In this document: positions 1 through 64,000 of the stretch, one piece after another | Numbering within the stretch: the stretch's first letter is position 1 | Layout: each line of letters starts with the position of its first letter | IMG/VR virus record: IMGVR_UViG_3300027708_000013 | DNA length: 64,000 nucleotides | Direction: 5' to 3' (one strand) | Origin: a virus | Lineage: Duplodnaviria; Caudoviricetes | Notes under the pieces: model-generated | What the model saw: the letters and a program-made list of their open reading frames with translations, nothing else | Told to the model about the DNA's origin: nothing | Database searches by the model: none | Made by a program: the position numbers and the translations under genes

Positions 1-102
1 TTTAAAATAATTCAATGCTGTTATGATGCCAAAAGAAATTGTACCGCCCAACACCATTAGACCTGTTATTTGAACAGTGGCTCTAACTATATATTTGTTC
101 AT
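1..102 (-). CDS. small membrane protein, runs off window start
   Basis: ATG at 102 after AAGGAG and the promoter at 136-164; MNKYIVRATVQITGLMVLGG is hydrophobic. Confidence 0.6.
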   Translation of the reverse strand, partial: MNKYIVRATVQITGLMVLGGTISFGIITALNYFK

Positions 103-135
103 TTTTGACTCCTTTAAATTATTTAACATACTACT

Positions 136-164
136 ATTATACTGTGATAGTGTTTTCTGGTCAA
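136..164 (-). promoter_or_regulatory. sigma70-type early promoter (repeat family)
   Basis: TTGACC-17 nt-TATAAT. Confidence 0.85.
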
Positions 165-412
165 CCATTTTTCCTCAATCTATCAATAGCTCGCATCACC
201 ACACCATCGTCGGTTTCGTAAAACAGTCTCGATTCCAAGGCCACACCCATGGCACCTGCTTCATCATCTATGATTCTTCGCACAGCGGGAAAATGGTTTA
301 TCAAGGCCTGTCCCAATCTATAGTCGGGTGTTTGTAATTTTTGCCAAGTGTAGATTTGGAAAAACTCTTCCCATTCGGCTTCGGTGATGGTGCCGGGTAT
401 CCAAGTGCTCAT
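161..412 (-). CDS. hypothetical protein
   Basis: 83-aa ORF, stop/start overlap with the upstream gene. Confidence 0.7.
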   Translation of the reverse strand: MSTWIPGTITEAEWEEFFQIYTWQKLQTPDYRLGQALINHFPAVRRIIDDEAGAMGVALESRLFYETDDGVVMRAIDRLRKNG

Positions 413-672
413 TCAGTGTCCTGGTTCAAAATATGCGAATACTTCAGTAGAAAAAATGTATGCTGTGCTTCATCGTAAAAATCCAACATGATTGGGGTTT
501 CATAATATTGATGCAAATCTCGGTAATCTCGGTGCACACGAGTTGTAAATCCCAAATCTCTTCGCATGCAGGCACGTATCAACAACACACTGGGTGGATG
601 GTTCTCCGCTATATTCTGCCGGATTTTTTGCCACTGGCTGTGGGTTAGTTCTATGGGTAGACTCAACTCCAC
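409..672 (-). CDS. small FxL(R/K)W-family hypothetical protein
   Basis: C-terminal FYDEAQHTFFLLKYS resembles neighbouring paralogs. Confidence 0.7.
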   Translation of the reverse strand: MELSLPIELTHSQWQKIRQNIAENHPPSVLLIRACMRRDLGFTTRVHRDYRDLHQYYETPIMLDFYDEAQHTFFLLKYSHILNQDTE

Positions 673-890
673 CTCAGGGCAAATAATGTGGCTCGTTTTG
701 AACAGTCAAATTCCCACCGGGTGGAATATGTGATGTTACGCCAATGTGAACGATTGCCAAACTGTTTCCGACACCAATCAACAATTTCCTGGTGTTCGGC
801 AACTCTCTCGTTCCAAGTTTGACCCCGCCATGTATGTTCAACAACATAACGCACCTGTCTTCGATTCCGTCTGCGTTGATGACTGTTCAT
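663..890 (-). CDS. small FxLRW-family hypothetical protein
   Basis: Ends ATLFALRWS; likely ATG (MNSHQ) overlaps the upstream TGA. Confidence 0.75.
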   Translation of the reverse strand: MNSHQRRRNRRQVRYVVEHTWRGQTWNERVAEHQEIVDWCRKQFGNRSHWRNITYSTRWEFDCSKRATLFALRWS

Positions 891-1177
891 GATGACCACC
901 TCAATACGAACATGGTGTACAACTGTTCGTCTAGGATATAAACATGGTTATCAACGAAGTATCCTACTTGACGCCACGACCCCGGTGGGTGTTGTTCAAT
1001 CCACCGGGTAATTTCTTCATCTCGGTATCTCACTCTAACCGCACGGGATTCACCCCGATATGGTCCCAATACAAATCTAGGCCCTGTTTTCTCTAAGACT
1101 TTCTCTAAAACTTCCCGATCAATGTCATTTTTCATTTGTTTTGCCATTGCATTGATTATCGCATCTTCTGTAATCAT
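887..1177 (-). CDS. small FxLRW-family hypothetical protein
   Basis: Ends YTMFVLRWSS; ATGA overlap with the upstream gene. Confidence 0.75.
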   Translation of the reverse strand: MITEDAIINAMAKQMKNDIDREVLEKVLEKTGPRFVLGPYRGESRAVRVRYRDEEITRWIEQHPPGSWRQVGYFVDNHVYILDEQLYTMFVLRWSS

Positions 1178-1392
1178 AGCCACCTCAATCTAAATAGTGT
1201 TGCATCTTCGGCTCGAGCAAAACAGTAAAAAATAGCATAGGGATCATCCTCCAGCCATTCTCGTTTCCAACAACCTTTTGGATTATCCATAGGATCCCAC
1301 GGTTCTCCAAAAATTTCTCTGCACCAGTGCCTTGCCTGTACCCACAGACTGTGCCGGTTGGTTTCTAGTCTTATAGCATGTTGCATCGTCAT
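1174..1392 (-). CDS. small FxLRW-family hypothetical protein
   Basis: Ends EDATLFRLRWL; ATGA overlap with the upstream remnant. Confidence 0.75.
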   Translation of the reverse strand: MTMQHAIRLETNRHSLWVQARHWCREIFGEPWDPMDNPKGCWKREWLEDDPYAIFYCFARAEDATLFRLRWL

Positions 1393-1466
1393 AGCCACCT
1401 CAATCTAAACATGGTGGCATCTGTGTCTGACAACACTGTAACATACCATTCCGATAGTGGATTTTT
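1389..1466 (-). pseudogene. stranded 3' fragment of an FxLRW-family gene
   Basis: Reads KNPLSEWYVTVLSDTDATMFRLRWL* in frame after the TGA of 1467..2201; has no in-frame start. Confidence 0.6.
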
Positions 1467-2201
1467 TCATATTTTTATATTAATGTAATTATTATTAGTA
1501 TAGTTTAGTATCATTTCTTGCTTGCTCAACAACCAGTCTTTCATTTCCAATGAATCAAATTTTTCGTATACGAGAAACGGTGCGGGGTTTTCTTTTGTGA
1601 TTTCTAAAAAAGCCAGTTGCCAAATTCTAAAAAACTTTTGATTAACATTGATACTAAAATTAAATTTCAAGCAAGTACGTTTATAAGTTGCCAAGAGTTC
1701 TAAAAATCTTTCAAAAGTTATATAATTTTGTTTTTGATTATGCTCTAAGAAGTTACAAATAACTTGCCATGCTGTTTCAGGAGAATAAAATAAATCTTTC
1801 CAGTCAATTTGAAATTTGCCCGGACAATGATATCCCTGTATAAACCTAGACTGTATAAGCAACCACTGGAAGTCGTCCCAAGGATCCGTATACTTTTCGT
1901 ACGGGCATACTACTAATCTTTTTCCGTTGACTCTTTGATAACTCAACTCAAACAAAACTCTTTTATGTACATAAAGTTTCCAAAAATTATATTTGTAGTT
2001 GCCATTGCCGATCGATAATACAGAATCATCGGTATCAACATGATGAAAGGTTTCTATTAATGGCCTGTGCTGAGAGTAGGGGCGGTGAAAATTGGTGTTG
2101 TATTCTTTCCAGGTGGCATTTGGGACAATACAATATTCTAATAAATGACCTAACCATTCTCCGCCTGCTCCATGAGCATATGATACCTTGATCACAGCCA
2201 C
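1467..2201 (-). CDS. P-loop sulfotransferase-like protein
   Basis: N-terminal SYAHGAGGEWL resembles the PAPS-binding loop; AT-rich relative to its flanks. Confidence 0.4.
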   Translation of the reverse strand: MAVIKVSYAHGAGGEWLGHLLEYCIVPNATWKEYNTNFHRPYSQHRPLIETFHHVDTDDSVLSIGNGNYKYNFWKLYVHKRVLFELSYQRVNGKRLVVCPYEKYTDPWDDFQWLLIQSRFIQGYHCPGKFQIDWKDLFYSPETAWQVICNFLEHNQKQNYITFERFLELLATYKRTCLKFNFSINVNQKFFRIWQLAFLEITKENPAPFLVYEKFDSLEMKDWLLSKQEMILNYTNNNYINIKI

Positions 2202-2449
2202 CTCAATCTAAACATGGTTAACATGGTGGCATCTGTGTCCGATTCAAAATAAAACACCGCCACTCTATCGTAATTGTTTTCGACGAACATCCGTGGTTCC
2301 ATGATTTCGGCCCAGACCAAGCCCGAGCCCGAATCCCAACACCAAGTTTTCATTTCCCGCATGCTGGCCTTGGAATTTGTCAGAGTGACACAATGACAAC
2401 GATCCAGTACTGAATCCTTGGGGCGGAAATTATATGTGTTGTTGTGCAT
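2192..2449 (-). CDS. small FxLRW-family hypothetical protein
   Basis: Ends FESDTDATMLTMFRLRWL. Confidence 0.75.
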   Translation of the reverse strand: MHNNTYNFRPKDSVLDRCHCVTLTNSKASMREMKTWCWDSGSGLVWAEIMEPRMFVENNYDRVAVFYFESDTDATMLTMFRLRWL

Positions 2450-2693
2450 GTGTGCTGTATTTTAACCTATAGTAAGTCAGTGCTTCGCCTTCAAGTTCAG
2501 CGTAGATGCGTATGACAAACCCCATGGTCATGGCACTTGCATCGCAGTAAAATGTCAACTGTTCTGTACTGTGTGTTTTAACATAGTGGGCTTCCTCTGT
2601 GCGTTCCCATTCGGATATGGGACCTGCTGCATACAGGTAAGGATCTTCACAGTCACCCATGGCGATTTCTTTAACCAAGATGCCCCTACTCAT
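2430..2693 (-). CDS. small hypothetical protein (FxLKW-like end)
   Basis: MGDCEDPYLYAA N-terminus; ends YYRLKYS. Confidence 0.7.
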   Translation of the reverse strand: MSRGILVKEIAMGDCEDPYLYAAGPISEWERTEEAHYVKTHSTEQLTFYCDASAMTMGFVIRIYAELEGEALTYYRLKYSTHAQQHI

Positions 2694-2944
2694 CGATTGA
2701 TCAATCCACCAGCAAACGCCACAGTGACTTCCTCGTCTGTTAATCTACGCCCGGCAGTTTTGAGTTGAAACATGAGTGCATCCTGCTCGTCAGGAAAGTG
2801 GAAATTCATATAATTCTCTGTGGGAGTGTAGGCCCATTTATCACCGTTCAAGCCATAAGTTTCCAATGTCCAAGTCAACAACTCGTTCCAAGCTTCGCCG
2901 TGACCATAAGTATTATGCCAAGGCACTTGTATGGTTATAGCCAT
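2690..2944 (-). CDS. small FxLK-family hypothetical protein
   Basis: FHFPDEQDALMFQLK motif. Confidence 0.7.
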   Translation of the reverse strand: MAITIQVPWHNTYGHGEAWNELLTWTLETYGLNGDKWAYTPTENYMNFHFPDEQDALMFQLKTAGRRLTDEEVTVAFAGGLINR

Positions 2945-3131
2945 CTCAGTCCAAACATTATGGCTGCTGATTCAGTGGGCAAGGAAAAAGTGTATCGAGT
3001 ATTGGGCCATTGATTTTGCCATGCCCAATTGCTGTGATAATGAGTGTTGCACCATTCAATAATGGCATATATGTTTCTGTTTCGACAATCCAAGGTTATA
3101 TCGGTCATGTCTTATTATAATACAAAATCAA

Positions 3132-3503
3132 TTACCGGTCTGTTGTTTTTAGTATATTCCACATCTTGCGTTTTTCCAAAAACTCCTGTTCACGCTGTTG
3201 GTACAGTTTGCCCAATTCTTCAAGTTCCGCAAATTCTTGTTCCAATTGGGGATTTCGAGTCAAGCGTCCCGGAATCAACAGGGCCGATTCGATGGCTCGG
3301 ATAGACGCCGTGACACTGACATCATTGATTCGAACATCGGCCCGGGGTCCACGGAGATCCAAACGTCCTGATCCCTCCTGATTACTCAGCTCACAGTGGT
3401 CGTTGAGCTGGGTTGACCCCCAAGCGCCGGTGGTGATTGCAGTGGGATTGGACACAGTTATGTTTCCGTAGGTGTAAGTGGGATTGTTGAATGTCATTGC
3501 CAT
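3132..3503 (-). CDS. hypothetical protein
   Basis: ATG 6 nt below a TATACT box; coiled-coil-like C-terminus. Confidence 0.65.
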   Translation of the reverse strand: MAMTFNNPTYTYGNITVSNPTAITTGAWGSTQLNDHCELSNQEGSGRLDLRGPRADVRINDVSVTASIRAIESALLIPGRLTRNPQLEQEFAELEELGKLYQQREQEFLEKRKMWNILKTTDR

Positions 3504-3509
3504 AGCACA

Positions 3510-3539
3510 AGTATACACAACTGCTGTACACTATGTCAA
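3510..3539 (-). promoter_or_regulatory. sigma70-type promoter, probably leaderless
   Basis: TTGACA-18-TATACT-6-ATG. Confidence 0.65.
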
Positions 3540-3547
3540 TACTGATG

Positions 3548-3916
3548 TTACCAAGTGTAGAATCTCGGTGTGACCAGTAGCCAACCTATGTTGTCAAAAT
3601 CCGCAATGATTTCAGCTGTGACAAAACTTTCTTCTACAAATCCACAAAAATCCGTACCTTTGAATCCTGTGCCCGAACAGTACCAATTTATGTAACTGTT
3701 GTCATCGCGAATATCCGCCACCAGGTCCGCAGCATAACGCCAATTGCAATTCCAGGTGAGATTTTTAAGAATAGCCCACATGTCCTTGGGGGCAAAGTTG
3801 TTGTTACAAAGTGCAGCATACAAATTTTGAGCATAGATTTCTTGATCGCGTACCTTGTGTAACAACCACTCGGTACTGCGTATATCGCGTTCTAAGTTAA
3901 ACACTTGTCGAGGCAT
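3548..3916 (-). CDS. hypothetical protein
   Basis: 122-aa ORF; GTAAATA late-like box 4 nt above the ATG. Confidence 0.7.
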   Translation of the reverse strand: MPRQVFNLERDIRSTEWLLHKVRDQEIYAQNLYAALCNNNFAPKDMWAILKNLTWNCNWRYAADLVADIRDDNSYINWYCSGTGFKGTDFCGFVEESFVTAEIIADFDNIGWLLVTPRFYTW

Positions 3917-3987
3917 ACTGTATTTACTTTTATTTTTTAAAAGTCAAATTTGATAAATATTTATAATTACACACAATGGAGTTTTAA

Positions 3988-4413
3988 ATGACAAGTTTAA
4001 CTATAGCAATCACAAGAACTGCTAAACAAGCAGGAACATCAACACCTGATCAATTGATGCAGAACCCAACAGCAGAAATGTTAGCAACACTTCCCACATA
4101 CGGACATGATATCAACGCTGTATTAAGTCAATCTCAAATGGTACTTGCAAGACATGAATTTCTTGTTTCTAGTGTTTTTAAAATACCAGAAAATGGTACT
4201 ACTGAAACCACTGTAGATGGTGTCAAAGTTGTAACAACAACGTTTACAGTAGAAGACGTCAGCACTGTTCCTGGCTTGACTGCGGATAATGCTTATGACA
4301 TGTGTATCAGTACCCGACAAGCAGAAGCTGAATCACTTGGCCTTGGAGATTACTATGATTGGAGACAGAAATATTTTGATGATCATTTTATTACAACTCA
4401 CTCAACAACATAA
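3988..4413 (+). CDS. hypothetical protein, paralog of 4425..4847
   Basis: Shared DNAYDMCISTRQ and WRQKYFDD motifs; GGAG SD and ATAAATA box at 3953-3959. Confidence 0.8.
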   Translation: MTSLTIAITRTAKQAGTSTPDQLMQNPTAEMLATLPTYGHDINAVLSQSQMVLARHEFLVSSVFKIPENGTTETTVDGVKVVTTTFTVEDVSTVPGLTADNAYDMCISTRQAEAESLGLGDYYDWRQKYFDDHFITTHSTT

Positions 4414-4424
4414 AGGAGCTCTAA

Positions 4425-4847
4425 ATGACATCAATGAACATATTAGTTACAAGAACTGCTAAAGAAGTAGACCAGATTAACCCAAATCTTAGTTTGGATA
4501 ATGTCAATTTATCATCAATACCTTCATATGGATATGATCTTGCCAAAGTGATAGATCAACAAAAAATGTGGTCAGTGAGAGATCAGCTAAATTCTGCCAG
4601 TGTTTTTAAAGTGGCTGACTATGGTACTGATACCATTAATAATGAAGGAAAACATGTATTTACATTGACTTACGCCGTAAACGATATCTCAGCTGTGCCG
4701 GGTCTAACTGTGGATAACGCTTATGACATGTGTATCAGTACCAGACAAACCCAGGCCGAGGCATTAGGTGTAGGTGATTTCCAGGGATGGAGGCAAAAGT
4801 ATTTTGATGATCAGTTTACCACCACAGTGGTAGTAACTACCAATTGA
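4425..4847 (+). CDS. hypothetical protein, paralog of 3988..4413
   Basis: Same motifs; AAGGAG SD. Confidence 0.8.
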   Translation: MTSMNILVTRTAKEVDQINPNLSLDNVNLSSIPSYGYDLAKVIDQQKMWSVRDQLNSASVFKVADYGTDTINNEGKHVFTLTYAVNDISAVPGLTVDNAYDMCISTRQTQAEALGVGDFQGWRQKYFDDQFTTTVVVTTN

Positions 4848-4865
4848 TACATCAAGTTTCAAACA

Positions 4866-4889
4866 AAAAGCCCACCGAGGTGGGCTTTT
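4866..4889. terminator. bidirectional intrinsic terminator
   Basis: AAAAGCCCAC-CGAG-GTGGGCTTTT between convergent genes. Confidence 0.85.
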
Positions 4890-4909
4890 CAACAACGGTA
4901 AAATCTAGA

Positions 4910-5194
4910 TCAAACTAAACCTGCTGCCATGGCACGATATGCTGCGGCAACCATTTTACGGCTTGCTTCACCATAACGATACTCAGTTACATGAACACCG
5001 TTGCCAGCCACACGTGGGTTTGCATAGATAGCATAACCACGGTTACGAATAACTGAAATAGTAGCAGTTGGGTTTTTAATACCAAAACGCTTGGCAATAG
5101 CAGACTCGCTCAATGTTTCACGGTCAAGAACCAATGCTTTGAACAACTTACCCTGTTTTGTTTCTAGGTCAAATCTTTTTAAATTAACAGACAT
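4910..5194 (-). CDS. putative winged-helix DNA-binding protein
   Basis: LSESAIAKRFGIKNPTATISVIRNRG resembles an HTH; AGGAG SD. Confidence 0.5.
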   Translation of the reverse strand: MSVNLKRFDLETKQGKLFKALVLDRETLSESAIAKRFGIKNPTATISVIRNRGYAIYANPRVAGNGVHVTEYRYGEASRKMVAAAYRAMAAGLV

Positions 5195-5276
5195 TTATTT
5201 CTCCTTTTAAGTTTGCTTGATTTCTCAATGCATGATGTTATTATGCACTAACTTATGGTGGATTACAACCTTCAGT

Positions 5277-5588
5277 TTAACCAATTGTATTGTGTTTGCT
5301 CAAAATCTCAATATCAGTTACATTCATTACACGAAAACTGCGCCATTCGTTGTTGTCCAAACAGAACACACTTAGGGTTTCTGGTTTGTACAACCGTGTG
5401 GTTTGATGTTCTTCTGTGACCACACGTGCCGGCATGGCTTCTGTACGCAAAGTGCAAGGCATGGTTCTCACTGATCCATCTATCTTGGTAAAAGTCACTG
5501 CACAATCGTATTCGGTGAGTACTGAACGCAGGTATCTATTTCTGCCATCCACATCTAATAATGCTAAAAACGTTTCTGTTTCTGTCAT
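5277..5588 (-). CDS. WYL_2/DUF2693-like Sm-fold protein
   Basis: VTFTKIDGSVRTMPCTL and NEWRSFR motifs. Confidence 0.7.
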   Translation of the reverse strand: MTETETFLALLDVDGRNRYLRSVLTEYDCAVTFTKIDGSVRTMPCTLRTEAMPARVVTEEHQTTRLYKPETLSVFCLDNNEWRSFRVMNVTDIEILSKHNTIG

Positions 5589-5589
5589 G

Positions 5590-6198
5590 TCATTCCCTTA
5601 TCAATATTGTTCCGTAGTCAGGATTGGCCCGAGTTGTTAAGATTCGATATCCTGAATTTAATAAAAAAGGCACCACTGCCGCCGACTTTCCAAAGAACTG
5701 TGCCCAGCTGGGTTCGTACCAAGTGTCGTCACACACAACCATGCTGTATCTGGCCATTTTGGGCAAGGCCAACATGATCTGTGCCAGGTGTGCTCGTTGA
5801 CTGTTGACATTGGTCATTTCCAGTCCCAGAGCTTGATATCTTGCTTGTTGCTCAAGTACAAAATCCTCGGTACGGTCTGGATGCCAGTCCCAATCAAAAT
5901 TATCCAAGTATAAAAAACTTATTTGATCGTTGATGTTGGCGAAATCATTTGCCAAATACGCTTCTCCGGTTTTATTCACCACCTCAACATTTTCCAATCC
6001 CCAAGACTGTACCAAAGCACAATTGATGGGATCTATGTCCACTGTGGTCAACCCGCCGGTGGAGCTGTATCGGTGAGCCCATTCGGCGATGATCTTTGTA
6101 CTGCCATCATCGCCGTTGCGGCTGGTGCCTATTTCAATATAACGACCGGGTGTCAAAGAATACAGATGTTGTTCGGCCTCTAAGAACACTCTGCCCAT
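5590..6198 (-). CDS. class I SAM-dependent methyltransferase-like protein
   Basis: YIEIGT, TVDID, FLYLD and VVCDD motifs. Confidence 0.6.
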   Translation of the reverse strand: MGRVFLEAEQHLYSLTPGRYIEIGTSRNGDDGSTKIIAEWAHRYSSTGGLTTVDIDPINCALVQSWGLENVEVVNKTGEAYLANDFANINDQISFLYLDNFDWDWHPDRTEDFVLEQQARYQALGLEMTNVNSQRAHLAQIMLALPKMARYSMVVCDDTWYEPSWAQFFGKSAAVVPFLLNSGYRILTTRANPDYGTILIRE

Positions 6199-6366
6199 CA
6201 GTTGGAGCTCTCTTTTCTGTTGCCCTTGGTTCTGTTTCTGAGATTGGCGGACACTGCCTGTGCCAGGCTCTTGTAATGACTTCTCAACAAGGCTCGGTCA
6301 GTGACGCGACTCACTGTTAATTTATCTTCTTTGGTTAATAGCACTGCTCTTGGATCGTATGCCATG

Positions 6367-6552
6367 TTAATTTCCTTTTCTTTGTCTACATTGTTGTTGT
6401 ACTTCTACTGGTATGTCTGGATGCCACCCACCTATCAGCATGCCGCAATTGTATTGTACTGTAACTGTGTTAAGCTCTGCAAGGCGTATGAGCACAATAA
6501 AAACAATCATGATGCCTGCCACCAAAGCAGAAATAGATAACAATAGTTTCAT
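6367..6552 (-). CDS. small membrane protein
   Basis: N-terminal hydrophobic helix; ATGA overlap. Confidence 0.55.
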   Translation of the reverse strand: MKLLLSISALVAGIMIVFIVLIRLAELNTVTVQYNCGMLIGGWHPDIPVEVQQQCRQRKGN

Positions 6553-6995
6553 CGTGAGTTCTCTGCAAGTTGTTTATATCCACGTGCAGAGGGATGAACA
6601 CCATCAGCACTGACTTCGGGAATGGGTAGCACAGTGTCTCCATACTCCTGTGCAATTTTTCGCACTGTGGCCTGTACATCGGGCTTGATAGCTGGCAAGA
6701 TCCAATACACTCGTTCTGCTTTGGACATTACTCTAACAGTACGCAACTCTGCTTCTGTTTTAATGCCTGCATAGTCATTGCTACCAAGACTGATGATTAT
6801 CGTTCGGGCACGGTAAGGACTGCTGGTGATGTTGCGATTGACCCAGTCTCTACTGTTGATACCACTACGAGCAATCACACTACATTCCGGTCTTGCTTGC
6901 TGTGTGCCCACTGCTATACTATCACCTACAATTAAACATTCTAACATGTTATTGATCCTCATCTCCATTAATTCCATCACTGCCGTATGTAGCAA
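6549..6995 (-). CDS. SGNH/GDSL hydrolase
   Basis: GDS block I, GxND block III, DGVHP block V; real start may be internal. Confidence 0.85.
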   Translation of the reverse strand: MLHTAVMELMEMRINNMLECLIVGDSIAVGTQQARPECSVIARSGINSRDWVNRNITSSPYRARTIIISLGSNDYAGIKTEAELRTVRVMSKAERVYWILPAIKPDVQATVRKIAQEYGDTVLPIPEVSADGVHPSARGYKQLAENSR

Positions 6996-7055
6996 CTAGA
7001 TATAAAATTAATAGTGCTATGCCAATGATTGTGGCTATCACCTGTTGTTCAATAC

Positions 7056-8366
7056 TCATATCTTTTCTCCAATGTCAAATCCACGGAATCCTTTGAATCT
7101 CGGAAACCTCAAACTGAACGATCCGTCTTGATTTTGCGTAACAGCATCTGCACGTACTTCCACAATATTACCGATAAGGTTATCCCGACCGGCCCAATAA
7201 GCAATGCGATCAGCATCTGTAAGTCCGCTTCCGACATTTGTGCTAATAAGTCTACCATCATCTACTCCTTCTACAATTAATGCACCCAGTCGGCCTAGAT
7301 TCTTACCTGTGCCTTCTTCGGTACCCGTCACTGTTAATGATACTTCAATGTACGGCTTGAGTTTAAGCCAAGCCACTGTGCGTTTGCATTGATATCCTGC
7401 CGCAGGGTCTTTGATCATGATGCCTTCGTAACCGCCTGCCACTGCTGATCTATTGATTTCACGAAAGCGAAGTTGTCCTTGCTCGGTGTCTAAATCCACT
7501 AGTTCCTGTGCCAACGCTGTGACATTGGGCATGTGATCCGCAATGGGTTCAATCCACGCACGAAGTTGATTACTGCGTTGATGCTGAGTGCGAACACTGG
7601 CTCCTGACAGAAATTCTTTCAATGTCAGTATATCAAACAGATTCAATACTGCATCTGCACTTTCAATATTGCTTTTGCGATGTACTTGACGCATGAGGTC
7701 TTGGAAGCTCGAACTCATTACTTCACCATCCAACACCATAGGTTCACGAAATAACTTGGCGTGACGTGCAATTTGTTGGCAAATGTGTGGGAAGTTTACC
7801 AGTTCCTTGCCATTACGGCTATACTGATTAACAACCCCGTCTGGATAAACAATAGAGATAACTCTAACGCCGTCCAATTTAACTTCCACGAGCTTTTGGC
7901 CCGAAACCTTTGATTCGTGATTACTGCTATCATGAGCAAGTTGACAACTGAACACAGGGATAATATAATCGACATACGTTTTCTCCACAACAGAATTGAT
8001 TGTTTTTTCACTTACACCACAGCGTAAGTCCTTGATTAAAATTCTACGGTACCACTGATTCCACTCCTGTTCAGTGGCCTTGAGTCTCATGTGATTCACT
8101 GCTGTGATTGCGGCATTGCCAGTCAATCTACGTTGAGATAAATCTTGTGCTGTTTTCCAAAACACATCTGCATTGAGACCTGGACCTGAATCAGACTTGG
8201 TTTCTACCTTTCGAATACCATAAGTGATCATGCTGTCCAGTGCCGCACGGGCTCCACGAAAGAATTCTGTGTTGCCGGCTTTGGCTTCACGTGCCACAAC
8301 AGATTCTTTAAACAAGCGACTGTTATCGCTTTCTAATTCCCCAACAACTTCCCACGGTTTTAACAT
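7056..8366 (-). CDS. ATP-dependent DNA ligase
   Basis: EVKLDGVR adenylation motif, VLDGE, EGIMIK, WLKLK, LRFPRF; AGGAG SD before the ATG at 8366. Confidence 0.95.
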   Translation of the reverse strand: MLKPWEVVGELESDNSRLFKESVVAREAKAGNTEFFRGARAALDSMITYGIRKVETKSDSGPGLNADVFWKTAQDLSQRRLTGNAAITAVNHMRLKATEQEWNQWYRRILIKDLRCGVSEKTINSVVEKTYVDYIIPVFSCQLAHDSSNHESKVSGQKLVEVKLDGVRVISIVYPDGVVNQYSRNGKELVNFPHICQQIARHAKLFREPMVLDGEVMSSSFQDLMRQVHRKSNIESADAVLNLFDILTLKEFLSGASVRTQHQRSNQLRAWIEPIADHMPNVTALAQELVDLDTEQGQLRFREINRSAVAGGYEGIMIKDPAAGYQCKRTVAWLKLKPYIEVSLTVTGTEEGTGKNLGRLGALIVEGVDDGRLISTNVGSGLTDADRIAYWAGRDNLIGNIVEVRADAVTQNQDGSFSLRFPRFKGFRGFDIGEKI

Positions 8367-8395
8367 TTCGGCTCCTAACATTTCACTATACAACT

Positions 8396-8424
8396 ATTAT
8401 AGCATGACTTGAATTCTGGGTCAA
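8396..8424 (-). promoter_or_regulatory. sigma70-type early promoter (repeat family)
   Basis: TTGACC-17-TATAAT. Confidence 0.85.
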
Positions 8425-8612
8425 CTGTTATTGACCACTGCCTGCACCAGATTTTTAATGCGTAGTTCACGATACCGGCCAATGCGTTCTTCCAACTCCA
8501 TGGCATGACCACGATAGTGTGTCACCAGGTCTTCGGCTAAATCGTCCAGCTCTGACTCGGTTAAATCGGCTATGGTTTCTGCTAGGCCAATAATTTTTAT
8601 ATCATTGCACAT
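8421..8612 (-). CDS. hypothetical protein
   Basis: 63-aa ORF in operon context. Confidence 0.55.
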   Translation of the reverse strand: MCNDIKIIGLAETIADLTESELDDLAEDLVTHYRGHAMELEERIGRYRELRIKNLVQAVVNNS

Positions 8613-8635
8613 TGTCGTCCTTGCTGTATTTTATG

Positions 8636-8938
8636 TTAATTACCAAGTACTGCCCAGATTGCAGTCTGCTCTAAGTCTGTTTCAAACTCGGGATATATTC
8701 TATCCAATTCTGTTGTGGGTATCTCAGCGTATCCTTTCTTTTGCTTGGCTCTGATCGAATTGTTTATTTGATATGCTTCACCACTGAATGGTTTGGTTTG
8801 CAATTTCTTACCACGCCTGCCCCAAACAGTCGCATAGTTTCCAGCATCTGCCCCGTGCTTGGGTGTTCGCAAACAAATAACTGCCCAAATTTTGTCATGG
8901 TTATCTTCGCGACACCATCCAATCCATTTGTAATTCAT
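8636..8938 (-). CDS. WGR-domain-like protein
   Basis: DKIW...TVWGRRG...Q...K pattern. Confidence 0.6.
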   Translation of the reverse strand: MNYKWIGWCREDNHDKIWAVICLRTPKHGADAGNYATVWGRRGKKLQTKPFSGEAYQINNSIRAKQKKGYAEIPTTELDRIYPEFETDLEQTAIWAVLGN

Positions 8939-9471
8939 TCAGACTCCTGATAAGGTTTGTGTGGTTCAAGTCCCAATTCCTCAACTCCATCTTTGTACCA
9001 TACTGTGACATCATCTTCCAATTCGGCAATACCTGCACTGATGCCAAATTCCGTATCTAAATCCACAGGAATGGTGTTGGCCACTTCCGCGGCAGTCAAG
9101 TCGCCGATGTTGTAGCAGTCGTCTCCGGTTTCATCAAAGATACCACAAAATGCCATGTTGGGTTCGTAATACCGGGCCGTGACTCGAAAGCCCAGGTCCT
9201 GCAATCGTTCGTATGCGGCAATGGGTGGCGACCAGGCTGAATCAAACGCCAAGTCTAACTCAGTGGGCTTGCAGTTCATAATAAAATTACCGCCACCCAC
9301 GTCCCATTTGGTTCCCCAATTGTTTACACACCAATCATAATCCCACTCACCGTTGGGTAAAGGGATAAATTCTGCCAACAACTCACTGCGAGTGTAGGCC
9401 TTCTTTGCACGGTCAATCATGTCAGGATCACTATGTTGTAATTGTAAACTATTTTCACACCAATTTGGCAT
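8935..9471 (-). CDS. DUF1281/YubB ferredoxin-like family protein
   Basis: MPNWCEN, WCVNNWGTKWD and FDSAWSPP motifs. Confidence 0.8.
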   Translation of the reverse strand: MPNWCENSLQLQHSDPDMIDRAKKAYTRSELLAEFIPLPNGEWDYDWCVNNWGTKWDVGGGNFIMNCKPTELDLAFDSAWSPPIAAYERLQDLGFRVTARYYEPNMAFCGIFDETGDDCYNIGDLTAAEVANTIPVDLDTEFGISAGIAELEDDVTVWYKDGVEELGLEPHKPYQESE

Positions 9472-9472
9472 G

Positions 9473-9757
9473 TTATTCTCCTACTTGTAATTGTTTAATT
9501 AATGTATCTTTTTCAATCAATTGAAACTTGAGATCCTGATTCACCTGTGTCAAGACTGAATTTTTCTCTTGTAACAACTGTAGTTCTTCCTGCAACTCCA
9601 GATCCGGTTCAACAAACTGTATGGCCATGTCACAGGCACTGCTGAAACATGTGGGACAAAAACTCACTGGCAACATGCCAAAGTGTCCTTGTACTCCACC
9701 TTCATCGTCGGAATATTCGGTACTGCATATATTACATATCTGTTCCGGCACTATCAA
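9473..9757 (-). CDS. hypothetical Cys-rich coiled-coil protein
   Basis: CNIC and CPTC pairs. Confidence 0.55.
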   Translation of the reverse strand: MIVPEQICNICSTEYSDDEGGVQGHFGMLPVSFCPTCFSSACDMAIQFVEPDLELQEELQLLQEKNSVLTQVNQDLKFQLIEKDTLIKQLQVGE

Positions 9758-10100
9758 TCTCCTTTGTATGACGGCATTGACCTCTAAATGTGTAGCCGGG
9801 ACATGTACATGCTAACACACCGTCCACACGCTGTACAATATATTGACCGCCATTTGATCCTGCCACTGTCCACTGCTGGGTGGATTTGATCTCATTCAAA
9901 TCAATTTCGCCCAGCTCCGGAACTTCCTCAAATGTACGACCACGACTACTGAATTGGTATGGTTTCTTTATCACCACTGGCTCACTGGTGCCTGCTGGCA
10001 AGTAGCCATACATCTTGTCCCGAGACGTGTTCAACAGGTATATGTGATTGGGCACTGTGTAGTCTGTGTCCCAGGCAGTGGTTTCTCTATAAAATTTCAC
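9732..10100 (-). CDS. SWIM zinc-finger protein
   Basis: CTCPGYTFRGQCRH (CxCx7CxH). Confidence 0.75.
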   Translation of the reverse strand: MKFYRETTAWDTDYTVPNHIYLLNTSRDKMYGYLPAGTSEPVVIKKPYQFSSRGRTFEEVPELGEIDLNEIKSTQQWTVAGSNGGQYIVQRVDGVLACTCPGYTFRGQCRHTKEIDSAGTDM

Positions 10101-10223
10101 ATCTATCCTTGTTAAAAAATAAGTGCTGGTTTTTATTTCAAGTCTAAAACCAGCAAAAGCGACATGCGGGTTTCTGGAGTATCAAGGCTCTCCAAGGAAG
10201 GCATCTCCCCATTACAGCCTGGT

Positions 10224-10541
10224 TTAATCAGCTCGGGAACAAGCATAAGCACGTAAGCCGGCCTGCTGTAATACTCGAGCAAATGCATCGGCACCAGCTT
10301 CTTTGACGTCCATGCTCTGTCCATGATATGCACCTGCTGTCCACAGGCTTAGACATTTGGGTTTGTAACTTTTCTTAAAACCCGCGGCAATCAATTCTCG
10401 GGCTTGCTTGGAGTTGACTCGATCCACATAAACTTCAACCCAACCAAAACCACAGTATGCAGGCTCACCATGTTTAGCAAGAAAATCGTTTTCGGCTTGT
10501 ACTGCGGCTTGTTGTGCATTTTGAACAATTTCTTTTATCAT
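10224..10541 (-). CDS. hypothetical protein
   Basis: AGGAG SD below the promoter at 10572-10600. Confidence 0.75.
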   Translation of the reverse strand: MIKEIVQNAQQAAVQAENDFLAKHGEPAYCGFGWVEVYVDRVNSKQARELIAAGFKKSYKPKCLSLWTAGAYHGQSMDVKEAGADAFARVLQQAGLRAYACSRAD

Positions 10542-10571
10542 TTACAGCTCCTTTTGTTTAACTATACTACT

Positions 10572-10600
10572 ATTATACAATATTTGGAATTTTGGGTCAA
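10572..10600 (-). promoter_or_regulatory. sigma70-type early promoter (repeat family)
   Basis: TTGACC-17-TATAAT; leader nearly identical to that below the 54309 promoter. Confidence 0.85.
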
Positions 10601-10606
10601 CCAAAA

Positions 10607-10879
10607 TTACGCTAGAGTCACTTGTACTTGGAATCCACGCACTGTCATGCCCAGGCCTGTGGGCACATCGGCACCCAAGTGCTGAGCGAAACTGCGTTTG
10701 CGAGCCAACTGCTCCATGACATCCCAAACAGCAACTCTGGCATTTGTTGTGGCAAAATCTTCTGCCATTTGCCGAACAGTCAAGTAAAACCCAATGTCAT
10801 ATTCACTGCCACCTTGACCAAAAATCACACGGAATCTTTGGCTGTTTTTAAAACCTTCTATGATTGTTTTTTTACGCAT
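10607..10879 (-). CDS. hypothetical protein
   Basis: AGGAG SD; has its own promoter. Confidence 0.7.
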   Translation of the reverse strand: MRKKTIIEGFKNSQRFRVIFGQGGSEYDIGFYLTVRQMAEDFATTNARVAVWDVMEQLARKRSFAQHLGADVPTGLGMTVRGFQVQVTLA

Positions 10880-10910
10880 GTTCAGCTCCTTAAAATTTAA
10901 CTATACTAAT

Positions 10911-10939
10911 ATTATAACAAATGACCCATTATGGGTCAA
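10911..10939 (-). promoter_or_regulatory. sigma70-type early promoter (repeat family)
   Basis: TTGACC-17-TATAAT. Confidence 0.85.
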
Positions 10940-10944
10940 CCAAA

Positions 10945-11175
10945 TTAAAAGTGTGGATCCAAGTGGTTATGCACTCCCGGAATTAAGTAAACATATCTGC
11001 AACCAGTTTCAGTGTAGATTGTTCTACCATCGTACGACTGTTTTTTAGTGTACTTTTTACCAGTATCAGTGAAAATAAAACGCGGAGTAATACGTGTGAT
11101 TTTACCATCATAGTATCTATCACCGTTGATACCGTAACTTACATCATCGCCTACATTGTATTTTGCTTCTACCAT
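10945..11175 (-). CDS. hypothetical protein
   Basis: Start reassigned to MVEAKY after AGGAG. Confidence 0.7.
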   Translation of the reverse strand: MVEAKYNVGDDVSYGINGDRYYDGKITRITPRFIFTDTGKKYTKKQSYDGRTIYTETGCRYVYLIPGVHNHLDPHF

Positions 11176-11205
11176 TTCTAACTCCTTTTTATTAACTATA
11201 CATAT

Positions 11206-11234
11206 ATTATACGGGTTTTGGATTTCTGGTGCAA
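11206..11234 (-). promoter_or_regulatory. sigma70-type early promoter (variant)
   Basis: TTGCAC-17-TATAAT. Confidence 0.7.
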
Positions 11235-11245
11235 CCAAAATGTCC

Positions 11246-11273
11246 AAAAAAAAGCCCCTTGTAAACAGGGGCT
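11246..11273 (-). terminator. intrinsic terminator
   Basis: AGCCCC stem followed by a T8 run after the Bug gene. Confidence 0.8.
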
Positions 11274-11303
11274 CTCGGCTGTTGTTTTTCTGCAACACAT
11301 GGC

Positions 11304-12269
11304 TTATTCTATGTTTTTGCTCACGTTTTTAAGCAATTTTAAGGTCTGGGATTGGGTGTTTGCCAACTGCTCAAACGTACCGCCCGGGTTTATAATACCA
11401 ATTGCTTTTAATCTTTCAGCATACACTGGATTTTTAAGTTCTTGATTTATTAAATTGTTGATACGTGCTCTGGCCGAAAGAGGTGTATCTGCAGGTGCAT
11501 ACACGCCATACCAAATGTTTAAGCCCAGTTCTGGATGTAAATTGGACAACACTGGTACAGTTACGGCAGGATTCAATTCATGCACCAGTCTAGAACCTTC
11601 AGGTGTCAGCGCCGCAATGATTTTAATTTTACCCGACATCCAAGCCGGACGCATGGTGCTCAACACATCAAAGGCAAAGTCTACATTGCCGCCTATTAGG
11701 TCTGTCAGTTGTGGTGCACCACCTTTGTAATTGATAATCTGTGGCATAGGTAATTTTTCCAACTTGGCCCACAGTGTAAAGAGATTTGCAGTGTTTTTAT
11801 TCCAGTAGGCCACATTGAACCGTTGAGGATTTTTACGCACATAATCTTTTAGTTCTGCATAGGTGTTGACAGCACTGTTGGCTGGAACAGCCAACACCAT
11901 GGTACTGATGCCCAAGGGTACTACAGGATCAAAACTAGATTCTGTATATTCAATGCCGTCTGATCGAGTCTTGAATGCTATGTTGCTGTCCAAGAATCCA
12001 GTGCCGCCCATGAACAAGGTATGTCCATCAGGCTTGGCCCGTGCCACAAAGTTTGCGGCTATGACAGTGTCTGCCCCGGGTCGATTTACAACCACAGCTC
12101 GCCATCCGTTGTTGGCAAACATTTCCTCGACGATACGAGCAACACGATCACTGTTACCACCCGGCGGGTATGCCACCACAATCTCAATGGGTCGCTTGGT
12201 TGGGTCAAACTCAGCCACAGCTGACAGTGATGTCAATAATGCTATGGCGATGATAATTCTTTTAAACAT
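11304..12269 (-). CDS. Bug/TctC tripartite tricarboxylate transporter substrate-binding protein
   Basis: Signal peptide, YPPGGNSDRVAR, VVNRPGA, PDGHTL, YKGGAPQLTDLIGG, WYGVYAPADTP. Confidence 0.9.
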   Translation of the reverse strand: MFKRIIIAIALLTSLSAVAEFDPTKRPIEIVVAYPPGGNSDRVARIVEEMFANNGWRAVVVNRPGADTVIAANFVARAKPDGHTLFMGGTGFLDSNIAFKTRSDGIEYTESSFDPVVPLGISTMVLAVPANSAVNTYAELKDYVRKNPQRFNVAYWNKNTANLFTLWAKLEKLPMPQIINYKGGAPQLTDLIGGNVDFAFDVLSTMRPAWMSGKIKIIAALTPEGSRLVHELNPAVTVPVLSNLHPELGLNIWYGVYAPADTPLSARARINNLINQELKNPVYAERLKAIGIINPGGTFEQLANTQSQTLKLLKNVSKNIE

Positions 12270-12270
12270 G

Positions 12271-13404
12271 TTAATCTCCTAGGTAGTATTGTTTTGAATA
12301 AATTTCTTTTAACTTTAATAAAGTATTTTGTTCTTTGAGTGCGTTGCTATTTAGAAAATTAAAAAACTTTTCATCTGCTCGTATATTATACAATCCTTTG
12401 ACATAGTTTCTGGCAACTGAATTGCCCAATTTAAGTTGTGCAATCAACATGGGTTCTCCGTCGGCATCATATTCATTTATATCTGCACCTGGTGTAATTT
12501 TAGCGTTCCACATGGGACTCAGTAATCTCTTTTGAACCCAACTGGCACCAAATGTCAATTCAGGATGACGCCCCACTGCTCTTGCCCATGCAGTGTATTC
12601 TTGTGGACTATCTCTGACTTGAGAATGCGTACCTCTTTCTCTGACATGGTTGCGACTTTGCAATAATTTTAGTGCTTGTTTGGCCAAGTGACTTTGTTTC
12701 AGATTCACCATGGGATCCAAGTAAAAACATTCAATATTGTTATGTCCCATTGCAGTGCGAATAAATTTGTCAACTTGGCTTGCATAGTAGCAACCATTGT
12801 TGAATACTACATTTGGTTTTTCTAATCCCACCACCAGTCCCCAGCGATGCCCGCTGTGATTACGCTCGCAATGCTCTACTGTTAAATCAGAAACACTGGA
12901 CTGTCCTAAGCGTAACAAGTCGCCTTTGTTTTGAAAAATCCAATCCTCATCTTTAACAACATGACTACGCAATTCTAGATCGTATTCGCCCCAGGTTGTA
13001 ATTTTACTGGTTGGATCCCAGTGATGCTTCATCAACCAATCCACATGACTGTCTGGATAAGGATCGCCACCAGAAATTTGATTGGTGTGTTTAACAATGA
13101 ATTCGTCTACATGTATTCTGTTGCGTTTGAATATATTATAAATTGTATGGCTATCCGTGCCACCGGACCACATAAATATCAATCGCTCGTACTTGTTTCT
13201 TAGGTTGACAGCATGAGCTGACATTATGTCGTCAAATGTCGGTTCAGGCTCTTGAGTCCAATCCAAGGCATCGTACTCTCGGTCATGACAATACAACTCC
13301 ACTGTGTTGCCAGACGTCATTGATTCGTACTGTGCAAGATATATGTTATAAAATATTTTATTATTACAGATGTAATAAATTTCGGATGGTGTTGATGCGA
13401 TCAT
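12271..13404 (-). CDS. PP-loop (adenine nucleotide alpha-hydrolase-like) protein
   Basis: FMWSGGTDS (SGGxDS) motif. Confidence 0.6.
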   Translation of the reverse strand: MIASTPSEIYYICNNKIFYNIYLAQYESMTSGNTVELYCHDREYDALDWTQEPEPTFDDIMSAHAVNLRNKYERLIFMWSGGTDSHTIYNIFKRNRIHVDEFIVKHTNQISGGDPYPDSHVDWLMKHHWDPTSKITTWGEYDLELRSHVVKDEDWIFQNKGDLLRLGQSSVSDLTVEHCERNHSGHRWGLVVGLEKPNVVFNNGCYYASQVDKFIRTAMGHNNIECFYLDPMVNLKQSHLAKQALKLLQSRNHVRERGTHSQVRDSPQEYTAWARAVGRHPELTFGASWVQKRLLSPMWNAKITPGADINEYDADGEPMLIAQLKLGNSVARNYVKGLYNIRADEKFFNFLNSNALKEQNTLLKLKEIYSKQYYLGD

Positions 13405-13411
13405 TGAATAT

Positions 13412-14578
13412 TTAACGATTAAAAAGATTGTAATTACCGGTATCGTATTTTTTATTACATCTGTAAAAACTAAGCATGTGAGTGGAGTAGGTTATTGCAT
13501 CTCGAACTCGAAGCCATTGCGGCGTAGTATCGTCTACAAATTGATTCAACCCTATTTCTAAAGTAAAACGTATTAGATCCAATAGTACTTTTTTACTCAA
13601 CGCATAACCACTATCTTGTATTTGATACACACTGGTGGTTGGCATGACTGGATTAATATCATTGTGTTCTTTGACATTGTCGGAGGAAAGTTGATCTAAC
13701 CCTGATTCCCACATTATTTTTAAGGCAGATATTTCTAATAATATAGACTTTAATTTATACACCAACACAGGATCTTGAACCTCGGGACATTTTGATAATT
13801 CGTCATAGAGACCAATGATGACGCCCAAATGCACAGTGACCCAACATTGTCTTACAAAGTTTCCCCACGGATATGTGGGATCCGAGCGTGGATTTGTTTT
13901 TAATATATAGCAATCATCTGTACCCACTGGCAGTGGTTCATGTAGGGTTAAAATTCCTGGCGCTGCTCCTTTCATTCCCACAGCAGTTGGACTTTCTGTT
14001 CCATCGGTTCTCGAATGTTTGATTTTATTTAAATTTAAATAAACAACATATATTGAAACTTCTGCATTGTGTTGACTGTGTTTATGTGCATAACTGACTT
14101 GCGGAGCACCTGTTTTTGGTACTTCTATCACACAAATGTCAGCGGATTTTAAATTACTTACCCAACATTTTGTTCCAGGAAGTAACATGTTTGTGTCTGT
14201 ATCGTAACGTATAGTATCTGCGGCACGACTACTTGAATAGCAACAAATCGTTTCATGATATGCACAAGATTTCAACAGACGATCGCCGGCTCGGTCGGGT
14301 ACAAGGCTGACAGCTAATCTGGATTTATGATTGTGTTGAACACAGTGTGCCATGGATAAATCGCGTTGGGCAACATACATTAAATTGTAGTAGAAAATTT
14401 TCTTTTCCGCATTAGTTGCTGTTGCAAAATCAAAATCAAAAAACGGAGCTAAAATCTTAAGATTTTTTTGAAAGTCGCTGTTGTCTTGTAAAGATTCTAT
14501 GGGAAGGTTTAATTTTTCTAGAAGTTTGATATTTTTGAGCATGACAAGAAAGAGTATGTAAATGTATTTAGTTTGCAC
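13412..14578 (-). CDS. acyl-CoA dehydrogenase-like flavoprotein (divergent)
   Basis: GTKCWVSNLKSAD resembles GxKxWITN..AD; GMKGAAPG resembles GMRG; start may be the ATG at 14542. Confidence 0.45.
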   Translation of the reverse strand: MQTKYIYILFLVMLKNIKLLEKLNLPIESLQDNSDFQKNLKILAPFFDFDFATATNAEKKIFYYNLMYVAQRDLSMAHCVQHNHKSRLAVSLVPDRAGDRLLKSCAYHETICCYSSSRAADTIRYDTDTNMLLPGTKCWVSNLKSADICVIEVPKTGAPQVSYAHKHSQHNAEVSIYVVYLNLNKIKHSRTDGTESPTAVGMKGAAPGILTLHEPLPVGTDDCYILKTNPRSDPTYPWGNFVRQCWVTVHLGVIIGLYDELSKCPEVQDPVLVYKLKSILLEISALKIMWESGLDQLSSDNVKEHNDINPVMPTTSVYQIQDSGYALSKKVLLDLIRFTLEIGLNQFVDDTTPQWLRVRDAITYSTHMLSFYRCNKKYDTGNYNLFNR

Positions 14579-14590
14579 TGTGAGGGTAAC

Positions 14591-14612
14591 AAAAAACCCG
14601 CCGAAGCGGGTT
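14591..14612 (-). terminator. intrinsic terminator of the tmRNA
   Basis: AACCCGC-TTCG-GCGGGTT followed by a T-run. Confidence 0.85.
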
Positions 14613-14921
14613 CTGCTATTTTTGGTAATAAGGTATAACTACCCCAGAGATCATGCCGCTAGGGCGTAAACCTCATCATTAGATGCGTTTGCATTTATCG
14701 ATTTGCTTGATTTACAGTCATCGCCTACTGTGTTGCCGTCTCCATTACCTACCCCTGTCGAAACCATGGCTGGCCCATCAGAAGAAAACTCAGATCCTTT
14801 CACGGTTGGCTCCATTACTGGTTGGCCGCAGTATGCATCCTGCTGAATTTTCTTTTGGTGGACCAGGCGGGAGTCGAACCCGCGTCCAGAAGTCCTTCAC
14901 TTTGAAGGAATTACAACAATT
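14613..14921 (-). ncRNA. ssrA: two-piece (circularly permuted) tmRNA
   Basis: Acceptor piece with T-arm GCGGG-TTCGACT-CCCGC and CTGGTCC-A-CCA ending at 14856 comes first; 5' GGGCCAG starts at 14776 and gives a G3.U70 acceptor stem; tag at 14651-14692 encodes ANASNDEVYALAA*. Confidence 0.92.
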
Positions 14922-14924
14922 CTT

Positions 14925-15071
14925 TTAATTATAACCACGTATGACATTGTTGTCAATGGGTGGATTTGATCTTGCCAATTCTCGTTTAACAGCTTCTTGA
15001 TGTTGCTGTTCTTTTTTCTGCTTGTTCTGTTCAAACTTCTGAAGTATCACAACTTCTTCTTTGTGTGGCAT
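14925..15071 (-). CDS. small hypothetical protein
   Basis: 48 aa, MPHKEEVV...; CTAAATA box 8 nt above the ATG. Confidence 0.45.
   Translation of the reverse strand: MPHKEEVVILQKFEQNKQKKEQQHQEAVKRELARSNPPIDNNVIRGYN
14928..14956 (-). promoter_or_regulatory. consensus sigma70 promoter for the tmRNA
   Basis: TTGACA-17-TATAAT. Confidence 0.9.
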
Positions 15072-15108
15072 AGTATAACTATTTAGTATAGATAAATGCA
15101 GGAGTGTC

Positions 15109-15366
15109 GTATTTCGGAGTCTTCCGCTAAGAAGTCCTTAACCATTGACACGGTTATGTCAGGACTGTGTGATGGTCCACTCAGCCCGCCTAGTCAACAC
15201 GTCTGTCAACGATACCCGTAGTTTCCTCTCCTACACTTACCTATACTAGATAGGATCCCGGGGGGTTCGAGTCTCACCGGGGTCGACATGCAAGTTTTGT
15301 AGACGTTGTTTCAAGCGAGCGAATTTCTTCGCCTCTACCGGAAGGCATCTCCCTTTCGCTGATACC
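15109..15366 (-). ncRNA. unclassified structured RNA candidate
   Basis: At least 8 nested helices found by eye, including long-range CUUCCG/CGGAAG, UCGCUU/AGGCGG and ACGUCU/AGACGU; no ORF of note. Confidence 0.6.
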
Positions 15367-15369
15367 GGC

Positions 15370-15705
15370 TTATTCGCCCATTACTTCCTGTGCAATAGCA
15401 CGAGCCTTAATGGCTTCTAAACTTGGCTTGGCAATTTTGGTCTTGGTTGACTTGACCACTGCTGAACCGTTGTACTTTTCATCAGCGGCATCAATCGCGG
15501 CACGATAATCTGCATTGGCATACAACTCAGTACCTTTTAAGAAAGTTACCAACTCGCCTTTGGTCATTGCTGAAGGCAAATCCATAAGATTGATATCGCT
15601 ATCAGTTTTTGCCAAGATTTTAACACGAGTCATGTCATTCGCAAAACGAACTTTGTACTGACCTTGAGTCTTGCTAACACCACCTACTTTGAACTGTTTG
15701 TCCAT
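15370..15705 (-). CDS. hypothetical protein
   Basis: 111 aa; AGGAG SD; own promoter. Confidence 0.8.
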   Translation of the reverse strand: MDKQFKVGGVSKTQGQYKVRFANDMTRVKILAKTDSDINLMDLPSAMTKGELVTFLKGTELYANADYRAAIDAADEKYNGSAVVKSTKTKIAKPSLEAIKARAIAQEVMGE

Positions 15706-15764
15706 TTTTTACTACTCCTATTTAAAAGTTGAAAATACAATACCAACACACTTGGTATATTCTA

Positions 15765-15793
15765 ATTGTAGTTGATTTTGAATTATTGGTCAA
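15765..15793 (-). promoter_or_regulatory. sigma70-type promoter (repeat family)
   Basis: TTGACC-17-TACAAT. Confidence 0.75.
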
Positions 15794-16083
15794 CTCGAAT
15801 TGGAATTTGGTTTGTCCGAAATTATCTTAACCAAATATACAACGGACGGTCATCTTGTGATTCTACTGTAACTATTTCTACTTCTGGTTCCAGTTCCGGC
15901 AAATCTTCTTCATCCGCTTCACGCTGGTATTCGGGATCTTCGTAATTGTATGCAAATGTCATTTCGATGCCTCCTTGGCCACTGCCTGTACTTTGTTGAC
16001 ACCGTTGTCAAACATTCTAGCAATGCCAGAAAACCCCACTGTGCAGACCACAATGCCCACCACTACACCTAGTATAAATTTAC

Positions 16084-16533
16084 TCACCATGCCTCCTCTG
16101 TATGCAACTTCATTAAAAGTTCTTGTTCTATTGCTTCATGTAACGGTGTAAAATCCCCACCTTGACTCACATACCAAATACCTGCATCATACAGGTAAAA
16201 GTACTCGCAACCGCTGAATTTAGAGATCCAGTCCTGTTCGTTGGGGTGAGTGCAGAATGTGTTTGCTTCATCACCATCTCTATTATAAAAGGTACACTCA
16301 GTACTAAAACCATCACTATCATTACCTGGCTTAAAGGTGAAGTCATGTTGCTCACCTATTGCCACACCTAAACTTGAGACATCGCCCATGCTGATCAACT
16401 TGTTCACCTTGGGACTGGCTTGGTAGTGACGGTCCAACAGTCGCCCCACATAACCTATGTATCCATCCCAATGACAGTACACTGCCTTGATCACTGTGCC
16501 ATGTCGAATGGCAATCGAACTTCTTGTACTCAT
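16084..16533 (-). CDS. conserved phage hypothetical protein
   Basis: MSTRSSIAI...VYCHWDGY...EYFYLY pattern. Confidence 0.75.
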   Translation of the reverse strand: MSTRSSIAIRHGTVIKAVYCHWDGYIGYVGRLLDRHYQASPKVNKLISMGDVSSLGVAIGEQHDFTFKPGNDSDGFSTECTFYNRDGDEANTFCTHPNEQDWISKFSGCEYFYLYDAGIWYVSQGGDFTPLHEAIEQELLMKLHTEEAW

Positions 16534-16776
16534 TCTTCAATCCTTCCCATGGCCACCACAAGTATCAGCACCAAGGCCGCTATTACAAATCCAAATCCGT
16601 ATACTAAAATTTCACTCATTGCACTGACTCCTGTAATATTAATTCAGCAAATCGAATGTCGGCCCAATGATTGACTGAACCATGATAAGGTTGGCCAGCT
16701 GATTCCAGTTCCTCCAATTTTTCTTGAGCCCAGGCACAGGCCTGAGTCTTGAGATCCCATATTCTTTGATCAAACA

Positions 16777-16962
16777 TTATGCACACTCCTGGTCTATGTC
16801 GTGTTGCACTATTGACATTGCAATGTTTAACTCCCCAGATGCTTTGCCGAGAGTATGCCTCAACGCTGTGTTATAGTGCTGGGGATACTGTCTGGCCAGT
16901 TCCAACCGAAGTGTGTGGAGTTGCTCCTTGACAGCCTCTATCTTGTTGTACATTTCAATCAT
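16777..16962 (-). CDS. hypothetical protein
   Basis: ATGA overlap within operon. Confidence 0.55.
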   Translation of the reverse strand: MIEMYNKIEAVKEQLHTLRLELARQYPQHYNTALRHTLGKASGELNIAMSIVQHDIDQECA

Positions 16963-17234
16963 ACTGCCTCCAACATGTTGCCAGGTACACGGTACACGCC
17001 CATTGGTGTGCGAACGTTGATGTATTTCACTGCAACTTTTTCCACAGTGCCTTGATAAGTTCTGCCGTCTCGGTTGCTGGTAAATTTTACCAAGTCGCCC
17101 CTCATGAATGCACGAACATTTCTACGAGTGAGTTGAGTCCGTGCATATTTCAGTGCTTCAACTATCACATCCAGGTCAGCGTTTTCAAATTGTCCGCTGA
17201 GTAATGCCGATCTAATGTCTGATACTGTTGTCAT
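16959..17234 (-). CDS. hypothetical protein (SH3-like C-terminus)
   Basis: GDLVKF...YQGTVEKVAVKYI; AAGGAG SD. Confidence 0.7.
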   Translation of the reverse strand: MTTVSDIRSALLSGQFENADLDVIVEALKYARTQLTRRNVRAFMRGDLVKFTSNRDGRTYQGTVEKVAVKYINVRTPMGVYRVPGNMLEAV

Positions 17235-17243
17235 ATCTGCTCC

Positions 17244-17516
17244 TTAAGAATAAAAAGATTCATTAAAATTTAATGCTGAATAAACTGCTTCACGTACTGC
17301 TGTGTCTGTGGCTTCGTTGGCTGTTTTAGGATGAGCTTGAGCCAAAAGAATTAAATGACGTTGCACAGTGTTCCAATCCCAGGCTTGTTTTTCTGCCGCC
17401 TGCACCACACCATGTACCAATTGATTGCCACGATGCGAAAACATGGCATAGTCCGGAACAGGGTTGACGCCTAGTGGAGTCATGCCCGATAATGCTGATG
17501 TTTGTGGTGTTTTCAT
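17244..17516 (-). CDS. hypothetical protein
   Basis: 90-aa ORF; AAGGAG SD. Confidence 0.65.
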   Translation of the reverse strand: MKTPQTSALSGMTPLGVNPVPDYAMFSHRGNQLVHGVVQAAEKQAWDWNTVQRHLILLAQAHPKTANEATDTAVREAVYSALNFNESFYS

Positions 17517-17517
17517 A

Positions 17518-17685
17518 TTATAACTGCTCCTTGATGTTGGAAATCATGGCACGAATACGTTGATAGTCAGATTCTTCTCTACGTTTGCTGACCAATGCTT
17601 GGTTGGCTAAATCTTCACGCAAGGCCTCTAAAACCAATTCCGCTTGACGCGGGGTTAAATCTAATACAACTCTTTTTGCTATCAT
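17518..17685 (-). CDS. small hypothetical protein (not in the supplied track)
   Basis: 55 aa, MIAKRVVLDLTPRQAEL...; AAGGA SD below a promoter. Confidence 0.55.
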   Translation of the reverse strand: MIAKRVVLDLTPRQAELVLEALREDLANQALVSKRREESDYQRIRAMISNIKEQL

Positions 17686-17714
17686 TTCAATTCCTTTTTA
17701 TTAACAATACAACT

Positions 17715-17743
17715 AGTATAAACTATAGTGAATTCTGGGTCAA
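17715..17743 (-). promoter_or_regulatory. sigma70-type promoter (repeat family)
   Basis: TTGACC-17-TATACT. Confidence 0.8.
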
Positions 17744-17761
17744 CCAAAAATTGTTGCGTAT

Positions 17762-17989
17762 TTACAACAGTTTTATCAGTAATCCCACGGTGTAAATCAT
17801 CAATAATCCAGCATTTACTGTGATCATTGCTCTATCACGTATTAAAATGCTCCAGATCAAGAATAAAAAACTGCCCAAATTCAGCACAAGGGCCGAGGCA
17901 GGATAAATGTTTAGACTGGCCAACACAGCACCTGTTAAGGTAACTGCTGTGGCAGTCCATTTGATAGTTGTTGCAATGTTTGATTTCAT
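17762..17989 (-). CDS. small multi-pass membrane protein
   Basis: About three hydrophobic segments. Confidence 0.7.
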   Translation of the reverse strand: MKSNIATTIKWTATAVTLTGAVLASLNIYPASALVLNLGSFLFLIWSILIRDRAMITVNAGLLMIYTVGLLIKLL

Positions 17990-17995
17990 ACTGCT

Positions 17996-18024
17996 ATTAT
18001 AGCAGTTGGGGAATTATGGGTCAA
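17996..18024 (-). promoter_or_regulatory. sigma70-type promoter, probably leaderless
   Basis: TTGACC-17-TATAAT-6-ATG. Confidence 0.85.
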
Positions 18025-18031
18025 CCAAAAT

Positions 18032-20170
18032 TTACATTGTAAACAAGGGTCCGGACAGCACACGGGCACTGTCTTCCACACGTAAGTGACGGTTCAAGTT
18101 TTCAATGAACTTGTCTGTCATGTCTCGATTTCTATAGTATCTTGGGAATATGTGTACTTCAACAGCATCATCGCCTTCCAACTGCAACACCGCTGTCATT
18201 CTATTTCTTCCTTCATGCTGACTCACCTGTGCAGGTTCTGAGAAATCGCCCTGACTCCATGCATCGGGAATGTCCACTGTTAAAAATGGCGAAGCAATGG
18301 CTCCACCGTCGGCAATGTATCGCATGATGGTGGATCGATGGAAATCATTCAAGGGAGCTGCTAACTTCAAGAACACACTGGGTCGCATTTTGACACGCAG
18401 GCCAAAATAGTCCACCTCCATGTTGTGTGGTACAACACCGGCGCCACTGTTGTTGTCAATAACAACTTCGTTGACTGTATTGCTTTGTGATATACGAAAT
18501 ATCGAATACAATATGGGATAGTCATCACTGCCTGTTATGCCTTGTTTGATAGGCTGACCACCGTTTTCTCTAGCAACAAAATCGGCAAACACCTGTTGGA
18601 AAACTTTTTCTGGATCTTCTTGGTAATCACTGCTGGTTTGACAGTCATCTGTAAATCCTTCAAAATGCACACGATATTCACCAAATTCTTCAACTCCAAC
18701 GTCATCGGGAGTAAGCTCGCCAATGAACTCTTCAATTTCCTTCCAATCCATGGTGGATTCTGTTATTTCCTCATCTCCATCAACATCTTCTCTACCTGTG
18801 ACATGTATGTCTCTAGCATGGAATGGAATCCAATCTCCCAGTCTGGGATCATGGATGCTGTCGTAGCCTTGTTCGATCAGACTTGCATATTTTTGCAACA
18901 TATCGTTTGGCTCATCTTTGCCCTTGACAATCACATAGGGATTTTTACATGTCAATGTGGCACTGTATACATAACCATCAGCACCACCTTGTGTGGCATA
19001 GTACTCAGCAGTGTCTCGATCTTCGGTCCACCACATGGGTGTGATTAATTCTCTATGTATGCCACCTTGGTTGCCGTGATACACTGTGACCGGGGCAACT
19101 GCTTGTTCGTTCAACTGCATCTGTTTGGCCACCGCAGTAGCCCGTTCCACGTCCTGCATGTCAAAGGGCTTGAGTTCACCACGCCATATCAGTCGTTTGA
19201 TTTCAGCCCAGTCCATGTCAACAAATTGTGTATCTTCCACACCAACCTCATTGGGGCCCACTAGTTGTTGTTCTGAATCAAATCTTCCTCGACAATCGTA
19301 AGCGGCACCATCGGGAGCCACTGCATACACATGGTCAACTCTATAGTCGTCATCGTCTTCGGCATCTTCATCCCAACCTATGTGGGCACGTAGTTGCCAG
19401 TCTGGGTGTATTCTTTTCAATGCCAGAGCCATCACATGGCAGTGACCCCTCATGTAGTCTTGTTTAGATTCCTTCAGGCTCAATGCTGAATCCTGTTGAT
19501 TTAAATAGGCTTGGTTGAGCTGATCTAAATAACCTTGATTGCGTAGTATTTTAAATGCTAGATTCTCAACACCAAATTCTCCTTCACGGTCCAGGCCCGA
19601 TCTACGCATGATGCGAAGTCGATCTCTAATACGTTTTAAATCCGCAGGATCATCTGCTGTGGCAATGGCCACTGTGATTTGTTTGATGAGATCGGTCACT
19701 TTGGCATTCACTGCTGTGTTGTTGATTGTAGGTGGATTGTATTCAGGTTCTTTGATCCAAGCATCGTTGAGTAAACTGTATACTCCGCCCGACACCGGTG
19801 GGGTGGCTGTATCTTCTATGTACAATTCCACTTCATGTCCACGTATGGAGATGTCGTGTTGATTGTTCCAGATATCTTTTTTGGCACGGTATAATGCTTC
19901 TGCAACATCGTCACATTGCAAGTCATTATAGTTGGTGACCACATGCAGGTCAAAGTCCGAATATTGTGTATAGTTGTAGTTGGCCATACTGCCGGTCAAC
20001 ACTATGTCCTGCACTTCAAAGTTGGGTATTTCTAAATAATGTTCAAATATTTCTGCAATCTTCAACAGGTGTTCACGCACTTCGGGTCTTAGATCATTGC
20101 CACGCCAGGCCACTGGGTTCAACTGTTGATGATAGGCTATGTTGCGTTTGACGAAATCTCGAGCTCGCAT
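18032..20170 (-). CDS. multidomain protein: nucleotidyltransferase, Cys-peptidase-like, ART-like, acidic and ParB-like domains
   Basis: LTGS..YSDFDLH (Pol-beta NTase); GHCHVMALAL/HVY/YD; VYHG...AEYYA...NPY; HEGRNR. Confidence 0.6.
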   Translation of the reverse strand: MRARDFVKRNIAYHQQLNPVAWRGNDLRPEVREHLLKIAEIFEHYLEIPNFEVQDIVLTGSMANYNYTQYSDFDLHVVTNYNDLQCDDVAEALYRAKKDIWNNQHDISIRGHEVELYIEDTATPPVSGGVYSLLNDAWIKEPEYNPPTINNTAVNAKVTDLIKQITVAIATADDPADLKRIRDRLRIMRRSGLDREGEFGVENLAFKILRNQGYLDQLNQAYLNQQDSALSLKESKQDYMRGHCHVMALALKRIHPDWQLRAHIGWDEDAEDDDDYRVDHVYAVAPDGAAYDCRGRFDSEQQLVGPNEVGVEDTQFVDMDWAEIKRLIWRGELKPFDMQDVERATAVAKQMQLNEQAVAPVTVYHGNQGGIHRELITPMWWTEDRDTAEYYATQGGADGYVYSATLTCKNPYVIVKGKDEPNDMLQKYASLIEQGYDSIHDPRLGDWIPFHARDIHVTGREDVDGDEEITESTMDWKEIEEFIGELTPDDVGVEEFGEYRVHFEGFTDDCQTSSDYQEDPEKVFQQVFADFVARENGGQPIKQGITGSDDYPILYSIFRISQSNTVNEVVIDNNSGAGVVPHNMEVDYFGLRVKMRPSVFLKLAAPLNDFHRSTIMRYIADGGAIASPFLTVDIPDAWSQGDFSEPAQVSQHEGRNRMTAVLQLEGDDAVEVHIFPRYYRNRDMTDKFIENLNRHLRVEDSARVLSGPLFTM

Positions 20171-20889
20171 TATTGACCTAAATTAAATCGCATGCCAGTG
20201 GCTTGTTCCACTGCAGACACAGGTACTTGATAATTGGGCCAACTGGTTGCTGGAACAATCGGTGCATTTGGCATCAGGTATGCTTGTACCTGGCCGCTGT
20301 TCTTTTCAATGATGATCTTATACAAACGTGTGGGAATTCCTAAGCCATTGCCCACCGTAGGATGATCTTGATCAAATACACCACCGGAGATGATGTAGAA
20401 ATCTGTGCCCGGAGTCATGGCCCATTGGCGTTCAGCTGTTTCCAGCAAGCGCCATCCACCTCTGTTGTTGTTTGCATTTTGAGCCACCATGTTTGATAAG
20501 TTAAAACTCTCTGACATGATGGCATCGTTTTGTGTGTTGTTACCAGCCGGCGCCATGTGTCCTCTATCATGTGTCTTGCCAACCACAGCATAGTCGGCCA
20601 GGCTGGCACTGCATTCCGGAGTCACTGCGGCATCGGGGTGGAAGTTATCTCGACGTTTTGCTGGACCGGTCATTGCGGCTATGGTTAAATGCTCAAACAC
20701 TGCTATGGGGGCCTTGACACTACAACGATGGATCACAGCATAGTTCATGTGGCAAATTTCTTGATCTCCGGGCTGTGCTCGATATTGCGGAGTTCCGTTC
20801 ACAGTGAACTGCGGGCATTGGGCATTGATCTGTGCTTGCGCCAGTCCTGTTGCAACTAGTAAAACAAGTGCTAATAAAAACTTTTTCAT
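20170..20889 (-). CDS. DNA/RNA non-specific endonuclease (NucA-like) with signal peptide
   Basis: DRGHMAP, SNMVAQ, NRGGWRLLE, IPTRLYKI. Confidence 0.9.
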   Translation of the reverse strand: MKKFLLALVLLVATGLAQAQINAQCPQFTVNGTPQYRAQPGDQEICHMNYAVIHRCSVKAPIAVFEHLTIAAMTGPAKRRDNFHPDAAVTPECSASLADYAVVGKTHDRGHMAPAGNNTQNDAIMSESFNLSNMVAQNANNNRGGWRLLETAERQWAMTPGTDFYIISGGVFDQDHPTVGNGLGIPTRLYKIIIEKNSGQVQAYLMPNAPIVPATSWPNYQVPVSAVEQATGMRFNLGQ

Positions 20890-20898
20890 TGACGGTCC

Positions 20899-22044
20899 TT
20901 AGTGAAACATTAAAAAACTATTGACGACATCTCGGCGATTTGCAGCTCTGTCACCGTGGCCTGACGGATATATCACCACGTTCCACCGAGGTGTATCTCC
21001 GGGCGGGATCTGTAGCATTTGATCGTAACTGATAATGGTGTCAGCATCAACATGATAGGTGGTGGCCAAGCGTTGTTTTAATGTCGCCCAACCACCGGGT
21101 TTAAACTGTGTACGACCTTCAGCATCTTTAATAGCCTTGCCCTTGGGGTCAACAACAATTAAATCTCTAAACAAGTCTCTACTAATTGTAGGTGCGTTCT
21201 TTACTGTATTGCCGGCGGCCTTGTGAAACTCCACACGTTTTTCTTCACCGCGTTTGGCTCCGCCTGAGAAGTTGATGATGAAATTGTTGGGTTTATCTCC
21301 AGTGGCCACCGAAGCAATTTTAGTATAGGCATAGAACTTGACTTCAGGATTGCTTCGTGCTACACCGTAGGCCAATTCCAAATATTTTTTACTGAAGAAG
21401 TCGCCGGCATCATGCCAACGTATTACTAGTTGTATGCCAAGCCGGTCAGTTTTGGCTTTGATTGTTTTGATTTCACCGTTGAGCATGTCAGTATAGCCCT
21501 TGGCGTCGTTCACTAGGAAGTTCAAGGCCTGTGCTGCACTCATGCTGGAAGCTGGGAACATGGTGTACCCGCCCTTGCGAGCATAGCAGAACAGCTGACA
21601 AGCACCGGCTCCGGGACAGGTGTTGATTTCTACAAAGTCTCCAGTCTCCTCGTTCACTACAATACCGCTTAGTGCCGGTAGTGTGAGATCATAAACAATC
21701 TCGCCTTCGGTGGCGGATTTTTTCATTTTGTAATTGGTGCCCAGGATGGCTTTGGGCCTACGTGTGATCTGTTGTGCTAGATCATCCAAGTCCCATTCAG
21801 TACCAGCTTCGTCTTTGGTAATAGCCTTGATGTTGCTGGCATGAATAGTGGGTTTGAATTTGTCTTGTTTGGTTTTAGTACCTGTTTTAATTCTGTCAGC
21901 GTAGCCTTGTAGCTCACTGCGTGGTATCACCTTGTGTGGAGCATCAAGCCCTATGGCTTCATCAACTTCGTTGTCAACATGCACTACCCGAACTGGAAAT
22001 CCACCCAGTGTGGTGGATTCAGTAACAAATTCATATAATCTCAT
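20899..22044 (-). CDS. Gp88-like Cys-cluster protein
   Basis: TCPGAGACQLFCYARKG, IRWHDAGDF and FYAYTK motifs. Confidence 0.65.
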   Translation of the reverse strand: MRLYEFVTESTTLGGFPVRVVHVDNEVDEAIGLDAPHKVIPRSELQGYADRIKTGTKTKQDKFKPTIHASNIKAITKDEAGTEWDLDDLAQQITRRPKAILGTNYKMKKSATEGEIVYDLTLPALSGIVVNEETGDFVEINTCPGAGACQLFCYARKGGYTMFPASSMSAAQALNFLVNDAKGYTDMLNGEIKTIKAKTDRLGIQLVIRWHDAGDFFSKKYLELAYGVARSNPEVKFYAYTKIASVATGDKPNNFIINFSGGAKRGEEKRVEFHKAAGNTVKNAPTISRDLFRDLIVVDPKGKAIKDAEGRTQFKPGGWATLKQRLATTYHVDADTIISYDQMLQIPPGDTPRWNVVIYPSGHGDRAANRRDVVNSFLMFH

Positions 22045-22102
22045 TGCAATCGTTCCTAAATATATTAGTATTTAGTTGATTGCACACAACTGAGGATTGA
22101 TA

Positions 22103-22177
22103 TTACCGTCGGAATTGGCCCGGATAGTTTAGACGTTGCCACTCTTCATCAGTGACAGGCCACCAGTTATTTGACAC
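22103..22177 (-). CDS. possible micropeptide
   Basis: GTG start, MSNNWWPVTDEEWQRLNYPGQFRR*. Confidence 0.3.
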   Translation of the reverse strand: MSNNWWPVTDEEWQRLNYPGQFRR

Positions 22178-22255
22178 GATATTTTTTTGTAAGTTCATAG
22201 TCGACTCTTGCACGGCGAGCTTCTCTAATAGCAGAGAATAAAATAGTTAAAAATT

Positions 22256-22414
22256 TCATAATTTTAATCCTCCTGAACGATTTTCGTATTCACGTGTCCA
22301 ACGTTCAATGTCGGCGGTTGAGTTGGGGTTTTTGCTGATTATAAATGTTTCTAATGCTGATTTAGATTGGCCCGTGCTTAACAAGCGATCTAACCATTTC
22401 AATAATTGTGTCAT
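22256..22414 (-). CDS. small hypothetical protein
   Basis: MTQLLKWL start after AAGGA; ATAAATA box upstream. Confidence 0.6.
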   Translation of the reverse strand: MTQLLKWLDRLLSTGQSKSALETFIISKNPNSTADIERWTREYENRSGGLKL

Positions 22415-22475
22415 TGCTTTTCCTTTGTTGGTAGTTGTATTTATCTCAGTAGAAACCATGAGATATATTACACGT

Positions 22476-22970
22476 TTAACATTTGGAAAAGTCTTGATGT
22501 CGAAACCAACGTTTTTGTCCAAAGCTGGTTTTCAGAGTGAGACCGTAGTGTGCAAACTGCTCACGCCAGGCAAAAAAGCTGGGTCCATGTCCGCCTGACA
22601 GTTGATACATCTCTCTACCATGCGAGTCTAAATGTTCCCATCGATATACGTCCCACTGATATTGGTGCACCATTTCGTGTGCCAGAGTATTCATGAACCA
22701 CTGCTGGCAAAACCATTTGTCACTGATTTCTATCTTGCAATAACTACCCGACGGCTGTTGGTCCAGCCACTCGCAACAGCCCCAGATTTTTTTAACTCTG
22801 TGTTGTATTATCTCGGGTCTAGTCAATTGATTGTCAAAGCAGTATCTGTTGAGTATTCTATAGGCATACAACACGTCTTCATCTGTGGGACGAAAACTTT
22901 TACGCCGTTGGTAGGTGATACCAGGAAGTGGTTGTTCCATTATACGTCGTATGGGATTGGGTCTTGCCAT
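22476..22970 (-). CDS. SprT-like zinc metallopeptidase
   Basis: NTLAHEMVHQ (HExxH) and a downstream HGPSF. Confidence 0.8.
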   Translation of the reverse strand: MARPNPIRRIMEQPLPGITYQRRKSFRPTDEDVLYAYRILNRYCFDNQLTRPEIIQHRVKKIWGCCEWLDQQPSGSYCKIEISDKWFCQQWFMNTLAHEMVHQYQWDVYRWEHLDSHGREMYQLSGGHGPSFFAWREQFAHYGLTLKTSFGQKRWFRHQDFSKC

Positions 22971-23038
22971 AGAAATGCCCCTAACAAAGTATTTATTCTA
23001 CACTTTATTAAAGGCAAATTACAGCACAAGCGGCACAA

Positions 23039-23605
23039 TTACTGCTTGTTTTTATCCATTTCTTGGAATTCTGCATCAAATCTAGCAGCAGTTTCTCGAA
23101 CCATTCGAATCTGATCACGGGCTCTGGCACGGTTGTTGGCATCACCCAAGGGCAGTGCTACCAGTACATATTGGTTAAATCTTGCACCGTTGGGTATAGT
23201 TTCAGATTCTACCACTTCTGCACCGGTTATATCCAAACTGGGGCAACGAGTTCTCGTGGCCTTGGTGCTTTGACTGTTGGAATCACCGTTGCGATCAATG
23301 GTGTAGTTTTTGAACTGACTTTCAGTCTGGGCACCGGCTCCCATGCATAGTTGACTGTAGGCTTCGTTTTCTGCAATGCTCATGGCCATCATCATGTTGT
23401 TGCTGGTGGCAAATCCCACGCCATACACCACATCTGCGTTGTTTTTGGGACGTTTAGTGAACCAGCTGGGTGCCTGTCGAATAGTGGTTTTGACTGTTTG
23501 AGCCTGGCGCTCACGCTCTTGGTTGGCACGTTGTTGATATGGATCTACAGAACTGCATGCCGACAACAATAAGGCTATACTGGTTGCTAATACTAATTTT
23601 TTCAT
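23039..23605 (-). CDS. lipoprotein (LPP20-like)
   Basis: MKKLVL...LLSACSS lipobox. Confidence 0.65.
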   Translation of the reverse strand: MKKLVLATSIALLLSACSSVDPYQQRANQERERQAQTVKTTIRQAPSWFTKRPKNNADVVYGVGFATSNNMMMAMSIAENEAYSQLCMGAGAQTESQFKNYTIDRNGDSNSQSTKATRTRCPSLDITGAEVVESETIPNGARFNQYVLVALPLGDANNRARARDQIRMVRETAARFDAEFQEMDKNKQ

Positions 23606-23650
23606 ACTATACCTTTCGGTTTGGTTAAAGTTAAAAACAGTGTAACACAA

Positions 23651-24025
23651 TTATCGTTGTTTGTCAAATTCTAATTCCCAACGATTGATATACTGACCGG
23701 GTCTTGTTCCATCATTGCAAACTCGTGCTTGGCTGGCAGTGCCATTGAAGTTTTCCTGCACCACTACACAATCTGCAGGCTTGATGTCTCGCTTGGGGTC
23801 ACAACTGCCACGCAACATCAATAAATCGTTGTGTAATATAGCACGTTTTGGCCTATCCCAAAAAGGAACATTGGCCAACTGTTGGCGGATCGTAGCCTCT
23901 TGTCTGCATCCGGTGCTCATGTAGTTTAAGTCATTAAAATCCATTGTGGTGCTTTTGGGACTGGTTAATCCACAGGCCGTGAGCAACACTGTGGAGGATA
24001 GGATCACAAGTAGTTTCATTGGCAA
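23651..24025 (-). CDS. putative lipoprotein
   Basis: LLTACG lipobox. Confidence 0.55.
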   Translation of the reverse strand: MPMKLLVILSSTVLLTACGLTSPKSTTMDFNDLNYMSTGCRQEATIRQQLANVPFWDRPKRAILHNDLLMLRGSCDPKRDIKPADCVVVQENFNGTASQARVCNDGTRPGQYINRWELEFDKQR

Positions 24026-24273
24026 TAGTACCTTAATCTTTGTATGTACTGGTCAATGGTGCGATCATACAATTCAAGATCATCACCGGGTTGAACAGGG
24101 TGTTTTTTAAGTTCTGTAAGATATCTCATGTGCATGATTCGGTTGGCACAGTCCGGGTTGGGTCCATATATAGTTCCAAATGTTTCTTCATATGCAGGCC
24201 TGGGTGTAGGCAAAAATTCCGGCAATTGGCAAATCAACGGACTCATTAACATAGCGAGTATTCCGCAGATCAT
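24016..24273 (-). CDS. hypothetical protein
   Basis: 85-aa ORF in operon. Confidence 0.5.
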   Translation of the reverse strand: MICGILAMLMSPLICQLPEFLPTPRPAYEETFGTIYGPNPDCANRIMHMRYLTELKKHPVQPGDDLELYDRTIDQYIQRLRYYCQ

Positions 24274-24460
24274 GACTGCTTATGAAATGTCACAGTTTGA
24301 CGGATCACCTGACGAGCTGTGGGCTCATCTACTCCTGCATTACGTTGCACATATCGCACCGCATCTCTTGTGTTGAACTGCAACTGAAATACTGCTTCAT
24401 TGGCCATGCGTTCCGCTCTACTCATTTTACCGCTCCTTTGGTTCAACTACATTAAAAAAA

Positions 24461-24841
24461 TTATTGTGGTGCTCGTTCTAACCTACGAGCAAGATGTCTT
24501 TGCCAACTGGCATCTAGATCCGGCCTACGCAACATACCGCCTATCGCTCGTTCAGCCGACCCTGTACTTTCCATGGTGTCCGGCAGTTCATAAAAATTGT
24601 ATCGCACACTCCATCTGGGTGCATTGGTTCTAACAGCATCAATTTCATGTAGTACAGGCAGTCGTTGCCATTGAGTCGTCAACTGCTCTAGCACTGTGTC
24701 CCAAAATGTTTGACTCCAAACAGTCTTGGCTCGGCTTCTAGCGGATCTGGCCAAATCTAGTCTATGTCCCAGAGTGTCTAATTCTTGTTCTAAATATCTG
24801 TAGTCTTTGAGATCATGATGCACAATTGTGATAGGAGTCAT
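24461..24841 (-). CDS. hypothetical protein
   Basis: 126-aa ORF. Confidence 0.65.
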   Translation of the reverse strand: MTPITIVHHDLKDYRYLEQELDTLGHRLDLARSARSRAKTVWSQTFWDTVLEQLTTQWQRLPVLHEIDAVRTNAPRWSVRYNFYELPDTMESTGSAERAIGGMLRRPDLDASWQRHLARRLERAPQ

Positions 24842-24858
24842 ATTACAATTCTAGTAGG

Positions 24859-25119
24859 TTAGTTAACGGGATTATCATTTATAAATTGGGCCTGGGCAAG
24901 GAAATGGTTAATTTCGTGTTGCACCAGCCATACATGCTTTTTCAGTGCTTCTTCCACTGTGGCCCACCGTCCTAGGATTTCTCCTTCGCCGGATTCTGTC
25001 CTAAACACACCGGTTTCGTAGGGCAATCCTGTGTGGAAACTGCCAAGATGTACTGTACTGATCTTGAGTTCACCTATGACTGTAACTGCTACTGGTTTGG
25101 GTAAGGAGTATTCTGACAT
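24859..25119 (-). CDS. hypothetical protein
   Basis: STV...PYETGVF pattern; AAGGA SD. Confidence 0.65.
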   Translation of the reverse strand: MSEYSLPKPVAVTVIGELKISTVHLGSFHTGLPYETGVFRTESGEGEILGRWATVEEALKKHVWLVQHEINHFLAQAQFINDNPVN

Positions 25120-25198
25120 ATTATTTCCTTATCGTTTCAAAAAGAGAATGGCTAATACAACACCCAATATTATTTGTAACATTAATTCGTTTGACATA

Positions 25199-25426
25199 TT
25201 AACCCCACGCTTTCTTGGCACCGTGTTTTTCATTCCAGTAATAACCAGAAGTATATGCATAGATTTCTTCTGCTGTCATATCGGCTGCTTCTATCCTATC
25301 GCTAACACCAGTACCTGCGGTGTAATAATGAGGGTCAATGCCACGTCCGTAGTAACTGTCTGCTGAACCACGGTCCCAAGGTCCACCGTGTCTTGTATCA
25401 AATTCTTTAACATCATATCTATACAT
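25199..25426 (-). CDS. conserved phage hypothetical protein
   Basis: HGGPWDRGSADSYYGR motif; GGGAG SD. Confidence 0.75.
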   Translation of the reverse strand: MYRYDVKEFDTRHGGPWDRGSADSYYGRGIDPHYYTAGTGVSDRIEAADMTAEEIYAYTSGYYWNEKHGAKKAWG

Positions 25427-25455
25427 ATTTGCTCCCGAAGTTTAACTATACTACT

Positions 25456-25484
25456 ATTATAACCAAAATGTCATTTTGAGTCAA
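25456..25484 (-). promoter_or_regulatory. sigma70-type early promoter (repeat family)
   Basis: TTGACT-17-TATAAT. Confidence 0.8.
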
Positions 25485-25503
25485 CCATTTTCCATTGCCA
25501 GGT

Positions 25504-25746
25504 TCATTTTGTGCCCTTGTTCTTTTCTGGCCTATGATCAGCACCTTTGGCCTGACATTGTTTAATAAATTTGGCATCAAGTTTAACACCTGTTCCTGCC
25601 AAGTTAAATTTGTTCAACGCATAGCCCAACTGAGTTGAGTTGGATAAAACCGAACTCACCAGTGATTCAATTTTGCTTTCTGCAATACCCGACTCTAGCA
25701 ATTCTGGTAAATTCTCTAGGATAAACTGCTTGATGATTGGGTTCAT
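25504..25746 (-). CDS. hypothetical protein
   Basis: 80-aa ORF. Confidence 0.6.
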   Translation of the reverse strand: MNPIIKQFILENLPELLESGIAESKIESLVSSVLSNSTQLGYALNKFNLAGTGVKLDAKFIKQCQAKGADHRPEKNKGTK

Positions 25747-25755
25747 GCTGTGTCC

Positions 25756-25986
25756 TTAGGCTGTTTGTTTGGCGTCCATAATTTCGCAAAGTATGAACTT
25801 GGCAATGTTGATCTGTTTGCGTACAGCATCTTTACTGGCACCACCCGCCAACATTTCTTGTGCATCGCTTAAAACCGACATCACTACCATATCTAAACCG
25901 CTGAGTCTAGCAGTGATACCGTTCATGTATTCTTCACGGATTTGTGATGCATCAATACCATAACAGTTCTTTTCAAATTCAGTCAT
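25756..25986 (-). CDS. hypothetical protein
   Basis: AGGAG SD below a promoter. Confidence 0.7.
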   Translation of the reverse strand: MTEFEKNCYGIDASQIREEYMNGITARLSGLDMVVMSVLSDAQEMLAGGASKDAVRKQINIAKFILCEIMDAKQTA

Positions 25987-26015
25987 TTCAGCTCCTAATT
26001 AATTACTATACTAAT

Positions 26016-26044
26016 ATTATAGCAAATGGGGAATTATGGGTCAA
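26016..26044 (-). promoter_or_regulatory. sigma70-type early promoter (repeat family)
   Basis: TTGACC-17-TATAAT. Confidence 0.85.
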
Positions 26045-26053
26045 CCAAAATGC

Positions 26054-26080
26054 AAAAACCCCGCGAACGGGGTTTTTTTT
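26054..26080. terminator. intrinsic terminator (bidirectional-looking)
   Basis: AAAAACCCCG-CGAA-CGGGGTTTTTTTT. Confidence 0.85.
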
Positions 26081-26103
26081 GGGTGTTGCTGATTTACAAC
26101 AGT

Positions 26104-26343
26104 TTATTTGGATTTTTTTGGTGCAAACATCTTGGCAAAATCCCACTGTGCCAAGTCGGTTTTAACGCCTTCCACTGCGGCATCTGCAACCTGTTTACCA
26201 GTGTTGTAAAATGTCTTGGTGAATTCGGCCTGTGCGTCTACCACTGCTTCTAAATCTGCACGAAGTTTATCGTGCTCAACGTATGATAAAAATTGCTTGG
26301 TATTTTTTACTGCTGTGTTAACCACTGTATCGATGCTAAACAT
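26104..26343 (-). CDS. phasin-like small helical protein
   Basis: Amphipathic helices with VVDAQAEFTKT; the resemblance is by pattern only. Confidence 0.4.
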   Translation of the reverse strand: MFSIDTVVNTAVKNTKQFLSYVEHDKLRADLEAVVDAQAEFTKTFYNTGKQVADAAVEGVKTDLAQWDFAKMFAPKKSK

Positions 26344-26471
26344 AGTTTTCTCCTTGATTGTTTAATTACTATTGTAACATATATTTATGTGCGAACGCAC
26401 ATTTTTAATTTATTTTTTAACCATATGTTCCCCGCTAAATAATATTATCTATTCGAATAGGAGATATCAAA

Positions 26472-26792
26472 ATGGAAATCATCATTGCACTAGCAGTAGT
26501 TGTTGGATTTGTAGCCTGGTATTACAACCGTAAACCTGCTGTTAAAACTGCAGAAGCAACATTGGAGGAAACACCACCGGTAGCTGTTGAACCGGCACCT
26601 TTTCCAATGGCCAAGGAAACAACACCTGTAGAAGTCAAGGTTGAAGAAGTTGCCGAAGTAGCAAAGCCAGCAAAAGCAAAAAAGCCAGCAGTACAAAAAG
26701 CCACATCCAAGCCAGCAGTTAAAAAAGCTCCGGCTAAAAATGTCACTGCTAAACGTGCAGCAACCAAAGCAAAAAAGACCACAGCAAAATAA
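26472..26792 (+). CDS. membrane-anchored Lys/Ala/Pro-rich protein
   Basis: N-terminal TM helix, KPAKAKKPA and KKAPAK repeats; AGGAG SD. Confidence 0.7.
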   Translation: MEIIIALAVVVGFVAWYYNRKPAVKTAEATLEETPPVAVEPAPFPMAKETTPVEVKVEEVAEVAKPAKAKKPAVQKATSKPAVKKAPAKNVTAKRAATKAKKTTAK

Positions 26793-26803
26793 TTTTCAGT
26801 TAA

Positions 26804-27913
26804 ATGAACGTTAGCATCTACACACCTGAGTCCTCGGCTCAGGTGTTTCATTATCATCTCAATCGTTGTGTAGGCATTGCGGCTGGCACTTGGAATTACT
26901 GTCACAACATTGATATTTTTTTATCCCAACCCGGGCCACGCATGGCCTGTTTTCAAATACCTTATCCATACGACAGCACTGTGGAACAACAAATAGATCA
27001 AATATATGATCACGTGGATCAAATCTTAATCTTGGGCGCCGAGCTACATCCTAGAACTGTGGATTTTATTCACCGTTACGATAGATCCAAGATCAGCTGG
27101 TTCATTTGTGGAATGTTGGATCGTCCCCTGCAACACAGTAGAACATATCCATTTTTAGATTGGTTTATATCCACTGTACACTTTTACAAAAATGTCAGAC
27201 CCAGTACACTGTACTCTTTAAATTTTAATTGCTCCAAACCGTTGCAGTTTGATGCCTTGCTGGGACGCAAAAAACCACATAGAGATATTGCCTATCAATA
27301 TTTAATTGATCATGACATGATGGATCAAGGTGTGGTAACGTATCTCAATGATGTTTCGGATCAGTTCAACGGCCGTGACCCCGCACGATGGCAGTGGGAA
27401 TCCAAGGGCCTGGCCGGTCATGCAGGTGTACAATGGACAGTGGAACGAGTTGAGTACTACGGGCATAGGATCAGCCTAAGTCAAATTATTCCCATTGATA
27501 TATACAATCAAACTGCCTACAGCCTGGTATGCGAAACTAATTTTGACAATCACTTTGTATTTTACACAGAAAAAACTGTCAAGCCCATTATAGCTCGACG
27601 CCTGTTCGTCATGCTGGGCAATCGATCAGCTTTGGCCAGATTGAGAGATCTGGGATTCCAAACCTTTGACGGCATCATTGATGAAAGTTATGATGATATG
27701 GAATTAACCACTGAGCGACACACAGCCGCAATGCAACAACTTGAATGGTTGTGCCAACAGCCTCAGGCAGAAATCTTAGCAAAAATACAATCTCGCTTGG
27801 ACCACAATTTTAACTTGATGATGTCTCGAGATTGGTATCAACAATTTGCTGAGCCATTTGCAAGAACATTTGTTGAGATTGATCGTACAGTTGGCCGGAA
27901 CCTAAATTCTTAG
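26804..27913 (+). CDS. TEKxxKPI-family protein, glycosyltransferase-like
   Basis: LVCET...YTEKTVKPI...LGFQTFDGIIDESYD; paralog of 35239..36426. Confidence 0.55.
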   Translation: MNVSIYTPESSAQVFHYHLNRCVGIAAGTWNYCHNIDIFLSQPGPRMACFQIPYPYDSTVEQQIDQIYDHVDQILILGAELHPRTVDFIHRYDRSKISWFICGMLDRPLQHSRTYPFLDWFISTVHFYKNVRPSTLYSLNFNCSKPLQFDALLGRKKPHRDIAYQYLIDHDMMDQGVVTYLNDVSDQFNGRDPARWQWESKGLAGHAGVQWTVERVEYYGHRISLSQIIPIDIYNQTAYSLVCETNFDNHFVFYTEKTVKPIIARRLFVMLGNRSALARLRDLGFQTFDGIIDESYDDMELTTERHTAAMQQLEWLCQQPQAEILAKIQSRLDHNFNLMMSRDWYQQFAEPFARTFVEIDRTVGRNLNS

Positions 27914-28892
27914 ACTTACACTCGCACATGATGTCGGCCCACTGCCAATGAGACAGTGCATATTGATTTGCGGCTTGATTCCACATAAAGTCTGAATGGG
28001 CACGTAGTTTTTGTTTTTTATACCCCGATGTCAGTAAGGTATCGAACTCAGGCAAGACTGCGGGATCATGCCCCACCAAGTAATCTTCTCTGCTTTGACT
28101 GTAGTGTACCACAGGACGAACCCCACGCCACGAATCAATTATACGAGCAATTCTATCGTCGGTGGCTTGAATGTAACTTCCACTATGGAGCCAGTGATGG
28201 TGTACATCAAGCACAAGGGCACAATCGTTGGCAAGCTCAAGGCTTGAATCGATTCCCCAGGTGTTTTCGTCGTTTTCGATTGTGATGCAGTTTCTTGCTT
28301 CGGGTGTGAGTCTTTGTAATGTTGATTTAATGCCGGCGGGGCCGCGCCGGCCAGAGATGTGTACGTTGATCTTAAAGTCTTGGAATTGTAAACCGTAGCC
28401 CATCCATCTCGCCATACTTGCATGATATTCAAACTCCTGTATACTTCTATTTACTATTTCATCGCTTTCACTTGCCAACACACAAAACTGTCCCGGGTGG
28501 AAGCTGAGTCGCACATCTAGACGCCTGGCTGTTTCACCAATGGGTGCAAAAATTCGTTCAAGGTGTCGTTGCACATCTGCCTGTTGCCACCAGCCGATCC
28601 AGTCTGCTTCGGTATAACCCTGTAGCATTTCTGATCCCAGTCGCACCATTCTACGTTCAGCGGGCAATGTAGCCACCCGTTCAATCATTTTAACCGCGGC
28701 CGTGGTATTGTGATTCATGATGTCCCACTGGCGCTGTTCAGCTTCAGCAGGATGTTCACGCAACCAACGCATGGTGGTGCTACGTCCGTTTAATTCTCGG
28801 TTGAGGGCATTCACCTTCATGCCTTTTACTTCGGAGGGGTCATCTAGCCATTTGCAGGCAAATCCTAAACGTGGGGTAGTAAATGTAGTCAT
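27810..28892 (-). CDS. uvsE: UV-damage endonuclease
   Basis: RLGFACK, RLSFHPGQFCVL, INVHISG, ITIENDE, LVLDVHH, HYSQ, HSD, MCECKSK. Confidence 0.9.
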   Translation of the reverse strand: MTTFTTPRLGFACKWLDDPSEVKGMKVNALNRELNGRSTTMRWLREHPAEAEQRQWDIMNHNTTAAVKMIERVATLPAERRMVRLGSEMLQGYTEADWIGWWQQADVQRHLERIFAPIGETARRLDVRLSFHPGQFCVLASESDEIVNRSIQEFEYHASMARWMGYGLQFQDFKINVHISGRRGPAGIKSTLQRLTPEARNCITIENDENTWGIDSSLELANDCALVLDVHHHWLHSGSYIQATDDRIARIIDSWRGVRPVVHYSQSREDYLVGHDPAVLPEFDTLLTSGYKKQKLRAHSDFMWNQAANQYALSHWQWADIMCECKSKNLGSGQLYDQSQQMFLQMAQQIVDTNLETSSS

Positions 28893-28898
28893 ACCGCT

Positions 28899-28927
28899 AG
28901 TATAGCAGTATATGAATTTCTGGTCAA
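28899..28927 (-). promoter_or_regulatory. sigma70-type promoter, probably leaderless
   Basis: TTGACC-17-TATACT-6-ATG. Confidence 0.8.
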
Positions 28928-29319
28928 GCAATAAACCCTTGTCCAGTTATCTCATGATACCAAGGGTAAAATGGACCGGGCATAACAAAATACCACAGCC
29001 CCGGTTGGTCAATCCAAGTGGTAGGGGTGCTGGCAAGATGCAAATAACGTGGTAGTACTTCCAATCCATTTACACTAAATTCAACAATTTCCAATGCACC
29101 ACGACATGGTGCCACTATTTCTACGCCAATGCTGACGGGCTCTAACAGATCAAATTTGAAATCAAATAGATTTTCTCCTGCGCCAGTGTACAGATCCATG
29201 GCGTTAATTCTACAATGACTATAAGGTTTGCCGTGACCGACAATGCGTAAGCGTACCAGCAATTGGTCAGCAGTGTCAATAGCCGTAATGTCTGAGAAAT
29301 TGTTCATATCTAGGAGCAT
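28924..29319 (-). CDS. hypothetical protein
   Basis: 131-aa ORF. Confidence 0.6.
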   Translation of the reverse strand: MLLDMNNFSDITAIDTADQLLVRLRIVGHGKPYSHCRINAMDLYTGAGENLFDFKFDLLEPVSIGVEIVAPCRGALEIVEFSVNGLEVLPRYLHLASTPTTWIDQPGLWYFVMPGPFYPWYHEITGQGFIA

Positions 29320-30583
29320 AATCTAAAATGCTGTTTTGTCTGTTGGTTTCAAAAGTCTTTAAGAATCCGACCAATTGTGTTCGTAATGCATCTACATCAC
29401 TGGGTGTAGAATAAGTGGTTAAAAATTGATAGTAATCCAATACTACATTGGCAATAACATCTGGAATAATATCAGACCTACGTATATTGACCTGTTGTGT
29501 TTTTCTTAGATCATATGTTGCAATTAATTGATCAAGTTTGGCCACTATTTCTTGTCGAATGTCGTTGGGTAATAATTCTATACGCAACACCGCAGGTTCG
29601 AATAATATATTACAACTTTCGGCTATGACACGTTTTTCAATCATGTATTCAAACATTTGATCTATTTCATTAACAGTAAAAATGTTTGGTGTTATTCTAA
29701 GGCTAACGTATAATTGAGAATTGTCTCGCAATGCTAAAAATCGATCAATGTTACCAAGTATATTATCAATCTTACCGGGATAGCGTATATAATCATTCAA
29801 CGGAGTAACAGTTTCAATGCTTATGCCTAAATGAAACTCTTTGAATTCCGTGATTAATCGCTCTACTCTGGCATCGTATACCGTGCCATTGGTAGTAGTT
29901 CCTACAATAATGTTTTTGGCCAACCCAGTCTCTATCAGACGTTCGCATATTGTATAAAATGCTGGATCATACAGTGTTTCGCCACCTAAGAAATGTATGT
30001 ATTTCAAATCGGGTATAGTAATCAGTTCTTTAACAAATCTATCCACAGTGGCAGGGTTTCTAGTCCAAGACTGATATGCCACAGGATTGGCAAATTGTAC
30101 AGAATTAAGTTTGTGTAATTTTTTATACTCGGTATGCAGTTGACTACTGGCAACAGGATCGCACATTATGCAGGCACTGTTGCAGGTATTGCCTAAATCA
30201 ATTTGCAAGTCTGTGGGATAGTAATTGCTGTGTCCTTGATTTTGATAACTGTATACAAATCTTTCGTAGTGTGGGCTACTGCGAGCTGTGAGTGCAAAGT
30301 TGTTTGCTTGTATTCCGCTTTTAAGTAATTGTCTTGTGCGTCCATTTAATTTACCAAATGAATCTTCGTAGTAACAAGTCGCACATCCTGAGGGTTTTTT
30401 GCCAGCTAACAAGTCTTGACGTAGCGATTTCATTCTGTCACTGTTGTAAAATTCCATTATACTGGTGTCAGCTAAGTTTACATCATGAGTTTTTGTTTTG
30501 TACCATCTGCATTCTTCAAAACCGCCATCATAGGAGAGGCGCAGGTGGAACCAGGGACTGGAACAAAAAGAATCTTTTAACAT
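29276..30583 (-). CDS. radical SAM enzyme with an extra N-terminal Cys cluster
   Basis: LGNTCNSACIMC (CxxxCxxC), FLGGET, TTNGT; N-terminal C-PW...CR...CATC. Confidence 0.9.
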   Translation of the reverse strand: MLKDSFCSSPWFHLRLSYDGGFEECRWYKTKTHDVNLADTSIMEFYNSDRMKSLRQDLLAGKKPSGCATCYYEDSFGKLNGRTRQLLKSGIQANNFALTARSSPHYERFVYSYQNQGHSNYYPTDLQIDLGNTCNSACIMCDPVASSQLHTEYKKLHKLNSVQFANPVAYQSWTRNPATVDRFVKELITIPDLKYIHFLGGETLYDPAFYTICERLIETGLAKNIIVGTTTNGTVYDARVERLITEFKEFHLGISIETVTPLNDYIRYPGKIDNILGNIDRFLALRDNSQLYVSLRITPNIFTVNEIDQMFEYMIEKRVIAESCNILFEPAVLRIELLPNDIRQEIVAKLDQLIATYDLRKTQQVNIRRSDIIPDVIANVVLDYYQFLTTYSTPSDVDALRTQLVGFLKTFETNRQNSILDYAPRYEQFLRHYGY

Positions 30584-30587
30584 TGAA

Positions 30588-31820
30588 TTAATCTATAATG
30601 CCAAAGTTAGCCCATTTAGCGTCACCCAGTGATACCCAACCTAGAGGACCACCCAGGCTGGGGTTTTCGTTGAACACCACTGTGCCTTTGGGCAGATTGT
30701 CTGTGGGCGGAGAAGGTCTAGTCAAGAATTGCATATTACCCAGCTTCAATTGAGTTACTTCAGTTGTACCATCGGATTTCAATGTAACGTTGTTTTTACC
30801 GTTGCTGCTTAAAATCAAGTCATGGTCTCTTCTGGTACCAAATTGTGCAGTGTTTAAACTGATCTTGCCCAGGCCCAACTCGATCTCTTCATCCCAAACA
30901 CTGAGTGCTGTTGAAGGATCCATGGTGTTGATACCCACACGTCGATTGGTGGTGTACAAGGTTTCACTCAACAGTGTTTCTCCTGCTGTTTGTAAATCTC
31001 TCAGCACTCCCACTGACTGTAGCCTACTGTTGAGCACTGCTGTGGTCAAAGTGTTGCCTTCGATTACCACTCGGTTATCAATGGTGAGTTGAGCAATGTC
31101 TAGAGTTTGTGTTTGTAAATAGTTTAGTATACGATCCTGTGTGGCCGACGATATGGAATTGACATCTTCCAGTATGTTCTGATAAGTTTGACTATTCCTG
31201 GGAATGGAACCTTTGATAATCAAATCGCCATCTATCACAGCATTGCCTCGCACTTCAATTTGTGCGGCATACAGGGTATTTTCAAACACTGTGCCGGCAT
31301 CCATAATGGTAAGTTGGCACTGTGTGGCTCTGTCGTCAATGCCGGTACTGGCAAAGTTGGCCACAACACCACCAGAGATGTTATCCCCGGAGATGCGTAA
31401 TGAATTTAAGTCTATGGCAGATGCTGGTATGCAGGACGGGGCTAGACTAAGGTGTTGACCTTGAGTGTTGAGTACATCAGTGATGGCAGTTTTAACCATG
31501 GGTTCCAAGTCTATTCTGCTGATTTTTTGATCAACCACTGTGCCAACACGAGCTGTGTAATCTGCGTCAATGCGTTCTATGATGGTATTACCAGCGTCAA
31601 TTATGCGAGCATCCAGGCCTGATAAATCTGGTTGAAAGCGGGCCACTTGCTGGTGTACTTCGGTGGTGATGATGGAGTTGATGCGATCTTCGGTGACCAA
31701 TTCCGCGATGCGTTGAGCAACAGTGTCAGCGATAGACACACGTACCTGTTCCTGTACCTGCTGTAATACCTGCTGAGTGATGTCGTTTACTAGGTTTCCA
31801 AAACTGTCATTGAGTGCCAT
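30588..31820 (-). CDS. probable virion tail-associated protein
   Basis: Coiled N-terminus, beta-rich middle (RRVGINT), C-terminal KGTVVFN..P..GGPLGWV..W..FG. Confidence 0.45.
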   Translation of the reverse strand: MALNDSFGNLVNDITQQVLQQVQEQVRVSIADTVAQRIAELVTEDRINSIITTEVHQQVARFQPDLSGLDARIIDAGNTIIERIDADYTARVGTVVDQKISRIDLEPMVKTAITDVLNTQGQHLSLAPSCIPASAIDLNSLRISGDNISGGVVANFASTGIDDRATQCQLTIMDAGTVFENTLYAAQIEVRGNAVIDGDLIIKGSIPRNSQTYQNILEDVNSISSATQDRILNYLQTQTLDIAQLTIDNRVVIEGNTLTTAVLNSRLQSVGVLRDLQTAGETLLSETLYTTNRRVGINTMDPSTALSVWDEEIELGLGKISLNTAQFGTRRDHDLILSSNGKNNVTLKSDGTTEVTQLKLGNMQFLTRPSPPTDNLPKGTVVFNENPSLGGPLGWVSLGDAKWANFGIID

Positions 31821-31832
31821 TGATTTCCATTT

Positions 31833-32576
31833 TTAATCGAATTTAATAGTAATTACGTGCTGGTATCCTTTTGATGTCAATCCCTTGTACATGAGATTTT
31901 TATGAACTAAAAAGCTACCGGCTCCAGCATCAGTGCTGAATTTTGCTAACTGTTTAAAATACATTGTTCTACGAGCAAATTCACCAAAACTCTTTAACGA
32001 ATTAGTGTTTTGCCCTATTGCATAAATCATTGTGGTCCACGCAGCTCTATCTACGCTGTCCCATGAATGATTTTCTAAAAATATCGTTGCGGTGTTACTG
32101 GTTCTTGCTACGGCGGGCTGACTAAATTCACGATCTCGATAATCTTGATTTTTATAGTCCCGTAATGTAGTTATCACGCAACTGTCGGCCAGGTTACAAA
32201 TTTTTGCTATTGATTCTCTTTGACTTTGTTCACAATCACTGTAAGTAAAATACTCATCAACTGCTATCACCAATTGGAATTTCTTGTGATATTTTGACAA
32301 TTCAGTTTCAGGTATATACATAAACTCAATGCCGGACCGGGTCAAATACTCTCTAGCCTCTGAGCTGATGGCAGTTACTGAAACAGGTCGGGCATAATCA
32401 ACAAATAAAAAACTACTGAACCCCACACACAATACAGTGGTGGGAATTAAATTGTGAAATTGTGCAATGTCACTTAGTATATCTTGTTTTTTTGCAACTA
32501 TATCAGCGTGGCGAACATTGTCGCGAATGGCCAATAAATTAGCGTCGCCCACCTTGATAAAATCTTGCATCAACAA
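31833..32576 (-). CDS. methyltransferase-like protein
   Basis: VLCVG motif I-like, FQLVIAVDEYF; TATAAATA box at 32592-32599. Confidence 0.4.
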   Translation of the reverse strand: MLMQDFIKVGDANLLAIRDNVRHADIVAKKQDILSDIAQFHNLIPTTVLCVGFSSFLFVDYARPVSVTAISSEAREYLTRSGIEFMYIPETELSKYHKKFQLVIAVDEYFTYSDCEQSQRESIAKICNLADSCVITTLRDYKNQDYRDREFSQPAVARTSNTATIFLENHSWDSVDRAAWTTMIYAIGQNTNSLKSFGEFARRTMYFKQLAKFSTDAGAGSFLVHKNLMYKGLTSKGYQHVITIKFD

Positions 32577-32591
32577 TCCTTGTTATGCAAA

Positions 32592-32599
32592 TATTTATA
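32592..32599 (-). promoter_or_regulatory. T4-type late promoter box
   Basis: Exact TATAAATA. Confidence 0.6.
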
Positions 32600-33512
32600 A
32601 AACACCACGTGCAAGATCTAACGTAACACAATGAAATCCACCACCCAAGGTACGGCTGTGTCTCAAGGTTCTGGGCACCACTGTAAAATTCTTTTTTAAT
32701 AATGTTTCGATTAACTTGTGTTGTGCCGCATCCACAATCACTGTTTCAGGATCAACCACCAGCATGTTCATGGCTATCCATTTTGATGCGTAGGGATATT
32801 GATAAAAATTCTGTGCCACAACATCATCAATGTATATACATTCCCAATCACGGAATACTCGGGGACAATTGTCCCGATTCACTCGAGATGCATTTAGCAA
32901 TACCAAGCCTTCACGTACAGGAACAATGGTACTGTCAATATGTACACCTGCATAAAAATTACATAGTTCTATTGTAACATCAGGAAACTGTTCACACAAC
33001 CATTCGTATGCTGATCTATTACCAGATGCTGATTCTAAAAATAACCAAGTTGAGCCCAGTCTGCATATATTGGCTGCATCAAGTACCAAACCCTGATCTC
33101 TGGGCATGGTCAACACACGGCCTGCCAACATGGTGACATGTGCCAGTGCTTCTCTCTCCATGTCTCTACAAGGATACATCATGGCACAATCCACCACAGT
33201 GTCTCCCCATACTAAGAATCTATCTCTGGGGCAATAGTTATACATACCTCCAAACTCTTGGAAATTCATCTCTGCCGGGCGCCAAACTTCTACACCATGT
33301 TGTTCCAGTGTGGTGCATAATATGTCAAGATCTTCATTGGCTTCGTCAATGATATGTGGGGCAACTGGCCCAGCTGGCACAGCAGTTTCACGCCACGTGG
33401 TTTTTAAACTTTCTTGAGCAAATACTGGATCTGAGCTGGGCCAATTGGCATGATCTGCTGTGCCCACCACCACACGTTTTAATGAGTCCCATTCATTGAC
33501 TGTATTGATCAT
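32595..33512 (-). CDS. amidinotransferase (glycine/inosamine-phosphate type)
   Basis: NEWDSLKRVVVG, YCPRD, HIDST, GGGFHCVT (catalytic Asp/His/Cys). Confidence 0.92.
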   Translation of the reverse strand: MINTVNEWDSLKRVVVGTADHANWPSSDPVFAQESLKTTWRETAVPAGPVAPHIIDEANEDLDILCTTLEQHGVEVWRPAEMNFQEFGGMYNYCPRDRFLVWGDTVVDCAMMYPCRDMEREALAHVTMLAGRVLTMPRDQGLVLDAANICRLGSTWLFLESASGNRSAYEWLCEQFPDVTIELCNFYAGVHIDSTIVPVREGLVLLNASRVNRDNCPRVFRDWECIYIDDVVAQNFYQYPYASKWIAMNMLVVDPETVIVDAAQHKLIETLLKKNFTVVPRTLRHSRTLGGGFHCVTLDLARGVL

Positions 33513-34031
33513 CTAGACATGACCTGTGATCTGTACTGTATATCTTGGTTCTGTTCCTGTATTGCCGGCCATGTGTGGTGTTGCCCATGGCCACTCTATC
33601 ACTGTGCCCGCAGACCAAGGAGCTATATCCTCACCAGCACATTCGCTCGAGTGTCCTGGTTTCCATGCTTCTAAAAACACTATGGCACGTCTTATGGTGT
33701 GTTCACGACCCGCCAAGTTGAATAAATCAATGTATCGCACATACCGATCTTGATGTGTGGGCAATACAGTACCCGGCATCATTCTGTAGTAACTGGTGCC
33801 GATATCTTGCCATCCGTAACGTGTGAACAGGTCGATGAATCTTTGATTCCATCTTGGCTGTGGCTTACGCATGTCACACATGTCTCCGGTGACATTGGTA
33901 TATCCCTGACACCGCCACGAGGCCAGTTGTTCAGGGTCGTTGAACAGTTCTTGTGTATATTCTAGATCTCGGTATTCCCCGTTGGTCCAAAACGGAGTTA
34001 TCGAATATCTATTGTAATCTTGTATTGCCAT
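33513..34031 (-). CDS. 2OG-Fe(II) oxygenase-like protein
   Basis: HQD...H...R facial-triad pattern. Confidence 0.75.
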   Translation of the reverse strand: MAIQDYNRYSITPFWTNGEYRDLEYTQELFNDPEQLASWRCQGYTNVTGDMCDMRKPQPRWNQRFIDLFTRYGWQDIGTSYYRMMPGTVLPTHQDRYVRYIDLFNLAGREHTIRRAIVFLEAWKPGHSSECAGEDIAPWSAGTVIEWPWATPHMAGNTGTEPRYTVQITGHV

Positions 34032-35235
34032 AGTGTACCACTGTTATTCCTGTGTTGGGTGTTGTGTAGGTTCTCCAAGGGTCAATAATCACGCTGGGAG
34101 GTTCTATCGCACAATATAATTTTTGTTCTTCCGTAACCCCACTGTAGCCATAGGTCACTTGCTGATTATGAGCCAATAACACTATACCTCGTATGCTGTT
34201 GGGAGTTGAAGGTTCTGTCAATGGATCAATATATGTCGGAGTAATACCAAATTCTTGTAGATAATGTCCCACTAATAAACTGTAACTGCCTTCTGTGTAT
34301 GACACTCCTGGTTTATATGCCCGACCGTGTATGTACACCGGTGCTGGGTCAGCATTGTAATACTGACAAACAAAGTTGGCCATGTTGCGAGCCTGCTGTT
34401 CTCTTGCTGTCATGATGGTGTCAAAAATATCGTAGCCAAGATCCAAGCGTTCTGCAAGATAACGCAAGGCAATGTTATCTCTTGGATGACATGGCCCTGC
34501 ATCTCCCATTCCTGCTGTCATGTATTTGGGGCCCATGATACGCATGGTACTTTTAGCCAAGGCATCGGTTACTACATCAACGTTGATATTGCCTTGACGC
34601 ACAGCAACATCCTGTATCATGTTTACCAAACCAATCTTTGCGGAGATGAAGGTATTATAAAACACCTTGATACATTCAGCTTCGTCCCACGTGCCCACTA
34701 CGTAACGTGGATTGTTTTCCATTAATGTATTATAGAAATCGGTTAACAAGCGAGCATCACCAGTCTCACTTCCGTCTTCTGTACCAATTATAACCATCTC
34801 GGGGTTAACCATGTCCCATTCTACTGAACCCATGGCGATTAAATATGGGTTATAAATGAAACGTGCATTGGTAATGTTCTTCTTCAGTTCTCTCCGTGTA
34901 GTGCCGGGTAGAACTGTGGAGATAAGTACCACTAGTTGGTCCTGTGTTGCAAATTCATTTACTTGTTTGAGTACTGCATTTACTATTGTATAGTCAAAGT
35001 CTCTATTTGCCAAATGAGCAATGGGTCGCTCTCCGCCATACGCAACATCATGTGGAGTTGGCACTGCAATAAAGATTAGTTCTTTCCCCTCTACTGCTTG
35101 TTGCAGTGTAGCGGCAATTTTTATACGACTACTGGTGACTGGATAAATATCGTAGCCGGTTACTGTGTGTTTGCTTGCCATTGTTTCGGCACAGGCCAGC
35201 CCTAATTTTCCAATTCCTATAAAGCCTACGTTCAT
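34009..35235 (-). CDS. UDP-glucose/GDP-mannose dehydrogenase family protein
   Basis: GFIGIGKLG, IAVPTP, ISTVLPGT, KVFYNTF, GDAGPCHPRD. Confidence 0.92.
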   Translation of the reverse strand: MNVGFIGIGKLGLACAETMASKHTVTGYDIYPVTSSRIKIAATLQQAVEGKELIFIAVPTPHDVAYGGERPIAHLANRDFDYTIVNAVLKQVNEFATQDQLVVLISTVLPGTTRRELKKNITNARFIYNPYLIAMGSVEWDMVNPEMVIIGTEDGSETGDARLLTDFYNTLMENNPRYVVGTWDEAECIKVFYNTFISAKIGLVNMIQDVAVRQGNINVDVVTDALAKSTMRIMGPKYMTAGMGDAGPCHPRDNIALRYLAERLDLGYDIFDTIMTAREQQARNMANFVCQYYNADPAPVYIHGRAYKPGVSYTEGSYSLLVGHYLQEFGITPTYIDPLTEPSTPNSIRGIVLLAHNQQVTYGYSGVTEEQKLYCAIEPPSVIIDPWRTYTTPNTGITVVHYGNTRLQ

Positions 35236-35238
35236 TTA

Positions 35239-36426
35239 ATGTTTTCCTTAGACAAATTTTACCACATACTACACGATAACCTAATATCACATTTACCACA
35301 CAGTGAATCATTTTGGTGCTATCCTTTTGGCACTTATGATGGTTATGAATCAATTACACAACCAAACCCTCATCAACCAAAAACAAATTTTCAATTTTAT
35401 TTTTATGATCAAGAACCATATTATGACTTTAGTTTAGATATAATTAAAAATTATATTGAAAACTCGCATAGACGAATGAATCGTTTTTGCATACTGGCCA
35501 ATAGTGAACATTCAGAATTAAAAACTCAATTCATCAACTACAATGAATATTACGATTGGTATTATTTTTTTCACGGTTTTGTGGCACTAGATTGGTATCG
35601 AGATTTTCAATATATGAATCCAAATTCATTTAATCAGTTTGATAAAGTATTTATATGTTACAATCACCTGACTAGTAAATTTCGATCTTATCGTTTACAT
35701 CTTGTGTCTAATTTGATACTGCAGGATTTAATACCATATGGTAGAGTAAGTTTATTCCTTGACGATAGCACAGGTACATGGCAACAAGCAATACAAGATC
35801 CTGAAAGTCTTTTAGACTCTCGAGCTAAAATTAAAATATACACGGCGCTTAAAGATCGCACTGAACCGTTGACCATAGACACTGCTACTCCAGTGGGCAA
35901 TTTAAGTGCCACGGTTAATTTTAAAGATTTAACCAGTGCGTTATGGCATATAGTTACTGAAACTGTGTACTTTGACAGTAAACTACATCTAACAGAAAAA
36001 ATATTTAAACCCATTGTTGCTCGGCGTCCGTTCATACTTGTAGCAGCTCCGGGTAATCTTGCCTATTTAAAAAGTTATGGCTTTCGCACATTTGATCGTT
36101 GGATAGACGAAAGTTACGACCAAGAAACTGATCATTACTTAAGAATAGAAAAAATAACAGAGGAAATAGCAAAATTGTGTGCCCGTGAACCCAGTGATTT
36201 GATCATGATGCATGAAGAGATGCAAGAGGTATTGGAATATAATTTCAATCACTTTTATATAACATTTAAAGATCTTATAGTAGACGAACTAGTAGATAAC
36301 TTTGAACAAGTGATTGATCAAATAAATTGTACACCAACTCCAATGGTACATGTTGTTCAACCACACCAACATATTGATTTTCCAGAAAACTATTTGGCAG
36401 AAGTTAAAAAACGTCTTAAGCAATAA
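35239..36426 (+). CDS. TEKxxKPI-family protein, glycosyltransferase-like
   Basis: HIVTET...LTEKIFKPI...GFRTFDRWIDESYD. Confidence 0.55.
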   Translation: MFSLDKFYHILHDNLISHLPHSESFWCYPFGTYDGYESITQPNPHQPKTNFQFYFYDQEPYYDFSLDIIKNYIENSHRRMNRFCILANSEHSELKTQFINYNEYYDWYYFFHGFVALDWYRDFQYMNPNSFNQFDKVFICYNHLTSKFRSYRLHLVSNLILQDLIPYGRVSLFLDDSTGTWQQAIQDPESLLDSRAKIKIYTALKDRTEPLTIDTATPVGNLSATVNFKDLTSALWHIVTETVYFDSKLHLTEKIFKPIVARRPFILVAAPGNLAYLKSYGFRTFDRWIDESYDQETDHYLRIEKITEEIAKLCAREPSDLIMMHEEMQEVLEYNFNHFYITFKDLIVDELVDNFEQVIDQINCTPTPMVHVVQPHQHIDFPENYLAEVKKRLKQ

Positions 36427-36470
36427 ATACTTGAAATAGAACAGTTGAAACTGTCAAACAAGGATCTGGA

Positions 36471-36752
36471 ATGGGTGATATATTTAAGGTCATAGGCGAT
36501 CTAGGAATGCCAGTGGTTGCAGCATTGGCGGGAGGATACTTTGTGTATCTCACATTGAAATTGTTATTGGCTGGAGTACTCAGCAACATCAAAAGCATGG
36601 CCGGTATCATTACAGCCCTGGACAATAGAGTTAAAACAATGAATCATGATGTCATAAGAATTGACACTGTGGTGTCAAATGCACTAGGATTAAAACCAGA
36701 TGTAGAACGCATTAGTCGTGCAGATGGTAAGTCAGATGCGAGACGCGACTAA
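36471..36752 (+). CDS. small membrane protein, paralog of 36931..37242
   Basis: TM helix plus LDNRVKTMNHDVIRI. Confidence 0.7.
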   Translation: MGDIFKVIGDLGMPVVAALAGGYFVYLTLKLLLAGVLSNIKSMAGIITALDNRVKTMNHDVIRIDTVVSNALGLKPDVERISRADGKSDARRD

Positions 36753-36931
36753 TGAAACACTGGGACTACGAGTGGGACATTTACCCTAACTATCTACTAA
36801 TAGATCGCGAGTTAAATTTAGATTGCTTGGGATGGAAAGCAGGAGATCTATTTAGACTTGAAAATTATAATGGTCAGCCCATGCTTAAAAAAGTTGACCC
36901 TGTGGAAAAATTTGTAAGAGGATACGAGTAA
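36752..36931 (+). CDS. small hypothetical protein (not in the supplied track)
   Basis: 59 aa, MKHWDYEWD...; TAATG overlaps at both ends. Confidence 0.6.
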   Translation: MKHWDYEWDIYPNYLLIDRELNLDCLGWKAGDLFRLENYNGQPMLKKVDPVEKFVRGYE

Positions 36932-37242
36932 TGGACATTGTAGAACTGGTAAACAAATATGGATTCCCTGTTGTAATGATGGTGGGCCTGGGCTATATTA
37001 TAAAATATGTATGGGAATGGGCAACAAAAGAAGTTAAACCTGTTATCTCAGATGCCAACACTGTGCTTATTGCACTGATTGACCGTATTCGTATGTTGGA
37101 CAACGATCTTATCAGATTGAATCAAAAGGTCAATACTGTGTTACACTTACGTGGCAAAAGCATCGAGCATGAACGTGTAGCAGCTGAACGAGAAATTAAC
37201 AAAACTGTTGATGATCGAGAAGCCTCGGGCGGTAACGGTTAA
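36931..37242 (+). CDS. small membrane protein, paralog of 36471..36752
   Basis: TM helix plus LIDRIRMLDNDLIRL. Confidence 0.7.
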   Translation: MDIVELVNKYGFPVVMMVGLGYIIKYVWEWATKEVKPVISDANTVLIALIDRIRMLDNDLIRLNQKVNTVLHLRGKSIEHERVAAEREINKTVDDREASGGNG

Positions 37243-39252
37243 TTACTTGCTGGTGGCACGGTAGGTGCCTGACCAGTCTTTAGGCACACCTTCTGCCAAT
37301 CTCAAGCTCATGCTTTTGTAGTACTCAGTTAACTCTGGCGATTGATTCGTACAATACTCTACCATTTGTAGTGCCTTCTTCCAGTTGCCAGCATAGTAGT
37401 GTCTTAAAAACTCTTGATGACCCAATTTAGTTTCAGCCAGTGTATAAATTTTTACACCTTGAGTTTTACCTTTTACAGCAATACAATCTAGTTCGGCTAC
37501 GGGATATGTATCTTTTACCAATTCCGCAGTGCGTTGACCAAGTACAATTTTGACACCGTACGGCTTGCTTTGTCCTTCCAGTCTACTCGCCAAATTGACG
37601 CCATCGCCCAAGCAAGTATAGTCAAAGCGTTGATCAGATCCCATGTTACCCACCACAACACTTGCACTGTTGATGCCAAGCCCCATGCCAAAAGCCGGCA
37701 CACCTTCTGCTGTAATTTCTCTATTAAATTCATCCAAACTCTCCATCATTTCCAACGCTGTGCGTACTGCGTCTACCGCATGTTGTGGGTTATCTAACGG
37801 TGCGTTCCAAAATGCCATCTGTGCATCACCAATGTATTTGTCCAGTGTGCCTTTGTTCTCAAGTATACGTTTGGTCATTGCTGTCATGTAACGATTCATG
37901 ATCTTTGTAAGACCCTGTACATCTGCTCCGTAATGTTCACTAATGGTGGTGAATCCACGCACATCGGTAAACATGATGGACAGTTCACGTTCCTCACCAC
38001 CCAAGGTCAACAGTTCTGGTTGACGCTGTAACTGTGCCACTAGGTCCGGACTTAGATAAGTTCCAAACTGCCGTTTAATCTGTTGTTTTTGTAGGAACTC
38101 GCTTACAAATTTAACACCATAGGCATGAAGCATAACCAGTACAAGGCCAGCGACCAAACCAGTAACATCAATAAGCCAATGGTACTGCGAGTAAGCCAAC
38201 TGGCTAGCAAAAACAACCCCCACAACAACCCCCACACTAGATATGATTCCCACATACATCCACCTCGTTAAAAATAGTAGTACTACTGCCAACACAGCCA
38301 ATCCCGCAAGTTCTGCACCATCTGCCCAAGCGGGTCTTTGTATATTTACACCACGAGCCACAGTTGCTATTACTGCAGCCTGTACGTCTTGTGGCCACAC
38401 AGCACCCACAGCAGTGGGCACTGGATTTGCTATGCCCGCGGCCGTAACCCCCACTATCACTATAGAATTATCGAACGTGTTGGGCAAATCTGTCATACTG
38501 ACCGCACGACTGCGTTGACTCCAGTCAATCCAAATTCTTCCTGACCTGTCAGTGTCAAGTATGCCTATACCACCGGGTCCACGCATCTTTTCAATACCCA
38601 ACTCACTCATTTTGATTTGAAAGTTAGTGTTGCCCTCTGCTGTCATCAGTGTGGCTAAACTGGCAGATGGATACAAGTTGCCATCAATTGCTACTACCAA
38701 GGGCATGCGACGAACAACACCATCAATTTCTGGCAGTGTGTTAACTATGCCCGAGCTTGCCGCAGCAAACTCTAAAGCAGGAATGTTTGCTATCATGCCG
38801 GGATAAGTGACTATGAGTTCGCCGTGATTGCTTCCAATAACGCTGGAGCCGGGTGGGCGTGGTGTGTTTTTATTTTGACCTGCAGGAATGTTGCTGAGTA
38901 CTACCGGATACTTCTTCAATACTTGAATCAGTGCGGCATCACCACCGGATCTATCCCGTTCACTCATTACAATGTTAAACACCACTAAGCCGGCACCTCT
39001 TTTGTAAAGGTCTCGGATCAAGTCAGCATACACACGCCGATCAAAAGGATACTGCCCATGCTGTGCTAGTGCGGCTTCGTCTATATTAATTGTGTAAATG
39101 TTGTTTAGTGTGGGTGCTTTGGCAGTGATTACAGTGTCAAAATATCTTAGTCTTACACTTTCAACAAATGTAGGATCTGCAATTCTAACGGCCAACACTA
39201 GTGCCAGTGTAAGCAAGGCTGTCCAAGGTGAGGTTAATATTTTTTTCATCAT
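37243..39252 (-). CDS. CHASE2-domain class III adenylate/guanylate cyclase
   Basis: INIDEAAL...PFDR (CHASE2), three TM helices, MFTDVRGFT, DKYIGDA, YTCLGDGVNLASRLE. Confidence 0.93.
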   Translation of the reverse strand: MMKKILTSPWTALLTLALVLAVRIADPTFVESVRLRYFDTVITAKAPTLNNIYTINIDEAALAQHGQYPFDRRVYADLIRDLYKRGAGLVVFNIVMSERDRSGGDAALIQVLKKYPVVLSNIPAGQNKNTPRPPGSSVIGSNHGELIVTYPGMIANIPALEFAAASSGIVNTLPEIDGVVRRMPLVVAIDGNLYPSASLATLMTAEGNTNFQIKMSELGIEKMRGPGGIGILDTDRSGRIWIDWSQRSRAVSMTDLPNTFDNSIVIVGVTAAGIANPVPTAVGAVWPQDVQAAVIATVARGVNIQRPAWADGAELAGLAVLAVVLLFLTRWMYVGIISSVGVVVGVVFASQLAYSQYHWLIDVTGLVAGLVLVMLHAYGVKFVSEFLQKQQIKRQFGTYLSPDLVAQLQRQPELLTLGGEERELSIMFTDVRGFTTISEHYGADVQGLTKIMNRYMTAMTKRILENKGTLDKYIGDAQMAFWNAPLDNPQHAVDAVRTALEMMESLDEFNREITAEGVPAFGMGLGINSASVVVGNMGSDQRFDYTCLGDGVNLASRLEGQSKPYGVKIVLGQRTAELVKDTYPVAELDCIAVKGKTQGVKIYTLAETKLGHQEFLRHYYAGNWKKALQMVEYCTNQSPELTEYYKSMSLRLAEGVPKDWSGTYRATSK

Positions 39253-40133
39253 TGTATTTTAAACTTTACGTATTCTGTAATTAAATCAGCCACATCTACA
39301 CCACAATAGGTTTCAAATCCCAAAAATCCTGGATTACTGTTGGCCTCGCATACTCTAAAACCTCTGGTGTCGAACAGGAGGTCTATGCCGGCTATGTCCA
39401 AGTTCAGTGCCTTGGCAGTTTCTCTGGCTAAAAAATCTATTTCTTCTGTAACTTCAAAGTTTGAACCAGTGCCACCATTGGTGATGTTGGCACGAAAATC
39501 GCCTTCGGGTGCTGTGCGTTTCATTGCACCTATTACTTTGCCACCTATCACCAGCACACGTAGATCTTCGCCCACACGTTCACCGAGATATTCTTGTACT
39601 ATCAATGTTTTTTTATTGCCTAGATTTTTAATAAACTCCATGAGCTTTTTAAAATCTCTACTGCGTTCGCAGAGATAAACCCCTTCGCCGTACGATCCTG
39701 TAACAACCTTGACCACACAGGGAAATCCTATGTTTTCTTTAACCAAAGTCTCGTCTATGGGGAAACGCACCATCATGGTGTTGGGAATGGGTATACCGTG
39801 GCGGCTTAGAATCTGGCTGGTACGCAGTTTGTCTTTTACAGTTTCTATAGCAGTGGCGCCATTTACACAGGGTACACCGGCTTGTTCAAAATGACGCACC
39901 ACAGCCAACTGAAATGGTAGTATGCCGGCGCCCAATCGTACTAGGACTAGTTTGGGCATTTCAATGGTTTCACCTCGCAGTTTGATGCCTTGACGTATGT
40001 TACGATCCACAATGATGTCAAAATCATCAGGGTGTGCCATCACAGCATCAATGTTCTTTTTAGCAAAACTCTCCATTAATCGCTCGCACTCGTATTCGTT
40101 GCGATCTAATTTAGTTAATATCAACACTGTCAT
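39249..40133 (-). CDS. RimK-family ATP-grasp ligase
   Basis: KDKLRT, PCVVKVVTGSYGEGV, IVQEY, DFRANI, EANSNPG. Confidence 0.9.
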   Translation of the reverse strand: MTVLILTKLDRNEYECERLMESFAKKNIDAVMAHPDDFDIIVDRNIRQGIKLRGETIEMPKLVLVRLGAGILPFQLAVVRHFEQAGVPCVNGATAIETVKDKLRTSQILSRHGIPIPNTMMVRFPIDETLVKENIGFPCVVKVVTGSYGEGVYLCERSRDFKKLMEFIKNLGNKKTLIVQEYLGERVGEDLRVLVIGGKVIGAMKRTAPEGDFRANITNGGTGSNFEVTEEIDFLARETAKALNLDIAGIDLLFDTRGFRVCEANSNPGFLGFETYCGVDVADLITEYVKFKIQ

Positions 40134-40885
40134 TGAATTTCATTCCAAGTTACTATTTCCCAACTGCCGTCCCAATTTTCCACAAGAGCCGAGCAACTTT
40201 CTACCCAGTCCCCATCGTTCATGTACACAATGCCTTCTATGTCACGTATTTCTGCTGTGTGTATGTGTCCACATATTATACCATCGTAACCCTTGCTTCT
40301 ACAATAGTTGGCCAATAATCGTTCAAAATTTAATATATACGCCACTGCCTGTTTGGTATTGTGTTTGATCCATTTGCTCATGCTCCAGTAGGGCAAGCCT
40401 AACCAACTGCGAACCACAGCATGATAATCATTGAGTTTGATAATAATGTCGTATAACTTGTCACCAATGTGCATGAGCCAACGTCCCGAACTGGCATGCA
40501 TCAAACTGTCAAACATGTCTCCGTGTACTATTAGATATCTATTGCCATCTAATCCTACATGTTCATAGCGATTCACCACAGTTAAATTGCCCAGTACCGG
40601 AATAAAATGCAACCATTTTCTTAAAACTTCGTCATGGTTGCCTACGACATAAACAACCTGTGTGCCTTTTTTAGCAATTTTTAATATTTTACGTATGATG
40701 TCGGAATGACTTTCGGGCCAATACCACGATTGACTCAATCGCCAACCATCAACAATGTCGCCTACCAAGTAAAGATGGTCTGCTGTGTTGTGTTTGAGAA
40801 AATTCTTTAACAGCTCGGCCTTGCAACCTCTACTGCCTAAATGTACATCGCTGATTGATATGGTTCTATACTTGTTTTTTGACAT
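40130..40885 (-). CDS. UDP-2,3-diacylglucosamine hydrolase-like metallophosphoesterase
   Basis: DVHLG, GDIVD, GNHD, HGD, GHIH, NDGDW. Confidence 0.85.
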   Translation of the reverse strand: MSKNKYRTISISDVHLGSRGCKAELLKNFLKHNTADHLYLVGDIVDGWRLSQSWYWPESHSDIIRKILKIAKKGTQVVYVVGNHDEVLRKWLHFIPVLGNLTVVNRYEHVGLDGNRYLIVHGDMFDSLMHASSGRWLMHIGDKLYDIIIKLNDYHAVVRSWLGLPYWSMSKWIKHNTKQAVAYILNFERLLANYCRSKGYDGIICGHIHTAEIRDIEGIVYMNDGDWVESCSALVENWDGSWEIVTWNEIQ

Positions 40886-40903
40886 GATGTTTGATAAAAA
40901 CAG

Positions 40904-41188
40904 TTACAGAGATTTGCCGAGTTTTTTTACACCAAAAGCCAACCCACAAGCATATTCTCCTTGCAATTCTACCAAGGTCCAAGTGCCAGTAGTTTCATTA
41001 CGAAACATTACAACCATACTTTTTTTATCGTTCTGCAGATTATAGTCCGTAAATGTCGGAACTTCTCCGTATCGTTTCAGCTCCTTAATAGCCAGTTCAA
41101 CTGGCGCACAAGTAACAGGTTTAAATGTTTCAATGTTTTGTGCCGATACAACAACAGGGAACATAAGTGCGAGCAAGAGTTTTTGCAT
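40904..41188 (-). CDS. secreted hypothetical protein
   Basis: MQKLLLAL signal peptide. Confidence 0.6.
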   Translation of the reverse strand: MQKLLLALMFPVVVSAQNIETFKPVTCAPVELAIKELKRYGEVPTFTDYNLQNDKKSMVVMFRNETTGTWTLVELQGEYACGLAFGVKKLGKSL

Positions 41189-41251
41189 AGTGGATCCAAT
41201 CAATTTACAGTATTTATTGAGCGTTAACACCCTGTTGTAAAAACGTATGGT

Positions 41252-41821
41252 TTAATTGCGTATATAACTATAATTGCCGCAACCGGAACTGCATTGTATC
41301 GACATACTGCCTTGATTGGCCTGTGTGGGACTAGTCTGTTGTACAGTGACCGTGGCACCCAAGGCACCATTTAAGTTTAAATCAAACGTTTTATTAGCAC
41401 CTACACCACCGCTTTGTGTAACATCTACTGTGTTGTTGTTGTTTGTTGTTCCGGTTGCATTGGTTATAGTTAAATTATGTGCACCGGCACCGGTTTGACT
41501 GATATTGAAGTTGTTAGCAGATCCTGAGAGATTTTGTATAGCGGCTGTGTGATTACCACTGCCATCTTGAAATAGTACAACTCCATTGTTAATGCCCGAA
41601 ACAATTTCAACGCCGACTGTTTTGGCGCCTGTGCCCTGTTGCGTGATTGAAATATTGGTATAGTCCACTGATGAAGTGTTGCCTAGATTAACTGTGGTAC
41701 TGTGGTTGTTGCCATCTTGAATTATTGTGGTAGTGTTATTATTACCAATTTGATCAATGTTGATAGTGTTGTCTGCGGCCCAGGCAACATTAAGCATCAA
41801 TAATAATAATAATTTTTTCAT
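41252..41821 (-). CDS. curlin-repeat-like secreted protein
   Basis: Signal peptide plus repeated x-Q-x-G-x-N/H units (IDQIGNNN, IIQDGNNH, ISQTGAGAH). Confidence 0.7.
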   Translation of the reverse strand: MKKLLLLLMLNVAWAADNTINIDQIGNNNTTTIIQDGNNHSTTVNLGNTSSVDYTNISITQQGTGAKTVGVEIVSGINNGVVLFQDGSGNHTAAIQNLSGSANNFNISQTGAGAHNLTITNATGTTNNNNTVDVTQSGGVGANKTFDLNLNGALGATVTVQQTSPTQANQGSMSIQCSSGCGNYSYIRN

Positions 41822-42942
41822 TTTTGTATCACTGTAATCACAGTACTGTTGCCTGAATTCACACGATTTTTAAAATCCAATACACCTTGTGTCATGTAGA
41901 TAGTAGTGTTTTGTGTAGCAGGTACAGTTACACTCATTACATTGCTACCATCGTCACGTGCTAAAGTTATCTTGGGCTCTTGTATATCAACAGTAATGCC
42001 ACTGATAGCATTGTAGTCGGGCAATAATTTATTACTAGTTGTGTTTAATAAATTTAATTGTGCTTTCATTTGAGCATCCACAATGTCAAGAATATTAGCA
42101 AGGAAATTTTGATCAAGAAAGTTACGGGCAAGTTTGTCCTGGAATACTTCTCGAGCCTGTGCGTCTAAAGCATTGGCTAGTCCTTGCTCTTTGAGAAAAT
42201 CCATATCCAATGCAGATTTCATTTCCATTCGAGTAGTAGTTCGATCTTCTTTATTAAGTTCCTTGGGAGGTGATACAATTAACATATTATTAATGGCATC
42301 TTCACTAAGTCGAAGGATAACTGGTTTTGGCGGAGGATTATTACGTGACTCTACCTTGATTGCTTGAAATGCTATATTAAGTGTAACAATGCCGGCATCA
42401 GTAGTAACATCGATGGCACCTGTTACACATTCGTCTATACTTTGATATCCAAGACGACAGCTGGGCAATAAAATAATTGTACTGGTCCCTAACTCGTCAA
42501 CTGTGGCAGTAAAATCAGTTCCGCGAACAGCAATGGTTGCTGTGGGCGTGTTAATAGATACTTTATTAGCCGGATTATGTGCTATAACGCCTGAAGCATA
42601 TCTCACTGTGCCTGCGGCCATGTTGAGTGCTAATTTTCCAGCACTGGGTTTTTTAGGATCGTAAACAAAATCATCAATGATCAAACGACTATTTTCATTT
42701 ACTTGTACTCGAGTGTCATCTGCAAATGTAATGCCAACTTTACCCTGGGCTGTCCGTACGGTGTCGTTCATCTCCATCCCAGTGCCCTTGTTCGCTGTCA
42801 GTGTCGTTGTTGAGCGTTGTATTGAACCCGGACTGTTTATTTGTTCTGTCACTGTTCCTATTGCCGCTATGCAATTCAGTGATGTACTCATCAAGAGTAC
42901 GCATAATACGTCCGTCCATATTAGTCTCCTGGTCTGAATCAT
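41818..42942 (-). CDS. FecR-domain periplasmic protein
   Basis: DTVRT...ITFADDTRVQVNENS, INTPTATIAVRGTDF. Confidence 0.85.
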   Translation of the reverse strand: MIQTRRLIWTDVLCVLLMSTSLNCIAAIGTVTEQINSPGSIQRSTTTLTANKGTGMEMNDTVRTAQGKVGITFADDTRVQVNENSRLIIDDFVYDPKKPSAGKLALNMAAGTVRYASGVIAHNPANKVSINTPTATIAVRGTDFTATVDELGTSTIILLPSCRLGYQSIDECVTGAIDVTTDAGIVTLNIAFQAIKVESRNNPPPKPVILRLSEDAINNMLIVSPPKELNKEDRTTTRMEMKSALDMDFLKEQGLANALDAQAREVFQDKLARNFLDQNFLANILDIVDAQMKAQLNLLNTTSNKLLPDYNAISGITVDIQEPKITLARDDGSNVMSVTVPATQNTTIYMTQGVLDFKNRVNSGNSTVITVIQK

Positions 42943-42943
42943 G

Positions 42944-43858
42944 TTATCTAATAGCTGGCAATGTAACCGGTGCTGTTAATAAGGGCACACCAGAACCTTG
43001 ACTGATATTAACTGTGTTGCTGTTACCGCTAATTTTTACGTTGGCATCATTGGTGGAGCCACCGCCAGCACCTTGATTAATACCAACCCAGTTACTACTA
43101 CCAGTTAAGCCAATGTTGGCCGAGTTGTTGCTACCGTTTTGTACTACAGTAACAGCATTGTCGTTACCAACCAAGGCATCACCACTGGCATAACCTGCTA
43201 TAGATGTGGTATTACCGGCGCCGTTTTGTTTAATGTCAAACGAGTTAGCAATCCCATCAGCGTTGATACCAATTGTGTTGGTGCCGCCGGCTTGATCAGT
43301 GACAACTGTATTTTGTCCGCCAGTTGATAATGATACATTAACGGAGGTAGAGTTATCTCTGATCTTGGTTTGTACATTATCGCCTTGGCCCTCTGTAGTT
43401 ACACTAACAGTATTACCTGAACCTTGTACATCAGCTTTAAAGTTTGCACCGCCTCCGGTTTGAGTGACATCAATTTGAATATTAGATGCTGTGCCTTGAC
43501 CACTGGCATTGACGTCAATTAATGCTGTGTTGTTATTGCCGCCTGACACACTGTAGTTAATGTTGGCCGATACACCGTTAGTAGTTGTTGCAGTAACCCC
43601 AAGTGATAATGTGTTGCCTGCTCCGACTTGGTTTACATTAATTTGTGAATTACTTCCGTTGAGAGTTGCGGCATCTTGCCCTTTGACCCCTGGTGCTCCA
43701 TTGACAATACCTTTGACAGTGTTGCCTGTTCCATCTTGTGTTATATTGATTACGGCATTGTCGCCTGCTTGATCAATATAGATGCTGTTGTCCACAGCAA
43801 TCACATGTGCCGATATCATCATGGCCATTATTGTTGTTATTATTCTAGCTTTTTTCAT
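42944..43858 (-). CDS. curlin-repeat-like secreted protein
   Basis: Signal peptide, NSIYIDQAGDN, TQDGTGN, NQVGAGN, KQNGAGN, VQNGSNN repeats. Confidence 0.75.
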   Translation of the reverse strand: MKKARIITTIMAMMISAHVIAVDNSIYIDQAGDNAVINITQDGTGNTVKGIVNGAPGVKGQDAATLNGSNSQINVNQVGAGNTLSLGVTATTTNGVSANINYSVSGGNNNTALIDVNASGQGTASNIQIDVTQTGGGANFKADVQGSGNTVSVTTEGQGDNVQTKIRDNSTSVNVSLSTGGQNTVVTDQAGGTNTIGINADGIANSFDIKQNGAGNTTSIAGYASGDALVGNDNAVTVVQNGSNNSANIGLTGSSNWVGINQGAGGGSTNDANVKISGNSNTVNISQGSGVPLLTAPVTLPAIR

Positions 43859-43887
43859 TTTTAATTCTCCTTGGCTCTTATTGGCCA

Positions 43888-44688
43888 TTATTCTGAACCC
43901 TTGGGTTCTTGAAAATCCCACACCGCCTTTCGTTGACCTTCTTTAATTAATTCCACCACGGCCGCTTCAATTGTTGCTTTGACGGCCAACGTACCGGGTT
44001 CATTGATTGTTAGTCCGGTTTCAAATTCAAATGCCTGTGTACCATTATCTAAAAATTTCAGCACTGCTACACTGTCGGCAGTGCTGTACACTAATTTTGT
44101 CACAGTGACTGCTGCCAATATCTTGCCGGTGTTGACTGATACAGCACGTAGGCTCACTGTGACAATATCTTTACTGTACTGGGTTTGTGTACCAATACCT
44201 AAAAATCTATGTGCCGCTCCTCCAGATTCCATGCCGGTGTCGTAACCAATGATACCACCTTCCATGATGATGCCGGCAAACTGCAAGGGCATGAGTGGTT
44301 TGGCATCTTTGCCTTCGTAGGCTTCACGCATTTGTTTCACTATCATGCGTTCTTTGGTAAGTGCGTCAATGTTTACTCGTTCCACTACTTCAAACCAAGC
44401 ACCATGTCCTACATCTTGTAGTGCTTTGATTAAGAATACTTCACCGCCCTGTGTCACCGCTGTTGACAAACTGGCAATGCCGGGAGTGGGTCTACGTTGA
44501 CCTGTTTTGTCGGCAAACTGATACACAGCCACACTTAATCGTTTACCACCACTTGGAGGAGGTACTGCGTCAAATTCTTTTTGCATGACATTGGCAGCTA
44601 CTCGAGGCTCAAATCGAAATCCTGCCTTTTGAGTCACAGCACATCCACTGAGCAAAGCCACTATTAATAAAGATAAGATCAGTTTCAT
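43888..44688 (-). CDS. csgG: curli secretion channel lipoprotein CsgG-like
   Basis: LSGC lipobox, VAVYQFADKTGQ, STAVTQG, WFEVVER, EGGIIGYD. Confidence 0.9.
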   Translation of the reverse strand: MKLILSLLIVALLSGCAVTQKAGFRFEPRVAANVMQKEFDAVPPPSGGKRLSVAVYQFADKTGQRRPTPGIASLSTAVTQGGEVFLIKALQDVGHGAWFEVVERVNIDALTKERMIVKQMREAYEGKDAKPLMPLQFAGIIMEGGIIGYDTGMESGGAAHRFLGIGTQTQYSKDIVTVSLRAVSVNTGKILAAVTVTKLVYSTADSVAVLKFLDNGTQAFEFETGLTINEPGTLAVKATIEAAVVELIKEGQRKAVWDFQEPKGSE

Positions 44689-44689
44689 A

Positions 44690-45154
44690 TCAATTTCCAA
44701 ATTGGAACGAACCCAAGGGTACAGTTACCTGTGTTTGATTGCCCACGGAGTCTGTCACAGTCATGTAAATATTACCACTGTCCCGACTCCAAAATATAGT
44801 ATTACCTTCAAAATTCATTGTGCCCGACGTACTACCACCTGACGCAAACATGGCAGTGGCTAAATTTTGACTGATCTGTGCATAGATACGACTTTCCAAG
44901 TTGTTCATAAACTTGCTGATATTGGTATTGGCTGCTTCTGCTCGGGCTTTATCCAATGCGGACTGTATGTCTTTGGCCACTTGCTGTCTACGAGTGTATT
45001 CTTGATTTTCAATCGTGAGAATATGACTGCTATAGCCGGACCCGTTAAAACTGGGACTTTTAAATGAATAGTCTGCTATAGGAGTGGCAAAGGCAAAAGG
45101 TGCCCATACTATGGCACCAAATGCTAGATAAAACTTATTATAATTTTTATACAT
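44690..45154 (-). CDS. csgF: curli assembly protein CsgF-like
   Basis: Signal peptide, FKSPSFNG, FMNNLESRIYAQIS, TVTDSVGNQTQVTVP; adjacent to csgG. Confidence 0.75.
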   Translation of the reverse strand: MYKNYNKFYLAFGAIVWAPFAFATPIADYSFKSPSFNGSGYSSHILTIENQEYTRRQQVAKDIQSALDKARAEAANTNISKFMNNLESRIYAQISQNLATAMFASGGSTSGTMNFEGNTIFWSRDSGNIYMTVTDSVGNQTQVTVPLGSFQFGN

Positions 45155-45212
45155 ACTCTAGCTCCTAGTGTATTTACTAAGATTTTGAGTATGTTAATAA
45201 CGCATTAGAACG

Positions 45213-45749
45213 TTAAGTACGTTTAATGCCTAGTTGATGGTAGACATGTTGTACTGCCTGTGCTTGACTTATGCAATCTTCCAAGGCGTTGTGAAGTCCT
45301 GCTTTGTTCCGTTCACGTGGGTCACCGTGTACACCAAACAATGTTCTGCTGTCGCGAATCTGCCAATAGTTCCAAGGTATGGGGCAATCCATTTGACGAT
45401 AGAGGTTTTCCAAAATAGCAATGTCAAACACAGGACCTTGACACCAGATGTTGTCAACTCCCACCAGAAATCGGTTCAACTGTTGATACATTTCTCTCAA
45501 GGAAACTCTGTTGTGTTCGCCAAATGCTTCTTCGTATACATCTGCACTTTGCCTACTCCACCATTCCAGTGTGTCATCCTGTACTGTTCTGCCCAGGGCA
45601 GTTTGCTCATCCACATTGATTCTAAAGTAGAGACCGTTGTCACCACGGATAGTGTCACTGAATGGGTCAAACTTCACAGCACCAAGAGTCAATACCACAC
45701 AATCTGGACGTGTGCCTAGGGTTTCTAAATCAAGCATGCAAGCAGTCAT
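45213..45749 (-). CDS. DEDD 3'-5' exonuclease (Rv2179c-like)
   Basis: MLDLETLG, FDIAIL, RDSRT, HNALED. Confidence 0.85.
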   Translation of the reverse strand: MTACMLDLETLGTRPDCVVLTLGAVKFDPFSDTIRGDNGLYFRINVDEQTALGRTVQDDTLEWWSRQSADVYEEAFGEHNRVSLREMYQQLNRFLVGVDNIWCQGPVFDIAILENLYRQMDCPIPWNYWQIRDSRTLFGVHGDPRERNKAGLHNALEDCISQAQAVQHVYHQLGIKRT

Positions 45750-45755
45750 AGTGTT

Positions 45756-45784
45756 ATTATACTGGGTTATTTGGCGGTTGTCAA
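45756..45784 (-). promoter_or_regulatory. consensus sigma70 promoter, probably leaderless
   Basis: TTGACA-17-TATAAT-6-ATG. Confidence 0.85.
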
Positions 45785-46246
45785 GAGTTTTGATGATTCG
45801 GCTGCCACCACTCGTTTGCGTAGACTACTGCTACTAAACGAATGATCTCTTCCGTTGAATATGCATCGAATGTTTCTTTGAGCACAGGCTTGATCACCAC
45901 TGAAGGGTTTGCCTTCGTATTCCACACCCAACACACGTACATCAATTGGCAGAATCAACAATAGATCAATGAGATCTTGTTCGGTCTGATACACCACCAC
46001 TTCATCCACATATCTACAAGCGGCCAATTGTATCTGTCGTTCCACTACACTTTGTATGGGCGAATTTTTAGTGTCGGGTCTATCTATAGTGGGATCTGTT
46101 TGTAATCCACAAATTAAATAGTCGCAGTGATTTCTGGCTTCGGCCAACATGGCTATGTGGCCAGCATGCAACATGTCAAAGGCACTGAATGTGATGCCAA
46201 TGATTTTACCCTGTTCTTTCAGTGTTCTAACTTTATTGAATATCAT
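45767..46246 (-). CDS. cytidylyltransferase (TagD-like)
   Basis: FDMLHAGH (HxGH), CRYVDEV, RDHSFSSSSLR. Confidence 0.9.
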   Translation of the reverse strand: MIFNKVRTLKEQGKIIGITFSAFDMLHAGHIAMLAEARNHCDYLICGLQTDPTIDRPDTKNSPIQSVVERQIQLAACRYVDEVVVYQTEQDLIDLLLILPIDVRVLGVEYEGKPFSGDQACAQRNIRCIFNGRDHSFSSSSLRKRVVAAESSKLLTTAK

Positions 46247-46249
46247 TTA

Positions 46250-47671
46250 TTATTTTCCTTGAATATTATTTTGATCTTTGAGAAATGCGTATAACAATAT
46301 CTGACCACTGGGTTTTATTCCTGTAAGAACAGCTGGCAAATTAAAATATTTTACACTCTCAACACAATGTTCCGGGGATACATTTTTAGCAATTGACTCA
46401 TTGAGTACAGCAAGATCGGTATTCAATGTCGAATCAAACAATGCCAAATAGATTTTGTTATTAGTAAAATCTGGAACCAATTGAAAATTAGTTGGATGGT
46501 AACAAGTACGTAGGTAATTTTCTAACTCTTGTATATAAACAGTCTTATTGTCTATAGTAAATGAATATGTACGACCTTGATAGAACAACTTATCATCATC
46601 CTCTACAAACCCATCAGCAAGTGTGTGCCATTCGTACCCAGTTCTCCGAGCATGAACAAGATTTTTTTCTAGTATAAATTCCAGACCAGGTGCACGTTCA
46701 GTAAACAAGTTATTTACATAATTCCTATAATTACTTTTTGTCACTCTCGAAATAAACATGGTACCTATTTCGCTACAACCAAATTGATTTATAATTTCTT
46801 TGGGATTAATATTTTCAAAAATCCAACTGCAAATATTTGCATCATATCCACGCAAAGTACGAATTGATAACTGGCCTCCCATATCTATAGGAGTTGTTTG
46901 ATCAAAATAATTAACCCATTCGTAGGGAATAATAATAGTAGTTAGTTTGTACTTTTGAATATAAGGCAGTACTAAATTTAGATAATTTTTTGCATTATAA
47001 TTTTCTCCAGTAGTAGCAGATGTCATGGTCCTGATAAAATAGTGTTCTGTTGCAACACTTAATAGGGGTAACGCATAGTCGATAAAAAGTGCCCCATGAT
47101 GGAAAGTTTTAAAATGAAAAGGACGATCTTTATCATTGTACCCGTGAAATGACGCTATTTCTCTTGTGCGATCAATTAAGTGCCGATGTGTAAAATCAAC
47201 TATTTTTGGCCTACCTGTTGTGCCGCTTGTGTGCGTTTTTATAGCCACAGTTGACGTAGATATCTCTATGCAGTCGCTATCTTCGTATTGATTAGCATTA
47301 TTGTAATTGCGTAAATTAATTGATGGCGTATCAAATGAGTTGACTGATCTCGAGGTTGCGGGGTGTGGTATTGATAAATCGATAAAATTATAAAAATCTT
47401 TGAATTCTGGTATTTGAGTAAAACCAACATTGAGATCGTGTACAAATAAATTACCGCCTAACTCCCATACAGCCAGTATTATAGGCACTACCCAATCAAA
47501 ATCATTGATGCCTACATAAATTGTTTTACTGTATGTATTGTCATTTAGTTCTTGACGTATTTGTTTTTTAAGAAAACATTTACGGTTTTGTATCTCTGAG
47601 GGGTTGATTTTTTGGCCAAAAAAATCAACCAATGAACAATCGTCCCTAATTAACTCTGATGCATTATTCAT
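46250..47671 (-). CDS. divergent adenylate-forming (ANL/acyl-CoA ligase-like) enzyme
   Basis: HTSGTTGRPK (A3), FGCSEIG (A5), D..YQGR (A7/A8); AT-rich. Confidence 0.7.
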   Translation of the reverse strand: MNNASELIRDDCSLVDFFGQKINPSEIQNRKCFLKKQIRQELNDNTYSKTIYVGINDFDWVVPIILAVWELGGNLFVHDLNVGFTQIPEFKDFYNFIDLSIPHPATSRSVNSFDTPSINLRNYNNANQYEDSDCIEISTSTVAIKTHTSGTTGRPKIVDFTHRHLIDRTREIASFHGYNDKDRPFHFKTFHHGALFIDYALPLLSVATEHYFIRTMTSATTGENYNAKNYLNLVLPYIQKYKLTTIIIPYEWVNYFDQTTPIDMGGQLSIRTLRGYDANICSWIFENINPKEIINQFGCSEIGTMFISRVTKSNYRNYVNNLFTERAPGLEFILEKNLVHARRTGYEWHTLADGFVEDDDKLFYQGRTYSFTIDNKTVYIQELENYLRTCYHPTNFQLVPDFTNNKIYLALFDSTLNTDLAVLNESIAKNVSPEHCVESVKYFNLPAVLTGIKPSGQILLYAFLKDQNNIQGK

Positions 47672-48597
47672 TGGTTGACCTGAATACCTTGTTGTTCGAT
47701 AAATTTCCGGTTATCATTGATTGTTTTTATAATAAAACGATTAAATTCGTTTGCATTTCTGGTCCAAATTTTACCATGTACTATTTCGACTATTTCTTTT
47801 ACTTCCGGAGTTTGTAAAGCCTGCATAATATCAATTTGTATTTGTTTGGCTTTATCTTTTGCTATTGATTTATTAATAAAAAATGCAATTTGTCCGTTAC
47901 TTATATTAAATTTATCACCAAAAAATTCTTGTGCAGTGGGCACATCAGGAAACGCAGGATCCTGTTTTTCAGCTGTTGTTGCTAACCAATTTAATTTACC
48001 ACTGTTACGATATTGTTTAGTAGATCCAATGCTTCCGCATGAAAATGCCAGTTCGCCGCCGGCTACATCGGCGAACCATTGGCTGTATTCTTTATACGGC
48101 ACGTGAGTAACTGATAGGCCTAACATTTTTGCCACTTCGATGCCGCAAAAATGTCCGGCAGAGCCAACCCCCCATGACCCGTAAAAAGGCCTGTCTTTAA
48201 TGATTGTACGTAAATCGTCTAGCGTTCGAATTTTGTTGTTGGTAAATATCACCCAATCATTACTATAAAATGGTGCCAATACTTGTAACTTTGCAAATTG
48301 TTCTTCTTTGTTATACAGTATAGGCATGGTACTCCAGGCACCATGATCAAGCATTAATATAGTGTGATTACTTGCAGGTTCGTTAACGTAATAGTTCAGT
48401 GCTACCACCCCTGCAGCACCGGGTCGATTTTCAATTAATACTGGGGTATTCCATTTAATAGTGAGTACTTCTGCTAACTTTCGTGCCACTGTGTCTGGTG
48501 CAGAACCCGTTGGTAGATTTAAAACTATTCTAACAGGTTCTGCGTGTGCAGACGCAACCAATAGTAAAGTTATTAAAAATTTTAATATACTTTTCAT
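47668..48597 (-). CDS. Bug/TctC substrate-binding protein
   Basis: Signal peptide, PTGSAPDTVAR, IENRPGAAG, YGSWGVGSAGH, HVPYK, PDVPT. Confidence 0.9.
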   Translation of the reverse strand: MKSILKFLITLLLVASAHAEPVRIVLNLPTGSAPDTVARKLAEVLTIKWNTPVLIENRPGAAGVVALNYYVNEPASNHTILMLDHGAWSTMPILYNKEEQFAKLQVLAPFYSNDWVIFTNNKIRTLDDLRTIIKDRPFYGSWGVGSAGHFCGIEVAKMLGLSVTHVPYKEYSQWFADVAGGELAFSCGSIGSTKQYRNSGKLNWLATTAEKQDPAFPDVPTAQEFFGDKFNISNGQIAFFINKSIAKDKAKQIQIDIMQALQTPEVKEIVEIVHGKIWTRNANEFNRFIIKTINDNRKFIEQQGIQVNQ

Positions 48598-48603
48598 TGA
48601 ATA

Positions 48604-48918
48604 TTATTCTGATTGAATTTTAACTTGTAGCGGAAAGCCCGAACTTCTGGCCAACAGTGTCACTTCAATGCCTTTTTGTTCCGCTAGTTCATAAGGCAAG
48701 GTTGCCACCACTGCGGAGCCTTCTTCATGCACACGTAGAGTCAATGTTTCTGCACTTTCTCTGGCATAGTTAAACACTGATGTCAGTGTTTCTATAACAA
48801 ATTCTTGTGTGGTAACATCGTCGTTTACGTAAATTACATTGTAGTCGTTGGGTGTTTCTACTTGTTCCCGCGGAGCAATTCTAGGTCTTACAGAGGTTTT
48901 GGTTTTAATGTCTGGCAT
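48604..48918 (-). CDS. clpS: Clp protease adaptor ClpS
   Basis: YNVIYVNDDVTTQEFV, VHEEGSAVV, FPLQVKI. Confidence 0.9.
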   Translation of the reverse strand: MPDIKTKTSVRPRIAPREQVETPNDYNVIYVNDDVTTQEFVIETLTSVFNYARESAETLTLRVHEEGSAVVATLPYELAEQKGIEVTLLARSSGFPLQVKIQSE

Positions 48919-48934
48919 AATTGTACTATATTTA

Positions 48935-48958
48935 CAAGGGCGGGTGATTCCGCCCTTG
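48935..48958. other. perfect 9-bp hairpin between hsp20 and clpS
   Basis: CAAGGGCGG-GTGATT-CCGCCCTTG, no U-tract, immediately followed by a TAAATA box on the minus strand. Confidence 0.55.
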
Positions 48959-48964
48959 AACTGC

Positions 48965-49420
48965 TTACTTGGTAAAAGTAATGTTGATTTTCTTAGGTTG
49001 CTTTTCTTCTGGAACAATATGTTCCAATGCAACAGCCAAGATACCGTGTTGCACAGTGGCACCACGTACTTCTACATCATCGGCCAAGGTAAATGTACGA
49101 ACAAAGTTTCTAGTTGAAATACCTTTGTGCTGATACTCAATCTCTACTTCGGGCTTGGTTTGCTCGCCCTTGACTGTTAGTACACCATCCTTTAATTCTA
49201 CATCTAATTCGCTTTCTTTGAATCCAGCCACAGCAATTTCCACCACATAGTGTGTATCGTCCAATCGGGCGATGTTGTATGGAGGATAATTACCATCTTG
49301 TTTGCTGTTGGCAAAAGTGCGATTCAAGTCATCAAACATACGATCAACCCCAATGGCGTGACGATGTAGTTGTGCGTGAAATGCAGGTAAATCTAGGGTG
49401 TGAAGTGTGAAATTTGTCAT
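48965..49420 (-). CDS. small heat-shock protein (Hsp20/IbpA-like)
   Basis: YPPYNI, EIAVAGF, HKGISTRNFVRTFTLA, GILAV. Confidence 0.93.
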   Translation of the reverse strand: MTNFTLHTLDLPAFHAQLHRHAIGVDRMFDDLNRTFANSKQDGNYPPYNIARLDDTHYVVEIAVAGFKESELDVELKDGVLTVKGEQTKPEVEIEYQHKGISTRNFVRTFTLADDVEVRGATVQHGILAVALEHIVPEEKQPKKINITFTK

Positions 49421-49427
49421 TTTATAT

Positions 49428-49482
49428 CTCCTTTTAAGCAAGTTTATGACTGTTAATGTGTAGCCCCACTATGGGCACTACA
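49428..49482 (-). promoter_or_regulatory. ROSE-like RNA thermometer candidate
   Basis: CUUGCU-UAAA-AGGAG hairpin with a bulged G over the SD, plus an upstream hairpin at 49459-49482. Confidence 0.55.
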
Positions 49483-49486
49483 AGTA

Positions 49487-49494
49487 TATTTATA
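49487..49494 (-). promoter_or_regulatory. T4-type late promoter box
   Basis: Exact TATAAATA. Confidence 0.65.
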
Positions 49495-49508
49495 CAGGAA
49501 ATTTACAA

Positions 49509-49754
49509 CTAATACAACTTTTTTGGTAAACTTTCACCGGCTAATTTTTTACGCCAGCGGTTTTTAGCAGCGGCCTTGGCCTGTTTGCGACGAGTAGTGG
49601 GTTTCACGTAGGTTTCACGTTCTTTTAATTCTCTCAGTAACCCGGATTCCAACACTTTTTTCTTGAATTTTCGTAGAGCTTTTTCAGCGTTGCCATCGTG
49701 TACCACAACAGTGCAACCAGTGAATTTATTGTATTTTGATTTTTCGTATGCCAT
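49509..49754 (-). CDS. rpsU: 30S ribosomal protein bS21
   Basis: EKALRKFKKK...LRELKERETYVKPTTRRK. Confidence 0.9.
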   Translation of the reverse strand: MAYEKSKYNKFTGCTVVVHDGNAEKALRKFKKKVLESGLLRELKERETYVKPTTRRKQAKAAAKNRWRKKLAGESLPKKLY

Positions 49755-49759
49755 AGTGT

Positions 49760-51460
49760 TTATTTACCCATTACTGTGTTGACTTGTTGAATTTCCACGT
49801 CCGACAAATCATCAACACTGTATTCTCCAGTGCTAATCTTTTCAGCCAGGTATTGAATATACGCATCGTTGTAGTTGTAGATGTCTGTGGATCGTTTGTT
49901 GATTTCTATCCATTTGACATCGTTCCATTTAAACAGTCTTGAAGGTTTAAAATCGGTTCTTAAAAACATATCACCACGACCAGGAGCATCAGGAAAACCG
50001 ACCCCAAAATCTGCTGAGGGCTGACGTGCAGGCAATGTTTGTATTATTTCTTCTACTATTTCTTCAGGTGTCAAAGACATAGAATCTTCAGGAAAAACTA
50101 CAGGATCGTCCTCTTCTGTAACCGGTACAGCAGGCATTGACGCTATGATATCCAGTTCCTGTGCCAATTCATCGGCACGAGTCATTTCGTAACTGTGTGC
50201 AGAAAACAATTGATCACGTTCTTGTTGTAATATTTCTAATCTTTGCGTAAGTGTGTCAACATGCCGAGTAAGATCTTGTTCACGTCCCAGGGTGCGTAGG
50301 CACTGGTCAGTTATCGAGTTGTGATCCTCTGTTAATTCTTGTAATGCCCGTTGTGTTAGTTCCAGTTCGCGAGTTCTTTCGTTTAATGCTTGTTCTTGAT
50401 TTTGTACAAATTCCACTAGTAATTCAGCATCACGTTGTGCCTGTTGTAGATCCTGTTCAAGACTTGACACACGTGGATCGTCCGTTGCAACAGCGGCAAC
50501 CACTGTGTGTTCTGCTGTTTCATCATCAGCATCATCTAGTACGGTGTATTTGATTTCTCGTTCCACTTCTGCGTCGGCCAATTGATGGTTGACGGTATCG
50601 AAGTCAACCACAGGTGGAGGCGGGGGCTGTACAGGTTCAAGTTGAATTTCGGGGTGTGTGTTTTTTGGTGTAATTTCATTAACTAATTCTTTTAATACAG
50701 GAGTCTTTTTATCCCACTCCAGCTGTTTTAATCCGGCAATGATCAACATCAATGCCAAGGGATCAAACACCAACACAATCAACACAATCACCCAGCGTAC
50801 TGCACGTTCTAGGCTTTCAGCACTGGTATTGTCACTGCTGATCATTGCGGCTACATATTTTAACGGTCCGACTTCAGCTTCCACTTTCCTAACTTCTGCG
50901 GCAATCGGCGCTCGCTCCTGGTTGAGAGCGGTGATCCTTTGTTGAGCCGCTGTAATGTCCTGAGAGATGCGACTACGTTCTTTCTGCTGGCTCTTTCGAA
51001 CACTACTGGATCTACTCGCCCCTTCTTCCGTAGTTGAGCGTGCCATAACTTGGTCCACAGCCTCATCCATCTGTTTGAGTTGTTTGCGATTGGCATCTAT
51101 GTTCTCCCGTTCGGTTTTGATCTTTTCATCAATGATTTCAACTTGTGCTTGTATGTTGCCTGTGGGAATAGCCTGATCTAAATGTGCTTTGGAAAGGAAT
51201 CCAAAAACACCAATGGATGTCAGCAACATTAAAAATATCAGGGCCGGAACTAGATACAGTTTGTATTGTACTCCAGCTCGTTGCCAGTTCTGATGTAACC
51301 AAACCGCTGCCATAATTTTACCAGCTTCCAAGGTTATGCCCATGACAATGATGGGAACAGTGGCGGCAGCAAATATAGCAGTCAATCCCAGTACAGAGTA
51401 ATAAGCCGAAACAGCCGAAATGGCCATGGCAATTAAGAGAGTTGTTATTCCAAGTATCAT
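49760..51460 (-). CDS. membrane protein with long coiled coils
   Basis: About four TM segments (SAYYSVLGL, VFDPLA) and an acidic coiled-coil tail. Confidence 0.75.
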   Translation of the reverse strand: MILGITTLLIAMAISAVSAYYSVLGLTAIFAAATVPIIVMGITLEAGKIMAAVWLHQNWQRAGVQYKLYLVPALIFLMLLTSIGVFGFLSKAHLDQAIPTGNIQAQVEIIDEKIKTERENIDANRKQLKQMDEAVDQVMARSTTEEGASRSSSVRKSQQKERSRISQDITAAQQRITALNQERAPIAAEVRKVEAEVGPLKYVAAMISSDNTSAESLERAVRWVIVLIVLVFDPLALMLIIAGLKQLEWDKKTPVLKELVNEITPKNTHPEIQLEPVQPPPPPVVDFDTVNHQLADAEVEREIKYTVLDDADDETAEHTVVAAVATDDPRVSSLEQDLQQAQRDAELLVEFVQNQEQALNERTRELELTQRALQELTEDHNSITDQCLRTLGREQDLTRHVDTLTQRLEILQQERDQLFSAHSYEMTRADELAQELDIIASMPAVPVTEEDDPVVFPEDSMSLTPEEIVEEIIQTLPARQPSADFGVGFPDAPGRGDMFLRTDFKPSRLFKWNDVKWIEINKRSTDIYNYNDAYIQYLAEKISTGEYSVDDLSDVEIQQVNTVMGK

Positions 51461-51491
51461 AGTTTAATATTCGTTGAGTTTTTACTCAGTA

Positions 51492-51520
51492 AGTATACTT
51501 GGAATTTTAGGTGAGGTCAA
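51492..51520 (-). promoter_or_regulatory. sigma70-type promoter (repeat family)
   Basis: TTGACC-17-TATACT. Confidence 0.7.
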
Positions 51521-51529
51521 TACGTTTGG

Positions 51530-52642
51530 TTAGTTAACTTTGATCACTGCAAAATTGATTACCAAAGTATCACTTGCATTGGCGCCGGATCCAGTACTGT
51601 CGGCATTATTGATACTAATATCAAAACTTCCACTGGAACTTATATTGTTAACCGAAACACTGTAAGAAACCGTCGCTCCATTGGCAACACTGACCATAAC
51701 TATATCCTTGGCACTGGTAATGTAACTGTTGTTCACTGTAAACTTGACACTGGCACCTTTTGCTATTTGTGTGCTACTTGTAGTAATTTGTCCTGTGCGA
51801 CCATTGCATGTAACTGCTGTGGTCTTGTTTGTCAGCTGTGTTGCTGTGGCATTGTTCTGTGTTTGATCGTAGCGAATGTTACCAGTTACTGTAAGTCCTG
51901 TGTTGTCAATTGATGCCACTTGTGTAATTGTATTTGATCCAATTGGTGTGGTCCATAATGCAATATTACTGCCTTGGTTGGTACTGGTTTGTACTTCTGT
52001 AGCGTACATCTCAATTCGAGTTGTTGACACAGTGGGCCAGCCGCTGGCATTATAAGGAGTAGATCCATATCGTGTTACTAATGTATTTGATTGTACAGCA
52101 GTTGGCGCACCAGCAGTACCATTGTATCGTCGTCCGCCAAAGAAAGCATAGGCATTAGCACCGTCATTATATAATCTCGATGGTGTTGATGGTTGCCCGG
52201 TTATGTGTAACATGACACCAACGTTTTGAGGAGAAACAACAGCTTTGTTGGGTGTGCCAATAATATCAATCCCGCTATCGGTTGCATTTTGAACCGGTAC
52301 GTAGAAATTTATAGTACCGTTGGTCAAACTGTCAATTAATGGGGTTCCGTCAGTTTGTGTAACAAACAATTCACCAATGATCTTGACATTACCTGTACCA
52401 TTGGTAATTAAGTTAATATCTTCATTGGCATTCAATGAAGATATATTTCCGCCTGTTACATATAAATTACCAATGTTGGCACTCAATGTTGTAAATAAAA
52501 TAGATGTGCCGCCTGGGGTGCGGCCGTCGCTTACACGTAGACTTTTTATAGTCTCGTCGTAAAATATACGACCTTTTTCTCCGACGTAAGTGGATCCAGT
52601 TGTTTTTTTTACTCTGCTAGTAAAAAACTTTTGTATTGTCAC
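51530..52642 (-). CDS. probable virion structural/tail fibre protein
   Basis: YVGEKGRIFYD...LRVSDGRTPGG N-terminus; Thr/Gly/Asn-rich beta composition. Confidence 0.55.
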   Translation of the reverse strand: MTIQKFFTSRVKKTTGSTYVGEKGRIFYDETIKSLRVSDGRTPGGTSILFTTLSANIGNLYVTGGNISSLNANEDINLITNGTGNVKIIGELFVTQTDGTPLIDSLTNGTINFYVPVQNATDSGIDIIGTPNKAVVSPQNVGVMLHITGQPSTPSRLYNDGANAYAFFGGRRYNGTAGAPTAVQSNTLVTRYGSTPYNASGWPTVSTTRIEMYATEVQTSTNQGSNIALWTTPIGSNTITQVASIDNTGLTVTGNIRYDQTQNNATATQLTNKTTAVTCNGRTGQITTSSTQIAKGASVKFTVNNSYITSAKDIVMVSVANGATVSYSVSVNNISSSGSFDISINNADSTGSGANASDTLVINFAVIKVN

Positions 52643-52647
52643 CGAAT

Positions 52648-53028
52648 TTACCCTTCAAAAGGTTCGTCTTCGTCTGCAGCCACGATGGTAAATGTGGGAA
52701 TACCAGCGTTCTGTTTAATTATGTCAAGTTCATCAGGTTGGCCAGATACTTCGCCGTTGGGTTCGCAACCACAAGGATCACAGCCACAACTTGTACAAGC
52801 ACCTTCAACACCGGCTAACTTTTTCATCAAGTCCAGTTTTTGTTGCAGTGGTGCCACCATTGAACGTGTATTGATTACTTCCTTGTTTTCACCATTACCA
52901 GGTTCAACAGTGTGTAATTGTGCCGACTGGTCCTGATGTGGAACTTGCTGTGCAATGTCTTGAGGGCTGTCGGATTCAGCTCCGTCTACTACATCGGCTA
53001 GTCGGCGTAAAATTTCTGCTATGTTCAT
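52648..53028 (-). CDS. hypothetical protein
   Basis: 126 aa; CTSCGCDPCGC motif. Confidence 0.65.
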   Translation of the reverse strand: MNIAEILRRLADVVDGAESDSPQDIAQQVPHQDQSAQLHTVEPGNGENKEVINTRSMVAPLQQKLDLMKKLAGVEGACTSCGCDPCGCEPNGEVSGQPDELDIIKQNAGIPTFTIVAADEDEPFEG

Positions 53029-53037
53029 TGTTGTCCT

Positions 53038-53352
53038 TTAAACTGCGATGTACCGTTGACCATCACCTACAAATCCTCTAGAGTTGACAGTGCCGATTTG
53101 TGTAACTGTGATTGCTGTTGCCACACCGCCTACAGGGGCAACAGATAAAAATCCACCAATGTTACCATTGGTGATCATGTTGATATCAGTTGGACGATTT
53201 GCGGCTATCATTGGACCAACGTTGGCAGTGGTGCTGGCCAAAGCACTGATGGCATAATAACAAGCATTATTGGCCACCACTTTGACACGAGTGCTGGTAA
53301 TGACCGCGGTATTTGCCACAGTTGTTGTTTGAAATGTATATGATGTTGCCAT
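53038..53352 (-). CDS. probable structural protein
   Basis: TATAAATA box at 53377-53384 and AAGGA SD. Confidence 0.6.
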   Translation of the reverse strand: MATSYTFQTTTVANTAVITSTRVKVVANNACYYAISALASTTANVGPMIAANRPTDINMITNGNIGGFLSVAPVGGVATAITVTQIGTVNSRGFVGDGQRYIAV

Positions 53353-53392
53353 GCTAAAATTCCTTAATTATAGTGTTATTTATACAAAAAAG

Positions 53393-53418
53393 AAAAACCC
53401 ACTTGAGGAAAGTGGGTT
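53393..53418 (-). terminator. intrinsic terminator
   Basis: AACCCACTT stem followed by a T-run. Confidence 0.75.
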
Positions 53419-53437
53419 CCTGATGGCACACCCGGGG

Positions 53438-53620
53438 TTATTTCAGCTTCATTACATGTTCAAGTATGGCCCGCACATCGGGAAAACCTTGAGTTTCTTT
53501 CGTGGCCACCACAGATTCAATCATGTCCTCTTGTATTTCGTGCAGTCCTGCCACAAACGCACCAATTTGATCTCGGGTCAGTGTCATACGCAATACATTG
53601 TATCGTTTATTTTCTTCCAT
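53438..53620 (-). CDS. hypothetical protein
   Basis: 60-aa ORF in operon. Confidence 0.55.
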   Translation of the reverse strand: MEENKRYNVLRMTLTRDQIGAFVAGLHEIQEDMIESVVATKETQGFPDVRAILEHVMKLK

Positions 53621-53964
53621 TATACTATTACCCTTTGCTCTTGTCCCAGTCTGTTGCTGTAAATTTTAATACCGCGGTGTCGAACCAGCTCGGCCGAGCC
53701 CTGCGGGTCGTTATGAAACATTTCTTTAACATCTTCTTCAGTAATACCCGATTCCACATCTAAGAAGTAGATTTCGTAATTGCGGTGTTCATTGGCACGA
53801 GCCCGTGCCATCAAGCCCCACATTATTCTTTGAACTGAGTGGCCGGGAGTTTTATCTTGCAATATGCCCCATATGCTTTCTTGTTCAACATGAGTGACAT
53901 TGAGCACTGACTCGATGCCCATGCAGTCCCAACTCAGTATGAATCGATTGGCACCGTCGCTCAT
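53620..53964 (-). CDS. hypothetical protein
   Basis: ILSWDCMGIE and RARANEHRNYEIY; ATGA overlap. Confidence 0.7.
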   Translation of the reverse strand: MSDGANRFILSWDCMGIESVLNVTHVEQESIWGILQDKTPGHSVQRIMWGLMARARANEHRNYEIYFLDVESGITEEDVKEMFHNDPQGSAELVRHRGIKIYSNRLGQEQRVIV

Positions 53965-54281
53965 ACTGTATATTCTTCACCAGTTAAAACATCCACCACT
54001 CGGGCTCCGGCTCCAAAAGCCGCCCGCATTTCAAATAATTCTTCTGCACTTGGTGCTCGACGATTTTTGCGATACTGTTCAATTGCAATACGGTCTTCCT
54101 CTACACGTTGTTCAACACTGTTGCGTAGTTCTTGAGCAGTGATCCAACCAGCATCCACAAAATTCTGCAACATGTCTTCAAACGGGATTCTATCGTTACT
54201 GTTCCAGCGAATCACTGCACCTGTTGCTGAATTGGTTTCGTCAATGTAAAATTGTGATTTGTATTTTGCATCTATCATCAT
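53961..54281 (-). CDS. hypothetical protein
   Basis: Start reassigned after AGGAG; ELFEMRAAFG...VVDVLTG. Confidence 0.7.
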   Translation of the reverse strand: MMIDAKYKSQFYIDETNSATGAVIRWNSNDRIPFEDMLQNFVDAGWITAQELRNSVEQRVEEDRIAIEQYRKNRRAPSAEELFEMRAAFGAGARVVDVLTGEEYTV

Positions 54282-54308
54282 CAGCTCCTTTTGTTTAACT
54301 ATACAACT

Positions 54309-54337
54309 ATTATAAACGATACGGAATTCTGGGTCAA
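54309..54337 (-). promoter_or_regulatory. sigma70-type early promoter (repeat family)
   Basis: TTGACC-17-TATAAT. Confidence 0.85.
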
Positions 54338-54345
54338 CCAAACTG

Positions 54346-54570
54346 TCAATTGCGATCCACAGGCAAACACTGGTAATCACGCTGATATTTTAGTTGAATA
54401 TCAACTACTTGCGTCAATTGTGGCGTTGTTGCAACACCCGGAGGGATGGTTTTTGCTGTGTAAATTGCTCGAACAGCAGATTCACAGGCAGATTTTGTGG
54501 GATATGTGCCCAGCAGGGCTGGATTACTGCCTACTGTCACTGCGATAAAGATCAATGCGTACATTAACAA
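54346..54570 (-). CDS. small secreted hypothetical protein
   Basis: Hydrophobic N-terminus; GGAGG SD. Confidence 0.6.
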   Translation of the reverse strand: MLMYALIFIAVTVGSNPALLGTYPTKSACESAVRAIYTAKTIPPGVATTPQLTQVVDIQLKYQRDYQCLPVDRN

Positions 54571-54770
54571 CCTCCTGTGATACGGTCAAAAATTTGTTGT
54601 TGTAAAACAGCAACATCTTCATTGCTGACATAAAAATCGGTAGTGGGGTCGTAATACTCGCCAGCTTTGGGGTCGTAGTATAGCACAGCACCACTGGGAT
54701 AATGAAACGGACCTTCTAAATCTTTGCGTGGTTGCCATTTGGCATCGTGTTGGAAAACAGTATAGGCCAT
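54564..54770 (-). CDS. conserved phage hypothetical protein
   Basis: LEGPFHY...YYDPKAGEYYDP motif. Confidence 0.7.
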   Translation of the reverse strand: MAYTVFQHDAKWQPRKDLEGPFHYPSGAVLYYDPKAGEYYDPTTDFYVSNEDVAVLQQQIFDRITGGC

Positions 54771-54771
54771 G

Positions 54772-54987
54772 TTATTCCTCCGCATCAACTACTAATTCCA
54801 TGTCAACTACTAATTCCACGACATCGTACCAGCAACACCCGCCGTCGTCTTTGTTCAAAGCCTCAAGAACTTTTAATTCATTCTTGGCCTTGAATTCGCT
54901 AGCAAATGCTTTGACTACTTCGTAACGAGAAGTGTATTCTGTTTCGTCACCTTCTACCACGCACCATAATATCATATCAACTCCCAA
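54772..54987 (-). CDS. hypothetical protein
   Basis: Acidic 71-aa ORF below a promoter. Confidence 0.55.
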   Translation of the reverse strand: MGVDMILWCVVEGDETEYTSRYEVVKAFASEFKAKNELKVLEALNKDDGGCCWYDVVELVVDMELVVDAEE

Positions 54988-55004
54988 ATTGTTACAATAC
55001 TAGT

Positions 55005-55033
55005 ATTATAACAAATGGGCAATTATGGGTCAA
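55005..55033 (-). promoter_or_regulatory. sigma70-type early promoter (repeat family)
   Basis: TTGACC-17-TATAAT. Confidence 0.85.
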
Positions 55034-55039
55034 CCGCAA

Positions 55040-55261
55040 TTAATGTAGAGTTTGATCGTTGTAAACATTGCTGATGTCAGTGATACCAAATACTTTTAAA
55101 ATTCTAGCAATGTTTTTTGGAGTTTTGAAAGGTACGCTTTCTGGTAAGAATACAGACTTTAGTTCACCGTCGGGTCCTAGTATAAAACCGTAGTCGTCGT
55201 CTGAAATTTCGGTGTCGTATACATCATCTTGATTGACGTCCTGCTGTGCTGTTTTGCTCAT
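55040..55261 (-). CDS. hypothetical protein
   Basis: DDYGFILGPDGELKSVF. Confidence 0.6.
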   Translation of the reverse strand: MSKTAQQDVNQDDVYDTEISDDDYGFILGPDGELKSVFLPESVPFKTPKNIARILKVFGITDISNVYNDQTLH

Positions 55262-55898
55262 TGTATTGACCCTCGAGTATCTTATAATATTTAACACTTT
55301 GTTTTTTTAATTTACTTACTATAGAATGATGTGTACCGAATGCATCACAGTAATTAGTATACATAACAGTGGAGTCTAATGCAAGACTTTTTCCTGATCT
55401 TAACACATGGGCTTGTTCGGCTGCTATGGTAAATGCGTAGGCATCAACTTCGTCTCCGTGTCCGAGATACTCTTGTAGATCCCGGGCATCACTGTCTTGA
55501 CAGGTACTGCGAAAACTTTTACCAGGACGAAAATCTCTGTCGCGGTGTTGATGCAGGTGTACATACTCGTGTCCCAGTACCGAGGCCACATCAAAGCACA
55601 ATTGATTCCATCGAGTGCGAGTCAAGGACCCGCCCATGACAAAATGTTTTTTCTTTTTAAAATAGGCCAACTCAATTTCTATCGGACGGTATCCCCATTG
55701 GTCATCGCCGTAGTCGTACAAGCCCGACACTGTGATGGAATTCAAGGCACAGTTGATGGTTAGGTTTGTTAAAAAAACAACGTCCCGGTAAGGGACGTTT
55801 CGTTCGATCAATCGTGTTATGGCCGCTGGAGTGAACTCGCGGCCTTTGTTTGTATCATACAGTGCTTCCAGTCGATCCAACAGTTGAAAATAGTTCAT
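55224..55898 (-). CDS. hypothetical zincin-like protein
   Basis: LGHEYVH (HExxH) and EVDAYA. Confidence 0.55.
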   Translation of the reverse strand: MNYFQLLDRLEALYDTNKGREFTPAAITRLIERNVPYRDVVFLTNLTINCALNSITVSGLYDYGDDQWGYRPIEIELAYFKKKKHFVMGGSLTRTRWNQLCFDVASVLGHEYVHLHQHRDRDFRPGKSFRSTCQDSDARDLQEYLGHGDEVDAYAFTIAAEQAHVLRSGKSLALDSTVMYTNYCDAFGTHHSIVSKLKKQSVKYYKILEGQYNEQNSTAGRQSR

Positions 55899-56578
55899 TA
55901 GTGTCTATCAGTGTAAAATGTGTGTCCACCAATTCTAGCAATCCATGTCATGGTGTTGCTCCATACCGGTCTTAACCCATTGCTGTGAAAGTACAGTGCA
56001 TTGTTATATTTAAGTCTATAATCTTCGTAACCGTTATTTAACAACTCTCGGGCCACACGGCGGCTTTCTTCCCAGGCTGGATTTGTTGCACGTGGTACTC
56101 GTACAAATGCACACACCCACGAAAACTGGCACACCGGTACATGGTTGATCACTGTGTGAGTTTTTGTAATCGATTCAGGTCTGCCAAACCATCCCACATG
56201 TACTATTTCTGTTTCTTTAATCACTGTGCTGCGAACTGTTACTGTGCGTTGTTTTACCACTGCACAGATTGTTTTACCAAATCTGCCATCGTGTACACGA
56301 TTGATAGTAACTATGCCCACTGCCACTTTGCCTTCTTCACTTTCAGCGCCGGCTTCAAAATAAATGTTTCTAGTTAAACATTCTTCATCTTGTGCGGTTA
56401 TTGGAAATGTGACCCAGGGCTGGGTCAATGTGCGGACTAGAGATTCAATTTGATCGCGTCCTTGATTGATGAAACTGCTTGCCACTGTTATTTCTTTTGC
56501 TTCTATTTCTTCTGCATGACCGAGTGCCATTACGGTCAGGGCTAATACTGCAACGATGATATTTGCTATCGTTCTCAT
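55898..56578 (-). CDS. SleB-like cell wall hydrolase (Hydrolase_2)
   Basis: CLTRNIYFEA, AVGIVTINRV, CQFSW, ALYFH, IGGHTFY; signal peptide. Confidence 0.9.
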   Translation of the reverse strand: MRTIANIIVAVLALTVMALGHAEEIEAKEITVASSFINQGRDQIESLVRTLTQPWVTFPITAQDEECLTRNIYFEAGAESEEGKVAVGIVTINRVHDGRFGKTICAVVKQRTVTVRSTVIKETEIVHVGWFGRPESITKTHTVINHVPVCQFSWVCAFVRVPRATNPAWEESRRVARELLNNGYEDYRLKYNNALYFHSNGLRPVWSNTMTWIARIGGHTFYTDRH

Positions 56579-56718
56579 AAAGTCCTCCTTTGGTTGTCGC
56601 CTTTTAAAGGGCGTATGTTTATATAACTTTTTAAAATCAGAGTAATAGACTACTATAACTGATTATAACAGTATATTATACGTGGTTTTTTGGGTTCGAG
56701 CAAGGTAATATGGAGATA

Positions 56719-58632
56719 TTACGCCAACGAATCACCTATGGCACGGCGGGCATCTGCCAGGGCCTGTTGTGCAGACGTCAAGTTGGTGACAGCAGTTTGA
56801 ATGGCTGTGGCATCGCCCCGCTGTGTGGCTTGGTCCACTGCGGCCTGTGCTGATGCTGTTGCGGCCTGCAAAACAGGTAGCTGGCTGGTGTTGGCATCTG
56901 CCAGGGCCTGTGTGGCATTGGCTTGACTTGCCACTGGTTTACCAACCTTGGAACTTCTGGCAATGTTACGACCTTCCATCAAGCTGGCCTGTATGGCGTC
57001 ACCAGTGAGACTGGCAGTGGCTGTGCCGGCCAATAGTTTATTGTAGCCCACTTGTAAGGTGTCAACTCCCATTGAGCCTAGACTGGTACCAAAACTTAAA
57101 AATGGCATTACACTGTTGCCAAGATTGACTACTGATGTTGACAGTGTCTTACCGGCCAATGACAAGTTGCTGACTTCAGTTGACAGTTTACTCAAGGCTC
57201 CTGCTGTGGCTTGGTTACCCACATCATATGCCGACTGTAAGGCTGTGTTTACCAAGGCCTGACTGTTGAGTGAGGCTATGGCAGTGTCAAGGTTGGCCCG
57301 GGCTGTGGCCACTGCTGGATCAGTACCAGGACTGCCACTGGCGGCAATGGCTGCATTTAACAACACAGTTTTGGCCTGTACATCTTGCCCATAGGAACTG
57401 TTTTGCACTGCAGCCACACTGGCGTTGATATTTTTAAATGCATCCGTGTGTGTGATGCCGGCCACAGATCCAATCATGTCGCCCAGGGTGGGATTGCCAA
57501 ATGGTCCCGAACCCGTGCCCAAGAATGGGGCCAGGGCTGTGTTGACGCTGGTGGGAATCAATGCTGTAAGACTTTCAAGATACTGTAGACTTTTGGTTTC
57601 AATACCGGCAATGAAATCGCCCATTTTAAAATTGTCGGCCTGTACTCCAAGATTAATCAACGTGTTGCCCAATTGTCCCAGTCCGGCAATACCAGCATTG
57701 GCTATGCCCATGGCGGCCAAGGCCTGTGGTGGTAGGAATTTTTCTACTTGCAACAGCTGGCTTAAATTTTGCACCGACTGTACCAGTTTTACTCCTGTGG
57801 CTTCTTGTATTTTTTTAAGATCGTCGCCTTGCACCAGAGCCAACGATGCTGTCAACACAGATTCAGGAACGGAAGTTAAATCCATGGGATCATATCCCTG
57901 TGCTGAAATTGCGTCATTGATGCCGTAACGATCTGCCAGTCCTTTCTCCTGCAGGCTGGCCACTAGACTACGACTGCTGGCTATTTTACCTAGATTTTTA
58001 AAATCAAACAAGGTGCCAAAATTTTGCAGGCCACTGCCCACACTTTTAAGACCGTCACCAACAAAACTACTAGCAGCCGCAGATGGATTCACAGCGGCCA
58101 ATGCAGTGGCTGGACTGATTGTACCCAAAGTGCTGTTTTTGGCCGCTGCGGCCACTCCTGAGATTCCAGTTTGCAGTGAAGGCATAATGGCTCCAACTCC
58201 GCTGGTCAACATGCCAGTGTAATTGTTGATGCCAATGCCAAGGTCTCCAAAACTTTTACCGCTGAACTCTTGCAGTGCCGCTGAATATTCGGCTGCGGCC
58301 GATCCAAACACACTGGCACTGCCAAATGTGTCAAGGAAATTTTTGTTGCCCATGAGTGTTCCGGCGCCGGGCAGTATACCTTGTGCCTGTGTCAGCACAC
58401 TGGCGCCGGTGGTGCTGGAGTTGCCCAGGAACGAGGGAAGACTGGCCAGTGTGGCACTGAGTCCCGGAACAGTATTGGCCCCTGAAGTGTAAGGAGTCAA
58501 TGCTGAAAATCCTGAAATCATGGGATTACTGTTTAATCCAGAGATAGCCGAGGTCATGTCTGTATTGATACCAAAACCATCTCCCGACATGATGCCGGTT
58601 ACTGCAATTAAATTTGTTGGGGTCAGTGCCAT
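56719..58632 (-). CDS. probable virion protein, Ala/Gly/Ser-rich
   Basis: 637 aa; late-like TAAATA box upstream; next to the PAAR-like gene. Confidence 0.55.
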   Translation of the reverse strand: MALTPTNLIAVTGIMSGDGFGINTDMTSAISGLNSNPMISGFSALTPYTSGANTVPGLSATLASLPSFLGNSSTTGASVLTQAQGILPGAGTLMGNKNFLDTFGSASVFGSAAAEYSAALQEFSGKSFGDLGIGINNYTGMLTSGVGAIMPSLQTGISGVAAAAKNSTLGTISPATALAAVNPSAAASSFVGDGLKSVGSGLQNFGTLFDFKNLGKIASSRSLVASLQEKGLADRYGINDAISAQGYDPMDLTSVPESVLTASLALVQGDDLKKIQEATGVKLVQSVQNLSQLLQVEKFLPPQALAAMGIANAGIAGLGQLGNTLINLGVQADNFKMGDFIAGIETKSLQYLESLTALIPTSVNTALAPFLGTGSGPFGNPTLGDMIGSVAGITHTDAFKNINASVAAVQNSSYGQDVQAKTVLLNAAIAASGSPGTDPAVATARANLDTAIASLNSQALVNTALQSAYDVGNQATAGALSKLSTEVSNLSLAGKTLSTSVVNLGNSVMPFLSFGTSLGSMGVDTLQVGYNKLLAGTATASLTGDAIQASLMEGRNIARSSKVGKPVASQANATQALADANTSQLPVLQAATASAQAAVDQATQRGDATAIQTAVTNLTSAQQALADARRAIGDSLA

Positions 58633-58684
58633 AGAAATATACCTTTATGTGTATATTTAATCTTTTTGATTAACTGCTGTTATT

Positions 58685-58942
58685 TTAATTGATAGTGACA
58701 CCACTGCTAGACATCACAGTGATGGTGGTGTTTTTATCTGTTTTACTGCCTTTGAGAGCAACGGGTTTACCGTTGATGGTTACCCCTTCGCTGAGCTCGC
58801 TTTGTATGATTTTGCCATCTTCCAGCCGACTGCCCTTGAGTGCAACGGGTTTACCGTTGATGGTCACGCCAGCACTGACTTGATCAACGATGGCTTTGTT
58901 TTTGTCATCCTTGTCGTCTTTGAGTGCTGGTTGTTTACTCAT
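58685..58942 (-). CDS. PAAR-like spike-tip protein
   Basis: GVTINGKPVALKGS twice plus a terminal GVTIN. Confidence 0.6.
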   Translation of the reverse strand: MSKQPALKDDKDDKNKAIVDQVSAGVTINGKPVALKGSRLEDGKIIQSELSEGVTINGKPVALKGSKTDKNTTITVMSSSGVTIN

Positions 58943-59265
58943 TAGATTACGATCCCACCACGTGTGACTGGTTCAATCCCGGTTGTGGCTTTGATGTAGT
59001 GATTTTCCATTTGATCCACTGTGGGAGCCAGTATCATAACGTGCTGACGGCTTATTTCTATGTTAGACTCCGGGTCAATGCTGAACATAGACGCCATGTG
59101 CATGGGCACCAACATGACACCTTGCTGACTGGGCACCACTACGCAAGGTTTACTTACTACATAAACACTGTCGGTGATTTCCCTAATTCGAGCAACTACT
59201 TCCTCGCCATTGGTCAACTTGAGACTTGCAATATCAATAGAGATAGTATTTCTTGAAATTAACAT
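58942..59265 (-). CDS. Sm-like phage hypothetical protein
   Basis: LKLTNGEEVVA...SKPC...Y..ATTGI pattern. Confidence 0.65.
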   Translation of the reverse strand: MLISRNTISIDIASLKLTNGEEVVARIREITDSVYVVSKPCVVVPSQQGVMLVPMHMASMFSIDPESNIEISRQHVMILAPTVDQMENHYIKATTGIEPVTRGGIVI

Positions 59266-59266
59266 G

Positions 59267-59512
59267 TTATCCTTTTAATGATTGAAAAAATTCTGGTGAT
59301 TGCGATTGTAGTCCCTGTAATCCACCGGGTATCAGTAATTGTCCATCCTGGTAAATTTGTGGAACACTTCTGTGTCCTTCGCTCAGCATGAATTCTCTGG
59401 CCGCAGGTTCCTCGTCACACTTGACTTCGGTATAGGTGATGTTGTGTGCATCCAATAATTGTTTTGCTTGCTGACACTGTGGACAGTGGTTTTTTGAGTA
59501 AATTGTTATCAT
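59267..59512 (-). CDS. glutaredoxin (NrdC/NrdH-like)
   Basis: CPQC and RSVPQIY; next to nrdAB. Confidence 0.9.
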   Translation of the reverse strand: MITIYSKNHCPQCQQAKQLLDAHNITYTEVKCDEEPAAREFMLSEGHRSVPQIYQDGQLLIPGGLQGLQSQSPEFFQSLKG

Positions 59513-59519
59513 AGTTTTC

Positions 59520-60278
59520 CTATTGGTTTAGTAAATTTTTATTTTTTATATGTGCCAGTAACATATCGGCCCACACCGCATGAGTATCAAATCCCGGATG
59601 GAATCCATCACCTTCTAGATCATTTCGGGCACAGGCCAGTTCGTAAATACCATCTTGACGACTGTTGGTAAATACCCACGAATCAAAGTCAATTTGATCC
59701 ACTAGATATTTTAAATCTGTAAATTGTCCAATTCCAAAATCCAATTGTGCCACTTGTTTTTCTTGGGTCCAGTAGTTTACATAACTACTCATGATGTAAG
59801 GTATATTCTTTTGTTTTAAATAATTTTGTAAACTAAGAATAGATAGCAACGTATCTTGAGCCATGCTACGTTCGTTGCTGTACTTGTACAAAGGATCAAA
59901 TATTTCTCTAGTGGCTGGATGATGTTGCCAACTGCCGTTGACGCCTCCACTGAGTATATAACTGGTTTGATGTCCGGACCAACGTATGAATCCATAACCA
60001 TCCAATGCCGACATAACAGTTTGATCTTCGTGATCCACCGACACATCCTTGCGGGTCAACCCCGACCACATGATGATGGCCAACGACGGTGACGTCCGCA
60101 TGTAACTGTCTAAAATTAATTTGTTGCCAATGTAACCATTACCGGCACCGGGCATGCCGTTGTTTTGTAACTTTACTTCTTGCCCAAAGTCGTCCTGCAT
60201 ACTGTTGGCCAACAGGTGTGGCCAACCACGCTGTTGAGCATAGGTAAAACTGCAACCCACTGTGTATAAATTTATCAT
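59520..60278 (-). CDS. SGNH-like hypothetical protein
   Basis: VGCSFT, GAGN, IMWSG, DGFHP; TTGACT-18-TATAAT-5-ATG promoter. Confidence 0.6.
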   Translation of the reverse strand: MINLYTVGCSFTYAQQRGWPHLLANSMQDDFGQEVKLQNNGMPGAGNGYIGNKLILDSYMRTSPSLAIIMWSGLTRKDVSVDHEDQTVMSALDGYGFIRWSGHQTSYILSGGVNGSWQHHPATREIFDPLYKYSNERSMAQDTLLSILSLQNYLKQKNIPYIMSSYVNYWTQEKQVAQLDFGIGQFTDLKYLVDQIDFDSWVFTNSRQDGIYELACARNDLEGDGFHPGFDTHAVWADMLLAHIKNKNLLNQ

Positions 60279-60284
60279 AGTGTA

Positions 60285-61385
60285 TTATAAATTAGGCAAT
60301 TCTGCATAGTCAATAGAATCGGACATGATGCCGATTACATAGTTTGTTGATTCAGACTCCTGCAGTGCTGTTTGTTTTTTACTGGTGTCTGTGTGCTTGT
60401 TAAACCATGGAATTGGAGTCGATTTGGGTGCGACCTGCTGGTATTTGATGCCGATATCCTTCAATGCTGCCGCAGCAGTGTAATCCACAAAATCCTTAAG
60501 TATATTGGCATTGAGTCCAATCACAGGACCCTTTTTAAACAGATATTCGGCCCAGGCCTTTTCTTCACGTATCACATCGGCATACATGGCATATACTTCT
60601 GCTTCACAGGCGGCCTTGGCTTCTGCAAAACGAGAGTCTTCTTTTGTCACTTGATTGATTAAATAGGCTGTCCAGCCCTTGTGCAACAGTTCGTCCTGTA
60701 GTATCAAGCTGATGATGTTGCCATTGCCAATAAAGATTTTATTTTCCACCATGGCCAAACTGGTGGCAAATGAAACCATAAAGCGTAGGGCTTCCAGTGC
60801 GTAACTGGCATTCAGTGCCAACCAAACGGCACGAATGTGTTGTTGTTCATCCACTGCTGTTCCAGATTCTTTTAGGCAATTTAGTTTATGCAGTTCATCG
60901 TAGTAGTTGCCAACGGTTGCGGCCATGTCAATGATTTCTTCAGTGTCGTGTATGGTATTAAACACATCCTTGGGTACATTGTAGATGTTGCGTATGATGT
61001 GACTGTAACTTTTTGAATGAATATTGGTTTCAAAAAATCCCCAGTTGTACATCAAGGCTTCAACTTCAGGTAGGCTACACACCGGAGTAAACACCTGTGT
61101 TGGGCCGCGACCCTGTAGGCTGTCTAGTGCTGTCTGTCTCAACAAGTTGCTGGTAAAAATATGCTTGACTGCATCACTGGCATCTTTAAAGTCATTGCTA
61201 TCTTTAGTTAGGCTAATTTCTTCTGGTTGCCAAAAGAATCCTCTGGCAGTGGCTTCAAAGTCAGCAATCTTAGGATAGCGTACTTCTTCAAATCTCTGTA
61301 TGGTCACAGGACCAGCTGGGTCAAGAAACATCTTGCGACTGGTGTAGTTGGTTGGTGTTCGTAAATTGTATTGTTCTTTGCTCAT
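60285..61385 (-). CDS. nrdB: class Ia ribonucleotide reductase beta subunit
   Basis: FWQPEEISL, ETNIHSKSY (radical Tyr), EALRFMVSF, DELLH. Confidence 0.95.
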   Translation of the reverse strand: MSKEQYNLRTPTNYTSRKMFLDPAGPVTIQRFEEVRYPKIADFEATARGFFWQPEEISLTKDSNDFKDASDAVKHIFTSNLLRQTALDSLQGRGPTQVFTPVCSLPEVEALMYNWGFFETNIHSKSYSHIIRNIYNVPKDVFNTIHDTEEIIDMAATVGNYYDELHKLNCLKESGTAVDEQQHIRAVWLALNASYALEALRFMVSFATSLAMVENKIFIGNGNIISLILQDELLHKGWTAYLINQVTKEDSRFAEAKAACEAEVYAMYADVIREEKAWAEYLFKKGPVIGLNANILKDFVDYTAAAALKDIGIKYQQVAPKSTPIPWFNKHTDTSKKQTALQESESTNYVIGIMSDSIDYAELPNL

Positions 61386-61630
61386 TGTATTCTCTTGTTA
61401 ATAAGTTTAATCCCGCCGTATGTAACTAGAACGAGTGTTAGTACCTTTGCAATCAATTGCCATTCTACGTTATTATCGGCTTCTATGTCGATTTTTGCAA
61501 TCGGAGTATCTACGTTTACCTTTAATTCTATGGGAGCAGGTCGTGCGGCTTTTTCTTGACCGTATAAAAACATTACTGTTGCCACGCCAATCATTAAACT
61601 GATCCAAATTGATATTATTAATTTTTTCAT
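61382..61630 (-). CDS. small two-TM membrane protein between nrdA and nrdB
   Basis: ATGA overlaps at both ends; two hydrophobic segments. Confidence 0.6.
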   Translation of the reverse strand: MKKLIISIWISLMIGVATVMFLYGQEKAARPAPIELKVNVDTPIAKIDIEADNNVEWQLIAKVLTLVLVTYGGIKLINKRIQ

Positions 61631-63948
61631 AATTTACAGGCCTCGCAGGATTCTTCACCATCAAAGTCAATCGGTTCTAGCATTGGGGGTGTTTCTTCTG
61701 CTTCTGCTTTACTACCTGCTTTATTCACGAGGCTATAATAAAAAGTTTTTAGGCCCCAGGCGTGTGCCTGCATGAGATTTTTGGCAATCAGTGTGGTTGG
61801 TACTTTACGATCTGCAAAATGTGCAGGATTATAAAAAGTATTTGTACTGATACTTTGATCCACATAGGCTGCAATCACTGCCGCTGTTTTTAAATAACCA
61901 TCACAGTCTTTCTGTTCCCACATGAGCTGATACCGGTTCTTTAACTTGTGATATTCAGGGACTACTTGTACGAACGATCCTGCTTTGCTTTCCTTGACTG
62001 AGATTAAACTCATGGGCATTTCAATACCGTTGGTACTATTGATTACAACACTGCTTGATTCTACAGGTGCCACTGCCATTAGGGTGGCATTACGCACACC
62101 CCACTGGCGCATGTTGGTTCTCAGTGTTTCCCAATCCAGTTCAGGGGCAAAGTCTGCCAGGTCATTTACACCTCGGGCTCTTAATTCCCACGGAAATACA
62201 CCTTGACCATAACGAGTGTGTTCACTGTGCAGGCAAGCACCACGTTCTCTAGCCAGTTCCACAGTGGCTTCTGTTAGATAAAATGCTTGGTGTTCCATCC
62301 ATGTTTTAACATCTTGTAGGGCATCCTGCTCGCCGTATCGGTAACTGCGTTTGGCATGCCAGTAAGCCAAGTTGGTGACGCCAATGCCCAAGGGCGATAT
62401 TTCGTCATTGCTGAGTCGGCTTTGTATACTTAAAAAGTCTTGATAGTCAAGTATGTTGCATAGGCTACGTTGTAGGATACGACAAGCACGGCGCATGTCT
62501 TCGGGATTACGGAACGCACCCCAGTTGATTGAACCCAGAGTACACAAGGCAATTCTGCCGGTGTCGTCATCTAATCTCTTAAAAGGTTTGGTGGGCAATA
62601 GAATTTCGCAACACAAGTTACTTTGATAGATTGTATGATACTCAGGATCAAATGGACCTTGATTCATGACATTGTCAATGAACACAAGATAGATACGTCC
62701 GGTATCTGTGCGTTCTTTCAGTATGCCTGACTTGAATACTTCTTCGGCACTCATGGTCTTGGTACGCAGGTCTTGACGCTTTTCGTACTTGACATACAGT
62801 TTTTCAAACTGTTCTGTGTTTTTATAAAAAGCTTCGTACAAGTCAGGCACTTCATTGGGATCAAAGAATGTAATGTCTTCTTTGTTTTTAAAACGTCTCC
62901 AAAAGAAAGCACTCAACACAACACCATAATCCATGTGTCGGACTCGAGTTTCTTCTGTGCCTTGATTGTTTTTTAATACAATTAAATCATCAAACTGATG
63001 ATGCCATATGGGATAGAACACTGTGGCACTTGCATTGCGAATACCACCTTGACTGCAACTACGCAGGTCGCCAAACCACTTTTTCAAAAAAGGTATCATA
63101 CCTGTGTGCATGATTTCTCCACCACGTATGGGCGAACCCAAGGGACGCAAGCGACCAATTTCCAAACCAATGCCGGCACGTTTACTGGCATACTTGGCCA
63201 TCATTTCGCCCGATGCAAATATGCTGTCAAGATCATCGTCGGCCTTGATCAACACACATGAACTAAATTGTTTTGTAGGAGTACCCAAGCCGGCCAGCAC
63301 TGGAGTGGCTAGAGTAAATAAACCATCACTGGCACAGTTGTAATATTCTTTGATATAACGCATACGTGCCGAGTTGGGTTCTTCTCTATGGAACACTGTG
63401 GCTGCAGCAATCATGTATCTAATCTGCGGAGTTTCGTATGTTTGTCGTGTTGTACGATTTTTAACAAGATACTTCTCAATCAACTGCTCAATAGCCGCAT
63501 AGCTGTACTGTTCATCTCGATCGTGATCCAGCATGTCGTTCATTCTATTCCAGTCGTCTTCGGTGTACCATTCCAGCAGTTCACTGGTGTATAAACCTGT
63601 GGCAACATTTGTTTTTACAATTTCATATAAATGAGGCACTGCATAACTGCCATATACATCTTTACGTAGCATGCTGAGTCGCTGTTTGCCTGCCACGTAT
63701 TGATAGTTGACATGTCCGACATCTGGGTTTGATTCTACATCAATCAGATCCACTATGGCTCGTAATGTAATTCCGTCAATTTCTTGTGTTGTAATGCCAT
63801 CATAAAAGTGCGGTTGACTTTTAATTTCTATCATACTCTGACTGACATCAGCAATGCCAGTGCATATTTTAGTAATTTGTGCTTGCCACTTTTCTACTGC
63901 CAACGGTTCTCGTGCGCCGCTTCTTTTTGTGACTTGAATTTGTGTCAT
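61627..63948 (-). CDS. nrdA: class Ia ribonucleotide reductase alpha subunit
   Basis: ATP cone (VTKRSG), FSSCVL, SNLCCEI, ALCTLG, APVESSS, C-terminal CEAC. Confidence 0.97.
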   Translation of the reverse strand: MTQIQVTKRSGAREPLAVEKWQAQITKICTGIADVSQSMIEIKSQPHFYDGITTQEIDGITLRAIVDLIDVESNPDVGHVNYQYVAGKQRLSMLRKDVYGSYAVPHLYEIVKTNVATGLYTSELLEWYTEDDWNRMNDMLDHDRDEQYSYAAIEQLIEKYLVKNRTTRQTYETPQIRYMIAAATVFHREEPNSARMRYIKEYYNCASDGLFTLATPVLAGLGTPTKQFSSCVLIKADDDLDSIFASGEMMAKYASKRAGIGLEIGRLRPLGSPIRGGEIMHTGMIPFLKKWFGDLRSCSQGGIRNASATVFYPIWHHQFDDLIVLKNNQGTEETRVRHMDYGVVLSAFFWRRFKNKEDITFFDPNEVPDLYEAFYKNTEQFEKLYVKYEKRQDLRTKTMSAEEVFKSGILKERTDTGRIYLVFIDNVMNQGPFDPEYHTIYQSNLCCEILLPTKPFKRLDDDTGRIALCTLGSINWGAFRNPEDMRRACRILQRSLCNILDYQDFLSIQSRLSNDEISPLGIGVTNLAYWHAKRSYRYGEQDALQDVKTWMEHQAFYLTEATVELARERGACLHSEHTRYGQGVFPWELRARGVNDLADFAPELDWETLRTNMRQWGVRNATLMAVAPVESSSVVINSTNGIEMPMSLISVKESKAGSFVQVVPEYHKLKNRYQLMWEQKDCDGYLKTAAVIAAYVDQSISTNTFYNPAHFADRKVPTTLIAKNLMQAHAWGLKTFYYSLVNKAGSKAEAEETPPMLEPIDFDGEESCEACKL

Positions 63949-64000
63949 TGAATCCTCTAATATTCTTGTAATTTTAAATCCGTACTGCTGTAAGTTTTAA

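Follow-up and report, generated by a model that had tools for sequence, protein, structure and literature searches.

Does the 64,000-nt stretch of phage DNA recorded as IMGVR_UViG_3300027708_000013, here called the window, carry a complete two-piece tmRNA gene, and if so, of which structural type is it, where did it come from and what could it do for the phage? An earlier note had read a two-piece tmRNA from the letters of this DNA, naming a promoter, a T-arm, the string CTGGTCC-A-CCA, a 79-nt spacer, GGGCCAG with a G3.U70 pair, a tag and a terminator. All of these elements were found on the minus strand, and the identification was borne out by ARAGORN, Rfam and direct reading, which place a permuted tmRNA gene at window positions 14591-14956. 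ARAGORN calls a permuted tmRNA (tmRNA*) at 14560-14948 with the tag ANASNDEVYALAA. Two Rfam covariance models accept the pairing over their full length, namely RF01850 (beta_tmRNA), with 157.8 bits against a cut-off of 84 (E 1e-48, model positions 1-331), and RF04321 (tmRNA_permuted), with 138.5 bits against a cut-off of 47. The beta model is the top-scoring member of its clan for this gene; overlapping matches of other clan members scored lower and were removed.

The order of the gene is permuted, with an acceptor piece ending in CCA upstream of a coding piece that starts at G1 and holds the tag frame (Table 1). The alanine tRNA-like domain is complete, comprising a 7-bp acceptor stem with G3.U70, the discriminator A, CCA and a T-arm, and the elements of the beta type are present as well, i.e., a P3 hairpin 5′ of the tag and a single pseudoknot and a terminator 3′ of it. 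The circularly permuted tmRNA of the window is complete and has a promoter and a terminator of its own, and its signal lies far above chance. The window has three perfect consensus promoters where chance would give 0.08, and the one ahead of the tmRNA matches the promoter positions in the Rfam alignment of RF01850. Transcription would start near 14920-14921, 2 to 3 nt ahead of the first paired base of P2. The terminator is palindromic, since the same hairpin is also listed on the opposite strand. Two plus-strand ORFs that overlie the tmRNA (54 aa, 14651-14815; 81 aa, 14683-14928) were treated as artefacts.

Table 1. Features of the permuted tmRNA gene, in window coordinates
Feature	Position	Strand	Description or basis
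Promoter, sigma-70-type	14928-14956	minus	-35 TTGACA 14951-14956, 17-nt spacer, -10 TATAAT 14928-14933; 12/12 matches
Acceptor piece (3′ part of mature tmRNA)	14856-14921	minus	ARAGORN, Rfam, covariation
P2, 3′ strands	14914-14918; 14887-14893	minus	TGTTG; ACTTCTG; in acceptor piece
T-arm	14867-14883	minus	GCGGG-TTCGACT-CCCGC
3′ acceptor strand, discriminator and encoded CCA	14856-14866	minus	CTGGTCC, then A, then CCA
Intervening spacer, predicted to be excised	14777-14855	minus	Exactly 79 nt
Spacer closing stem, 11 bp	14843-14853 with 14783-14793	minus	AGAAAATTCAG/CTGAGTTTTCT
Coding piece	14591-14776	minus	Rfam, direct reading, covariation
5′ acceptor strand	14770-14776	minus	GGGCCAG; pairs with CTGGTCC, giving G3.U70
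SmpB-region motif	14757-14769	minus	CCATGGTTTCGAC; in coding piece
P2, 5′ strands	14751-14757; 14731-14735	minus	
P3 hairpin	14715-14730	minus	
Tag frame	14651-14692	minus	Resume codon GCA, ANASNDEVYALAA, stop TGA; ARAGORN and direct reading
H-type pseudoknot 3′ of the stop	14615-14643	minus	Stem 1 GGTA/TACC; stem 2 formed by loop GTTA with TAGC 14615-14618
Intrinsic terminator	14591-14612	minus	Stem AACCCGC/GCGGGTT, loop TTCG, U-run; predicted 3′ end of coding piece

The fold was then compared across an alignment of 18 sequences made up of the window gene, 11 IMG/VR phage genes, the genes of Xanthomonas phage XacN1 and Stenotrophomonas phage Moby, and four bacterial beta-type genes. The structure derived from the window pairs in 89% of cells, compared to 72% when shuffled and 42 to 49% when the partners were slid, and 32 of its 47 pairs show compensatory change on both sides. 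Across these 18 sequences, the acceptor stem (three compensatory positions) and the T-arm are paired in 100% of cells, and G3.U70 is unchanged in all 18. P2 is paired in 100% of cells in its outer part and 99% in its inner part, with eight covarying pairs, although its middle region (CC/UC pairs) reaches only 74%; in the window, an alternative local hairpin, CCTTC/GAAGG, could form there. The P3 hairpin is 93% paired with compensatory change in all four pairs, and both stems of the post-tag pseudoknot, the second of which corresponds to the hairpin modelled in RF01850, are 73 to 80% paired and show compensatory change. No covarying candidate for P4, the second stem of the upstream pseudoknot PK1, which would join the P3 loop to sequence ahead of the resume codon, was found across the aligned relatives; by eye, the window could pair CGAU with AUCG at this place, and the partner is not conserved in relatives. 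The covariance models accept the pairing that the earlier note had proposed, and covariation of its helices extends over the 18 sequences from phages and bacteria.

The spacer between the two pieces also appears to be structured. It folds with a z score of -2.9, and none of 200 shuffled versions folds equally well. In relatives its closing stem is 85% paired, with compensatory change in 10 of the 11 pairs. Its ends are unpaired, with AA after the CCA and UCUGAU before G1, and an unpaired UGAU ahead of G1 is conserved in most of the aligned sequences. No credible gene was found inside the 79-nt spacer of the window.

The same order of acceptor piece, spacer and coding piece is that of the betaproteobacterial two-piece tmRNA (RF01850; Sharkady and Williams 2004, cited in PMC9004378), and the window gene shares with this type P2, the T-arm, a 7-bp acceptor stem with G3.U70, P3, one post-tag pseudoknot and a terminator. 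It differs from bacterial beta-type genes in being phage-borne and in falling into a phage-only sequence clade. Its spacer is also longer (79 nt compared to a bacterial median of 28 nt), and its tag has 13 residues and begins with ANAS, whereas bacterial tags are of the 10-residue ANDE..ALAA type. Finally, its RF01850 score is far under that of the main bacterial family (214 to 331 bits) and near that of the Pelistega group (151 to 169 bits, with 151 bits for Pelistega and 169 bits for genome G215).

The window is phage DNA, with small, tightly packed ORFs, mainly on one strand, that include genes for ribonucleotide reductase, an ATP-dependent DNA ligase, a nuclease, radical-SAM and sugar enzymes, and many families recognized in PHROG only. 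A megablast search of window positions 1-25000 against deposited phages gave no match, and blastn with the tmRNA region matched deposited phages in the T-arm only (five records). At the protein level, the CHASE2-cyclase of the window shares 36% amino acid identity with those of Methylophilales phage Melnitz and Pelagibacter phage HTVC008M, and the ribonucleotide reductases have their best isolate matches, at 52 to 59%, in the XacN1, Moby and BUDD phages. Relatives were more numerous in IMG/VR. A scan with a 14-nt tmRNA motif matched at least 120 loci, and ARAGORN found a permuted tmRNA in at least 83 IMG/VR loci (83 of the 120 matches listed). Homologues of window proteins are encoded in 62 of the 83 permuted loci listed, 33 of which have two or more; some of the IMG/VR loci listed encode ribonucleotide reductase subunits 80 to 85% identical to those of the window, and one (L094) has the neighboring gene of the window in common. 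The IMG/VR loci that were rescanned with Rfam are of beta type, with 116 to 183 bits. Several relatives lie on contigs of 165 to 383 kb rated 100% complete, two of them with terminal repeats, and the neighborhood of their tmRNA varies, being next to nrdB, a cyclase block or tRNA arrays. The permuted tmRNA is common in this phage group, and genes of the beta structural type are found widely among phages.

That phages carry two-piece tmRNAs is already published, and the window gene adds a well-supported ordinary case. Buchholz et al. 2022 (PMC9004378) counted 53 unique two-piece molecules among 133 unique phage tmRNAs, with 50 of the 53 from aquatic phages, so the statement in the earlier note that phage tmRNAs are mostly one-piece is outdated. 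Carriers named there include Melnitz, the pelagimyophages HTVC008M and Mosig, cyanophages, phiCbK-like phages of Caulobacter, Moby, Mendera and YB07 (PMC9004378), and tmRNAs have also been noted in huge phages (PMC7162821). Like the published examples, the window gene is a complete permuted ssrA of a large aquatic phage without smpB (PMC9004378); unlike them, it has its own consensus promoter. Melnitz has an alpha-type tmRNA (RF01849, 106.7 bits) with a glutamine riboswitch downstream, whereas the window gene is of beta type and stands without one, as no glutamine riboswitch or further family scored above its Rfam cut-off in 14300-15400.

Beta-type genes are likewise found in cultured phages. 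Xanthomonas phage XacN1 (AP018399.1) carries one in two copies in its record (RF01850, 107.8 bits), and Stenotrophomonas phage Moby (MN095772.1) carries another (RF01850, 94.6 bits), while a related permuted tmRNA of Xanthomonas phage BUDD (ON758385.1) is detected by RF04321 only (77.5 bits) and stays under the RF01850 cut-off. The records of XacN1 and Moby have no tmRNA annotation, and in Moby a “hypothetical protein” coding sequence overlies part of the gene. Compared to the window gene, those of XacN1, Moby and BUDD have lower model scores, long branches, and other tags and spacers, and their hosts are Xanthomonas and Stenotrophomonas; XacN1 falls into the same clade of the tree. Permuted tmRNA has been named for three bacterial clades (PMC11915505), and Xanthomonas and Stenotrophomonas are outside these three.

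The phylogeny that the earlier note had called for was run with bacterial beta-type genes. The maximum-likelihood tree was built from 78 core sequences (182 columns, covering the acceptor piece and 112 nt from the start of the coding piece) and is unrooted, with a small bacterial sample. The window gene falls into a clade (99/95) of 17 rows that are all from phages, i.e., the window, 15 IMG/VR loci and XacN1. Its nearest rows in the tree are the freshwater phage contigs L120, L011 and L001, the top identity among the loci listed being 86% (L001). A 93/85 branch has all 23 sampled bacterial genes, along with a single IMG/VR fragment, on the same side, and in this unrooted tree of 182 columns with its small bacterial sample the window gene is not nested within the sampled bacterial beta-type genes. 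One bacterial contig scan, whose pattern was poorly chosen, returned mostly one-piece Burkholderiaceae and Oxalobacteraceae tmRNAs and one permuted gene, in a Pelistega MAG, so that few bacterial relatives can be named. Within the genomes sampled, beta-type genes were present in 1 of 151 from the class of the Pelistega MAG, in 4 of 151 from its order (Burkholderiales), in 22 of 61 from one bacterial family and in 4 of 61 from a Pelistega-like family; the class tally takes in an unpublished genome (G040), whose hit stayed under the threshold.

These results bear on whether the gene was recently captured from a betaproteobacterial host with a two-piece tmRNA, in which case it would be mainly a fingerprint of that host and possibly a passenger. 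The beta-type assignment by Rfam is in line with such a capture, as is the existence of bacterial beta-type genes in the Pelistega group and a second family. The window also encodes Bug/TctC-like ORFs. Proteins of this kind are typical of Burkholderiales, and the ORFs are a separate, weak hint towards a host in that order. However, the separation of 23 of 23 sampled bacterial genes from the phage-only clade argues against a recent capture, and so do the top identities, which are to phage contigs, together with a blastn search against 120 bacterial tmRNA loci that gave no match across the whole window gene. The low frequency of beta-type genes in the sampled Burkholderiales, the same type in Xanthomonas and Stenotrophomonas phages, and the much longer spacers of phage genes point the same way. 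We therefore regard recent capture as unlikely. The structural type says little about the host, since the gene is not nested within the sampled bacteria and the same type is found in phages of Xanthomonas and Stenotrophomonas; with nearest relatives that are all phages, the host clue that the earlier note saw in the permuted architecture is a weak one.

If the sampled bacteria do not provide the closest relatives, neither does any single phage. No contig among the loci listed matches the whole window gene, and the nearest relative differs from module to module. Among these loci, the acceptor piece is 92 to 94% identical to those of L011, L001, L075 and L109, and the tag region is 81 to 86% identical to those of L018, L056 and L101. 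The spacer is 100% identical to that of L311 only, over about 93 nt including its borders, and L311 is the one JGI contig in which the spacer string was found. The rest of the L311 gene is 83 to 85% identical to the window gene, with compensatory differences, and its tag has 27 residues. The closest tags among the loci listed are ANAANDEV(Y/F)ALAA in L018, L056 and L101 and ANAANDEIFALAA in L094, all of them freshwater contigs like L311, and the exact tag-coding string of the window is absent from IMG/VR. By these sequence identities, the window gene is a mosaic. Its spacer, fully identical to that of L311 between flanks that diverge by about 15%, seems to have been swapped in recently.

Phage spacers vary widely, with a median of 85 nt and a range of 24 to 248 nt among the loci listed. 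The spacer of several relatives is taken up by a hydrophobic ORF of 23 to 25 codons with its ribosome-binding site, or by longer ORFs. We tentatively propose, at somewhat short of an even chance, that the phage beta-type tmRNA is a long-lived phage-borne lineage in which an acceptor piece, a spacer slot closed by a stem, and a tag cassette act as interchangeable modules, shuffled between phages by recombination at conserved tRNA-like segments. The window gene would then be an “empty-slot” allele with a recently acquired spacer and a tag cassette from another lineage, and in relatives, whose slot holds small genes with ribosome-binding sites, the excised spacer would serve a second time as mRNA.

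A tmRNA on its own needs partners. The earlier note had remarked that smpB is missing from the window and that host SmpB and processing nucleases would be needed, and a search of all six translated frames of the window with a profile built from three bacterial SmpB proteins indeed found no SmpB (best E about 4). The Pfam SmpB family was also absent from five large contigs of related phages, G301-G305, of which four are rated 100% complete. An ORF at 55898-56578, with a homologue in many tmRNA-bearing loci, was suspected to be SmpB and turned out to be a Hydrolase_2 cell-wall hydrolase. With no smpB in the window or in the five contigs, host SmpB and host processing enzymes must serve; AlaRS, SmpB, RNase P and 3′ trimming must thus be supplied by the host, and compatibility with host SmpB, AlaRS and RNase P is assumed.

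Our main reading, to which we assign a probability of about 0.8, is that the window carries a functional-looking beta-type two-piece tmRNA gene, a self-contained phage cassette that works as follows; inferred in this scheme are when the gene is transcribed, where its RNA is cut, how it is charged and tags proteins, and what the phage gains. Host RNA polymerase would transcribe the gene from its perfect sigma-70 promoter, probably early in infection, up to the intrinsic terminator, giving a precursor of about 330 nt. This precursor is predicted to fold so that the tRNA-like domain forms between both halves, with the 79-nt spacer as a stem-closed stalk. Two host activities are predicted to follow, a cut by RNase P on the 5′ side of G1 (14777/14776) and 3′ trimming that exposes the encoded CCA at 14856. 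Given a start near the first P2 pair and a 3′ end set by the terminator, only two cuts would be needed, at G1 and behind CCA. The acceptor and coding pieces would stay joined via the acceptor stem and P2, host AlaRS would charge the molecule through G3.U70 and A73, and host SmpB would bring it to stalled ribosomes, on which translation would resume at GCA and append ANASNDEVYALAA, a normal ...YALAA degradation tag. Most likely, the RNA would reinforce ribosome rescue early in infection with the help of host SmpB. What the phage would gain, we conjecture, is additional rescue capacity at a time when mRNAs of both host and phage are cut and the translation machinery is overloaded.

Speculatively, and along the lines of the redirected rescue or proteolysis raised in the earlier note, the same tag could instead serve to send tagged proteins elsewhere than the host tag does, by way of another adaptor or protease or through stabilization. 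Phage tags do vary, from 10 to 31 residues among the loci listed, with 20 of 83 having at least 20; the window tag has its ANAS extension, relatives reach 24 to 31 residues, and the tag module has apparently been exchanged independently of the remaining gene. Yet the window tag keeps NDE..YALAA, like the ANDE(x)YALAA of betaproteobacterial one-piece tmRNAs, 62 of 83 phage tags among the loci listed end in ALAA, and none of the phage genes next to the tmRNA was recognized as coding for an adaptor or a protease. Retargeting is thus quite unlikely, and with NDE..YALAA in place, ordinary proteolytic tagging is the simplest expectation.

It is very unlikely that the RNA acts as an inhibitor or decoy that soaks up host SmpB or blocks host trans-translation. 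There is a reported phage precedent in the molecule of mycobacteriophage DS6A, which consists of the tRNA-like domain only (cited in PMC4131195 and PMC11915505), and the strong promoter would yield a high copy number. The window gene and its relatives, however, retain a full tag frame with resume codon, stop and canonical YALAA end, and P2 and the post-tag pseudoknot, for which a decoy has no need, are held by compensatory change.

Least probable is a circular permutation of a one-piece tmRNA that arose independently in phages, the possibly independent lineage of the earlier note: phage clades do lie apart from the sampled bacterial beta-type genes, but the architecture is that of the beta type, sharing with bacterial genes the break point, the P2 layout, P3, the single post-tag pseudoknot and the UGAU leader, and the full-length RF01850 fit is as good as those of Pelistega and G215, within the range of their group.

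An early-transcribed, beta-type two-piece tmRNA that reinforces ribosome rescue with host SmpB is therefore the reading that we retain, and its consequences reach beyond this locus. That beta-type tmRNAs are unannotated in the records of cultured Xanthomonas and Stenotrophomonas phages means that annotation pipelines overlook the gene or predict spurious ORFs across it. Hosts should not be predicted from the structural type of a phage tmRNA. The modular, mosaic make-up of these genes and their expanded spacers suggest that phages evolve tmRNA unlike bacteria. The window gene fits a growing picture in which large aquatic phages bring their own rescue RNA and rely on the SmpB of the host.

In several related phages (the L-numbered loci compared with the window, mostly from IMG/VR), the predicted-excised tmRNA spacer is taken up by a 23- to 25-codon ORF for a hydrophobic peptide, together with a ribosome-binding site of the AAGGAG type. 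Spacer ORFs were found in L092, L083, L114, L102, L038, L094, and L036/L060, as well as in L001, L068, L017, L039, and L099. The stop codon of the 23- to 25-codon ORFs finishes 1 nt ahead of the first base of the coding piece, and these ORFs change least at second codon positions; in other relatives, the spacer ORFs are 38 to 73 codons long. The spacer of the window is the “empty” version of this ORF-bearing slot. Over about 93 nt covering the spacer and its borders, the window (14777-14866) is 100% identical to L311 (IMGVR_UViG_3300025392_000867, positions 9975-10070; L312 lies on the same contig), compared to 83 to 85% identity for the rest of the tmRNA and 55 to 84% for the proteins in common. 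The spacer looks to have been exchanged recently as one unit.

Unusually long tags, of 24 to 31 residues, were seen in the tmRNAs of IMG/VR loci L021, L085, L092, L036, L049, L311, and others, for instance, ANADTFDFSAMSFTGNTV...ALAA. Tags of at least 20 residues were present in 20 of the 83 phage permuted tmRNAs among the matches listed.

Permuted tmRNAs are also left unannotated in records of cultured phages. Xanthomonas phage XacN1 (L279; AP018399.1) carries two tmRNA copies (37231-37530 and 356026-356325), and a GOLLD RNA (RF02032, 227 bits; L279 2840-3253) is located ~1 kb downstream of its tmRNA. The tmRNA of Stenotrophomonas phage Moby (MN095772.1, 68083-68349) has no annotation either, and the “hypothetical protein” CDS CPT_Moby_106 (68236-68349) overlies its coding piece.

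Other features of the window
Feature	Position	Strand	Basis
Bug/TctC-type periplasmic solute-binding protein	11304-12269	-	Pfam match
Putative second TctC-like ORF	47668-48597	-	tblastn only: matches same place in L011 as ORF 11304-12269
SleB-like cell-wall hydrolase	55898-56578	-	Pfam Hydrolase_2
CHASE2 + adenylate/guanylate cyclase protein	37243-39252	-	Homologues in Melnitz, HTVC008M
Gene-free stretch upstream of tmRNA	15100-15370	-	Window
54-codon open frame within tmRNA gene	14651-14815	-	Runs in frame into tag
81-codon open frame within tmRNA gene	14683-14928	+	Window
Perfect TTGACA-N17-TATAAT promoter	7941-7969	+	Window sequence
Perfect TTGACA-N17-TATAAT promoter	45756-45784	-	Window sequence

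Both open frames within the tmRNA gene are likely gene-caller artefacts. On the minus strand, the predicted fold of the gene-free stretch was no better than that of shuffled sequences (z = -0.46), and no Rfam family matched the stretch at cut-off; on its plus strand, GGGTTCGAGTC resembles a T-arm and comes with a weak tRNA-like match (mascRNA, 22 bits). The three perfect promoters of the window, including that of the tmRNA, all open with TTGACAAC and are probably early promoters of the phage.

Among the protein-coding genes, the CHASE2-cyclase is shared with phages Melnitz and HTVC008M at 36% identity and lies a few kilobases from the tmRNA in relatives L021, L058, L120, and L311. A homologue of the SleB-like hydrolase shares the fetched locus with the permuted tmRNA in 33/83 IMG/VR loci among the matches listed, often at a distance of 1 to 2 kb, compared to 41 kb in the window. 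No permease was seen for the TctC-type ORF or its putative second copy. Since the Bug/TctC family is expanded in Burkholderiales, these ORFs are a possible hint toward a host in this order.

Follow-up and report, generated by a model that had tools for sequence, protein, structure and literature searches.

Two predicted families of pseudoknotted small RNAs among the tRNA and tmRNA genes of large aquatic phages

A structured stretch upstream of a permuted tmRNA gene in an uncultured phage is predicted, from comparison with its relatives, to be two separate small-RNA genes. Both genes lie on the minus strand, and each has a family of its own. Module A is a double pseudoknot, and module B is a pseudoknotted core enclosed by a long closing stem (Table 1). 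Compensatory changes, the sign by which the initial annotation of this DNA proposed to judge its single RNA of about 260 nt, are abundant among the homologues of both modules and give the two folds strong support. As judged by sequence comparison, the two RNA families are new with respect to Rfam 15, the GenBank phages, and the stable RNAs of phage T4, and they may be among the candidates of Fremin et al. 2023 (PMC10690425). A and B are probably processed passenger RNA genes of tRNA and tmRNA transcription units.

Genomic setting

The window is the whole stretch of DNA analyzed, 64 kb in length. Its source is a large uncultured freshwater (lake) phage that carries a DNA ligase, a ribonucleotide reductase, a radical-SAM gene, and other accessory genes. 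Searched by BLAST against 50,697 GenBank phage records, the region has no match, and the same is true of two other variants of B. On the minus strand, the order of features is a 111-aa ORF, A, B, a 48-aa ORF, and the permuted tmRNA gene. A begins 8 nt past the stop codon of the 111-aa gene. The tmRNA has its own promoter and occupies the place held by a tRNA in other phages; its tag, as given by ARAGORN, is ANASNDEVYALAA.

Several properties reported by the initial annotation hold. The stretch it noted (15109-15366) sits between the stop of the 111-aa gene and the small ORF with the tmRNA. It is non-coding, and the only ORFs that overlap it are chance-sized (41 aa or less). It is also richer in G+C than its flanks, with 0.49-0.53 over about 15100-15400 vs about 0.35-0.45.

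The 111-aa gene is conserved in 29 related IMG/VR loci, most of which have a permuted tmRNA gene downstream. The gap between the two genes ranges from 5 to 2156 nt in these relatives. The site is empty in some, e.g., L025-L029, where the tmRNA gene follows directly after a 5-nt gap. In others, it is filled by RNA modules, a PstS-like binding protein, a DUF805 protein, or a SegE-like GIY-YIG endonuclease. Since the 111-aa gene occurs in relatives that have neither A nor B, it does not need them. The protein matches no Pfam or PHROG family, and a feature search of the ESM Atlas returns only unnamed viral clusters. Its AlphaFold model is of moderate quality (pLDDT 73) and has no fold match in the PDB at E<=0.001. 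With no named family or fold, the protein gives no clue to a partner of A or B.

The RNA data are assembled contigs of one lake metatranscriptome library, which cover only 15322-15696. A 375-nt contig is identical to this interval, which spans the 111-aa gene and extends ~40 nt into A; such contigs carry neither strand nor ends. The contig is compatible with read-through from the 111-aa gene into A.

Table 1. Features of the region between the 111-aa gene and the tmRNA gene, in window coordinates
Feature	Position	Strand	Basis or remark
Promoter-like site ahead of 111-aa gene	15793-15765	-	Promoter scan
111-aa gene	15370..15705	-	Stop at 15370, upstream of A
Module A, ~108 nt, predicted double pseudoknot	15255..15362	-	Comparison with relatives
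A P1 (5' helix)	15360-15355 / 15319-15314	-	Comparative structure
A Pa hairpin	15353-15349 / 15344-15340	-	Comparative structure
A PK1 (Pb), crosses P1, first pseudoknot	15338-15333 / 15304-15299	-	Comparative structure
A Pc, variable GAAA-capped hairpin	15331-15329 / 15322-15320	-	Comparative structure
A PK2, segment just 5' of Pd with Pd loop, second pseudoknot	15289-15285 / 15273-15269	-	Comparative structure
A Pd hairpin	15282-15275 / 15264-15256	-	Comparative structure
A/B spacer	15251..15254	-	Paired ends of the modules 5-6 nt apart
Module B, 169 nt, predicted 21-bp closing stem around pseudoknotted core	15082..15250	-	Covariance model, comparison, MFE
B closing stem (21 bp)	15248-15228 / 15104-15084	-	Comparative structure
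B P2	15218-15216 / 15153-15151	-	Comparative structure
B P3	15214-15211 / 15160-15157	-	Comparative structure
B P4 hairpin, conserved GACG loop	15210-15193	-	Comparative structure
B P5	15187-15182 / 15167-15162	-	Comparative structure
B pseudoknot	15176-15172 / 15145-15141	-	Covariation scan
B P6	15149-15147 / 15108-15106	-	Comparative structure
B P7/P8 hairpin	15137-15116	-	Comparative structure
48-aa ORF	14925-15071	-	Downstream of B
Permuted two-piece tmRNA gene	14591..14970	-	Rfam RF01850 157.8 bits, RF04321 138.5 bits; ARAGORN
tmRNA gene's own promoter, perfect TTGACA-17-TATAAT	14956-14928	-	Promoter scan

Two independent modules

Similarity to the noted stretch is found piecewise, in four lineages. 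Its 3' two-thirds, module B, matches L001, L003, and L005, and its 5' third, module A, matches L003 and L005. The order of the modules is A-B in the window and B-A in L003. In L005, A is followed by C and then B, with 300 nt between A and B, and L001 has only B. Since either module can stand by itself, and the two can be combined in both orders, A and B are independent units. A third independent module, C (about 215 nt), comes after A in L003 and L005, and many other loci have it by itself.

The wider collections agree with this. A is found in only four distinct loci among the more than 60 IMG/VR loci of B. In turn, A is present in 30 loci (15 distinct sequences), and B is absent from most of them. 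The tight spacing of A and B in the window is the same as that of genes in phage tRNA arrays.

Structure of module B

An alignment of four copies of B has compensatory changes at 23 of 51 predicted pairs and was used to build the covariance model R1. On the minus strand, R1 scores the window's B at 166.8 bits (E 2e-41), vs 21.4 bits on the plus strand. Each locus yields exactly one copy of B with this model, as does the 64-kb window. Across the helix cells of B, G-U or U-G combinations number 176 and A-C or C-A combinations 44. This bias and the strand scores of R1 place the structure on the minus strand, as the initial annotation had it.

In 44 sequences, without the pseudoknot, 96% of the helix cells are paired vs 68.5% in column shuffles, and 42 of 51 pairs have changed on both sides. 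Covariation scores 0.63, compared with 0.18 for shuffles and about 0.1 if each partner is displaced by 1-3 columns. When other column pairs were scanned for covariation, the pseudoknot emerged, formed by the loop of the P5 hairpin and a downstream segment; 4 of its 5 pairs have changed on both sides. With it included (alignment A4, the same number of sequences), 95.9% of cells are paired vs 69.1% in shuffles, and 45 of 55 pairs have changed on both sides. The covariation score is then 0.613 vs 0.175 shuffled and about 0.08 with slid partners.

The predicted fold of the window's B is also stable (MFE -63.5 kcal/mol, z -5.14), and none of 200 shuffles is as stable. The closing helix, about 20 pairs in the model, is conserved in length and not in sequence. 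Invariant nucleotides of the loops and junctions are GGGUAUCGUU, the GACG loop, CUGAUAUAAC, and UAAAU.

Structure of module A

Pattern scans, two of them in IMG/VR and a third in metagenomes, raised the family to 31 copies of A, of which 15 are distinct. Covariance model R2 (three copies) scores the window's A at 94.4 bits with the window as one of its three seed sequences, and R3 (nine sequences, the window among them) scores it at 85 bits (E 3e-17). With the window's A alone as the query, nhmmer finds L003 (E 2e-5). The window's copy is the most divergent member, with a Pa loop of 4 nt rather than 6 nt and a shorter Pd loop. The exact 31-mer of its Pd hairpin is absent from IMG/VR.

In the model-fitted alignment A10, 92.3% of cells are paired vs 78.0% in shuffles. 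The number of pairs changed on both sides is 19 of 33 vs 9.8 in shuffles, for a structure drawn from part of the same sequences; none of 500 shuffles reaches 19. The covariation score is 0.385 vs 0.128 shuffled and 0.06-0.11 with slid partners. P1 has changed on both sides at 4 of 6 pairs, Pb is mostly invariant (1 of 6), and one pseudoknot pair splits into GC in 8 sequences and CG in 7. A pairing of the Pa loop with the Pd loop was considered and dropped, since the segment just 5' of Pd covaries better with the Pd loop.

The fold of the window's A is not more stable than shuffles (z -0.15). Support for A comes from comparison with relatives. Pc is capped by GAAA or GUAA in many members, and most members have a ACAAGUGC loop and a CCCAAAACC loop. 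A weak A-like second copy is located in the window at 10123-10219, between two genes. It scores 23 bits with R2, shares a 14-mer, and ends in a terminator.

Distribution and association with tRNA genes

A loose pattern from the conserved core of B (GGTATCGTT, four bases, GACG) fetched 96 IMG/VR stretches. R1 confirms B in 50 of the first 76 pattern loci and in 10 of another 16, at 60-164 bits; over all IMG/VR loci of B, scores range from 60 to 175 bits. A first, over-strict pattern returned the known loci and one chance match within a coding region (L034). Among the 80 matches listed from 185,579 bacterial and archaeal genomes, none is a true B, and all are chance matches. By this pattern test, with about 60 of 96 viral matches true vs 0 among the 80 bacterial and archaeal matches listed, B is phage-specific.

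Of 53 B loci searched with ARAGORN, 49 carry tRNA or tmRNA genes (as many as 28 in a locus), all on the strand of B. In 26 of the 53, the start of a tRNA lies between -6 and +6 nt from the 3' end of B. In 11 loci, the preceding tRNA, usually tRNA-Glu, overlaps the first 4-7 nt of B, and its CCA end pairs with the UGG at the far end of the closing stem. In the window's lineage, B lies upstream of a tmRNA gene in L097 (65 nt), L001, and L107.

The tRNAs at A loci are likewise all on the strand of A. In 13 of the 30 A loci, a tRNA lies 3-4 nt ahead of A. It is tRNA-Met in 12 of them, where the distance is 3 nt and which represent only two distinct A sequences, and tRNA-Asp in the other (L129). 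In L129, L134, and L136, A exactly fills the gap between tRNA-Asp and tRNA-Met. In some lineages, a U-run follows either the last hairpin of A, as in L256, L258, and the weak second copy of the window, or another hairpin just beyond it, which puts A last in a transcription unit. Neither A nor B adjoins a tRNA in the window.

Relation to known RNAs

Against Rfam 15, the whole window has only the tmRNA at the gathering threshold, and the region has only chance matches to unrelated families at E<=10, in agreement with the claim that the RNA belongs to no known family. The homologous regions of L003 and L005 also match no family at E<=10. The earlier suggestion of an echo of group I P3/P7 finds no support, with no Rfam match. 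A resemblance by eye to RNase P or group I in the A and C stretch of L003 and L005 was dropped for want of an Rfam match at E<=10. ARAGORN finds nothing tRNA-like on the transcribed strand except the tmRNA, and the sole T-arm-like match is on the opposite strand. The YrlA type of bacterial Y RNA was considered for B, which shares the long terminal stem; B has no T-arm and no such Rfam match at E<=10.

Stable RNAs in phage tRNA clusters have been known for fifty years, as T4 species 1 and 2, and the phenomenon itself is not new. To our knowledge, no role is established for these two RNAs or for GOLLD and ROOL. The T4 RNAs, rnaC (139 nt) and rnaD (119 nt), are encoded at the end of the T4 tRNA cluster (annotation of AF158101). 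Like A and B, they are small non-coding RNAs on the tRNA strand of a phage tRNA cluster, a few nt from a tRNA. A and B are encoded in a tRNA or tmRNA unit on the same strand in this way, in the window beside the tmRNA. The T4 RNAs are known as stable processed species, whereas A and B are known here from sequence. R1, run with filters off on the T4 tRNA region, finds nothing above 8 bits for B, and nhmmer profiles of A and B do not match rnaC or rnaD. In addition, rnaC ends in a tRNA-like T-arm, which A and B do not have.

GOLLD and ROOL (RF02032, RF03087) are pseudoknotted RNAs of phages and prophages encoded in or near tRNA islands (PMC12286853). A and B share this habitat and the complex pseudoknotted fold. 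GOLLD and ROOL, in contrast, are 3-5 times larger and form multimeric cages, and A and B have no Rfam match. In L073, GOLLD (198 bits) is in the same array as B, 1.9 kb away, with tRNAs between them.

Fremin et al. 2023 described 8,495 covariation-supported candidate RNAs from IMG/VR, five of which partly overlap tRNA-Tyr, -Asp, -Cys, or -Arg predictions (PMC10690425). This clipping of tRNA predictions is the same edge overlap that B has. No structure, name, or function in the paper can be assigned to either family, and A or B may be among its candidates. Full-text literature searches found no paper that describes the A or B families.

Proposed processing and alternative explanations

As processed passenger genes of a tRNA or tmRNA unit, A and B would in this phage be driven by the promoter of the 111-aa gene, and transcription may continue towards the tmRNA. 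Host RNA-processing enzymes would then excise each as a separate stable RNA, A at about 110 nt and B at about 170 nt. In arrays, their ends would be fixed by RNase P, cutting where the next tRNA begins, and by trimming of the preceding tRNA at its 3' end. In the window, where no tRNA flanks them, RNase III may cut within the 21-bp closing helix of B, and endonucleases may cut in the short spacers. RNase III cuts helices of about this length in rRNA precursors. The many invariant unpaired nucleotides of A and B suggest a specific partner and may serve to bind a factor of the tRNA or translation apparatus, whether of the host or of the phage. The released RNAs would act in trans on this apparatus, and any particular target there is held with much less confidence than the passenger-gene reading itself.

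The single RNA closed end to end, as originally drawn, is extremely improbable. It was proposed from short complementary stretches between the two ends of this one sequence, and A and B are found apart and in both orders. The noted span is also not more stable than shuffles (z -0.47 on the minus strand, -0.25 on the plus strand), a result that would have counted as refutation under the criterion set by the initial annotation. The poor z is an artifact of wrong borders, since ending the span at 15109 removes the 3' strand of the B closing stem (15084-15104). Of nine hand-drawn helices, the hairpin GCGAA-GAAA-UUCGC survives as Pc of A. Five others (GGAG/CUCC, CUUCCG/CGGAAG, UCGCUU/AGGCGG, ACGUCU/AGACGU, and GUCGAC/GUUGAC) each pair a strand of A with a strand of B, and GUAU/AUAC does so by joining the outer edges of the span. 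A and B occur without each other in most relatives, and every cross-module helix competes with a covarying local one. CCUAU/AUAGG competes with the closing stem of B, and AGUCCU/AGGACU with P5 and P7. Scarcely more credible is a feature of the DNA itself, either a plus-strand tRNA-gene fragment or attachment site, or a miniature inverted-repeat element with the closing stem as its terminal repeats. A plus-strand minihelix resembling a T-arm and acceptor (15254-15284; mascRNA 22.4 bits, E 0.04) and the 21-bp inverted repeat that bounds B prompt this idea. The minihelix, however, is the reverse complement of the conserved Pd hairpin of A, whose loop pairs upstream and covaries. B is single in each locus and has no other copy in the window. 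Among its helix mismatches, read on the tRNA strand, G-U is four times as frequent as A-C, and its internal helices and pseudoknot covary, which a DNA repeat would not require.

Self-cleaving ribozymes that free the ends of tRNAs or tmRNA are quite unlikely. A would cleave at its own 5' end and, in the manner of HDV-like theta ribozymes, remove the 3' trailer from the tRNA before it, and B would cleave at or near one of its ends. The tRNAs 3-4 nt ahead of A fit this reading. Theta ribozymes of gut phages also lie within 5 nt of tRNAs, with tRNA-Met among three main partners that together account for >70% (Kienbeck et al. 2024, PMC10879173). At B, tRNAs adjoin either end. P1, Pb, and Pc of A stand in the strand order of P1, P2, and P3 of HDV, in a nested double pseudoknot, and the order P1, Pb, Pc, P1', Pb' is kept in all 15 sequences. 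A differs from theta ribozymes in two extra hairpins, a second pseudoknot, and a length of ~110 nt rather than ~60-70 nt. In HDV-like ribozymes, P1.1 forms between L3 and J1/4, and P1 opens with a G-U pair at the cleavage site. The Pc loop of A has 3-5 nt (GAAA, GUAA, CUA, UAUAA), often as a GNRA tetraloop, which leaves no L3 or P1.1, and P1 opens with A-U rather than G-U in 14 of 15 sequences. HDV-like and theta ribozymes have their catalytic cytosine first in J4/2, and its change to U inactivates them (PMC10879173). The matching 9-nt strand of A, from P1-3' to Pb-3', has no conserved C. It has no C at all in L005, L128, L275, L295, and L280; at least four distinct sequences are without one altogether (UAAUAAAGA, AUAUAAAGA, UUAGAAAGA). 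No HDV-like, hammerhead, twister, pistol, or hatchet ribozyme matches the noted region or its counterparts in L003 and L005 at E<=10; host RNase P already cuts tRNA 5' ends; and neither module touches a tRNA in the window. The initial annotation offered a novel phage non-coding RNA or ribozyme, and the first half stands, as structured RNA outside Rfam 15; the second is unlikely, since A has the nested topology of HDV but neither its catalytic cytosine nor P1.1. A cis-acting 3'-UTR or leader element (a stabilizer, attenuator, or riboswitch-like device) of the 111-aa gene, or of the small ORF and tmRNA, is also unlikely. It draws on the closeness of A to the 111-aa stop codon and on the contig that extends from this gene into A, with neither strand nor ends shown. 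The last hairpin of A as a terminator-like stem with a U-run in L256 and L258, and the weak copy between two genes with a terminator at its end, favor it as well. Most copies of B and many of A, however, are among tRNA genes, far from ORFs. The 111-aa gene is found directly before the tmRNA in L025-L029 and before unrelated inserts in other relatives, and no known riboswitch class matches the noted region or its counterparts in L003 and L005 at E<=10. As a narrower role, A may possibly serve as a cis-acting 3'-end or terminator element in some phages and in the weak copy at 10123-10219.

Significance

A further reading is more tentative than that of passenger genes. A and B, with C of the relatives, could be founding members of undescribed phage RNA classes that are released by the tRNA-maturation machinery and manipulate the tRNA or translation apparatus of the host. 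They could act, e.g., as decoys for tRNA-targeting defense nucleases or as binders of processing or translation factors, or one of them could be a new kind of ribozyme.

The analysis adds two further predicted RNA families of phage tRNA clusters, with borders, pseudoknotted consensus structures, and tens of natural variants. A and B behave as shuffled cassettes that ride with tRNA arrays or with the phage tmRNA gene, which suggests that RNAs co-processed with tRNAs form a general class. Two processing features are concrete and testable, namely the closing stem of B, long and conserved in length, and its pairing with the CCA of a neighboring tRNA. A function, should one be established (e.g., in anti-defense, translation control, or catalysis), would matter for many large aquatic phages.

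Variable stretch separating the 111-aa gene from the tmRNA

The 111-aa gene is the upstream neighbour of module A, the ~108-nt double-pseudoknot RNA of the phage. In most of the 29 loci that carry this gene, a permuted tmRNA gene is detected downstream of it. The protein belongs to no Pfam or PHROG family. Its AlphaFold model (pLDDT 73) contains three strands plus helices, and no fold match was found in the PDB. The protein is a candidate tmRNA-linked factor. Relatives have an insertion hotspot with varied contents in the gap that separates the 111-aa gene from the tmRNA (Table). For the SegE-like endonuclease found there, a comparison is segB of T4, located within a tRNA cluster.

The 48-aa ORF has a C-terminal NP.ID.N..GYN-stop that is kept in the related loci L001 and L003. 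These conserved codons overlie the tmRNA promoter at its -35 and -10 hexamers, and thus the conservation may be due to the promoter rather than the protein.

Table. Features of the window and of related IMG/VR loci (Lnnn, positions within each locus)
Feature	Location	Strand	Remark
Weak second A-like element	window 10123-10219	-	model R2, 23 bits
TctC-family tricarboxylate-transport receptor	window 11304-12269	-
48-aa ORF	window 14925-15071	-
tRNA-like minihelix	window 15254-15284	+	mascRNA model, 22.4 bits
111-aa protein gene	window 15370-15705	-	conserved in 29 loci
712-aa protein	window 18032-20170	-	nucleotidyltransferase (NTP_transf_2) domain
CHASE2-adenylate/guanylate cyclase	window 37243-39252	-
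Hotspot content	L008:3379-5234		Gcw_chp protein, PstS-like phosphate-binding protein
Hotspot content	L014:3672-4040		DUF805 protein
Hotspot content	L020:3930-4700		SegE-like GIY-YIG homing endonuclease
Module C copy	L003:3660-3885
Module C copy	L005:3640-3853
Further module C loci	L078, L071, L112, L036, L062, L063, L040, L075, L110, L072
B with tRNA-Glu ahead	L089:9477-9634, L062:8952-9110, L049:1135-1290, L073:10245-10398, others
GOLLD RNA (RF02032)	L073:7933-8393	-	198 bits

Other elements of the window

The weak A-like element is located between two minus-strand ORFs, lacks the Pc hairpin, and ends 3' in a stem and U-run terminator. It has the exact 14-mer GGGAGATGCCTTCC in common with module A, as well as GCATGTCG. 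R2 is a covariance model of A from 3 seed sequences; a window search with R3, from 9 seeds, did not recover the element. The minihelix is composed of a T-arm-like hairpin with an acceptor-like stem stacked on it. It is the reverse complement of the conserved Pd hairpin of A, and its tRNA likeness is most likely coincidental.

The TctC-family receptor, the cyclase, and the NTP_transf_2 protein are unusual cargo for a phage. The last is encoded upstream of the RNA genes, at a distance of a few kb.

RNA modules in related loci

Module C is a third independent structured module of relatives, ~215 nt and G+C-rich. No Rfam family matched it, and the window has no copy. C follows A in L003, L128, and L275, is immediately ahead of B (the 169-nt RNA with a 21-bp closing stem) in L063 and L071, and is present alone in many phage tRNA arrays.

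In L073, the GOLLD RNA contains a tRNA-Thr, and one tRNA array holds both GOLLD and a copy of B. Where tRNA-Glu precedes B, the tRNA 3' CCA opens the closing stem of B and pairs with UGG at the 3' end of B. This pairing would sequester the acceptor end of tRNA-Glu within B's helix in the precursor.

Follow-up and report, generated by a model that had tools for sequence, protein, structure and literature searches.

Why would a phage encode five unrelated enzyme-like modules in a single protein and join them by one and the same short motif? The question is raised by P0001, a protein of a giant freshwater phage, whose modules are linked at hydrophobic-x-Glu motifs and whose gene lies in a window of 64,000 nucleotides, by which we mean the whole stretch of DNA that was analysed. 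An earlier note, made from the letters of this window, had described P0001 as a five-domain protein with [LIV]-x-E at every domain junction and had read it as a capsid-packaged polyprotein that matures into separate injected effectors. In the literature we found no paper describing such a module-joint polyprotein architecture.

The gene and its five modules

The five-domain description is confirmed, as P0001 is one minus-strand ORF of 712 amino acids with five modules (table 1), and the motifs quoted for it are all present (SLKE at residues 231-234, QLNE at 352-355, YHG at 364-366, EITE at 468-471, TVNE at 565-568, and HEGRNR at 652-657). An artefact of stop-codon recoding was considered as the source of the ORF and rejected, given that the ORF is open in the standard code and that its modules occur as normal genes. 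Contigs from JGI lake metagenomes hold the same gene with the same neighbours. The ATG of P0001 overlaps the stop codon of the nuclease gene upstream; the gene is flanked by a signal-peptide nuclease and by small genes without an assigned function, and head genes are not adjacent. A megablast search of the gene against the phage collection returned no match, and in a tblastn search Ralstonia phage RsoM2USA was the only match to residues 233-712.

Table 1. Features of the P0001 locus, with positions in the window; a slash follows the Glu of a joint or leader.
Feature	Positions	Strand	Residues	Remarks
P0001, putative polyprotein gene	18032..20170	minus		single 712-aa ORF, ATG start
P0001 N-terminus, MRARDFV	20150..20170	minus		first seven family-leader positions match; no Glu at position 9
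Module 1, Pol-beta-type nucleotidyltransferase (NTase), predicted	19469..20170	minus	1-234	G-S..D-x-D signature TGSMANYNYTQYSDFDLHV
Joint 1, S-L-K-E/S	19469..19480	minus	E234	95% identical DNA block with L091 starts at codon 234.0
Module 2, papain/transglutaminase-like Cys-His-Asp domain	19106..19468	minus	235-355	alignment A2 invariants; AF2 model
Joint 2, Q-L-N-E/Q	19106..19117	minus	E355	L091 and L092 blocks end at codon 355.7; next block from 354.0
Module 3, ART-PolyVal-type ADP-ribosyltransferase-fold domain	18758..19105	minus	356-471	VYHG..., YYA...; alignment A4
Joint 3, E-I-T-E/S	18758..18769	minus	E471	98.5% identical DNA block with L092 ends at codon 467.3
Module 4, small acidic domain	18467..18757	minus	472-568	pI 4.05; no family match
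Joint 4, T-V-N-E/V	18467..18478	minus	E568	95.6% identical DNA block with L091 starts at codon 565.3
Module 5, ParB/sulfiredoxin-fold domain	18035..18466	minus	569-712	invariant H-[ED]-G-R-x-R at 652-657 (alignment A3)
P0265, Pfam GP88	20899..22044	minus		381 aa; two genes upstream of P0001; complete leader MRLYEFVTE/S

The domain calls of the earlier note proved right or plausible in comparisons with Pfam, phrog, and AF2 models and structures, and the enzymatic activities that go with them are predicted ones. Module 1 proper starts at about D5. Its NTase signature can be read as TGS...DFDLH, Pfam NTP_transf_2 (PF01909) matches residues 47-117 with 23.5 bits against a cut-off of 21, and phrog_36119 matches across residues 10-232 with an E value of 1e-51. 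In T4-like cyanophages this module is a standalone protein of about 230-240 amino acids that ends in ...LSL without x-E.

AF2 folding was limited to modules 2 and 5. C244, H280, and D292 of module 2 are invariant in 37 homologues, and the model (pLDDT 87) places C244 at the N-terminus of a helix and H280 and D292 on successive strands. The best rows of the structure comparison (VIA) are Cys-His enzymes of the papain/transglutaminase fold, all weak (Z 4.9-2.7): the top match, SseI, has a Z of 4.9 and an rmsd of 3.7 Å over 90 aligned residues, which is below a convincing level, and the other weak rows include protein-glutaminases (Z 4.0-3.7), NAT, PMT-C3, AvrPphB, and OspI. Module 3 matches Pfam ART-PolyVal (PF18760) with an E value of 8e-4 and 20.6 bits, under the cut-off of 31.2. 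It has an Atlas feature score of 0.92, with ART-PolyVal making up 51 of the 100 hits, and a TM score of 0.72 to ART-PolyVal clusters; PARP, RES, and AcrIF11 rows appear as well. The search for module 4 brought up no known family, and this module is the usual C-terminal partner of the NTase in 37 two-module relatives. Module 5 has no hit in Pfam. Its model (pLDDT 95.7) has only ParB/Srx proteins among the top Foldseek rows, but at E values of 0.16 or more, and VIA places it at Z 6.0-4.0 to sulfiredoxin, Osa, ParB, SbnI, and PadC (Srx, Z 6.0, rmsd 4.5 Å, 96 aligned; Osa, Z 5.0). Profile searches against PDB sequences, run for modules 2, 3, and 5, brought no meaningful match, and Foldseek of modules 2 and 5 against the PDB gave no match at E ≤ 0.001. 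An alignment of the whole protein with module fragments (MAFFT, A1) was dropped on account of misplaced fragments. All five modules are acidic, with pI values of 4.05-5.7.

The motif belongs to the joints

Acidic proteins commonly contain the tripeptide [LIV]xE, so that its coincidence with module borders might be meaningless. Indeed, P0001 contains 13 copies against 10.8 expected from its composition, nine of them inside the modules; because the motif is not enriched overall, its count alone is uninformative. What goes beyond chance is that the four copies at the joints are module borders that were set independently by homology and by DNA recombination breakpoints, which bears out the earlier claim of a motif at every junction. 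First, the breakpoints in BLAST alignments with 120 homologues lie at residues 234, 351-355, 468, and 559-566. Second, two related contigs (L091 and L092) share with P0001 blocks of 94-98% identical DNA that start or stop at codons 234, 355, about 467, and 565, within 0-4 codons of all four joint sites.

Statistics drawn from about 260 homologues (261 proteins) already contradict chance, which we regard as a negligible explanation. [LIVMF]xE lies within -10 to +4 of 146 of the 153 unique internal module starts, as compared with 19.6% of random 14-residue windows. It follows 91% of internal modules (164/181) but 12% of terminal ones (7/59). The possibility that the motif is a mere part of each fold was likewise rejected, as it follows internal modules and only rarely terminal ones. 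Copies of module 1 illustrate this, for those at a terminal position end in ...LSL whereas internal ones continue as ...LSL-x-E. The hydrophobic-x-Glu motif is a property of the joint and not of the module fold. Across 143 unique joints the Glu is invariant and is preceded, two positions earlier, by L, V, or I; it stands directly before V-x-I-D-N in 52 of the 65 unique internal copies of module 5, and at the position of joint 3 relatives read ...DGDEQELNE.

Modules are exchanged at the joints

Each of the five modules of P0001 is also found alone or in other orders. Module 5 is the only one of the five in 104 relatives, module 1 in 51, and modules 1 and 4 occur together in 37. Chains in the family hold up to a dozen unrelated modules in one protein, and modules 2-5 alone retrieve more than 900 protein clusters at 50% identity. 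Copies of module 2 that are nearly identical continue after ...QLNE with one of three different modules, and one of the two related contigs is an orthologous locus with the same downstream DUF6552 gene and another set of modules. The shuffling of domains at xxE boundaries that the earlier note suggested looking for is thus clear both from homology and from DNA breakpoints. Since relatives swap modules exactly at the joints, P0001 is likely to enter the capsid and to be cleaved into individual proteins that are injected.

The same breakpoints could, however, be read in another way. P0001 may be an uncleaved multidomain "polyvalent" enzyme that functions as a single chain in either the cytoplasm or the virion, with the joints as flexible linkers or preferred points of in-frame recombination, and shuffling alone could then maintain the motif. 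The polyvalent proteins of the phage N4 vRNAP type, which are packaged unprocessed (PMC5512222), provide a precedent. We looked for a DNA repeat common to the four joints of P0001 and found none, and the joint peptides differ (SLKE, QLNE, EITE, and TVNE); homology-driven recombination is therefore not explained. Furthermore, a plain linker needs neither an invariant Glu nor L, V, or I two residues before it.

An N-terminal leader and a candidate protease

Of the 261 proteins, 184 begin with something other than module 1, and these give the leader consensus M-[RK]-[AIL]-x-[ED]-[FLI]-[ILFV]-x-E, that is, MRAxEFIxE; 138 of the 184 have E or D at position 5 and 79 have E at position 9, and 93 distinct leaders end in [LIVMF]xE. 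The Glu of the leader and that of an internal joint abut the same first residue of a module (MRATEFITE/VTIDN and QQPVNE/VVIDN). In T4 (NC_000866), the leaders are MKTYQEFIAE/A in IPII and IPIII and MKTFKEF...ITE/A in IPI, and gp23 has LTE/A at E65 and gp24 LRE/S at E10. The first 10 residues of the T4 capsid-targeting sequence (CTS) are enough to load foreign proteins, gp21 cuts after the Glu, and targeting and processing are separable (PMC9026906). P0001 itself starts with MRARDFVKR, with Arg in place of Glu at position 9. Because this Glu is absent and the NTase fold begins at about D5, the leader of P0001 is at best half a CTS.

Is a protease of the required type at hand? Peptidase_S77, the T4-type prohead protease, neighbours a gp23-type capsid gene in each of the four module-bearing relatives tested, all of them complete or near-complete, namely, RsoM2USA (344 kb) and three IMG/VR contigs of 323 kb (complete, with terminal repeats), 360 kb, and 266 kb. 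RsoM2USA also encodes module 5 as a protein of its own, with the leader MQTFKQFLSE, some 700 bp away from the capsid gene. The published virion study of this phage identified no more than about 10 abundant bands, none of them the leader-bearing ORF385. Searching the window by tblastn with four S77 proteins returned no S77 protease, the contig being recorded at up to 340,958 bp. In the relatives' capsid proteins an [LI]xE comes just ahead of a conserved IRR segment, but in an alignment it does not match the cleavage column of T4 gp23 in position, so that the specificity of S77 in this clade is an assumption taken from T4.

These observations bear on the uncleaved chain, which we consider unlikely. 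That P0001 has no cleavable leader speaks for it. A plain linker, however, would not recur as the end of a T4 CTS-like N-terminal leader, and the motif matches the known specificity of the protease family found in the relatives. They bear equally on a second alternative, in which the papain-like module 2 would cut the joints in cis or in trans. The invariant Cys-His-Asp arrangement of this module on a papain-like scaffold is in keeping with such self-processing, and Iyer et al. (2017, PMC5512222) have proposed that embedded peptidases process polyvalent proteins. But module 2 is missing from most family members that have the same joints and leader, and a protease common to the genomes therefore fits better. 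Moreover, the structure comparison places module 2 as close to deamidases, glutaminases, and acyltransferases as to proteases, with every Z value under 5, and cutting after Glu is a hallmark of S77 (PMC5694885). We deem self-processing highly improbable.

A proposed packaged cargo cut by the head protease

On balance, we favor, with some confidence, the hypothesis that P0001 serves a T4-related jumbo phage as a cargo polyprotein, which is packaged, cut at its joints by an S77 protease, and injected; targeting, cleavage, packaging, and injection are all predicted steps. The five autonomous modules are separated by hydrophobic-x-Glu joints that fit the cutting rule of the T4-type (Peptidase_S77, gp21-like) protease. 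P0001 would be made together with the head proteins, and its CTS-like N-terminal segment would draw it into the prohead core. The prohead protease would then cut after E234, E355, E471, and E568, to yield four pieces of 11-16 kDa besides a 27-kDa NTase still attached to its uncleavable leader. Finally, these pieces would leave the head with the DNA and may act early in the host as modifying or anti-defence enzymes.

This cargo hypothesis is supported by the module borders, the joint motif, the leader of the family, the co-occurrence of S77 with gp23, and the upstream gene that starts with MRLYEFVTE/S. It is weakened by the leader of P0001, which lacks Glu9, by the acidity of the modules, and by the position of the gene away from head genes. 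It is further weakened by the [LIV]xE sites inside modules, by the absence of S77 from the window, and by the promoter region, as no exact T4 late-promoter box TATAAATA was found upstream of the P0001 operon; only CTAAATAC is present, 24 nt before the first gene of this operon.

Comparison with known systems

The closest parallel is in T4, where IPI, IPII, IPIII, and Alt carry a capsid-targeting sequence and are processed by gp21 (Mullaney and Black 1996, reviewed in PMC9026906 and PMC3012670). The leader pattern M-K/R-x-x-(x)-E-F-I-x-E, the expected cuts after L/I/V-x-E, and the diverse, fast-changing payloads behind one leader are common to both systems, and the relatives of P0001 have an S77 protease of the T4 type and a gp23 capsid gene. 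Alt is a head-packaged ART that gp21 processes at both ends (PMC5694885), as module 3 would be a head-packaged ART. There are differences, too. The T4 internal proteins have a single payload and are processed at the termini only (Alt at both), whereas the P0001 family has many modules with a joint for each. The family leader is one residue shorter than the T4 CTS and that of P0001 lacks the terminal Glu. IPI-III are basic (pI 8.9-9.5), unlike the modules of P0001.

Polyvalent proteins (Iyer, Burroughs, Anand, de Souza, and Aravind 2017, PMC5512222) resemble P0001 in combining unrelated ART-PolyVal, ParB/Srx, peptidase-like, and NTase domains in one phage polypeptide and in their predicted delivery with the DNA. 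Their processing, if any, is thought to depend on an embedded zincin-like metallopeptidase, whereas P0001 has no Pfam match to such a domain at E values up to 1. The ejection or inner-body proteins of phiKZ, 201phi2-1, and SPN3US are cut after Glu by a gp21-related protease at a three-residue motif, sometimes at several sites (PMC5694885, PMC10052503). In contrast to P0001, their motif is A/S/G-x-E, the cuts remove long propeptides and do not separate shuffled enzyme modules, and there is no family of CTS-like leaders of 9-10 residues. RNA-virus polyproteins also contain several enzymes in one translation product with protease sites between them, but this is an analogy only, since they serve gene expression and embed their protease, whereas a capsid-maturation enzyme is proposed here for the purpose of co-packaging.

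Implications

We further propose, as an idea that we judge about as likely to be right as wrong, that T4-related jumbo phages of lakes and soils maintain an open cassette system of more than 900 clusters, in which joint-bearing modules are spliced in frame behind a capsid-targeting leader, co-packaged, and freed by the head-maturation protease. If this holds, the protease site would at the same time be the universal point of connection at which injected effectors are reshuffled.

Should the cuts prove real, the leader and the joint motif would offer a readout, obtainable from sequence, of what many uncultured giant phages inject with their DNA. The injected set would include NTases, ARTs, ParB-like, and papain-like enzymes, likely tools of early host takeover or anti-defence. 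The T4 CTS/gp21 loading route, so far known for single small proteins, would extend to multi-enzyme polyproteins, and the capsid protease site would serve as a modular joint in the evolution of effectors.

Five Modules of P0001 and Their Genomic Setting

The earlier note had read P0001 as an NTase, a Cys-His-Asp domain, an ART-like domain, an acidic domain and a ParB-like domain. Pfam/phrog, Atlas and predicted-fold evidence bears this list out in outline, and every motif quoted there lies in the protein: SLKE at residues 231–234, QLNE at 352–355, YHG at 364, EITE at 468–471, TVNE at 565–568 and HEGRNR at 652–657. Module 1 also occurs as a standalone gene of ~230–240 aa in T4-like cyanophages, Maribacter phages and Lak phages. 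In the model of module 2, the invariant C244 lies at a helix start, with the invariant H280 and D292 on the next two strands. The closest structural neighbors of this module are Cys-His enzymes of the papain/transglutaminase fold, namely SseI (Z 4.9), protein-glutaminases, arylamine N-acetyltransferases, PMT-C3, AvrPphB and OspI; because all of these matches fall below Z 5, the papain-like call is reasonable but unproven. Module 3 has an Atlas feature score of 0.92 (ART-PolyVal in 51 of 100 hits; TM 0.72). A family assignment was sought for module 4 and none was found. Module 5, in which H-E-G-R-N-R is invariant, structurally matches ParB/sulfiredoxin-fold proteins only (Srx, Z 6.0; Osa, 5.0; ParB, Noc, SbnI and PadC, ~4).

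Features of P0001 and of the window (modules in P0001 residues, all others in nucleotides)
Feature	Position	Strand	Remarks
P0001 ORF	18032-20170	-	712 aa; ATG overlaps stop of Endonuclease_NS gene
Module 1, Pol-beta nucleotidyltransferase	1-234		Pfam NTP_transf_2 above cut-off; phrog_36119 E 1e-51 over residues 10-232
Module 2, putative papain-like Cys-His-Asp domain	235-355		predicted fold pLDDT 87
Module 3, ART-like	356-471		Pfam ART-PolyVal E 8e-4, below cut-off
Module 4, small, strongly acidic domain	472-568		pI 4.05
Module 5, probable ParB/sulfiredoxin-fold domain	569-712		predicted fold pLDDT 95.7
Endonuclease_NS gene	20170-20889	-	PF01223; clear signal peptide (MKKFLLALVLLVATGLAQAQ); directly upstream of P0001
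GP88-domain gene	20899-22044	-	PF17338, 113 bits; two genes upstream of P0001, same strand
SprT-like metallopeptidase-domain protein	22476-22970	-	PF10263, E 1.6e-8; just upstream of operon
CHASE2 adenylate/guanylate cyclase gene	37243-39252	-	669 aa
tmRNA, betaproteobacterial type	14591-14970	-	Rfam beta_tmRNA 157.8 bits; permuted tmRNA model 138.5 bits
Exact TATAAATA boxes (T4 late-promoter consensus)	3958-3965, 32592-32599, 35648-35655, 49487-49494, 53377-53384	-	

The ribonucleotide reductase, DNA ligase, radical-SAM and CHASE2-cyclase genes of the window suggest that it comes from a large phage genome. The closest cultured relatives of the last of these are in T4-like Pelagibacter and Methylophilales phages; it is present in the T4-like HTVC008M and Melnitz at 36% identity, and in the related contig L092 it directly follows another modular polyprotein. 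The P0001 protein is recorded on five contigs, the longest of 340,958 bp, two of them JGI lake-metagenome contigs with identical neighbors. The phage-encoded tmRNA (tag by ARAGORN, ANASNDEVYALAA) hints at a freshwater betaproteobacterium as host.

The Motif Belongs to the Joints

The number of [LIV]xE motifs in P0001, 13 against 10.8 expected from composition, is by itself not above chance. By four independent lines of evidence, the four named motifs coincide with module borders that were set independently of the motif. A search of 5.8 billion proteins returned 229 homologs of wildly variable length and domain content, and a full HMMER scan with residues 233–712 as query returned 923 representative clusters. 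BLAST breakpoints along P0001 fall at residues 234, 351–355, 468, 559 and 566, and the domain shuffling at xxE borders that the earlier note had proposed to look for is there, each module being found by itself, at the start, at the end or in a different order. Two related contigs share with the P0001 gene DNA blocks of 94–98% nucleotide identity, the edges of which, at codons 234.0, 355.7, 354.0, 467.3 and 565.3, point to recent module exchange 0–4 codons from all four sites. One of these contigs carries the orthologous locus, where a DUF6552 gene likewise lies downstream and the polyprotein gene runs from a short N-terminal leader through module 2 and an unrelated module to module 5.

Across the family, [LIVMF]xE lies within -10 to +4 of 146 of 153 unique internal module starts, as against 19.6% of random 14-residue windows drawn from the same proteins; such statistics exclude a chance placing of the motifs, which we regard as barely credible. 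A Glu immediately precedes V-x-I-D-N in 52 of 65 cases of module 5. The motif follows 164 of the 181 modules that have further sequence behind them but only 7 of 59 protein-ending modules, and module 1 in last position, including that of the cultured cyanophage S-CRM01, ends in LSL and a stop, whereas with further sequence behind it the module reads LSL-x-E up to the joint. Judged from these sequences, the motif is a property of the joint and not of the fold. Over 143 unique joints, position P3 holds L in 61, V in 45, I in 29 and M in 8, and N, D, T and S predominate at P2; a DNA repeat common to the four joints of the P0001 gene was looked for and none was found. That P0001 is an uncleaved polyvalent enzyme, its joints mere linkers or recombination points, would account for the DNA breakpoints. 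It would not account for why the Glu is invariant and has L, V or I two residues before it (P3), why the joints have no DNA in common or why the leader ends in the same motif, and we consider it unlikely. Processing of P0001 by its own module 2 is very improbable, since that module is missing from most proteins with the same joints.

Two further segments recur. A module of ~185 aa and of no known identity begins [IL]GNT[RQ]PEYT[RK]P..QRSGKH, is always flanked by Glu joints (residues 131–319 of P0002, 10–190 of P0007, 138–318 of P0099 and 506–690 of P0005) and takes the place of modules 3–4 at the orthologous locus. Proteins P0010–P0047, ~37 relatives with an NTase and module 4, have an extra segment between the two (residues ~234–390), with a stretch that is hydrophobic and helix-like (GVKQNTVMAALVAALS) and a poly-Gly/Asp run that closes with GGGESMYE/S (here and below, the slash follows the motif Glu).

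The Leader Resembles the T4 Capsid-Targeting Sequence

A feature absent from the earlier note is a conserved leader. Proteins whose first module is other than the NTase start M-[RK]-[AIL]-x-[ED]-[FLI]-[ILFV]-x-E, typically MRAQEFIIE, MRATEFITE or MRASEFVSE; among 184 of them, E or D stands at position 5 in 138 and E at position 9 in 79. The same module residue adjoins the last Glu of the leader and the Glu of an internal joint (MRATEFITE/VTIDN versus QQPVNE/VVIDN). In T4 (NC_000866), the internal proteins IPII and IPIII start MKTYQEFIAE/A and IPI starts MKTFKEF...TITE/A, and the motif is LTE/A at E65 of gp23 and LRE/S at E10 of gp24. From comparison with these starts, the family leader is, at the level of sequence, the T4 capsid-targeting sequence (CTS) less one residue. 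The first 10 residues of IPIII are enough for loading foreign proteins; in the CTS, residues 4 and 7 chiefly govern targeting and residues 8 and 10 processing, and with Asp at position 10 processing is blocked while targeting still takes place (PMC9026906). P0001 itself starts MRARDFVKR, without Glu, and as internal NTase copies begin [LI]xE/xxDFV, only MRAR precedes its NTase module.

Protease and Operon

The T4 prohead protease gp21 cuts after L/I-x-E (PMC9026906, PMC5694885). A gene for a protease of this type (Peptidase_S77) was not found within the 64-kb window. In all three module-bearing IMG/VR contigs of 323 kb (complete, terminal repeats), 360 kb (90% complete) and 266 kb (80% complete) it adjoins a gp23-type capsid gene, an arrangement not found in two fragments that are 47% and 31% complete. 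The capsid proteins of relatives carry [LI]-x-E ~22–24 residues ahead of a conserved IRR segment; this motif is not aligned with the T4 site, so the S77 specificity in the P0001 clade stays an assumption. In the Ralstonia jumbo phage RsoM2USA (344 kb), module 5 (ParB/Srx) stands alone as ORF385 (L003 2962–3459), headed by the leader MQTFKQFLSE. Some 700 bp separate it from the gene for the major capsid protein (ORF383) and ~4 kb from an S77 gene (103 bits); the prohead protease of this phage, close by, is ORF379. Being cultured, with a leader-bearing ParB/Srx module near head genes, this phage is handy for experiments.

The genes around P0001 are not structural. The GP88-domain protein starts with a complete CTS-like leader, MRLYEFVTE/S, and its gene is a second head-cargo candidate in the operon. 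The Endonuclease_NS gene is flanked by two leader-type genes, and at the orthologous locus of the contig L091 a T7-kinase-like gene takes its position. An exact T4 late-promoter box was looked for ahead of the operon and none was found. The five TATAAATA boxes of the window, a number not above chance (5 versus 3.2), are all on the coding strand, four of them 16–45 nt before a gene start.

A Putative Head-Cargo Polyprotein

We favor, with moderate confidence, the hypothesis that P0001 is a head-cargo polyprotein. Its CTS-like N-terminal segment would bring it into the prohead core, an S77 protease would cut it after E234, E355, E471 and E568, and the predicted pieces of 27, 14, 13, 11 and 16 kDa would be delivered together with the DNA. 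Our confidence is held at this level by the start of P0001 without Glu, its acidic modules as against the basic T4 internal proteins, the non-structural neighborhood with a signal-peptide nuclease gene directly upstream, the lack of an exact late-promoter box ahead of the operon and the failure to find the phage's own protease gene in the window.

There are precedents for parts of this arrangement. T4 Alt is a head-packaged ART of which both ends are processed by gp21 (PMC9026906), and polyvalent proteins delivered by phages combine ART, ParB and peptidase domains (PMC5512222). The polyvalent-protein model gives a processing role to an embedded metallopeptidase (PMC5512222); P0001 has no such Pfam match (E up to 1). 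Ejection proteins of phiKZ and SPN3US undergo multi-site processing at A/S/G-x-E (PMC5694885, PMC10052503). The T4 CTS, gp21 cutting, head-packaged ARTs, polyvalent proteins and multi-site ejection-protein processing are thus each already known. In the literature searched, we found no description of proteins in which a CTS-like leader heads a chain of freely exchanged enzyme modules, every one of them closed by the protease motif; what seems new is this combination and not its parts. The architecture of leader plus shuffled modules recurs in T4-related jumbo phages, across hundreds of protein clusters.
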